In this document: in pieces, positions 1 to 41,311 of the stretch
Numbering within the stretch: position 1 is the first letter of the stretch
Layout of the letters: every line of letters starts with the position of its first letter
NCBI RefSeq assembly: GCF_006345805.1
Contig: NW_021831984.1
Span: 1-41,311 of the forward strand
DNA: 41,311 nt
Direction: 5' to 3'
Origin: Octopus sinensis
Lineage: Eukaryota
Notes under the pieces: generated by a model
What the model was told of the DNA's origin: nothing
Databases searched by the model: none
What the model saw: the letters and a program-made list of their open reading frames with translations, nothing else
Program-made: the position numbers and the translations under genes

Positions 1-32
1 AAACAAAATGCTGAGCCATATCACGATCATCT

Positions 33-120
33 TTACGTTCTAGGTTCAAATTCTTCCGATGTATACTTCACCTTTCATTCTTTCGACGTCGATAAATTAA
101 ATACTACTTGAATATTGGAG
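33..120 (+). mobile_element. SINE family A, degenerate fragment
   Basis: TTACGTTCTAGGTTCAAATTC...CCTTTCATTCTTTCGACGTCGATAAATTAAATAC matches the body of the full copies at 9261 and 40716. Confidence 0.75.
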
Positions 121-267
121 CTTAGGTAGTTGACTAGACCCTTCTACAAAATCTCGGGTACTTGTGACAATAATAGAAAAAATTATTTCTATGAGGGTGA
201 GCATTGGACAAAATGCATTTTTTTCAATTGTGACAGTAATATTCAATTCAAGGTTCAGGCTGCGCAT

Positions 268-470
268 TGGCAGAATCATTAGCACGCCGGACGAAATACT
301 CGGCAGCATTCCGTCCGTCTTTACATTCTGTGTTCAAATTTTGCTGAGGTCAACTTAGCCTTTCATCCTTTCGGAATCGATAAAATAGGTACCAGTTGAG
401 CACTGGGGGTTGAGGAAATCGATTTACTTCCTATCCCTAAATTGTTTGCCTTGTACCAAAATTTGAAAGC
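268..470 (+). mobile_element. SINE family A (tRNA-derived head, Nin-like central domain)
   Basis: TGGCAGAATCATTAGCACGCCGG head, B-box-like GTTCAAAT and TCATCCTTTCGGAATCGATAAAATAGGTACCAGT core; homologous to other in-window copies. Confidence 0.85.
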
Positions 471-503
471 AATATTCAATATTTATGGATATACAAGATA
501 CTC

Positions 504-720
504 TCAGGTGTTAAGAAATTTGCCACCACAGAAGAGAGATTCAACTTTCTTGGAAGTGGACAGAGCAATGGACTGAACATACCCCTTTACAAATATCCAG
601 ATCAGGTCTCCGATGTGAGGATAACTTTCAGCATTCTTCTTATCAGTCTTGAAGGCTTTGAAAAAATTAAGGATTTGTGGTCCTGCTTTTCTCCTCTGGA
701 AGAAATCATTTTCTCTCACT
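504..720 (-). pseudogene. Possible hAT transposase C-terminal (dimerisation domain) relic
   Basis: Translation ILNFFK...YPHIGDL...SIALSTSKKVESLFCGGK loosely resembles the hAT motif L.WWK...YP.L..LA...SIPAS...ER.FS. By eye only; a competing + strand exon reading exists. Confidence 0.3.
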
Positions 721-1393
721 ATACACGTAACGAGAAAAAAAAACATACGAAAACAAAAAAGAAAAAAAAATGCATGGAGAATCGCAATATTTCAGCAAGA
801 AAGATTTAACAGGATGAAGCGACAAAGAGATAGACGAAAAAAAGTTTATATTTTCATTTCATTTTCATTTATTTTACTAGTATAAGTTAACAGTTTTCGA
901 TTTCTCGTCAAGAGTAAATGTTCTTGCTGGTACCAACCAGTTAGTCTGTCCTTTTTTACTTTATATTTTTCGTCAACCACCTACACTTCTACTTCTTGCC
1001 AACAACAACGTCAATTGAACCACATAAATCAGACACGTATACGGTGGTTCATTTATTTTCTGAAATGAAACTTTAAAACTTATTATTACAACATTATTAA
1101 AATACACAATTTTCTTTTTTTTTTACATCTTGGTTTGATAGAGACCACCCAATAGAAAGAGAGGAAAAAAACCTAATCAGGAAGTGTGAACTCTGTGTTA
1201 TAAAGATGGGACAAATGTTTATTTATCCCAGTTAGCGGTGTGATAAATAAAGTAAAATGTTTAATCATACATCTGATGAGAGGTATCCATCAATTGGTTA
1301 GCGGTCGCCATCTGTTGGTTTATATATGTAATATAAGCAATCTCTATGATCGAAATGTAGTTGTTTTTCTTTTAAAGTAATTCAATAGGTTTG

Positions 1394-1515
1394 AGACGCG
1401 AAGCTTAATGGTCAGGATGTCAGACTCATGACCGTAAGAATGTGGTTTCGATTCTTGCAACGGGCGACGCGTTGTGTTCTTTAGCAAAACACTTCATTTC
1501 ACGTTGATTCAGTCC
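1394..1515 (+). mobile_element. SINE family D, 5' part
   Basis: Head ...CTTAATGGTCAGGATGTCAGACTCATGACCGTAAGAATGTGGTTTCGATTC then GGGCGACGCGTTGTGTTCTTTAGCAAAACACTTCATTTCACGTTG; matches the minus copies at 3480 and 25696. Confidence 0.75.
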
Positions 1516-1547
1516 TGCGAAGGGACTGGCTTCCTGTTCAGGTGGGG

Positions 1548-1585
<38 letters not shown>

Positions 1586-1587
1586 TT

Positions 1588-1780
1588 CCTCGTGGAAAAT
1601 AGTGATTTTGACGTCTATATCTAGCATATAGACTGTCCACTTTTAGTGGTCAGTCCTTTAAATTTTGTATGTAAAAAATATTTTTAATCTTCGGATTTTT
1701 TTAAATATGCTAGGCCACTGGTTTTAATTGATTAATATCAATTTCTACCCTTATTTAATTATATGTATATATTTAATTAT
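1588..1780. mobile_element. Terminal fragment of the AT-rich palindromic element family seen at 19649-20570
   Basis: GACGTCTAT...TTTTAATCTTCGGATTTTTTTAAATATGCTAGGCCACTGGTTTTAATTGATTAATATCAATTTCTACCC aligns with ~20415-20560. Confidence 0.7.
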
Positions 1781-2322
1781 ATATATATATAGTCTATATA
1801 GGGGAACTTTACGGTTTTTACTAATTACAATAGGCATACGGCGGTTTTGAAGTATGTAAAATAGATTCTTGGTGGTCCTGAATACTTCCAATAGGTCTAA
1901 GGCGTTCCAAGTTCAATTCCCACTAAGGTCAACTTGTTTTTCTTCTTCTTCTTCTCAGGTTCGTTAAAAAAAGCAACCAACTCAATGTGGTGGATTGAAA
2001 GAAATTTTAGGAGAACTGACGATATCTGTTGCCATATTTTTTCCACGTATTTAAGTTTTGCATCCAAAATATCGAAGCTTAATTGCTTAATATATTTAAT
2101 TCGTCATCCTATTCAACACCACCCGATAACTTTGATGCTTTCAATAAAGCGAACTCTGTTACAAGCGTTCTGATTGGTTCTCCGAATTCATACCTGACTT
2201 CTTCCTTTCTACCAGTCTTGACGGTTCTGTGAAGGTTCATGGAATTGTTTTTACTGCTGACTAAAAAGTAAATAAAAAATGGTTATAAAATACTTTCATT
2301 AGACCCAAGGGTGTTGTAAGTA

Positions 2323-2560
2323 GGCATGGTTGCGTGGTTAAGAAGCTTACTTTAGAGCCATGTGGTTTCGAGTTCAATATCACTACGCGGAACCTTGGGC
2401 AAATGTCTTCTACTATAGCCCCAGGCTGACCAATTTGTTTTATGGGAACTGTGTAGAAAACCATCTTATGTGTGTGTGCCGTCCCCATCACCACTGTTTG
2501 GCAACCAGCGTTGTTTTGTTTACGTCCCCGTAAAAAAAGAGACCGATATAATAAGTACTA
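2323..2560 (+). mobile_element. SINE family B, degenerate
   Basis: Head GGTTGCGTGGTTAAG...GAGTTCAATATC, CCTTGGGCAAATGTCTTCTACTATAGCC core and TTTACGTCCCCGTAA tail motif. Confidence 0.7.
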
Positions 2561-3079
2561 GACGGTGGAACCTCACTTGGCCCTACATGAGACTCGAAAC
2601 TGAATCTGTAAATTCTCCCTAGCCATACACCTATTGTTCTGTCAGAGATAAACGCTGATATATGTGTCTTCCACTTGACTCTTAACCTTTTCTATGCCAT
2701 GAAAAACTGAAATAGATAAGGTGTGTCTTTCATTAATTCCACCAGTGTCAGAATGGTATATCCATCTTTCTAGCTAGTCTGCATAGTTATAAATACCAGC
2801 ATTCTCCAAGGGAAATACAACAGGGCGTTAGGCTTACTGGCTCGAATGAAACGCCGTCTCGACTAAAGAAACGTCATAGGTCAGCTATGGAATTAACCAG
2901 CGATGCAGCTGTCTTGTCCGCCAGTCTCTTAGCCCTTCTCACTAACTCACTTTCGTTTCGACAACATCATTCTGTCTCTCTCTATCTGCTGCTTAAATGA
3001 CCCGAGACATGTAAGTCTTACGCTATCGACTTAAACTTATATTCACTTTATCTTCCTTTGATCCCTATTTTAGTATCAA

Positions 3080-3430
3080 GTGGTTAACCCATTAACAGCC
3101 AATTTTTTAAAATTCATATTTTTTGGCTTTTCCAGGTGTCTTAGGAGTTAAAATAATATATAAAAATGAAAAATAAATGCGCCTTTTTTAAAGCCTAGCC
3201 AGGCTCATGGGCCTGGTTTCCCGGTTTCTATGGCATATGTGTGCCTCCCAGCTGGACGGGATGCCAGTCCATCGCAGCGTTACTCATTTTTGCCAGCTGA
3301 GTGTACTGGAGTAGGCTTTAAAAAAGGCGCATTTATTTTTCATTTTTTATATATTATTTTAACTCCTAAGACACCTGGAAAAGCCAAAAAATATGAATTT
3401 TAAAAAATTGGCTGTTAATGGGTTAACCAC
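3080..3430. repeat. Near-perfect inverted repeat, arms 3080-3197 and 3312-3430
   Basis: The ~118-bp arms are reverse complements except for one homopolymer indel; the spacer is the SINE-D tail. Confidence 0.95.
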
Positions 3431-3480
3431 AATCTTACGATCATGGTGCTGACACCCTAACCACTAAGCCACGCGCCTCC
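3198..3480 (-). mobile_element. SINE family D, rearranged by an inverted duplication
   Basis: Head at 3480-3423 and body/tail at 3311-3198 (GAAACCGGGAAACCAGGCCCATGAGCCTGGC); the middle is replaced by an inverted arm. Confidence 0.8.
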
Positions 3481-3908
3481 ACAAAATAATATTTAGTTTT
3501 AAAATTTTCTTTTTTATCTGAATTATTTTGGAAATTATGATTAATTTTTCGAAAATTCCCAAACGGGGATCTTTGAAAAACTGCATATTTATCCTTTTTT
3601 ATTCAATCGCAATAATAAGCATTTTAGCTTTTTTTTTCTTTTTTAAACTATAGTATCAAATGCGAATATGCACGAAATATCAATGAATGATATTGATGGG
3701 AAATGTAAAATAAAAATAAAAAGTTTTCAAAACAGTCAATATTTTTGTAGTTCAAAAATTGTGATTTGTGACGTAAAATGTCCGCCGGAATTAGCCAGAG
3801 CTAATAATGACAAACTTTAATTACTAAATATTGTTAAACACACCTCTTCAAATGCAATGTACATAAGCAATTCACTTTAAATACAACGAACAACCGGCAG
3901 TGAGACTA

Positions 3909-4275
3909 TTACCAACCACATGGTTCTGGGTTCAGTCCCACTGTGTGGCAGGCATTTTGGGCAAGTGTCTTCTACTATACCCTCGGGCTGACCAAAGCCT
4001 TGTGAGTGGATTTGGTAGACGGAAACTGAAAGAAGTCCGGTATGTATGTATGTTTGTTTGTGTGTCTGTGTTTGTCTCCCCTCCCCAGCATCGCTTGACA
4101 ACCAATGCTGGTATGTTTACGTGCCCGTAACTTAGCGGTTGGGCAAAATAGACCGATAGAATAAGTACTAGGCTTACAAAGAATAAGTCCTGGAGTCGGT
4201 TTGCTCGACTAAAGGCGGTGCTCCCACATGGCCGCAGCCAAATGACTGAAACAAGAAAAGAGAGTAAAGAGTAAT
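3909..4275 (+). mobile_element. SINE family B
   Basis: ACCACATGGTTCTGGGTTCAGTCCCACTG, GGGCAAGTGTCTTCTACTATA core, central (GTAT)n and GACTGAAACAAG..AAAGAG tail. Confidence 0.9.
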
Positions 4276-4353
4276 ACTCGCAAATGAACGCCAATAGAGT
4301 AACAGTAGAATGTAAAGAAGATTTTATGTAAGGTAAAAAGAATGTCAAGATCA

Positions 4354-4760
4354 TCTTTATATATAAAAGTAAGGTTGCGTGCCTGTCTCCTACGATTTAG
4401 ATTCCTAACTACTCCCACATTTTGCGGTGCAGTTTAACCAAAACCGGGTATCTTATAGTCGTGATTCATATCGAGCCCTTCTAGGTATTAGCGAGCGTCT
4501 ACGATGAGTCTACGATTAGTCTACGATTTAAAAAAAAATTTACCATATTTTTTTCCATTTTAATGCATTTTTTCGCGATTATATAAGGGAAGTAACTCTC
4601 TAAAAATGTCTACGATGAGTCGACGATTTTAAAAAAATTACCATAATTTTTTTTCCATTTTTAATGCATTTTTTTTGCTATTTTTTGGCTATAACTCTCT
4701 AAAAATGCTTATATAGTTATTTCCCTTACAAACCCGAGCAACACCGGGCGATACTGCTAG
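4354..4760 (+). mobile_element. Non-autonomous Helitron
   Basis: Inserted between A4353 and T4761; begins TC, ends CTAG; CCCG-N8-CGGG hairpin at 4733-4748 just before the 3' end; homologous copies at 13204 and 38940. Confidence 0.85.
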
Positions 4761-5452
4761 TTTATAATAAAAAGTTATTATTATTATTATTATTATCATT
4801 ATTATTATTAATATAAGCATTCTCTGAATCACTTTCACTCGCAATAGATTTGCGCATATCATCACTTGTAGATGCGATCACCAATTCACAAGCACTCGTA
4901 GAACGACTTGCAGATTTCTTTTAAAAAATAAACAAGTCTAAAGCTGCCTGCTTAGAAGAAGCTTTTTTTTTTTTTTCGCTCTCCATAAATTTCTCTGTAA
5001 CACGCAAAAGCATTTTTTATGGTAGTAGAGATTTTGGCACTTTGTTCAAAATTTGGATCTTGTGCTTGAAAAGTAAAACTCGTAAACCCGGGATGTCGTA
5101 AAACGGATTCTCGTAAAGTGAGATATTACTGAACTTCCAAAAGACCCAAGGTGCTCAAGAGGGCCATTAATTATAGTCAGTTTGATAGAGTTAAACTAAG
5201 TAAATTATAAATATTTGTTTCCTGTCAGTATTTTTAGAATGCCTGGAAAACTACTTATGACAAGCGACATCAGGAACGGAAACAGAGATGCAAATTTCGT
5301 TCAGCTTGATGCTCTCTCTTACTCCTCGATCTTGATAAATTCCAACTGCAAGCATATATATCGTTTTGAGCCAACAATCCAACCACTAAGCAGGTGGTTC
5401 TCAAATGTTGCGTCGCAAGTTGCCTCTTAGTGTGCCAAAGATTTTTTTTTTA

Positions 5453-5593
5453 TTAGGTTGTCCCAAAAGTTCGTAAACACTTGCGAAAATTGAATTTTTA
5501 CTCGCCAAGTACTAACAAAAACAACAAAAATTATTCCTCAAAATAAAGACCATTATTTTCCAAGACTTTCTACGAACTTTTGGGACAACCTTA
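5453..5593. mobile_element. Tc1/mariner-type MITE (141 bp)
   Basis: TIR TTAGGTTGTCCCAAAAGTTCGTA / TACGAACTTTTGGGACAACCTTA, flanked by TA at 5451-5452 and 5594-5595. Confidence 0.85.
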
Positions 5594-5744
5594 TATTTCA
5601 GTTTTTTTGTTTTTGTTTTTTGAAAAATCTATGTTATCTTTCGAGCACCTTGTAAAACGTGTTAATCGCGAAATTTTTTACTCATAAATATGATTAGCAA
5701 ATCATAGTTACGAATAACAGTCAGCAATTTCGATGGGACGTGGT

Positions 5745-5827
5745 TAGTCGATTACATACATCGACCGCAGTGTACAACTGGTACTTACTTTATCGAGCCC
5801 GAAAGGATAAAAAGTAAAGCCGACCTT
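5745..5827 (-). mobile_element. SINE family A, central-domain fragment
   Basis: Reverse complement of AGGTCGGCTTTACTTTTTATCCTTTCGGGCTCGATAAAGTAAGTACCAGTT. Confidence 0.75.
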
Positions 5828-5968
5828 CCAAATCCACTCACAAGCCTTTTGTCGGCTTGAGACTATAGCAGAAGATACTTACTCAAGGTACCATGCAGTG
5901 GGACTGAACTCGGAACCATGTGGTTGAGGAGCAAGTTTCTTACCACACAGCCACAACGCCTGCACTTA
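5828..5968 (-). mobile_element. SINE family B, 5' half
   Basis: Reverse complement of GGCTGTGTGGTAAG...CATGGTTCCGAGTTCAGTCCCACTGC...GTGAGTGGATTTGGA. Confidence 0.8.
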
Positions 5969-6131
5969 TATTAAAATGAATAATTGTTAAACTGAATTTA
6001 AGTTATAGTATTGACTTCAGATTTTCTCACCATGGATAATAGTTGTTGTTGCTGTTATTGTTGGTTGGTAAGCCCTAGGTTAGCTCTGATGGAGCAGACA
6101 TGGGTTCAAATGTGTTTAGGCTATGAATATC

Positions 6132-6544
6132 GGATCTTTTCGGTTTGAACGGCAGTTTTTTCTCGCGATGTCATATGAAATTGTCACCCATAATTATGAC
6201 CCTAGTATCGATCTATTGCATTTCAATCTGTTTTAGGGTTAGAGTTAGTTAGGGTTAGGAATTAGGGGTTGGGGGAAGGGTATCTTTTTTTCTTCACAAA
6301 TGTAAATAAACCCAATCTGTTTCATACAGCACAGAATGTTTTTTACCTCAATGGACGTCATCGATTGGTTGAAATTGCAGAAATTGAAAAAAAAACAGCA
6401 AATATCTTACAAACAATAGAATTTTCTCAATAAAGCCAAGAGAAAAAGATGTTTTATAAACACATTCTACCAGTATACGAAGTTTAAATTTTTTTAGTTA
6501 CCTAGAAATTATGTTAAAAACTGCTGTTGAAACCGATAAGATCC
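6132..6544. mobile_element. MITE with ~29-bp TIRs and 8-bp TSD (Merlin- or hAT-like)
   Basis: TIR GGATCTTTTCGGTTTGAACGGCAGTTTTT vs reverse complement GGATCTTATCGGTTTCAACAGCAGTTTTT (26/29); exact TSD TGAATATC at 6124-6131 and 6545-6552; internal TTAGGG-like tract at ~6233-6270. Confidence 0.85.
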
Positions 6545-7226
6545 TGAATATCCTGTATCTAGAAGCATATTTAATATGTACGTATATCTTGCTTGAAGAA
6601 AAGTTAGCTGCTATTTTTAGCACATGAAATGACCACCTAAGAGACTGCCTCGTTTATTTAGTGTCATTCATTTTTTTTTGTGATAATTTATCAGATGTGC
6701 TGCAACATTTTACAAATTAGCTTTCCTCAATCATTAACTCTCTGAAAACAAGTAAAACGGAGTGAGTCGAAAAGCCATTGACGTTATTATTAGCTTTGAG
6801 TTTTAATAAATCAACATTTAGTGATCAAGTAACAACGTTGAATGACAAAATGCTCAGTGTGGTCTGTTAGCTGGTCCCCGGTGGCTTCATTATGGTCTGT
6901 ACGGTGTTGAGTTGCTATTCAAAGCCACAAAAAGAAAGAACGTAAATAAATATACACAAATATATGAAACTGAATCCAGTTACACGCATGGCTACGTCAG
7001 CCAGGTACCCACCCTAACCTTAACAGAAGGTCATCAACTTTTAGGACTCTATAGTAAGTACGCTGAAGTTTACTGGATCAATAGTTAAAATAGCTCGGGT
7101 TTCGTGTATACAGCGTTGCCATATTCGTGGCTTAAGGCACAAGTGTCAGGAATGCCTCACTCCTCATACAGAGGTCCTCCGGGGAATATAATTATCTGTT
7201 CCACAAGACTTCCAGCTGATAGATAG

Positions 7227-7257
<31 letters not shown>

Positions 7258-7496
7258 GATAGGTAGATAGACAGATGGGCAAATAACGATGGGAAAGGAA
7301 AATTAGAAAAAGTATAAGGATGGATACATATGTGTGTGTGTGTGTAATATATATATGATCTCTTATATGTAAGCATATATATATACACACACACACACAT
7401 ATATATATATGAGAGAGAGGGAGAAGAAAAACAGACAGTGACAGACCGATAAATTGACGGACAGAGAAGTAGTTAAAGAGATGGATTGATGGACAA

Positions 7497-7582
<86 letters not shown>
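7497..7582. repeat. (TAGA)n microsatellite
   Basis: About 21 perfect units; a shorter tract lies at 7218-7262. Confidence 0.95.
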
Positions 7583-7585
<3 letters not shown>

Positions 7586-7871
7586 GGTATGAGAAATCTA
7601 TGAAAACCTATCGGCTAACACAAAGTAACTATATATACGTAAAATAGTTCTTTTTCACACCTCGACAACACTCGTTACATCTGTCAGCACGTCGATGTAT
7701 TAACCGCTGGAATCGCCAACTTCTGGTTGGTTATTATTACTTCACGCTATCGGGTTCTTCGTATTAAACCCTTTCTTTATCATTTCTCCGCAGTGTCGAT
7801 GCAGTATGTCCAGTATTTATAGTAGTATAATAAAACGATAAGGATAGCCACGGCCGGTACGAACAAATAGC

Positions 7872-8280
7872 GGCATAGGAGTGGATGTGTGGTAAGTCGC
7901 TTGCTAACGAAATCACATAGCTCAGGGTTCAGTCCCACTGCGTGAAACCTTGGGCAAGTGTCTACAACTATAGCCGCGGGCCGACCAAAGCCTTATGAGT
8001 GGATTTGGTAGACGGAAACTGAAAGAAGCCCGTCGTATATATGTATATATATATGTATGTATGTGTGTGTATATGTTTGTGTGTCTGTGTTTGTCCCCCC
8101 AACATCGCTTGACAACCGATGCTGGTGTGTTTACATCCCCGTAACTTTGCGGTTCGGCAAAAGAGATCGATAGAAAAAGTAGTAGGCTTACAAAGAATAA
8201 GTCCTGGAGTCGATATGCTCGACTAAAGTCGGTGCTCCAGCATGGTCACAGTCAAATGACTGAAACAAGTAAAAAGAGAA
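7872..8280 (+). mobile_element. SINE family B, full length
   Basis: GGCATAGGAGTGGATGTGTGGTAAG head through GACTGAAACAAGTAAAAAGAG tail. Confidence 0.92.
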
Positions 8281-8527
8281 TGTTAACCCGATGCTGTATG
8301 TTATAACGTGTCGTGTCCAACAGTTCAATTTGCTCGCGATTTTTTCCTCCCACTTTCTGCGTTAGTAGCTTATATAAATATATTTCTTGCAAAAAATAGC
8401 TGCTGCGTTCTCTCTAACTGTTACCTCTGTCTGTCCGTACATCTCTCCCTCTCCCTATCTCTCTTGTTTGTGTGTGCTGGTTTACCCACGTGCGCATGTG
8501 TGTGTATAGCTATATTAATGCTACGTG

Positions 8528-8911
8528 TGGAGGCACAATGGCCCAGTGGTTAGGGCAGCGGACTCGCGGTCATAGGATCGCTGTTACGATTCCCAGACCG
8601 GGCGTTGTGAGTGTTTATTGAGCGAAAACACCTAAAGCTCCACGAGGCTCCGGCAGGGGATGGTGGTGATCCCTGCTGTACTCTTTCACCACAACTTTCT
8701 CTCACTCTTACTTCCTGTTTCTGTTGTACCTGTATTTCAAGGGGCCGGCCTTGTCACTCTCTGTGTCACGCTGAATATCCCCGAGAACTACGTTAAGGGT
8801 ACACGTGTCTGTGGAGTGCTCAGCCACTTACACGTTAATTTCACGAGCAGGCTGTTCCGTTGATTCGGATCAACCGGAACCCTCGTCGTCGTAACCGACG
8901 GAGTGCTTCCA
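8528..8911 (+). mobile_element. SINE family C, full length
   Basis: GGAGGCACAATGGCCCAGTGGTTAGGG head; near-identical to 12015-12397 and 24703-25080; 14-bp TSD ATTAATGCTACGTG at 8514-8527 and 8974-8987. Confidence 0.92.
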
Positions 8912-9027
8912 CATTAGACCTTCATGCATATATACCGACCACATGGTTCCGGGTTCAGTCCCACTGCTTCCAAATTAATGCTACGTGAATTTCAAAGAAC
9001 ACTAAGTGATTGTAATAATTGTGTGGG

Positions 9028-9697
9028 TTATAAAAACATGCAGTTTGTGATTGTATCAGATCTATAAGTTCTGATAGTTTTTTTTAGTCCTCTTTGGCAA
9101 CCACAGGTGCTCATGCCATGTAAGTTGAGAGAGGGTCCATTTGTGGGCCCATCACCAGACTTTGGTGTCTGGAAGTGCTTCACAATATTTTGGGTGGGTA
9201 TTAATTTGTAATAATGCTCAAGTGGAGTTTCGAAGTAAGTGTATGACTGTAATTCTGAAAGGCGGCGAGCTGGCAGTAACGTTAGCACGCCGGGCGAAAT
9301 GCGTAGTCGTATTTCGTCTGCTATTACGTTCTGAGTTCAAATTCCGCTGAGGTCGACTAGCCTTTCATCCTTTCGGGGTCGATAAATTAAGCACCAGTTA
9401 CGCACTGGGGTGGGGGGTCGATGTAATCGACTTAATCCGTTTGTCTGTCCTTGTTTGTCCCCTCTGTGTTTAGCCCCTTGTGGGCAATAAAAAAATATAT
9501 AACTGTAAATCTGAGGGTGCATCATTGAGTCGTGAGGGGAACAGTATGGTCCAGGGTACACCCTTAGCGACGGGCATGTCCAGGTAACACATTACTGTTT
9601 TTGACGGCTTAAAGTGATGCCCTACAATTTGAAGGTCTCCTTCTTGAATCACCATATATTTGTAACGCAAAACTTGACTTGTCCCCATTAAACTCAA
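9028..9697 (-). pseudogene. Unidentified ~137-codon reading frame interrupted by a SINE
   Basis: ORFs 9470-9697 and 9028-9288 join in frame (SDLQ/SELQ) once the SINE and one TSD copy are removed. Product not recognised. Confidence 0.3.
9261..9501 (+). mobile_element. SINE family A, full length
   Basis: GGCGGCGAGCTGGCAG head to A-rich tail; TSD ACTGTAATTCTGA / ACTGTAAATCTGA at 9246-9258 and 9502-9514. Confidence 0.93.
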
Positions 9698-10015
9698 TTC
9701 TTTTCTGATATATTAATGGTGAGCGAAAATGCGCCTTACAATCTATCTAGAATGGTTAGAGTATCGCTCAACGCTAATCAGTACGCCCAGCTCTTCTTAC
9801 ACACAACATCGGTCTTCTAGGGTTTACAGCCTTCTCATACAATTTTTGCAGATGTTAGCATTCATAGATTCCTGAGAACGTTGATACCATGTGCCTTGCT
9901 GGTGCAACAGGGTCTGAAAAGGCCATTGTATCTTTCTCTCTCATTCTACAGAACAACAAAGGGTGTGTGTATGCTTGCGTGTGTGTGCGTGTATGCATGT
10001 GTGAATAATGCACGT

Positions 10016-10092
10016 ATATATTTATGTATGTATATATATATATATATATAAATAAATGTATATATTTATATATGCATGTATGTATACATACA

Positions 10093-10128
<36 letters not shown>

Positions 10129-10196
10129 GTATATATATATATATTATATATATATATGTATATATATGTATATATATATATGTATATATATATATG

Positions 10197-10251
<55 letters not shown>

Positions 10252-10279
10252 GTATATATATATATGTATATATATATAG

Positions 10280-10314
<35 letters not shown>

Positions 10315-10318
10315 TATA

Positions 10319-10368
<50 letters not shown>

Positions 10369-10376
10369 ATATATAA
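10016..10376. repeat. (TA)n-rich compound microsatellite
   Basis: About 360 bp of TA with interspersed TG; source of the YI-rich pseudo-ORFs. Confidence 0.95.
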
Positions 10377-10808
10377 TAATGGAGAGAATGGAGAAAATGG
10401 AGCAAGAACACACACGAAAATAAAGTGTCGCAGAAGAGGTCACAGTTGTAAATTTATATACTTAACTATATATCTAAAACAAAGGATGTCTGTGTGTGTG
10501 TCTGTGGGTGTAATACGTATGCATTTCTACAGTTTTCAACCGATTTTCAGCACACTTTACACACACTTTGCTGATGTGCCATGGATGGTCATGCACTATA
10601 ACATTTTGCCCAGAGCTCCCGCGTAATAAGACAAACTGACCGTGAAAAAAGTTTTTCACATGGTTTTTCTCTCAAAAACTGCAGTATGCAATCGATTCTC
10701 TCTCTTTAACTTCTGTAGTCTTCAAGTAATTCTTTCCTTTTCTCTCTTTCTCTCTATCTCTAATTATCTCTTTTTTTTCTTTTTCTCACTTTCACATGTA
10801 CAGATATA

Positions 10809-10844
<36 letters not shown>

Positions 10845-11069
10845 GTGACTTCAGTGTATTTCAATTTTTGTCGTGTATAAATCTCTTTGTCTTCACGCTA
10901 TTTCTACGGTTTCCTTACAATATTACTTCACTTATTTAAAATTTTCTGAAATTAATGTATATTTTTACTATGTACATAATTTTTGTTTAAAATATTGAAA
11001 AAAATATGCTAGCAAAGGAAAAACGTTTAATGTTTTACCGTGTTTGTCTTCTCTCTTTTACATGTTTCA

Positions 11070-11350
11070 GTCATTGAACTGCGACCATGCTGGAGCACTG
11101 CCTTAAAGGTACTTATATCTGTTTGTTTGTTTTGTTATTATTATTTTTTAAGTCTGTTGCTTAACCTATCGATCCGTCTCTTGCTGAGCCGTAAATTTAT
11201 GAGGACATAAACAAGAGCACGCAAACACGGGTTTTTATACGCCGGATGGAAAGGGACACAGATGCAAAGACACACGCACAGACACACACGCGTATCTAAC
11301 GGGATTCCACTTAGTCTCCGTCAACCAAATTCACTAGAAAGGCACTGAAA
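11070..11350 (-). mobile_element. SINE family B-like, degenerate
   Basis: GTTTCAGTCATTGAACTGCGACCATGCTGGAGCACTGCC (tail, reverse complement) and CTCCGTCAACCAAATTCACT remnants. Confidence 0.55.
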
Positions 11351-11446
11351 TTGAATCCGAGATTAAAAGGTTGCAAAACAAGTTTTTTAACGAGAGATCC
11401 ATGACTGCGCCTATAATTATATATAAAAAACGATAAAAGTCACCGT

Positions 11447-11740
11447 TTTCAAGCCTAGCCAGGCTCATGGACCCGGTTTCCCGGTTTCTATGGCGTAAGT
11501 GCTCCCCCAAGTGGAAGGAACGCCAGTCCATCGCAGCGTTACTCAAGAAACATGAAGAGAGAGTGAGAGAAGGTTGTAGCGAAAGAGTAAAACAGGGGTC
11601 GCCACTATCCCCTGTCGGCGCCTCGTTGAGCTTTTAGGTGTTTTCGCTCAATAAACACACACAACGCCCGGTCTGGGAATCGAAACCGCGATCCTCCGAC
11701 CGCTAGTCCGCTGCCCTAACCATTGGGTCATTGCGCCTCC
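11447..11740 (-). mobile_element. Chimeric SINE: family C head plus family D tail
   Basis: 11545-11740 matches the C head/core; 11447-11544 matches the D tail. Confidence 0.8.
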
Positions 11741-12014
11741 ATAATTATATATAAATCAAATAAAATCAAATATTGATATCGATCTACCCATCTATCTATC
11801 GATCTTATCTAACAGTGATGCGACAGAGACACGATTCGATCTGACAAAAATTCGGACCAACACCAGAACCACTCAAATATTTCCATCACATTTCCCATCA
11901 CCGTTACTCCGAGAATAACCCAATGAAACAGTTCCTCTGCTGTCGCTCTTATTCACAGACCATGAAAAATATAGAGAGGGGCACGTGAAATGAGGGGGGT
12001 CTAGTGAGAGGGAA

Positions 12015-12397
12015 GGAAGCACTCCGTCGGTTACGACGATGAGGGTTCCGGTTGATCCGAATCAACGGGACAGCCTGCTCGTGAAATTAACGTGTAAGTG
12101 GCTGAGCACTCCACAGACACGTGCACCCTTAACGTAGTTCTCGAGGATATTCAGCGTGACGCAGAGAGTGACAAGGCCGGCCCTTTGAAATACAGGTACA
12201 ACAGAAACAGGAAGTAAGAGTGAGAGAAAGTTGTGGTGAAAGAGTACAGCAGGGATCACCACCATCCCCTGCCGGAGCCTCGTGGAGCTTTAGGTGTTTT
12301 CGCTCAATAAACACTCACAACGCCCGGTCTGGGAATCGAAATCGTGATCCTATGACCGCGAGTCCGCTGCCCTAACCACTGGGCTATTGCGCCTCCA
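12015..12397 (-). mobile_element. SINE family C, full length
   Basis: Reverse complement of the 8528-8911 copy. Confidence 0.92.
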
Positions 12398-12671
12398 CTC
12401 ACAGACCATGAAAAATATGAGGGAGGTCTAGTGAGAGATGGATATAGAGGAAGTGGTGAGAGAGATGATAAAGAATAGAGAGTGTGTGTAGTAGGGGAGA
12501 TAACTAGGATGGGGGGGGGACACAGATTGAAAGAGTAAAGAATAAATGAGAAGAAAGGAGTGGTAGTGAAAGGAAAATGGAAGGGGAAGAAAAATGAGAA
12601 TGGAAAAAGAGTGGTAAAATGAAGGAGTGGGAGAATACAGGAGGAAGTAAGAAGAAAGAGTTATGAAAACA

Positions 12672-12804
12672 TGTGTGGTAAGTAGCTTGCTTACCAACCA
12701 CATGGTTCTGGGTTCAGTCCCACTGCATGGCACCTAGGGAAAGTGACTTCTACTGTAGTCTCGGGCCGATCAAAGCCTCGTGAGTGGATTTGGTAGACGG
12801 AAAT

Positions 12805-12838
<34 letters not shown>

Positions 12839-13040
12839 GACGGGCTTCTTTCAATTTCCCTACCATCGATTGACAAACGATGCTGGTGAGTTTACGTCCC
12901 CGTAACTTAGCGGTTCGGCAAAGAGATCGATGAATTAAGTACTAGGCTTACAAAGAATAAGGCCTGGGGGTTGATTTGTTCGACTAAGGGCGGTGCTCTA
13001 GCATGGCTGCAGTCAAAAGGATTGAAACAAGCAAAAGAGT
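12672..13040 (+). mobile_element. SINE family B
   Basis: TGTGTGGTAAGTAGCTTGCTTACCAACCACATGG head, central (TA)n and standard tail. Confidence 0.9.
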
Positions 13041-13203
13041 AAGTGATAAGTTGAAAGTAAATGTGAAAGAAGTGGGAGGGAATGGAGGGATTGGGGGTGG
13101 AAAGAATGGGAAAAAGAAAGGGAAGGAAAGAGAAAGAAAGGTACTAGGAAGTAAGAGAATAAAGAAGGAAATAAGGAAAGTAATATTTACATTATATACA
13201 TCA

Positions 13204-13717
13204 CTAGCAGTATCGCCAGGCGTTGCTCGGGTTTGTAAGGGAAATAACTATATAAGCATTTTTAGAGAGTTACTTCCCTTATAGATGCCAATTCGGGCTT
13301 TCTTAGCCATTTTCTGTTTTGGTGTCTTCAAGCCATGAAGTCGTTGTTCTAAAAGAACGCTGTGGTCTCCTTGACAACGCTTTACGAGGTTGATTCCTTA
13401 CACTCCCTTCCCAACAGCTTCACGAGGGAGGGAAGAATGGGGGAAGCAAACAGGTGCAGGTGTGACCATGGACGCCAACTCCGCCGCCATCGACACACGA
13501 AAAATTATGCATTAAAATGGAATAAAAAATGATGTTAAATTATTTTTAAAATCGTAGACTCATCGTAGACGCGCGCTAATACTCAGACGGGCTCGATATG
13601 AATCACGACTATAAGATACCCGAATTTGGTTAAACTGCACCGCAAAATGTGGGAGTAGTTAGGAATCTAAATCGAAGGGGACAGACACTCACACAACTAC
13701 AGTTTTATATATATAGA
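13204..13717 (-). mobile_element. Non-autonomous Helitron with a unique internal insert
   Basis: On the minus strand A|TC...hairpin...CTAG|T; shares termini and the AATCGTAGACTCATCGTAGAC motif with the 4354 and 38940 copies. Confidence 0.85.
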
Positions 13718-13718
13718 T

Positions 13719-13952
13719 TTACATTATTTACATTCGACGGATATTTGTCTTCATCTTGTTTGTTGTTAACACATTTCGGCTGATATACCCTCCAGCCTTC
13801 ATCAGGTGTCTTGGAGAAATTTCGAATCTGGGTTCTCATTCCTAAGATATTTTTCGATGTTGTTGTTGTTTTTATTATTATTATTATGATGTTTTTTCTT
13901 TCTTTCTTCAAATTTTCTTCCGTTTCTCGCCGATGTTTTCCTATTATTATTA

Positions 13953-14005
<53 letters not shown>

Positions 14006-14031
14006 ATTATTATTATTATTATTATTATCAA

Positions 14032-14117
<86 letters not shown>

Positions 14118-14141
14118 TCACTGCCTGGAATCGAACTCGGA
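13719..14141 (-). mobile_element. SINE family E, 5'-truncated inverted copy with an expanded (AAT)n tract
   Basis: 13719-13860 is the reverse complement of ~14231-14378; B-box remnant at ~14129-14139. Confidence 0.85.
13945..14112. repeat. (ATT)n/(ATC)n trinucleotide tract
   Basis: Direct inspection; yields the poly-I/N/Y pseudo-ORFs. Confidence 0.95.
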
Positions 14142-14417
14142 CATATGTCGTAGTGGTTAAGAGCGCGGGCTTCTAACCCCAAGATTCCGAGTTCGATTCT
14201 AGGCAGTAACCTGAATAATAATAATAATAATTACATCGAAAAATACGTTAGAAATGAGAACCCAGGTTCGAAATTTCCCCCAAGACACCTGATGAAGGCT
14301 GGAGGGTATATCAGCTGAAACGTTGTGTTAACAACAAACAAGATGAGGACAAATATCCGTCAAATGTAAATAATGTAAATGATGTACACAATTCCTGATC
14401 TCTTAAATATAGAACTG
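14139..14417 (+). mobile_element. SINE family E: tRNA-like head, (AAT)n linker and hammerhead-bearing tail
   Basis: A-box-like GTCGTAGTGGTTAAG, B-box GAGTTCGATTC at 14189-14199, (AAT)n, then a tail with CTGATGA...GAAAC. Confidence 0.8.
14284..14329 (+). ncRNA. Putative minimal type I hammerhead ribozyme (Penelope-like)
   Basis: GACAC-CTGATGA-A-GGCTG(10-nt loop)CAGCT-GAAA-CGT-T-GTGTT: core motifs, 5-bp stem II, 5-bp stem I and a loopless palindromic ACGT stem III; predicted cleavage after U14324. Confidence 0.65.
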
Positions 14418-14439
14418 TAAGGAGAGCTAGATGAAAAGG

Positions 14440-14746
14440 AAAAGGGACTCAATGAATGAAGTGAAAAGAAAGAAAGGGAGAAATAGAGGAAGGAGAGGGA
14501 CAAAGACATACAGAGAAATATATGGAGGGAGGAAAACCTAAGACAGGGATAAAGAAAGAATGAGAGAAAGAGGTGGGGGTGGAGAATAGGAAATTGAGAA
14601 AGGGGAAATAGAGAAAGTGAAAGAGGGGACAACGAGAGGGGCAACAAGAGATAAGAGAGAACGAGAGATGAGAGAGGGAGAGATGAGAGAGAGAGAGATG
14701 AAAGAGAACTAATAAGGGTCTGTAGGAAAGAGTGAAAGTCGGAGTG

Positions 14747-14824
<78 letters not shown>

Positions 14825-15017
14825 TGAAGAAAGGGAGAGAGGAGGGGCATTGGATGTGAAATTGAGAAAGGAGAAGACAGAGAAAGTAAAAGAGGGAACA
14901 CAAGAGGAGAGAGAGAAAGGGAGACCGAGAGAGAAAGAGAGACCGAGAGAGAAAGAGAAAGAGGGAGATGAGAGAAAGCTAATAAGGGTCTGTTTGGAGA
15001 GAGTGAGAGTCAGAATG

Positions 15018-15089
<72 letters not shown>

Positions 15090-15091
15090 AG

Positions 15092-15163
<72 letters not shown>

Positions 15164-15190
15164 CAGAGAGAGAGAAAGAGAGAGAAGTGG
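14440..15190. repeat. Purine-rich (GA)n/(TAGA)n block with a 270-bp tandem duplication
   Basis: CTAATAAGGGTCTGT...GTAGATAGATAG recurs at 14709 and 14979. Confidence 0.85.
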
Positions 15191-15460
15191 GTGGGAGCAC
15201 AACATATGGTGAAGTGATTAGTGTTTCGAATAACAGCAGTTCTATTTTTCTAAAGTCTGCGACCATCTGGCCATCTGCAGAAGACGTTAGGGTGCCACTG
15301 TTTGGATGAGAAGATTGTGGTGGAGAGGTGAGGGCTGTGGAGGTGTGTTGTGTTGGTGGTGTGGTGCTATTGAGGCAGTTGTTGGTCCACAAACAACCAT
15401 TGGAACACAGATTCCTGTCAAAACTTTCTATGCAGCAAGAGAGAGAGAGAGAGGGAGAGA

Positions 15461-16072
15461 GGCGATATGGAATTTCGTTTGACTGACGACGGAGAAGGAT
15501 GAAGGACGGGAGAGTTTGTGGAGATAAGATGAGAGAAGAGGTGTGGGAAGAGGAAGTGAGAGAGAGAGAGAGAGACGGACAGACAGACAGACAGACAGAG
15601 AGAGAGAGGGAGAGGCGATATGGAATTTCGTTTGACTGACGACGGAGAAGGATGAAGGACGGGAGAGTTTGTGGAGATAAGATGAGAGAAGAGGTGTGGG
15701 AAGAGGAAGTGAGAGAGAGAGAGAGAGAGAGACGGACAGACAGACAGAAGAGAGAGAGGAGAGAGAGGAGAGGCGATAGGGATTTCGTTGACTGACGACG
15801 GAGAAGGATGAAGGACGGGAGAGTTTGTGGAGATAAGATGAGAAGAGAGGATGTGGAAGAGGAAGTGAGAGAGAGAGAGAGAGACGGACAGACAGACAGA
15901 CAGAAGCGAGAGAGAGAGAGAGAGAGAGACGATATGGAATTTCGTTTGACTGACGACGGAGAAGGATGAAGGACGGGAGAGTTTGTGGAGATAAGATGAG
16001 GGAAGAGGTGTTGGAAGAGGAAGTGAGAGAGAGAGAGGAGAGAGAGAGACGGACAGAGAGAGAGAGAGAGAC

Positions 16073-16103
<31 letters not shown>

Positions 16104-16250
16104 CGATATGGAATTTCGTTTGACTGACGACGGAGAAGGTTGAAGGACGGGAGAGTTTGTGGAGATAAGATGAGGGAAGAGGTGTAGGAAGAGGAAGAGG
16201 GAGAGAGACAGAGAGAGACAGACAGACAGACAGAGAGAGGGGGGAGATAG
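15461..16250. repeat. Minisatellite, 5 units of ~153-174 bp
   Basis: A ~95-bp core (G.CGATATGGAATTTCGTTTGACTGACGACGGAGAAGG...) starts at 15461, 15614, 15772, 15928 and 16102, each followed by variable (GA)n/(GACA)n. Confidence 0.92.
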
Positions 16251-16843
16251 AGTGTGTGTCTGTGTCTCTGTGTGTATATGTGTATGAGTGAACGAGAGAG
16301 AGGAACTACGGTGGTGATTAGAGGAGTGAAAAACAAAGATGGCGGAAAGGGGCTGAGCGGGGCCTAAATGAAAGAAAACCCACATCTGGGAAACTGGTCG
16401 AACGCAACTGCACCTCCTCGTTATTCCTTCTTTTCAACTACTTCAATGACTTCATATTTTTATATTTTTCTTTGTCTTTTTCTTTATCTTTCTTTTTCTT
16501 TCTTTTTTTTTTCTATCCTTTTTTTTCCTTTCCGTCTTTCTTTCTTTCTTTTTTTTTCTCACATTCACGTTTCTTGTTTTTTTCTTTCTCTACACTTCTT
16601 TCCTTCGCTCATTCTTTTCTTCTTTTTTTTGGGATTCTTTCGTTTGCTCTCCCACCGACTTTCTCTCTCTCTCTCTCTCATTCCCCCTCCCTCTCTATCT
16701 CACTCTCACTATGCGTGTATATGTATGTACGTATACATATATACGCATATGTATGTAAATGTAGGTATGAATGTATCTATGTATGTATACTTATATATAT
16801 GCATATACATATACATATACATATATATATATATGTATGTATG

Positions 16844-16875
<32 letters not shown>

Positions 16876-16913
16876 CATTATATACACATATATATATATA
16901 TATATAATATACA

Positions 16914-17121
16914 AAGCAATAAAGGGTTAGCAACGAATTGCCTTACCACATACCGAATTTAGAAATAGCAGTCAAAGGGTTATATCTCAGTAAAAACAGC
17001 AATTGCTGTTTTTACTGAGATCTCCCTTTTATTAGTAGAAGAAATAGCTATAAACCCTTTGACTGCTATTTCTAAATTCGGTATGTGGTAAGGCAATTCG
17101 TTGCTAAACCCTTTATTGCTT
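16914..17121. repeat. Foldback inverted repeat with a 38-bp perfect central palindrome
   Basis: Arms 16914-16984 and 17049-17121; perfect palindrome at 16984-17021. Confidence 0.95.
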
Positions 17122-17480
17122 AGTAGTATTATTAAATTTTCCTCGAATGAGGCTTTTTACATGCGAAGACTACTTGGTGTAATTGATAATTATTCCAAAT
17201 TAATTAATTTCACCCTTCATTATTACTATATATATATACATATATATATATGAACATATATATAATATATATATACATATACATATTACCTCTATATATA
17301 CATATATGCAAATATATATACATGTATAACTATGCATACGCACATGTAAACTTTATTATATATATATACACGTATGTATATATATATAATATATAATATT
17401 ATTATATATTATATATATACATACATGCATCGTGTATATATGTGTGTATATATATATATATATATTATATATATATATAT

Positions 17481-17517
<37 letters not shown>

Positions 17518-17733
17518 AAGAGAGGGTAAAAGGTAGCAGTGACTTGAAAACATTATAAGAAGCCCTCGCTAATTGATTTGGTACCTTCGTAGTCTGGAGA
17601 AAACCTTAAAAAAAAGGAGAAAAAACTCGTCTCTTCACCTTTTTGGCCTCGCAGCACATCCAGGGTGTGAAAGCAGGAGGTGAAGCAACCTGCACAAGCA
17701 CTCGCACGGCTAGTGTTCACATTCTACTGAATA

Positions 17734-17851
17734 CACTGGACCAACGTGAAGTGTAGTGCCTTGCTGAAAGATTCAACGCACAGACGGGAGCAGGTATTGA
17801 ATCCATCGCATTAGCATAGGGAACACATATACTAATTATTAGACCTTCATG
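17734..17851 (-). mobile_element. SINE family D-like, degenerate 5' part
   Basis: CACTGGACCAACGTGAAGTGTAGTGCCTTGCTGAAAG resembles the reverse complement of the D core. Confidence 0.5.
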
Positions 17852-17860
17852 AATATATAC

Positions 17861-18501
17861 CGACCACATGGTTCCGGATTCAGTCCCACTGCGTGGCACG
17901 TTGGGCAAGTGTCTTCTACTATAGCCTCGGACCGACCAAACCCTCGTGAGTGGATTTGGTAGACGGAAACTGAAAGGCGGCGAGCTGGCAGAAACCTTAG
18001 CACGCCGGGCGAAATGCTTAGCGGTATTTCGTCTGCCGTTACATTCTGAGTTCAAATCCCGCCGAGGTCGACTTTACCTTTCATCCTTTCGGGGTCGATA
18101 AATTAAGTACCAGTTACGCACTGGGGTCGATGTAATCGACTTAATCCGTTTGTCTGTCCTTGTTTGTCCGCTCTGTGTTTACCCCTTGTGGGTAATAAAG
18201 AAATAGGTATTTCGTCTGCCGTTACATTCTGAGTTCAAATCCCGCCGAGGTCGACTTTACCTTTCATCCTTTCGGGGTCGATAAATTAAGTACCAGTTAC
18301 GCACTGGGGTCGATGTAATCGACTTAATCGCTTTGTCTGTCCTTGTTTGTCCCCTCTGTGTCTAGCTCCTTGTAGGCAGTAAAGAAATAGGAAACTGAAA
18401 GAAGCCCGTTGTATGTATGTATGTATGTATATGTATATATTTATGTGTGTGGTTGTCCCCCACCCCCAACATCGCTTGACAACCGATGTTGGTGTGTTTA
18501 C
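17861..18501 (+). mobile_element. SINE family B interrupted by a family A dimer
   Basis: B head/core at 17861-17975 resumes at 18390 with GGAAACTGAAAGAAGCCCG. Confidence 0.85.
17976..18389 (+). mobile_element. SINE family A, tandem dimer
   Basis: Full unit plus a headless second unit from ~18206; 12-bp TSD GGAAACTGAAAG at 17965-17976 and 18390-18401. Confidence 0.92.
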
Positions 18502-19076
18502 TGAGAGATTTAGAAATGTATTATTTCAATGTTCTCTTCTTTCGATTGTAAAACCTAATCACTGTAAATCTTCATAAACCGGGTATCGGAGAAATGATTT
18601 CTTTCTGTCCAACAAAGAAACCCTTTAGAGGTCGAAGAGCCTGCTGGTACCTGTGGTTAAACTCCTCCCAAACCACGCCTTATTATCTTAAAGTAGGAAG
18701 AAAACGTTGCATAATGTAGTCCTGAATACATTGCTGGATTTACGATAAGCAGGTCATAGCCGGATTATTATGATTAGATCTTCTTGGTTATAGCTAGCGT
18801 GAGACTAAACAACAACAGAGCTACAACTGTTTGAGCATCTGAATTATCTCCCATCTCTCTCTCTCTTTCTCTCTCTCTCACTCTCTTGTCTCTTTTTCTC
18901 ACTCTCTCTCTCTCTTTGTTTCCCTCCTCTCTCTCTCTCTCTCGACATATAGACGGATTTAAATATATATACACAGACACAGGCACACACACACATACAC
19001 ACATACGCACACACGAACATATAAACTACAAAATAGGACAAAAACATGAGCATATGTATATATGTGTGTGTGTGTT

Positions 19077-19242
19077 GTGTGTGGTAAGTAGCTTGCTTAC
19101 CAGCCATGGTTCCAGGTTCATCCCACTGCGTGGCACCTTGGGCAAGTGTTTCTACTATAGCCTCGGGCTGACCAAAGCCTTGTGAGTGGATTTGGTAGAC
19201 GGAAGCTGAAAGAAGCTCGTCGTTTATTATATATATATATAG

Positions 19243-19301
<59 letters not shown>

Positions 19302-19511
19302 TGTATGTATGTATGTATGTATGTATGTATGTATACACATATATATGTGTTTTCCCCCCTCCATCGCTTGGACAACCGATGCTGGTGTGTTTGCGTCTCG
19401 TAACTTGGCGGTTCGACAAAAGTGAATGATTGAATATGCATCAGGCTTACAAACAGTAAGTTCTGGGGTCGATTTGCTCGACTAAAATGGCGCTGCTCCA
19501 GCATGGCCGCA
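19077..19511 (+). mobile_element. SINE family B
   Basis: Standard head, core, central (TA)/(GTAT)n and tail to CAGCATGGCCGCAG. Confidence 0.88.
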
Positions 19512-19648
19512 GATCTACTGTATGTAAGTAGATATATATATATGTGTGTGTGTGTGTGTGTATGTGTATATGTGTATGTATGTCTCTGTGTAATGGATGT
19601 ATGTATGTGCGAGTGAGTATGTCATGGTACAAAGACATATATATATAT

Positions 19649-20570
19649 AAAATTAAGAGGAATGACCACCAAAGTGAACTCCTAATATGCTAAAGATAGA
19701 CGTCAAATCGCCTTACCACGAAGAATGTGTTCTCATGGAAAAAAAAATTCAGAAAAACGCCAGAATGTAAAATGTTAATATTTACATTCGTTAATATTAA
19801 CAAGCAAAACCATCTGTCTTGCTAATTTTTACATTCTGGCGTTTTGCTGAAATATTTTTCTTGAGAACACACTCTTTGTGATAAGGCAATTTGACGTCTA
19901 TTTTTAGTATATTAGGAGTCCACCTTGGTGGTCTTTCCTCTTAATTTTGTATATAATATAATTTTTAATCTTTGAATATTTTAATTATGCTCTTCCACTG
20001 GTTTTAATTGATTAATATAAATTTCTACTCTCATTATCTAACTTTTAAATAGCAATGTTCTCTAACCGGTAAATTAGCTGCAGAAATCTATTAACTGCAG
20101 AGTTATTTCCGGCTTCAGCGCGCCAAAATGAAGACATTTGAAAAGTACCCTCAAATATATGCAGAACTTTATACATATTCTCTTTCGGGTGAGCATCCTG
20201 TGTCTAGTTCTAGAAATTGTGTTTTGTAAGCGACAGACAATGCTGATGAGCTTGCAGATATTTACATTCGTAAATATTGACAAATGAAACCATTGGTACA
20301 TAGGCAATCGTTTTTTATTTCGTATATTTTCATTTGTCTTGCTCATTATTACATTCTGGAGTTTTGCTGAAATTTTTTTTTTTGAGAGCACACTCTTTGT
20401 GGTAAGGCGATTTAACGTCTATTTTTTAGCATATTAGGAGTCCCCCTTGGTTGTCATTCCTCTTAATTTCGAATGTAATATCATTTTTAATCTTCGGATT
20501 TTTTTAAATATGCTATGCCACTGGTTTTAATTGATTAACATCAATTTCTACCCTCATTATTTAATTTATA
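19649..20570. mobile_element. AT-rich palindromic MITE-like element with a duplicated arm
   Basis: Arm 19649-19780 is the reverse complement of 19823-19950; the right arm and loop recur directly at 20259-20570. Confidence 0.7.
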
Positions 20571-20604
20571 TATATTCGCACATACATACATAAATAATAC
20601 ACAC

Positions 20605-20652
<48 letters not shown>

Positions 20653-20952
20653 GGGATTTTTCCTTGTGTAGTTTGTCTTGTACTCTGTTTTTTCTGTTGT
20701 AAAAAATGGTTTGTTCCATGCTTGTTTTCCGTTTTCGTTCTCGTTGAGTTCTACGTCTAGTTGTGGTGTCCTGTACTCACGTATATATTTATATATGCAT
20801 GTATAGTACATATAGATTGTGGTACGTACATATATGTTTGTATGTATGCATATATTTTATTTATTACACTATTGTTTGACAGCGCCCTCGCGCGCGTCGA
20901 TTCGATTCGATTCGTTCGTTTCGTTCCGTTCTTCTTCTTCTCCAAGTACTGT

Positions 20953-21036
<84 letters not shown>

Positions 21037-21149
21037 GGGTGTTTGGAAATTCCTTGATACAGTCATAACATTTGGAGAGAAGATTTTTTTCTCAAAGAGT
21101 GAAGATGAGAAGAGAACTTCACTCTTTGAGAAAAATTCTTCCCTGCAAT

Positions 21150-21190
21150 TACACACACACACACACACACACACATAAATACACACACAA

Positions 21191-21231
<41 letters not shown>

Positions 21232-21329
21232 AATGTACCTACATATCCGTGCTGTATTAAGATTTCTCTTAAACGTACCGTTGCTAATAACCTGTTGTTA
21301 AAACTCAATACTCATATGTGTGTGTACGC

Positions 21330-21361
<32 letters not shown>

Positions 21362-21595
21362 ATTTGTGTGTGTGAGTGCGTGTGTGTTTGTGTGAGTGTG
21401 CGTATTTGTGTGTATATGCGGATGCGTGTGTATATGTATACATATACATATACATATGCATGCATATGCACATGTATATATATATATATAATATACTCAT
21501 AAACACGCACGCAACATATATACGTACATATATTATATATATATATAATATATATATATATAATATATATATATATTATATGTATATATATATAT

Positions 21596-21652
<57 letters not shown>

Positions 21653-21691
21653 ATATATATATATATTATATATAATATATATATGTCTGTG

Positions 21692-21736
<45 letters not shown>

Positions 21737-22241
21737 TATATATATTATTATATATAATATTTATATATATAGTATATTATATATTATTATATTATAATAT
21801 TATATATTATACATAACACACACACACATATATATATTATATTATCTATAATTATATATATTATACATAAACACACCACACACAATATATATATATTGTA
21901 TATATATATATATATAATATATATATATATATATAGAATATATATATATTATACATGCACACTCATACACATATATATTTGTGACTGTTTCTCAAAATAC
22001 AACAGATTCTATTTTTGTGCAACAGAATACTTTCATCCTATAATAGAGTACAGAGACTGCGAGTGAAAACAAGCCAGAATACATTTCTGTTTGTGGAGTT
22101 TCACTAATGTGTAAAACATATGATTCAAACGCATTGAGCCTTGCAGTGAAAACCGTTGAGTGTATTCCTTTGTGTGAGTGTGCGTGTGAGTGTGCGTGCG
22201 TGCGTGATACAATTATATAAATAAAGAAATGACCTGATATA

Positions 22242-22293
<52 letters not shown>

Positions 22294-22354
22294 AGTATAT
22301 AAGTATATACATATATATACTATATATATGTATATATATATATATATGTATATG

Positions 22355-22393
<39 letters not shown>

Positions 22394-22422
22394 AGTATAT
22401 ATATATATGTAAGTATATATAC

Positions 22423-22454
<32 letters not shown>

Positions 22455-22496
22455 GAGATATATATATATATATATATGTACGTATATATATATAAT

Positions 22497-22533
<37 letters not shown>

Positions 22534-22635
22534 ATTATGTAAGTATATACATATATATAGGTTGTTTCATTATTTCTATAATTGTATCACGCGCAAACAT
22601 AATATACATACATATACATTTATATATATATATCT

Positions 22636-22667
<32 letters not shown>

Positions 22668-22800
22668 ATATACATATATATACACACACATATACATATA
22701 TATATATATATACACACACACACATATATACAATATAATCTATATATATATATATTATATCTATATAAGATATATATTATATATATATGTATGTATGTAT
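21150..22800. repeat. Large compound (CA)n/(TG)n/(TA)n microsatellite field
   Basis: Direct inspection; one unique island at ~21975-22230. Confidence 0.9.
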
Positions 22801-22965
22801 GATACATATGTGATGAGATGAAAGTGTTTGGTATAAGCTATGGAACTTTAAGGTGAAACTAAGTCAAATTGTTATTAAATACATGAAATTCTAACCAAAT
22901 GTGTTGGAATTACATGACTTTCGTTTGCTCACGTACTGATGTGTGTATGGGTGTATGTGTGCCTC

Positions 22966-22996
<31 letters not shown>

Positions 22997-23559
22997 TTGT
23001 GTGTGTGTGTTGTGTGTTTGTATGTGTGTACATATACACATACTTACTTACAATATACGTATCCATACATACAGACAAACGCACACACGCACACATTTAT
23101 ATCGTACATGTAATGTATATACATATGTATATATCGAAATACATACATATGTAACAGAATATATTTTAGTTTACATGTGTATGTACACGTCAGACGGTGG
23201 TCGTTTCAGCATGAGATAAATCATATCATTTTTGATAATTGATATTTCTATTTAGTATTTTAATTTCGATATTGCTTACCGTATGGGATCCAGTAAGCAC
23301 TGAACGCTTTTATGCTATGTTTTCACTACCTCAGCTGATAAAACATACCTGCAAAATTCTCTGATATCTGAAATCTCTGAGAGAATGTTGTTACTTGTTT
23401 TATCCCATTCTATACCATTTCATTGCACATAGTCATGAAATATAGTTGTACTTCTGTTCGCCATTTTGGTATCGACATATAATATCATTTATGCATTATC
23501 GACATATCATTTATGCTCGCATATAATATCATTTATGTGAGAGACCTACTCGCAAGCAG

Positions 23560-24420
23560 AAGTCGATGAAGTTAAATGGATTATGTCAACTAAACTACAG
23601 ATTATACACCGACTTCTTTATCTGATATTTGTTCCGTGCTAATGTCTAACAAGCTCAAGAAAGGCTATATTTCATGCTAATATGATCTCCTCAAGTTTAC
23701 GGGAAAAACCTCCATGCGTAATATTTTTGAGGTATGCGAGGATGTTTCACTTTTATGTGTTTGCTGGGGTATGCTATCCCTACACATATGGGTTCACATC
23801 GGAAGTCATCAGTGAGAGCTTTTTTTAAAAGATAAACTACCGATCCGCGAAATTTTATTCACTTCATTCATAAGGGCATGGTTACTGCATAAATTCTTTT
23901 GCTGCCGTTGTGTGGCAAATCCTAAAAGATACGATATGTCACTCAAAGGGTGTCTATACTGTTCTTCCTACCTCTTACTTCTAAGATAAATTCAGTCTGA
24001 ACCACTGCTTCTGTAGAAGTTTGAGGTTGTTGTCAGGATCTTGTATAATATATTTTCACCAATACCTGGGTATTTGTAGGAAACACTTTATGGAACAGAA
24101 GAGATTCGAAGACCGCTGATGCAAAGGTTTTGGATGTAAGGACCATTTTTCCACGCTCAATTGTTAAATTATAATCATTCGTTTTGGCCAAATTCTATCT
24201 CTGATTCAGCAGAAAAAATGTTTTGATTAAATCCGGCTGTTCCTTACTATTGGAAATATTTCGAGCATAGATCTTTAGATTGTCTTCAAAAAGATTATTG
24301 ATTATATTGTAGCTATTGAGGCATGGGTGTAAGACCTGCGGCATTCCCAGTCGGCAAGTACTGTCGTCTGCGATTTAATTAATTCATATAACAGCCATAG
24401 ATACCAAGCAATTGTAATAA
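23560..24420 (-). mobile_element. Highly decayed R4/Dong-type LINE (RT to zinc knuckle)
   Basis: Minus-strand peptides INNLFEDNLKIYARN (cf. NHLLFMDDLKLYAK), IEFGQ, LTIERGKMV, SYKYPGIGEN and SRCIICSLVDIIHLTS, with frameshifts and stops. Confidence 0.55.
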
Positions 24421-24702
24421 TACATAACAGAATATATTTACTGAACTCTTGCAAAATAGATAGAAACTAGCGCTAAATGATCGCGATAATACATACAAAC
24501 GTAAAAAAAATAAGGAAAATGAACAGAAAAGATCGTCAAAATGAACGCGAAAAGACGATTGGCGATAGCAATAAACTCTATCAGACGTACGATACTTGCC
24601 AAGAGTCTATCGAATGGCTCAATGTTAAAATGCAGAATTGTAACGCATACTTCAGCATGTCATCCTGAAAATACCTATTTCTTTGCACTTAGTTGATGCA
24701 TC

Positions 24703-25080
24703 GGAGGCGCAATGGCCCAGTAGTTAGGGCAGCGGACTCGCGGTCGTAGGATCGCGGTTTCGATTCCCAGACCGGGCGTTGTGAGTGTTTATTGAGCGAA
24801 AACACCTAAAGCTCCACGAGGCTCCGGCAGGGATGGTGTGTGATCCCTGCTGTACTCTTTCACCACAACTTTCTCTCACTCTTACTTCCTGTTTCTGTGT
24901 ACCTGTATTTCAAGGGGCCGGCCTTGTCACTCTCTGTGTCACGCTGAATATCCCCGAGAACTACGTTAAGGGTACACGTGTCTGTGGAGTGCTCAGCCAC
25001 TTACACGTTAATTTCACGAGCAGGCTGTTCCGTTGATTCGGATCAACCGGAACCCTCATCGTCGTAACCGTCGGAGTGCT
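24703..25080 (+). mobile_element. SINE family C, full length
   Basis: Near-identical to 8528-8911. Confidence 0.92.
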
Positions 25081-25487
25081 AAGAGAGTTACAAATGAAAC
25101 CAATTGAGCCGTTAGGTAAGGCGGTAGAATACCTTCACATTCTCGAGTATGGTATACTCTCCTACAACACCACAACACACTGGTGTGAATTCAAATTATC
25201 GTACTTGACATGATTCAAAAATTCGTATTCATTGGGCACTTGAAGGGCCCATTCAAACTTAAAACCCCCCAAGGACACGATTTCACAATAGTTTCTCACC
25301 AAAGACAATCTGAAAGAAATCAACAAATTATTAAAAAGAAGGTTAAGTAAACAAATTGTTTGTGCCTTAGTTGTATGCTACTTCTTGGATTTATTTTAAA
25401 TATTATTAATATCAAGGTTAAAACTACTGTGGAACTGTCATACAAATTGATTTCGGTTCTATTTTCTTCTCAAGTCATACGATCTCA

Positions 25488-25696
25488 TAAGGGCCGGTTT
25501 CACCGGTTTCCATACAGTATATCCCCCACCTGGACGGGACACCGATCCGTCTCAAGATTACTCATTTTTGCCTGTTGCGTGGACTGGAGCAACGTGAAAT
25601 GATGTATTTCATTCAAGAACACAACACGTTGCTCGGTCCGGGAATCGAAACCACAATCATACGATCATACGCTAACCACTAAGCCATGCGATTCCA
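25488..25696 (-). mobile_element. SINE family D
   Basis: Reverse-complement head GCATGGCTTAGTGGTTAGCG...GTGGTTTCGATTCCCGGACCG, core and tail GAAACCGGTGAAACCGGCCC. Confidence 0.8.
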
Positions 25697-26029
25697 TTTC
25701 GGTCTCATTGGACAGCGATAAAATTTTAATATGGCTTTCAAGTGTGAAAAAAAAGGTTTTCTACACTAGCCCTAGCACATTATCAGAGGATTTTCACAGA
25801 AAGAATTACAGCAAATTGAGAAACATGACAACCAGAAACATGCATTGACTGCCGCCTTGGAATACTCCTTTTGAATTCTTTATGACTTCGGAGATAATCA
25901 TTCTACTTGCACCGACAAGAGTGTGGAATATAGACCAGGTTTTCGTGAGACTTCCAACGTTAGTAAGGAAGGAAGATAAGAGATAGTTTTGCTAACTATT
26001 GTAGATAGATACGTACAAATACACACACC

Positions 26030-26032
26030 CAC

Positions 26033-26063
<31 letters not shown>

Positions 26064-26082
26064 CACACACCATATATAATAT

Positions 26083-26117
<35 letters not shown>

Positions 26118-26159
26118 ATAATATATATATATATATGTATGTATATATATATATGTATG

Positions 26160-26190
<31 letters not shown>

Positions 26191-26481
26191 ATATATATAT
26201 ATATATGTATGTATGATATATATATATGTATGTATATATATATATATGTATGTATGTATATATATATATATATGTATAAGTATATACATACATATGTATA
26301 TATATGTGTGTCTTTGTGTGTGTTTTGGTGTGTTAATGAACATATATCAAACACATGCATGCATGAACACACATATACTGTGTTGTATACGTATACATGT
26401 ATACATATACATATACATATACATGTGTGTGTATACATATGCATGTATTTATATTTGTGTGAATGTGTGTATATATATACA

Positions 26482-26523
<42 letters not shown>

Positions 26524-26650
26524 TATATACATACATATATCTATACCTATATATATATATACAACATATATATAATATACATAATATATATATATATATA
26601 CATTATATATATAAAGTATGTACATACATATATATATATAAAGTATGTAC
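26030..26650. repeat. (CA)n/(TA)n/(TATG)n compound microsatellite
   Basis: Direct inspection. Confidence 0.9.
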
Positions 26651-26997
26651 ATACGAAAGCTTTCCAAACGCAACAAGGAACCCAAAACATCATAAACTTG
26701 TTATAGACGCTGATGGGTTGCATAGGTAGAGGCAGTGAACCTCAGCACATTACCATCAAACTCAGTCGCAGAATGAAACTTAACCATTTCACAGCACCTG
26801 CTACGTCACAGTCAGAGAATCCTTCAGACTTAAATCGCTAACATGTGGCATACTCCACCAAAATAGAAAAAAAAAAATAATAATACATTGACAGAGATTG
26901 TAGCAATCCTATATATGTATTCTCTTGTCTTAATAACATTTCCTAACCAAAACACACACACTCTGTCTTTCCATCTCACTCTCTCTCACCCTCTCAC

Positions 26998-27003
26998 TAT
27001 CTG

Positions 27004-27089
<86 letters not shown>

Positions 27090-27090
27090 C

Positions 27091-27154
<64 letters not shown>

Positions 27155-27313
27155 ATCTATTTATCTATCTCTCTTTCCGCTTCTCTCTGTTCTATGTTAT
27201 TATGTATGTATTAAAAGTAAATTATTTTACACTATGTTACCCCGTCGTGTACTTTACATATGTGTGTGTGAATGCATATGTGTCTCAGTGCGCAAGCGAA
27301 AGTGTAGATAGAC

Positions 27314-27377
<64 letters not shown>

Positions 27378-27437
27378 GATGGATGGATGGATGGATAGAT
27401 AGATAGGAGGATGGAAAGGAAGATAGATGGATGGATG

Positions 27438-27487
<50 letters not shown>

Positions 27488-27585
27488 AGATGATATTGAT
27501 AGATGATAATAGATAGATATAGATAGATAGATAGATAGATAGATAGAAGATAGATAGATAGATGATAGATATATAGATAGATAGA
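26998..27585. repeat. Oppositely oriented (CTAT)n (26998-27170) and (TAGA)n (27305-27585) tracts
   Basis: Direct inspection. Confidence 0.92.
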
Positions 27586-27789
27586 TTGGCAGACTCATAC
27601 ATGTATAGATATGCACGCAGACGTTTTTAGATATATACTTTGATACTTTGATACTTTGATAGGTTTCGGCCATTATTGGCCCAGGCCATGTCTAACTTAA
27701 TAGCACCATCTGGTGGTGTATTTCTGTGTGTGCATGTGTAAATACGCATATAACAATATATGGTGTGTGCGCTTGCTTATGCACTTACG

Positions 27790-28011
27790 TGTATGTACAT
27801 ATATAATATATAATATATATATATAATTATATATAATTATATATATTATATACAATATATATATACATATATATATATAATATATATATATATAATATAT
27901 ATACATATATATATACATTATATATATACATATATACAATATATATATACACACAATATATATATATATATACACAATATAATATATACAATATATATAT
28001 ACAATATATAT

Positions 28012-28043
<32 letters not shown>

Positions 28044-28118
28044 ACAATATATATATATACAATATATTATACATATATATATACAATATATAAAACAATT
28101 ATATTATATATATATATA
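27790..28118. repeat. (TA)n-rich microsatellite
   Basis: Direct inspection. Confidence 0.92.
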
Positions 28119-28120
28119 CG

Positions 28121-28215
28121 CAAAGAATAAGTCCTGTGATCGATTTGCTCGACTAAAGGCGCTGCTCCAGCATGGCCGCAGTCAAAATGACTGAAACAAG
28201 TGAAAGAGTAAAGAG
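28121..28215 (+). mobile_element. SINE family B, 3' fragment
   Basis: CAAAGAATAAGTCC...CTCCAGCATGGCCGCAGTCAAAATGACTGAAACAAG. Confidence 0.85.
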
Positions 28216-28684
28216 TATATATATATTTGTATACATCCATTTGTTGATAAGTAGATCGATCGATTAATCAATGGACAGATAGATAGATCGATAAAGACAG
28301 GCAGATCATATATACATAAATACATGCATACATACATACATACATACATATATACATACATACATACATACATACATACAATCACCTTATATGACGACAA
28401 TAATATCAACTGATCGAAAATATTGAAAATATAGATCAATGCGAATTGGGGTGCATCTGGCCGTTAAATCGATGAGAGCCATAGCGGCTTATTAGAAGTC
28501 CTCTCAATAACATACACATGCACACAACTCTATTATAAGTACACATATATATATATGTGTGTGGTGTGTGTGTGTGTGTGTGTGTGTATGTTTAAGCATA
28601 TACATGTGTATGTATGAATCTACTCTCCCATGTATATATGCATGTGCGTATGAATATGTATGTGTATGCAACTAGGTGTTTGTC

Positions 28685-28751
<67 letters not shown>

Positions 28752-28777
28752 AAAAGGTATAGTTCTAACACACAGTG

Positions 28778-28814
<37 letters not shown>

Positions 28815-29423
28815 GAGTCTCCCACATACAGTCCCACACGCGCAAACACTTGCTTCTGCTGGTGTATGCATTATTTACATATTTATCATAGGTACGTCAC
28901 TGTATCCATGTAACGGTCCTGTAAACATGACAAGTTATTAAAATTCCTTTCATATCAGCTTCGTTCTAACACGATCTCTGACAGAGATCTAAGAGATATT
29001 GTATGTCTTTTTAGCTTTACACATGCTCCCTATCGGTGGTGGTAGCCACCTTTAATGTCTCAATAACGCTCCTCCTCCCTTTTCTTAATCGTTGACTTCG
29101 TGGTGATAGGGGCGGGTTAATAGGAATAGATTATTTTTGTGGGTGATTAGGGTGGTGGTCAGAGATGATGTCTTTAGTGACATGACAACAAATTCGTCTT
29201 CGCCAAAGTTTTGACGGCTCCAAGTGTAAATTTCTAATTTCGCATACAGTTGCTTTTGTTTTTGTTGTGGTTGCTGTGGTTGTTGTTTTGGTGGCTGTTA
29301 TTAAGCTCCAAATTAGCCTTGACGGAAACAAATTCATGATCAAAGCGTTCCTTCCATGACCATCTCATCCTTATCAAAGGCATTGTGTTTGTAGGTCTAC
29401 GCTGTCGTTATTTGTTGTGCCTA

Positions 29424-29636
29424 AGGCAGCGAGTTGGTAGAATCGTTAGCACGCCGGGCGAAATGTTTAGTGATATTTCGTCTGCAGTTATGTTCTGAGT
29501 TCAAATTCCGCCAAGGTCAACTTTGCCTTTCATCCTTTCGAGATCGATTAAATAAGTACCAGTTACGCACTGGGTTCGATATAACCGGCTTACCCCTCCC
29601 TGCAAATTTCAGGTTTTGTGCCTATAATAGAAAGGA
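29424..29636 (+). mobile_element. SINE family A, variant tail
   Basis: A head and core, tail TTGTGCCTATAATAGAAAGGA; 16-bp TSD TTATTTGTTGTGCCTA at 29408-29423 and 29637-29652. Confidence 0.9.
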
Positions 29637-30393
29637 TTATTTGTTGTGCCTATATTTTCAACCAAGCTAGATGTCCTTAATTTGAGAGGGATTTGACTGC
29701 TATTTCTAGCAGGTTAAATAGTCACGCAAGAGACCGGTGCTCTTCGGTGACTATTGTATACATGCTGTTTCGGTTGATCGGTATTTTGTCATGTCCCCAT
29801 CATGTTATGAAATCATATGCTGCCATGGTCGACTGTACAAATACCAGCCGCATAATCATATTTGATCAATAATAATAGTCCTTTCTACTATAGGCACAAG
29901 GCTGAATTTCGGGGAGGAACCTCAGAACAGAAGGCATATATGGTTGCCAAGTAGAGAAATGATGAAGGCAATTCAACCTCAATCCATCTATAAATACCTT
30001 GGAATACTTGAAGCAGATGGAATCAAACACAATGACATGAAAGAAAAGACAAAAAGAGAGTACCTGCGGAGAGTGAGAAATATATTGGCTTCAAAGCTAA
30101 ATGCCCGAGGCATGATTTCGGCTTTAAACTTACGCGCAGGTGCAGTAGTTCGGTATGGCACAGGGACCCTGAATGGGAATAGAAGAGGAACTAAAGCAGA
30201 CGGACAGGAAGTCAAGAAAGTTTCTAACCATGCATGGAGCCCATCATCTACGTGCAGACACTGATCGCCTATACATGAAGAGAGCAAATGGAAGAAAAGG
30301 ATTGATAAGTGTAGGAGACTGTTTGCATATCGAACTGGAGAGCTTAATGAGATACCTAGCCCAAAGTAAGGAAACCTTGCTTGTAACAGTTAA

Positions 30394-30785
30394 GTTAATT
30401 TTTTTGGCTCAAAAAGCAAAAAGCAAGGCCATGTAGGGGGACATGGAGTTATGTACAGGGAGGGTGTTCATGCAAAGAGTTCAGGCTATTTCTGGTCAAG
30501 AGAGACTTTGAACCGAGCGGTCGTCGGCATCTTCACTATCTCGTCCGGCAGCTTATTCCACGGATCCGCAACCCGGACGGAGAAAGCTCTTCTCCTTCGA
30601 TTGAGATGAAATCGTCGCAGATAGAGTTTTTCGGAGTGACCCCGCAGCCAAAGCTCTGGAGCAGGAGTGAAGAACAGCTCTTTCGAGAGGTTACACTTTC
30701 CGCTTATGATGTTGTGAGCAAGAATGAGATCGCCACGGCGTCGTCGTTTTTCTAGAGAATAAAGGTCGAGCGTCTTCAGCCTTTC
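30394..30785 (-). mobile_element. CR1-clade LINE 3' fragment inserted in the R4-like LINE
   Basis: ERLKTLDLYSLEKRRRRGDLILAHNII...RGHSEKL...FSVRVADPWNKLP is the typical CR1/L2 ORF2 C-terminus, followed by a short 3' UTR. Confidence 0.85.
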
Positions 30786-31311
30786 TGGAATAATGAAAGC
30801 AAAGAATAAAAAGGTATAATAAAGGAAGAAGTGCAAAAAGGACATGATGAAGACGTATACAGCCACACGAGAACTTGCGAGGTAGGATTGGCTGATGTAA
30901 GGAACACTAAAAACAGAGACCGAGAGTACTAAACTGGCAGCGCAAGACCAAACTTTGGGCATGAACTGGCGGGTCAATCTTAGGAATGAGCAAGTGTCTC
31001 CGTTGTGCCGCATCTGCAACAGAGTGGATGAAACCATTGCTCATATCACGAACGAATGCCCTAGACTTGTCCAAAACCACAACTTGTGGTGATACGATCA
31101 GGTAGCGGAAGTGCTACAATAGATACTGTGTGAAAAGTGGGGGCTGGAGAGAGGCAAGACGTGGTATGAGCAGATACTGCAGAGAGTGGGGGAGTTGGAG
31201 GCTAGCAAAATCCTCTAGAATTTCCCAATCCAAACAGATCAGGCACTAGAGCATAACAAACCGGACCTAATAGTGTTGGAGAAGGTGCACCACATATGCT
31301 ATATAGTTGAT

Positions 31312-31531
31312 AGCGGCGAGCTGGTAGAAACGTTAGCACGCCGGGCGAAATTCGTAGCCGTATTTCGTCTGTCGTTGCGTTCCGTGTTCAAATTCCGCCG
31401 AGGTCGACTTCGCCTTTCATCTTTTCGGGGTCGATAAATTAAGTACCAGTTACGCACTGGGGTCGATGTAATCGACTTAATCCCTTTGTATTCCCCTCTG
31501 TGTTTAGCCCCTTGTGGGTAGTAAAGAAATA
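31312..31531 (+). mobile_element. SINE family A inserted in the RLE domain
   Basis: 12-bp TSD TATATAGTTGAT at 31300-31311 and 31532-31543. Confidence 0.92.
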
Positions 31532-31950
31532 TATATAGTTGATGATGCATTCCCCTTTAATCCATGAATAGTCGAGAAAGAAGGCGAAGAAGAAGTACGT
31601 GGAACAAATAGGGGCTACAATAAAGGTGGAGCACTTGCAGAAAACAGCACCGCTTGGAACCTTAACTATGAAATAATCCGGCTATGGATTATTTCCATTT
31701 ATGCCATTTATTGTTGGGTTCTTGAGAACAGTATCAGAAGTATCAAGGAGAATATGAAGGAAATTGGAATAGAGTGTCCAGTAGAACTGTTACAAAACGT
31801 TTGTCTCTATGGCACGGCCAGAATAATCAGGTAAATATTAGAAAGCTGAAAAGAATGGATAACATTTTACCATAGGCTGAGGGTAGCAAGCCCGTTACGC
31901 ATGTAAGACTACAGGAGCACAAACAAATGAGAAATAATAATAACAAACAT

Positions 31951-32112
31951 TTCAACTATAGTTACAAGGGCTGAAAACTTGGGGGAGGAGGATGGTCGTT
32001 TACATCGACTCCAGTGTTTCACTGGTATTTAATTTATCGACCCCGAAAGGATGAAGGGCAAAGTCGACCTCGGTGGAATTTGAACTCACTACGTAGCGGT
32101 GGAAGAAATACC
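31951..32112 (-). mobile_element. SINE family A, 5'-truncated
   Basis: Reverse complement of GGTATTTC...GAGTTCAAATTCCACCGAGGTCGAC...TCATCCTTTCGGGGTCGATAAATTAAATACCAG. Confidence 0.85.
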
Positions 32113-32120
32113 TGTTCCAT

Positions 32121-32314
32121 GGAACAGGTACTTAAAAATATGCATGTCTTTTATTCTTCGAGTTTAAAATGAGACATTGCAGGCATAATTTCGTAATATC
32201 TATACTCCAGAATCCAAGGAAATAGCCGAAGTGAAATGTCTCGACATTGGCGAGTTATAATGAAAGATTGGCCTGAGACATATTTCGGTATAACTCGACA
32301 AAATCAAGACACTT
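32121..32314 (-). repeat. Inverted partial copy of the 277-bp repeat at 36622-37105
   Basis: Reverse complement of ~36781-36970 (e.g. TTATTCTTCGAGTTTAAAATGAGACATTGC vs GCAATGTCTCATTTTAAACTTGAAGAATAA). Confidence 0.9.
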
Positions 32315-35171
32315 ATATCCGCCAATCTCCGGCTATCCCCGCCAATTACCGCCCATCTCCGCCAATTTCCTCAAATTTCCGTAAATCTCCGCCAATCTCC
32401 GCCCATATACGCCATCTTCGCCAATCTCATTCTCTCCCACTCTCCCATGTGTTTTAACACCCAGCAGTATTGGGAAATCTCACAAAATGCTATTCAACAT
32501 ATCTCCGGCAATCTCTGGTAATCTCCGCCAACCTCAACCTATCTCCGCATATCTCCGTCAATCTCTGCCAATCTCCGCCTATCTCAGCCTATCTCACTCT
32601 GCCTCAGCCTATCCCACTCAGCCTCCGCTTATCACTCTCTATCTCCGCCTATCTCACTCTATCTCCGCCTATCTCACTCTATCTCACTCTACCTTACTCT
32701 CACCCAGGTGTTTTACCACACAGCATAATTGGTAAATCTCACAAAATGCTATTCCGCCAACCTACGAATATCTCCGGCTATCTCCGGCAATCTACGGAAA
32801 TCTCCGGCAATGTCCGGCTATAGTCGGCTATCTCCGGAAAACTCCGGGAAACTCCGGCAATCTCCGTTAAACTCCGGCAATCTCCGGTAATCTCCGGCAA
32901 ACTCCGGCAATCTCTGGAAAACTCCACCGCTCTCCGGCAAACTCTGTCAAACTCCGGCAAACTCCGCCATTCTCATTCTATCTCCGCCTTTCGCCGCCAA
33001 TGTCACTCTATCTCCGCCTATTTCATTCTATCTACGCCTATCTCACTCTATCCCCGCCTATCTCACTCTAACACCGCCTATCTTCCTCACTCTCTCCCAA
33101 GTGTTTTAACCCCGACATTATTGGGAAATTTCCCAAAATGCTATTCCGTCTATCTCCGGCAATCTCCGGATATCTCCGCCAATCTCCGCCTATCTCCACC
33201 TATCTCACTCTATCTCCGCCTATCTCACTGTATCTCTGCCTATCTCACTCTGTCGCCGTCTATCTCAACAATCTATCTCCGCCTATCTCACTCTATCTCC
33301 GCTTATCTCACTCTATCTCACCCACTCCCAGGTGTTTTAACACCCAGCATTATTGGGAAATCTCCCAAAATGCTATTCCGCCAATCTCCGAATGTCTCCG
33401 GCTATCTCCAGTAATCTCCGGTTATCTCCGAGCTATTTCCGGCAATCTCCAGCAATCTCCGGCAAACTTCGGCAATCTCCGGTACTTTCCGGTAATCTCC
33501 GGCAATTTCGGGAGATAGCCGGAGATTACCGTAGATTGCCGGAGATTGTCGGAGATTGCCGGAGATAGCGGAGATTGGCGGAATCGCATTTTGGGAGATT
33601 TCCCAATAATGCTGGGTGTTAAAACACCTGGGAGAGAGTGAGATAGAGAGAGATAGACGGAGATAGAGTGAGATAGGCGGAGATAGGCGGATATAGGTGG
33701 AGATAGAGATAGGCGGAGATTGGCGAAGATTGGTGGAGATTCCCAGAGATTGACGGAGTTTGCCGGAGATTTCCGGAGTTTGCTGGAGATTGCCGGAGAT
33801 TGCCGAAGATTTCCGGAGATTACCGGAGATTGCCGGAGATTACCGGGGATATCCGGAAATTGTCAGAGGTAGCTGGAGATTGCCGGAGATTGCCAGAGAT
33901 TGCCGAAGATTCCTGGAGATAGCCGGCGATAAACGGAGGTAGCCGGATATTAGTGGAATAGCATTTGGGGAGATTCCCCAATAATGCTGGGTGTTAAAAC
34001 ACCTGGGAGATAGTGAGATAGAGTTTGATAGGCGGAGATTGAGTGGAGATTGGCGGAGATAAAAGGAAATAGAGTGAAACTGGCGGAGTTTGCCGGAGTT
34101 TGCCTGAGATTGGAGGAGTTTACCAGAAATGGGCGGAGATTGCGGGAGATTGCCGGAGTTTGTCGGAGTTTACCGGAGATTGACGAAGTTTGCCGGAGAT
34201 GGCCGGAGATGGCCGGAGATAGCGGAGTTCGGTGGAATCGCATTTTGGGAGATTTCCCTATAATGCTGGGTGTTAAAAGTCCTTGGAGAGACTGAGATAG
34301 ATTGAGATAGAGTGAGATAGACAGAGATAGAGAGAGATAGGCGGAGATAGATTGAGATAAGCGGAGGTAAGAGATAGGCTGACATAGACTGAGATGGGTG
34401 GCGATAGAGTGAGATACGCGGAGATAGAGTGAGATTGGCGGAGTTGGCCGGAGATTGCGGAGATTGCCGGAGATTGCCGGAGATCACCCAAGATGGCCGG
34501 AGATAGCCGGAGATTGCCGGAGAAATCTGTTGATAGCCGGCGATTGCCAAAGATTGCCGGAGATAGCGGAGATTGTCGGAATCGCATTTTGGGATATTTC
34601 CCAATGTTTGGTGTTAAATAGCTTGGAGAGAGGGAGATAGGCGGAGATAAACGGAGATTGTAGGAGATTGGCGGAGATAGGCGAAGATTGCCTGAGATTG
34701 GAGGACATTGCCGGAGATTGCCGTAGATATGCATAATAGTATTTTGGGAGATTTCCCAATGATGCTGGGTTTTAAAACACCTGGGAGAGAGGGACAGTGT
34801 GAGATTGGTGGAGATTGGCGTAGATGGGCGGAGAGTGGCGGAAATATGCGGAGATAGGCGGAGATAGAGTGAGATTGGTTGAGACAGAGTGTGATAGGCG
34901 GAGATAGAGTGAGATAGGCGGAGATAGAGTGAGATAGGCGAAGACATAATGAGATTGGCGGAGTAGCATTTTGGGAGATTTCCCAATAAGGCATGGTGTT
35001 AAAACACCTTGAAGAGAGTGAGATAAGTGGAGATAGACTGATATCGGTTGATATAGATTGAGATAGGCGGAGATAGAGTGATATGGGCGGAGATAGTTGG
35101 AGATAGAGTGAGATTGGCGGAGTTTGCTGGAGCTTGCCGGAAATTGGCGGAGTTTACCGGAGATATCGGGA

Positions 35172-35212
35172 GGTTAGGGTTAGGGCAATGTTATGGTTAG
35201 GGTTAATGTTAA
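35172..35212 (+). repeat. Short degenerate (TTAGGG)n tract
   Basis: GGTTAGGGTTAGGGCAATGTTATGGTTAGGGTTAATGTTAA. Confidence 0.75.
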
Positions 35213-35427
35213 TTTACGGTAATTTCCGGTAATCTCCGGTGATTTCCGGCAATTTCCGGTCATCTTCGGCAACTTCCGGCAATCTCAGGAAATTTCTGGA
35301 AATTACCGGAGATTACCGGAAATCACCGGAAATGAGCGAAATTGCTGGAAATTACCGGAAATTACCGGAAGGTACCGGAATTGCCTGAGATTACCGGAAA
35401 TTACCGGATATTTCCGGAAATTGCCGT

Positions 35428-35839
35428 AAACCCTGACCCTAACCCTAACTTTAACCATAACCCTAATCTTAATTCTAATACTAACCCTAACCGTAACCCT
35501 AACCATAACCCTAACCCTATCCCTAACCCTAATTCTAACCCTAACCCTAACCCTAACCCCAATTCTCACCCTAATCCTAAACCTAAACCTAACCCTAACC
35601 CTAACCCCAATTCTAACCCTGACCCTAACCCTAAGCCTAACCCTAATTCTAACCCTAACCCTAACACTAACCCTAACCCTAATTCTAACCCTAATCCTAA
35701 CCCTAAAACTAAACCCTATCCCTAACCCTAACCCTAACCCGACCCCTAACCCGAACCCTACCTCTAAACCTAAACCTAACCATAACCCTAACCCTAAACC
35801 TTACCCTAAACCTTACCCTAACCGCTAACCCTAACTCTA
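35428..35839 (-). repeat. Degenerate interstitial telomere-like array, ~68 hexamers of CCCTAA and variants
   Basis: CCCTAA with TTCTAA, CCATAA and CCTAAA variants; TTAGGG is the usual molluscan telomere repeat. Confidence 0.9.
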
Positions 35840-36621
35840 TTTCCACCAATCTCAGCCTATCTCCGCCAATCTCTGCCAATCTCCGGCAATCTCCGTGAAT
35901 CTCACTCTATCTCCGCCTATCCCCCTCTCCCTCAGGTGTTTTAACACCAAACATTATTGGGAAATCTCCCAAAATGCTATTCCGCCTATCTCCGGCGATC
36001 TCCGGTAATCTCCGGCAATCTCCGCCTATCTCCGCCTATCTCACACTATCTCCGCCTATCTCAATCTATCTTCACCTATCTCACTCTATCTCAGCCTCTC
36101 TCAATCTACCTCCGCCTATCTCACTCTATCTCTGCCTATCTCACTCTATCTCACTCCATCTCACTCTCTCCCAGGTGTTTTAACACCCAGCATTATTGGG
36201 AAATATCCCAAAATGCGATTCTGCCAATCTCCGGCTATCTCCGGCAATCTACGCCAATCTACGCCAATCTCAACCTATCTCCGCCTATCTCCGCCAATCT
36301 CTGCCAATCTCCGCCTATCTCACTCTGTCTCCGTCTCTCTCACTCTATCTCCGTATCTCACTCTCTCCCAGGTGTATGAACACCCAGCATTCTTGGGAAA
36401 TCTCCCAAAATGCTATTCTGCCTATCTCCGACAATCTCCACCAATCTCACTCTGTCTCCGCCTATCTCACTCTATCTCCACGAATCTCCGCCAATCTCAC
36501 TCTATCTCCGCCTATCTCAATCTCTCCCAGGTGTTTTAACACCCAGCATTATTGGGAAATCTCCCAAAATGCTATTCCGCCTATCTCCACCTATCTCCGC
36601 ATATCTCCGCCAATCTCCGCC

Positions 36622-37105
36622 TATTACGAAATTATGCCAGCAATGTCTCATTTTAAACTTGAAGAATAAAAGACTTGCATATTTTTAAGTACCTATTCCG
36701 TGTGTTCATGTAAAATCCGCAAATGTCCAAGCAAAAAAACGGAATCGATTTGTCCTTTGCTTCCTCGAAAAATCCCGGTGAAGTGTTTTGATTTTGTCGA
36801 GTTATACCGAAAGATGTCTTCGGCCAATCTTTCGATATATCTCGACAAGGTTGAGGCATTTCACTTCGGCTATTTCCTTGGATTCTGGAGTATATAGATA
36901 TTACGAAATTATACCAGTAGTGTCTCATTTTAAACTTGAAGAATAAAAGACTTGCATATTTGTTCTTACCTGTTTCTTACCTGTGTATGTAAAATCCGTA
37001 AAGTTTCAAGAAGAAAGCAGAAGAAGACACTTGCTTCCCCGGAAATACCCGAAATGAAGAGTTTTGATTTTGTCGACATATATCGAAACAATGCTATCGA
37101 GCACT
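36622..37105 (+). repeat. 277-bp tandem repeat, ~1.7 units
   Basis: TATTACGAAATTAT starts at 36622 and 36899; GTTTTGATTTTGTCGA recurs at ~36785 and ~37061. Confidence 0.88.
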
Positions 37106-37139
37106 TATATGTTCAGCTCAGGAACAAGTGTTACCGTCC

Positions 37140-37350
37140 GACTATATGGAGAGCAGAATAGACAACATTACCGATTGTGACAAACTTAGAATCTGTGGTG
37201 AGGTGCATGAAGCGTAAAGCATGTCATCAGTGAATGACCGAAATTGGCGCAATGTGATTACAAATGAAGCCAAGACTTTGTGGCGAGAATGATGCATTGA
37301 GAGCTGTGTGGAAAGCACGGCCTACAATGTGCCATGGTTTGTATATGAGA
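37140..37350 (+). mobile_element. Possible decayed R4-like LINE fragment
   Basis: WKARPTMCHGLYMRKLQE loosely resembles the W..K.MHGQY segment of R4-type ORFs. Confidence 0.2.
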
Positions 37351-37402
37351 AAACTCCAGGAGTATATGTATGTATATATGTATATATATATGATATATAT
37401 TA

Positions 37403-37477
<75 letters not shown>

Positions 37478-37478
37478 C

Positions 37479-37512
<34 letters not shown>

Positions 37513-37857
37513 ATGATATATATATGTATATGTATAGTATATATATATTGTATATAATATTATATATATATACATATTACACATTCACAATTTGTATACA
37601 TAAACATACAAACATATTTATGTTTGTATGCATATGATGTAAAAATTACATATATATTTATCCTTAATACTGCCAAATATTTATCGTTTTCTTTTCCACC
37701 TCTTTCTGCGCAGCCCTTTCTTTCTCATACCACATTGCTTTAGTGTTGGAAACCAAGTGGAAAACAAATACAAAGCAACATGTCACTTATTTAAAAAAAT
37801 TTTTTCTAATATTAATAAACATCATAAAAGCTATTTTTATATCTTTAACGATAATAG

Positions 37858-38023
37858 CTTGTCCCAACCAAATTAATTTACCTAAAATTGATCGTCTTCC
37901 AGTTGGAATTCAATCTTCTGAATTCTTCGGTGTAGTCAAACGGAGGCCTAACATCACAGTAATTCCTATTGCATTATCCGGCCTTACTGGATCTATCATC
38001 ACCAAACACCTTCATCTGAAGCA
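37858..38023 (+). CDS. Candidate internal coding exon (166 nt), product unknown
   Basis: Pyrimidine-rich AG acceptor at 37856-37857, GTGAGT donor at 38024, open frame ACPNQINLPK...KHLHLK; less AT-rich than its flanks. Not recognised. Confidence 0.3.
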
Positions 38024-38149
38024 GTGAGTAAGGAGATACAAAGTGTCTTAAATAATGAACAATAAATTTACTGTTTCTATTGCTCTTTATTTTGCCTTTA
38101 AATGTATTTCGTACGGTGAAAGCTTAGCAAAAGCAACCACCAATCATAG

Positions 38150-38169
38150 ACATATATATATATATGTAT

Positions 38170-38225
<56 letters not shown>

Positions 38226-38288
38226 ATAGAGAGAGAGAGAGGAGAGAGAGAGAGAGATAGATAGATAGATAGATAGACACACACACAA

Positions 38289-38321
<33 letters not shown>

Positions 38322-38416
38322 CACACAAATAGATAGATAGATAGATTGACAGATTATAGATAGAGTTGATAGATAGATAGATAGATTGATAGATAGATAA
38401 ATAGATAAATAGATGA

Positions 38417-38474
<58 letters not shown>

Positions 38475-38520
38475 GGATGGATGGATATATACTTACATAT
38501 ATACATACACATATACATAA
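38150..38520. repeat. (TA)n/(GA)n/(TAGA)n compound microsatellite
   Basis: Direct inspection; another (TA)n tract lies at 37370-37570. Confidence 0.92.
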
Positions 38521-38939
38521 ATACATGCATGCATGCGTGGGTGCCCGCGTTGTGTGCGCATGCGCGCATACACGAATGCGAGCTTGTGCGTGAAATGGCT
38601 TCTATGAGTGTGTGTGTCTGTGTCGGAATGACATGTCGTTAACTAAAAAGACACGTGTTGGTAGTTAATGCCAAATAAATGGGGAAATATATTGCCGGCG
38701 AGTCTTGAGAGTTTTATGAAGATGTCAAAATCTAAATCCAGGATTAAGGGATTGTGTCGTCCCCCTGTATACACAATTACCCTTTATATTTCTCTCTTTC
38801 ACTCTGTCTCTCCCTCTCCCTCTCCCCCTTCTCTCTCTCAGCCTGTCACTAGTTTGTTTTTTTCCTCACCTTCTAATCCCTCTCTTCCTTATTACACTAG
38901 TTTTCAATTGTAACTTAACTCATTTTCGTATATTTTCTA

Positions 38940-39331
38940 CTAGCAGTATCACCCGGCGTTGCTCGGGTTTGTAAGGGAAGTAAAATATGTAAGAATTTAG
39001 AGATGTAAAGTATAATAGCCATCTCAATATGGCTAACCACAAGGGGGGGGGTTACTGTAGCTTTTTACGTCTGGATTTAATAATTACATTTTTAGAGAGT
39101 TACTTCCCTATATAAACCGAGGAAAATGCATTAAAAATACGGAAAAATTATGGTAATTTTTTTTTTTAATCGTAGACTCATCGTAGACGCGCGCTAATAC
39201 CCAGAAGAGCTCGATATGAATCACGACTATAAGATACCCGGTTTTGGTTAAACTGCACCGCAAAATGTGGGAGTAGTTAGGAATCTAAATCGTAGGAGAC
39301 AGACACACAACTTCACTTTTATATATAAAGA
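38940..39331 (-). mobile_element. Non-autonomous Helitron
   Basis: A|TC...CCCGAGCAACGCCGGG hairpin...CTAG|T on the minus strand; homologous to the 4354 and 13204 copies. Confidence 0.87.
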
Positions 39332-39377
39332 TTTCATTCCTTACTTTCACCATTCCTGCTTTTATACTCTCTTTTTT

Positions 39378-39613
39378 ACTCTTTTACTTGTTTCAGTCAT
39401 TTGACTGCGGCCATGCTGGAGCACCGCCTTTAGTCGAACAAATCGACCCCGGGACTTATTCTTTTTGTAAGCCCAGTACTTATTCTCCCGCTCTCTTTTG
39501 CCGAACCACTAAGTGACGGCGACGTAAACACACCAGCATCGGTTGTCATGCAATGCTAGGGGGACAAAAACAGACACACAAAACACACACACAACACACC
39601 TACACACACACAC

Positions 39614-39692
<79 letters not shown>

Positions 39693-39852
39693 ATATATAT
39701 ATATATATACGACGGGCTTCTTTCAGTTTCCGTCTACCAAATCCACTCACAAGGCTTTGATCGGCCCGAGGCTATAGTAGAAGACACTTCCCACGCAGTG
39801 GGATCGAACCGGGAACCATGTGGTGGTAAGCAAACTACTTACCAACACGCCA
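39378..39852 (-). mobile_element. SINE family B, near full length
   Basis: Reverse complement of the family B core, microsatellite and tail. Confidence 0.88.
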
Positions 39853-40014
39853 CTCTTTTTTCTTTTATTTATCCTGTGCCCCACTCCCACTCTTTTATTC
39901 TTTCTCCCTTTCTTTCATTCTTTCTTTCTTTCTTTCTTTCCTTCTGTCTTTCTTTTACACTCACGCTGTTACTTCAAGTGAATCTATAAAGATAATGAAT
40001 AATGATTAACGAAT

Positions 40015-40206
40015 GGCGTAGGAGTAGCTGCGTGGTAAGTAGCATGTTTACCAACCACATGGTTCCGGGTTCAGTCCCACAGCGTGGCACCTTGGGCAAG
40101 TGTCTTCTACTATAGCTTCGGGCTGACCAAAACCTTGTGAGTGGATTTGGTAGGCGGAAACTGAAAGAAGGCCGTCGTATATATATGTATATATATATAT
40201 ATATGT

Positions 40207-40256
<50 letters not shown>

Positions 40257-40469
40257 TGTTTATGTTTGTTTGTCCCAACATCGCTTGATAACTGATGCTG
40301 GTGCGTTTACGTCCCCGTAACTTAGCGGTTCGGCAAAAGACACCGATAGAATAAGCACTACTAGGCTTACAAAGAATAAGTCCTGGGGTCGGTTTTTTTC
40401 GACTAAAGGCAGTGCTCCAGCATGGCCTCTGTCAAATGACTGAAACAAGTAAAAGAGTAAAAGAGTAAA
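40015..40469 (+). mobile_element. SINE family B, full length
   Basis: GGCGTAGGAGTAGCTGCGTGGTAAG head to (AAAAGAGT)n tail. Confidence 0.92.
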
Positions 40470-40715
40470 TGACTGCTAGGCTTCGGGCATAGGTAAGTGA
40501 CAGCAAACACCTAGATTTATTTGAATGGTATTAAGTATAAAGCGAAAAAGAGAAGGCTCACCCTCCGGATTATTGATCGGTTTACAGTCTGGAACAATTC
40601 TTCAATCTCTGACCTATTTTCGAGAACCCCAATCACGAAAAACACTTGAAGGTCATTTGCTCAGAACCTCAGTTTAAAGCATACTGTGTAAAGGTATCTA
40701 GGTTAACTCACTAAA

Positions 40716-41300
40716 GGCGGCGAGCTGGCAGAAACGTTAGCACTCCAGGCGAAATGCGTAACTGTATTTCGTCTGCCGTTACGCTCTGAGTTCAAATTCC
40801 GCCGGGGTCGACTTTGCCTTTCATCCTTTCGGGGTCGATTAAATAAGTACCAGTTACGCACTGGGGTCGATGTAATCGACTTAATCCGTTTCTCTGTCCA
40901 TGTTTGTCCCCTCTATGTTTAGCCCCTTGTGTGCAATAAAGAAATAAGAAACGTTAGCACGCCGGGCGAAATGCGTAACCGTATTTCGTCTGCCGTTACG
41001 CCCCGAGTTCAAATTCCGCCGAGGTCGACTTTGCTTTTCATTCTTTCGGGGTCGATTAAATAAGTACCAGTTACGCACTGGGGTCGATATAATCGACTTA
41101 ATCCGTTTGTCTGTCCTTGTTTGTCCTATCTGTGTTTAGCCCCTTGTGGGTAGTAAAGAAATAGGTATTTCGTCTGTCTTGATGTTCTGAGTTCAAATTC
41201 CGCCGGGGTCGACTTTGCCTTTCATCCTTTCGGGGTCGATTAAATAAGTACCAGTTACGCACTGGGGGGTCGATGTAATCGACTTAATCCGTTTGTCTGT
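40716..41300 (+). mobile_element. SINE family A, tandem trimer
   Basis: Units start at 40716 (full head), 40947 (partial head) and 41164 (headless). Confidence 0.9.
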
Positions 41301-41311
41301 CTTTATGGCCA

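What the first reader, a model, noticed from the sequence alone, without database searches (positions are those of the whole stretch)
32109..37105. 5-kb compound foldback: 10-bp satellite, two inversion centres, inverted 277-bp flanks
Seen: inverted 277-bp-repeat fragment, C-rich 10-mer array, inversion centre at ~33510, G-rich array, short TTAGGG tract, quasi-palindromic 10-mer core centred at ~35292, long CCCTAA tract, C-rich array, then 1.7 units of the 277-bp repeat. It is CCGG-dense and far more GC-rich than the rest of the window. Known: Drosophila FB foldback elements have long inverted arms built of short tandem subrepeats including 10-mers. Inference: an undescribed modular foldback transposon or satellite, or the scar of breakage-fusion cycles.
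Basis: partly seen in the sequence, partly recalled or inferred. Interest (0 to 1): 0.8.

Follow-up and report, generated by a model that had tools for sequence, protein, structure and literature searches.

The report
Inverted satellite block around telomere repeats
A 5-kb stretch of an octopus chromosome is a non-coding satellite whose blocks switch strand several times around a decayed internal telomere-repeat tract, most likely through hairpin (fold-back) repair of broken DNA rather than through a transposon.

Summary
The region 32109-37105 contains about 255 ten-base units and 14 copies of a 57-60-bp module. It also holds a 68-unit degenerate CCCTAA tract, a tiny TTAGGG tract, and inverted copies of a ~275-bp repeat at both edges. 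CCGG is ten times denser than in the rest of the window.

Spacer-less centres lie at 33505-33510 and 35287-35297. A 22-bp perfect palindrome sits on the left edge, and the strand also flips across each telomeric tract.

The host is an octopus, where TTAGGG is the telomere motif.

Tests for a foldback transposon fail:
- No target-site duplication.
- Outer ends fall at different positions of the 275-bp unit.
- No protein domain.
- Flanks are inverted, which an insertion cannot produce.

The telomere/10-mer junction occurs in both arms, so a single telomeric tract was duplicated in inverted form. Two telomeres did not fuse.

The arms are 72-88% identical, so the structure is old and not a read artefact.

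Best reading: a composite satellite with an internal telomeric tract, reshaped by fold-back inverted duplications at self-complementary CCGG 10-mers. Copy number and chromosomal position could not be tested.

The parts
31995..32111 (-). 5'-truncated SINE copy abutting the left edge (context; marks a non-homologous junction)
   Evidence: Matches seven other SINE copies in the window at 78-86%. The other copies continue at least 30 nt further 5'.
32109..32130 (.). 22-bp perfect palindrome TACCTGTTCCA|TGGAACAGGTA on the outer left edge
   Evidence: One of only four non-simple palindromes with arms of 9 nt or more in 41 kb. Its right half belongs to the 275-bp unit. Four nt of its left half belong to the SINE.
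32118..32314 (-). Inverted ~200-bp fragment of the ~275-bp repeat
   Evidence: BLAST to 36781-36974 at 88% over 194 bp and to 36625-36702 at 94% over 78 bp.
32315..33505 (+). Satellite block 1: four modules (32440, 32703, 33092, 33325) plus 10-mer runs, C-rich strand
33505..33511 (.). Inversion centre 1, no spacer, inside a run of CCGG-type 10-mers
   Evidence: 40/50 ungapped complementary at centre 33505 or 33510. The inner module pair and its flanks reach about 93-95% identity.
33511..35165 (-). Satellite block 2: six modules (33577, 33955, 34234, 34577, 34735, 34957), G-rich on the + strand
35173..35211 (+). Short degenerate TTAGGG tract (about 6 units)
   Evidence: Aligns with the start of the long tract in reverse complement.
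35212..35426 (.). 215-bp palindrome of CCGG+A/T 10-mers (TAATTTCCGG / CCGGAAATTA), centre 35287-35297
   Evidence: CCGG density is 65/kb. The telomere-adjacent unit carries the same ACGG variant in both arms.
35429..35839 (-). Interstitial telomeric tract: 68 hexamers read as CCCTAA on the + strand, 32 perfect
35840..36624 (+). Satellite block 3: four modules (35933, 36166, 36363, 36522)
36625..37095 (+). ~275-bp repeat, 1.7 tandem units (units 78% alike)

Best explanation
This is an immobile, non-coding composite satellite in an octopus genome, with an embedded and decaying telomeric tract.

The repeat unit is 159-390 bp long. It starts with a 57-60-bp module that contains two adjacent palindromes. 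Runs of 10-mers follow, in the order CCGG type, CGCC type, then alternating CGCC/CACT.

The CCGG-type 10-mer is 60-80% self-complementary. A broken or stalled end inside such a run can snap back on itself, prime synthesis and be copied into a spacer-less inverted duplication. Repeated events of this kind, as in breakage-fusion-bridge cycles, would turn a segment [satellite-(TTAGGG)n-10-mer array] into the present mosaic of blocks on alternating strands.

Shown:
- The anatomy.
- The spacer-less centres inside CCGG runs.
- The same telomere/10-mer junction in both arms.
- The edge palindrome.
- Arm divergence of 12-28%.

Inferred:
- The fold-back mechanism.
- The order of events.
- The idea that the starting segment was a chromosome end (satellite capped by telomere repeats) joined to a broken array. 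I put this sub-claim at about 0.4.

I expect no present function beyond possible heterochromatin or fragility.
For: - Tandem, variable-length units with 14 modules fall in three blocks of alternating strand.
- Both main centres lie inside CCGG-type runs and have no unique spacer: 40/50 and 38/50 ungapped complementary bases.
- Centre 2 lies in the most self-complementary variant, CCGGAAATTA against CCGGTAATTT, 8/10.
- A third perfect palindrome, with 11-nt arms, sits exactly where the 275-bp copy meets a 5'-truncated SINE.
- The junction TTTACGG(T/C)AATTTCCGG between the telomeric tract and the 10-mers occurs once on each arm, with the same rare ACGG variant. One tract was therefore duplicated in inverted form.
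- Array orientation relative to the telomeric tracts is mirrored: satellite(-) then TTAGGG on the left, CCCTAA then satellite(+) then 275-bp repeat on the right.
- TTAGGG is the cephalopod telomere motif (PMC13218726). The window is octopus DNA.
- Experimental precedent exists. Telomerase-deficient Chlamydomonas shows subtelomeric satellite arrays fused head to head, and multiple inverted repeats there are read as successive BFB cycles (bioRxiv 10.1101/2023.01.23.525193).
Against: - Units do not pair in mirror order across the centres, and identities (66-84%) do not cluster by arm. A simple one-step palindrome is therefore not recoverable.
- Re-inverting 32315-33510 does not restore symmetry with the right arm.
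- The 275-bp/array junctions differ on the two sides.
- Four nt of the edge palindrome come from the SINE, so only 7 nt are certainly an inverted copy.
- Whether this satellite is subtelomeric anywhere in octopus is unknown.
- Ectopic recombination between inverted arrays could also flip blocks.
Confidence: 0.55

Rival explanations
1. A rearranged, non-autonomous foldback-type DNA transposon, or several nested ones. Its long arms are built of subrepeats that carry multiple transposase-binding modules, as in Drosophila FB, Galileo or Tetris.
For: - Arms are made of 10-mers and 20-mers.
- A ~275-bp tandem repeat in inverted orientation lies at both extremes (88-94% identity). This recalls the Tetris layout of flanking domain, ~220-bp tandem repeats and middle domain (PMC4079207).
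- The conserved double-palindrome module repeated 14 times could be a protein-binding site.
- Chimeric Galileo copies also lack matching TSDs (PMC3573991).
Against: - No target-site duplication. The only 8-mer match among 27,900 end pairs is at chance level, and it has no matching termini.
- The outer ends fall at different positions of the 275-bp unit (about 78 against about 190).
- The right-hand repeat runs about 120 bp beyond the inverted homology.
- The telomeric flanks of the inner foldback, and the 275-bp flanks of the whole, are inverted. A cut-and-paste insertion cannot produce that.
- No protein domain.
- No second copy in 56 kb of octopus DNA on hand.
Confidence: 0.2
2. The scar of an end-to-end fusion of two ancestral chromosomes. 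This would be a 'fusion ITS' like human 2q13, with two subtelomeres facing each other.
For: - Head-to-head polarity is correct: TTAGGG on the left, CCCTAA on the right.
- The satellite is mirrored on both sides.
- Fusion ITSs are an accepted class (PMC6410037).
Against: - The two tracts do not abut. A 215-bp 10-mer palindrome separates them.
- The tract/10-mer junction is the same in both arms, so the left 40-bp tract is a copy of the right one, not a second telomere.
- A further strand flip at 33505-33510 and the left 275-bp copy are not explained.
Confidence: 0.1
3. An assembly or read artefact, such as a foldback read, a hairpin contig through a telomere, or a mis-join in low-complexity sequence.
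For: - Palindromic, low-complexity, telomere-containing sequence is hard to assemble.
- Foldback reads can tangle assembly graphs (PMC12870357).
Against: - Artefact foldbacks are nearly perfectly palindromic (PMC12870357). Here the arms are 72-88% identical and differ in length and unit number, for example 40 bp against 410 bp of telomere repeat.
- The outer flanks are not mirror images of each other.
- The region contains no N run.
Confidence: 0.05

Closest known systems
Foldback transposons (Drosophila FB; Galileo, P superfamily; Tetris of D. virilis)
   Same: Kilobase inverted arms are built of short tandem subrepeats. A longer (~220-275 bp) tandem repeat lies in the outer part of the arms, there is no coding capacity, and the structure is strongly plastic (PMC4079207, PMC3573991).
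   Different: There are no shared terminal sequences and no TSD, and the flanks are inverted. There are five strand changes instead of one loop, and telomeric repeats lie inside. Dispersed copies have not been demonstrated.
Head-to-head subtelomeric arrays produced by breakage-fusion-bridge cycles in telomerase-deficient Chlamydomonas (Sultan arrays)
   Same: Satellite arrays are joined in inverted orientation, multiple inverted repeats are read as successive cycles, and the junctions are later internalised (10.1101/2023.01.23.525193).
   Different: Those events are recent, seen in culture, and have identical arms. This one is fixed in a germline assembly with arms 12-28% diverged, and it retains a telomeric tract.
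Fusion-type and subtelomeric interstitial telomeric sequences (human 2q13-q14; degenerate TTAGGG islands inside subtelomeres)
   Same: A degenerate internal (TTAGGG)n tract a few hundred bp long has head-to-head polarity and repeat-rich inverted flanks (PMC6410037).
   Different: Here a single ancestral tract was duplicated in inverted form, and a 10-mer palindrome lies between the two copies. Synteny evidence is lacking.
Fold-back inverted duplications (inv-dup-del) and palindromic amplification seeded by short inverted repeats (own knowledge of the human and yeast literature)
   Same: The centres are spacer-less or near spacer-less and lie at short self-complementary sequence.
   Different: The seeding repeat here is itself the unit of a satellite, so every CCGG run is a potential centre.

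Membership tests
Foldback (FB-like) DNA transposon | Long inverted arms made of short tandem subrepeats | tested here: met
   10-mer and 20-mer arrays in opposite orientation.
Foldback (FB-like) DNA transposon | Both arms end in the same terminal sequence (true TIR ends) | tested here: not met
   The left end lies at unit position ~78 and the right end at ~190 of the 275-bp repeat. No 20-nt terminal match exists at the real edges.
Foldback (FB-like) DNA transposon | Target-site duplication of 7-10 bp | tested here: not met
   One 8-mer match among 27,900 end pairs, where 0.4 is expected by chance, and it lies at non-matching termini.
Foldback (FB-like) DNA transposon | Multiple dispersed copies; transposase in some copies | not testable with these tools
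   No octopus genome collection is on hand. There is no other copy in the window or in L003 and no Pfam domain in this copy.
Fusion ITS (ancestral telomere-telomere fusion) | Head-to-head polarity, 5'-(TTAGGG)n ... (CCCTAA)m-3' | tested here: met
Fusion ITS (ancestral telomere-telomere fusion) | Two independent telomeric tracts that abut | tested here: not met
   A 215-bp palindrome lies between them, and both arms share the same tract/10-mer junction.
Fusion ITS (ancestral telomere-telomere fusion) | Position at a synteny break between ancestral chromosomes | not testable with these tools
   The chromosomal position of the window is unknown.
Fold-back inverted duplication / BFB product | Inverted arms meeting with little or no spacer at short self-complementary sequence | tested here: met
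   Centres at 33505-33510 and 35287-35297, plus the edge palindrome 32109-32130.
Fold-back inverted duplication / BFB product | Arms collinear in mirror order | tested here: inconclusive
   Order is mirrored for telomere tract, 10-mers and first module. Unit identities show no mirror pairing further out.
Satellite DNA with higher-order unit | Head-to-tail units sharing a consensus | tested here: met
   14 modules with 86% mean column identity at spacings of 158-389 bp.
Satellite DNA with higher-order unit | Long arrays / high genomic abundance | not testable with these tools
   Only this 4.3-kb block is visible.
Long-read foldback artefact | Nearly perfect palindrome mapping to one place on both strands | tested here: not met
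   Arms are 72-88% identical and unequal in length. The criterion is taken from PMC12870357.

The most novel reading that the evidence does not exclude
The block is the sequence-level relic of chromosome-end instability in the octopod germline. A telomere-capped subtelomeric satellite fused to a broken end and then passed through breakage-fusion-bridge cycles. It marks, or lies beside, one of the fusions or rearrangements that shaped the octopus karyotype. The 57-60-bp module would then be a probe for octopus subtelomeres and for other such scars.
Probability: 0.12. Interest if true: 0.75.

Novelty: new member of a known kind. Interest (0 to 1): 0.35.

Why it matters
If the reading is right, this is a compact natural record of how hairpin-prone short repeats turn a chromosome-end-like segment into nested inverted duplications. 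It would be kept in a cephalopod germline long enough for the arms to diverge by 12-28%.

It gives three concrete probes: the module, the CCGG 10-mer and the 275-bp unit. These can be used to ask what octopus subtelomeres look like and whether similar scars sit at karyotype breakpoints.

It is also a warning for annotation. The block looks like a foldback transposon but fails the tests that define one.

Tried and rejected
1. Searching for other copies through spurious ORFs.
   - The 237-aa repeat ORF gave no hit among 5.8 billion proteins.
   - A 154-aa ORF from another interspersed repeat also gave none.
   - Exact look-ups of two window ORFs found nothing.
   - The protein collection evidently holds no six-frame ORFs of this genome, so these negatives say nothing about copy number.
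2. DNA pattern scans with the module core.
   - Metagenomes gave 2 single hits inside unrelated bacterial-looking sequence.
   - Prokaryotic genomes gave 8 single hits, about the number expected by chance (my estimate is about 4).
   - Viral contigs gave 0 hits.
   - The 10-mer dimer hit one GC-rich viral contig with 3.5 copies and no module, which is a coincidence.
3. Rfam and tRNA scans of the window found nothing.
4. Pfam on ten ORFs in and around the block gave only sub-threshold chance matches.
5. Structure conservation in the module. Its two hairpins are strong in the consensus (-13.2 kcal/mol, z -6.1). The 14 copies show no compensatory change and no more pairing than shuffles, so there is no evidence of selection on a fold.
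6. Unit phylogeny. No mirror-order pairs and no arm-specific clusters appeared.
7. Telomeric tract. No higher-order period was found.
8. 10-mer substitution spectrum. Transitions at the CpG are only mildly raised, which is not informative on methylation.
9. Empty-site test. The flanking SINE is not split by the block, and the right flank carries no SINE 5' part.
10. Simple one-inversion model. Re-inverting 32315-33510 does not restore a symmetric palindrome (reasoned).
11. Literature. No paper on octopus satellites, foldback elements or interstitial telomeric sequences was found.
Full report
**What is there**

Reading 31800-37500, Tandem Repeats Finder, a BLAST of the module and a greedy tiling with the 10-mer types all give the same map. 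I call the C-rich orientation '+'.

| Coordinates | Feature |
|---|---|
| 32118-32314 | Inverted fragment of a ~275-bp repeat |
| 32315-33505 | Array (+), four modules |
| 33505-33510 | Strand flip |
| 33511-35165 | Array (-), six modules |
| 35173-35211 | About six degenerate TTAGGG units |
| 35212-35426 | 215-bp palindrome of CCGG+A/T 10-mers |
| 35429-35839 | 68 CCCTAA units, 32 of them perfect |
| 35840-36624 | Array (+), four modules |
| 36625-~37095 | 1.7 units of the ~275-bp repeat |

About 255 ten-base units were recognised: 130 of CCGG/CGCCA type, 61 of CGCCT type and 64 of CACT type.

**The repeat unit**

The array is not a plain 10-bp satellite. Its unit begins with a 57-60-bp module, consensus CTCTCCCAGGTGTTTTAACACCCAGCATTATTGGGAAATCTCCCAAAATGCTATTCCGCC. 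The 14 copies have 86% mean column identity. After the module come CCGG-type 10-mers, then CGCC-type 10-mers, then alternating CGCC/CACT 20-mers. Module spacing varies from 158 to 389 bp.

**Composition and uniqueness**

- CCGG density is 15.4/kb against 1.6/kb in the rest of the window.
- GC is 46.7% against 36.6%. This is a clear but not extreme difference, since other 1-kb windows reach 0.50.
- No part of the block recurs elsewhere in the window.
- The telomeric tract is the only one in the window, with 38 pattern hits against 0 in shuffles.

**More strand changes than reported**

- Each centre can be placed only to within 5-nt steps, because the CCGG-type 10-mer is itself 60-80% self-complementary. 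Neither centre has a unique spacer.
- The 10-mer orientation also flips across each telomeric tract: array(-), TTAGGG, 10-mers(+), centre, 10-mers(-), CCCTAA, array(+).
- A 22-bp perfect palindrome, TACCTGTTCCA|TGGAACAGGTA, sits exactly on the left edge at 32109-32130. It is one of only four non-simple palindromes with arms of 9 nt or more in the whole 41 kb.
- The right half of that palindrome is the end of the inverted 275-bp copy. Four nt of its left half belong to a SINE copy (31995-32111, minus strand) that is 5'-truncated relative to other copies in the window.

**Host**

- A LINE-derived ORF at 30486-31037 (minus strand) is 86% identical to a protein encoded on Octopus vulgaris chromosome OX597823.1 of GCA_951406725.2.
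- The window shares many interspersed repeats at 72-93% identity with that locus.
- TTAGGG is the only experimentally determined cephalopod telomere motif (PMC13218726).
- The hexamer tracts are therefore telomere-type repeats of this host, now internal. At least 32 kb of ordinary repeat-rich DNA lies on one side and 4 kb on the other.

**History readable from the sequence**

- The palindrome around 35287-35297 includes the junction between the telomeric tract and the 10-mers. Both arms read (TTAGGG-like)...TTTACGG(T/C)AATTTCCGG, and the ACGG variant occurs there and nowhere else in that context.
- One ancestral segment [array(-)-(TTAGGG)n-10-mers(+)] was therefore copied in inverted form. The 40-bp left tract is a shrunken copy of the 410-bp right tract, or the reverse. 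It is not a second telomere.
- That ancestral segment already had 10-mers of opposite polarity on the two sides of the telomeric tract.
  - This is what a telomere joined to a break inside another array would give.
  - It is not what telomerase-mediated insertion into one array would give.
- Around centre 1 the inner module pair and its neighbours are about 93-95% identical. The match then decays, and the left arm has six more CCGG units.
- Across all 14 units, identity is 66-84%, with no mirror-order pairing and no arm-specific clustering.
- The inverted 275-bp copies are 88-94% identical, whereas the two tandem units on the right are only 78% alike.
- The structure is therefore old, has kept turning over, and cannot be reduced to one clean event.

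**Mechanism proposed**

Every spacer-less centre lies in, or is made of, short self-complementary sequence. This is the signature of fold-back repair. A broken or stalled end snaps back on itself, primes synthesis, and replication of the hairpin yields an inverted duplication without a spacer.

Repetition of such events, with breaks nearby, is the breakage-fusion-bridge pattern. The same kind of anatomy has been watched forming in telomerase-deficient Chlamydomonas. There, subtelomeric satellite arrays fuse head to head, and multiple inverted repeats are read as successive cycles (10.1101/2023.01.23.525193).

The anatomy is shown. The mechanism and the chromosome-end origin are inferred.

**Why not a foldback transposon**

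Foldback elements are recognised by four features: long arms of subrepeats, common terminal sequences, 7-10-bp target-site duplications, and multiple copies (PMC4079207; PMC3573991). Only the first is met here.

- The outer ends fall at different positions of the 275-bp unit.
- The right-hand repeat continues about 120 bp past the inverted homology.
- The only 8-mer shared by candidate flanks is at chance level and has no matching termini.
- No ORF in or beside the block has a protein domain.
- The flanks of the inner palindrome (telomeric tracts) and of the whole block (275-bp copies) are inverted relative to each other. A cut-and-paste insertion cannot create that.
- A badly rearranged copy cannot be excluded without a genome-wide census, so I keep this rival at 0.2.

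**Why not a classical fusion ITS, and why not an artefact**

Polarity is right for a head-to-head fusion (PMC6410037). However, the tracts do not abut, and they share one junction, so they derive from one tract.

Foldback read artefacts are nearly perfect palindromes (PMC12870357). Here the arms are 72-88% identical and unequal in length. The outer flanks are not mirror images.

**The module**

The consensus folds as two adjacent DNA hairpins (-13.2 kcal/mol, z -6.1). The 14 copies show no compensatory changes and no more pairing than column shuffles. The palindromes are therefore a property of the consensus, possibly a protein-binding site. Selection on a fold is not demonstrated.

**Limits**

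No collection of cephalopod DNA was available. Protein-based and pattern-based searches for other copies were uninformative. Copy number, chromosomal position, orthologous loci and read support remain untested. These decide between the readings.

**Verdict**

The transposon reading is not supported. The satellite and breakage-scar reading is the best supported. The block is a new member of known kinds, namely an ITS-bearing satellite and a fold-back inverted duplication. It is of moderate interest until it is placed on a chromosome.

Noticed in passing
window 16920-17115: A ~196-bp hairpin element. Inverted termini of ~62 bp (TAAAGGGTTAGCAACGAATTGCC...) enclose a 38-bp perfect palindrome at 16984-17021. 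It looks like a MITE or a small foldback and is unrelated in sequence to the finding.
   Followed up: partly
window 18023-18391: Tandem duplication (183 bp x 2, 95% identity) of the tRNA-like SINE that is scattered through the window. Other copies include those at 9309, 29474, 31360, 31995, 40764 and 40981.
   Followed up: no
window 15438-16239: A 153/174-bp tandem repeat of about 5 copies, each carrying long (GA)n tracts. It lies in the most purine-skewed part of the window (GC skew +0.64).
   Followed up: no
window 29866-31040: Fragments of two LINE-like elements on opposite strands. The ORF at 30486-31037(-) is 86% identical to an O. vulgaris protein (P0001), which identified the host. No Pfam domain was detected in the fragments.
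   Followed up: partly
window 3935-4396, 7925-8245, 19121-19621, 39289-39513, 40051-40475: Five copies of another interspersed repeat of 450 bp or more, sharing peptides such as [24 protein letters not shown]. It is also present twice in the O. vulgaris locus L003. It has no match in the protein collection.
   Followed up: partly
window 10015-10375, 21516-21953, 22237-22809, 26072-26640, 27799-28118: Very long impure (TA)n tracts of 320-570 bp, and (TAGA)n/(CTAT)n tracts up to 280 bp. They dominate the low-GC parts of the window.
   Followed up: no
L012 504-537: A GC-rich viral contig (IMGVR_UViG_3300024433_000001) carries 3.5 copies of CAATCTCCGG, the same 10-mer as the octopus array. There is no module and nothing else in common, so I judge it a coincidence.
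   Followed up: yes
window 31670-31695: A short perfect hairpin, GAAATAATCC-GGCTAT-GGATTATTTC, lies 420 bp left of the block.
   Followed up: no
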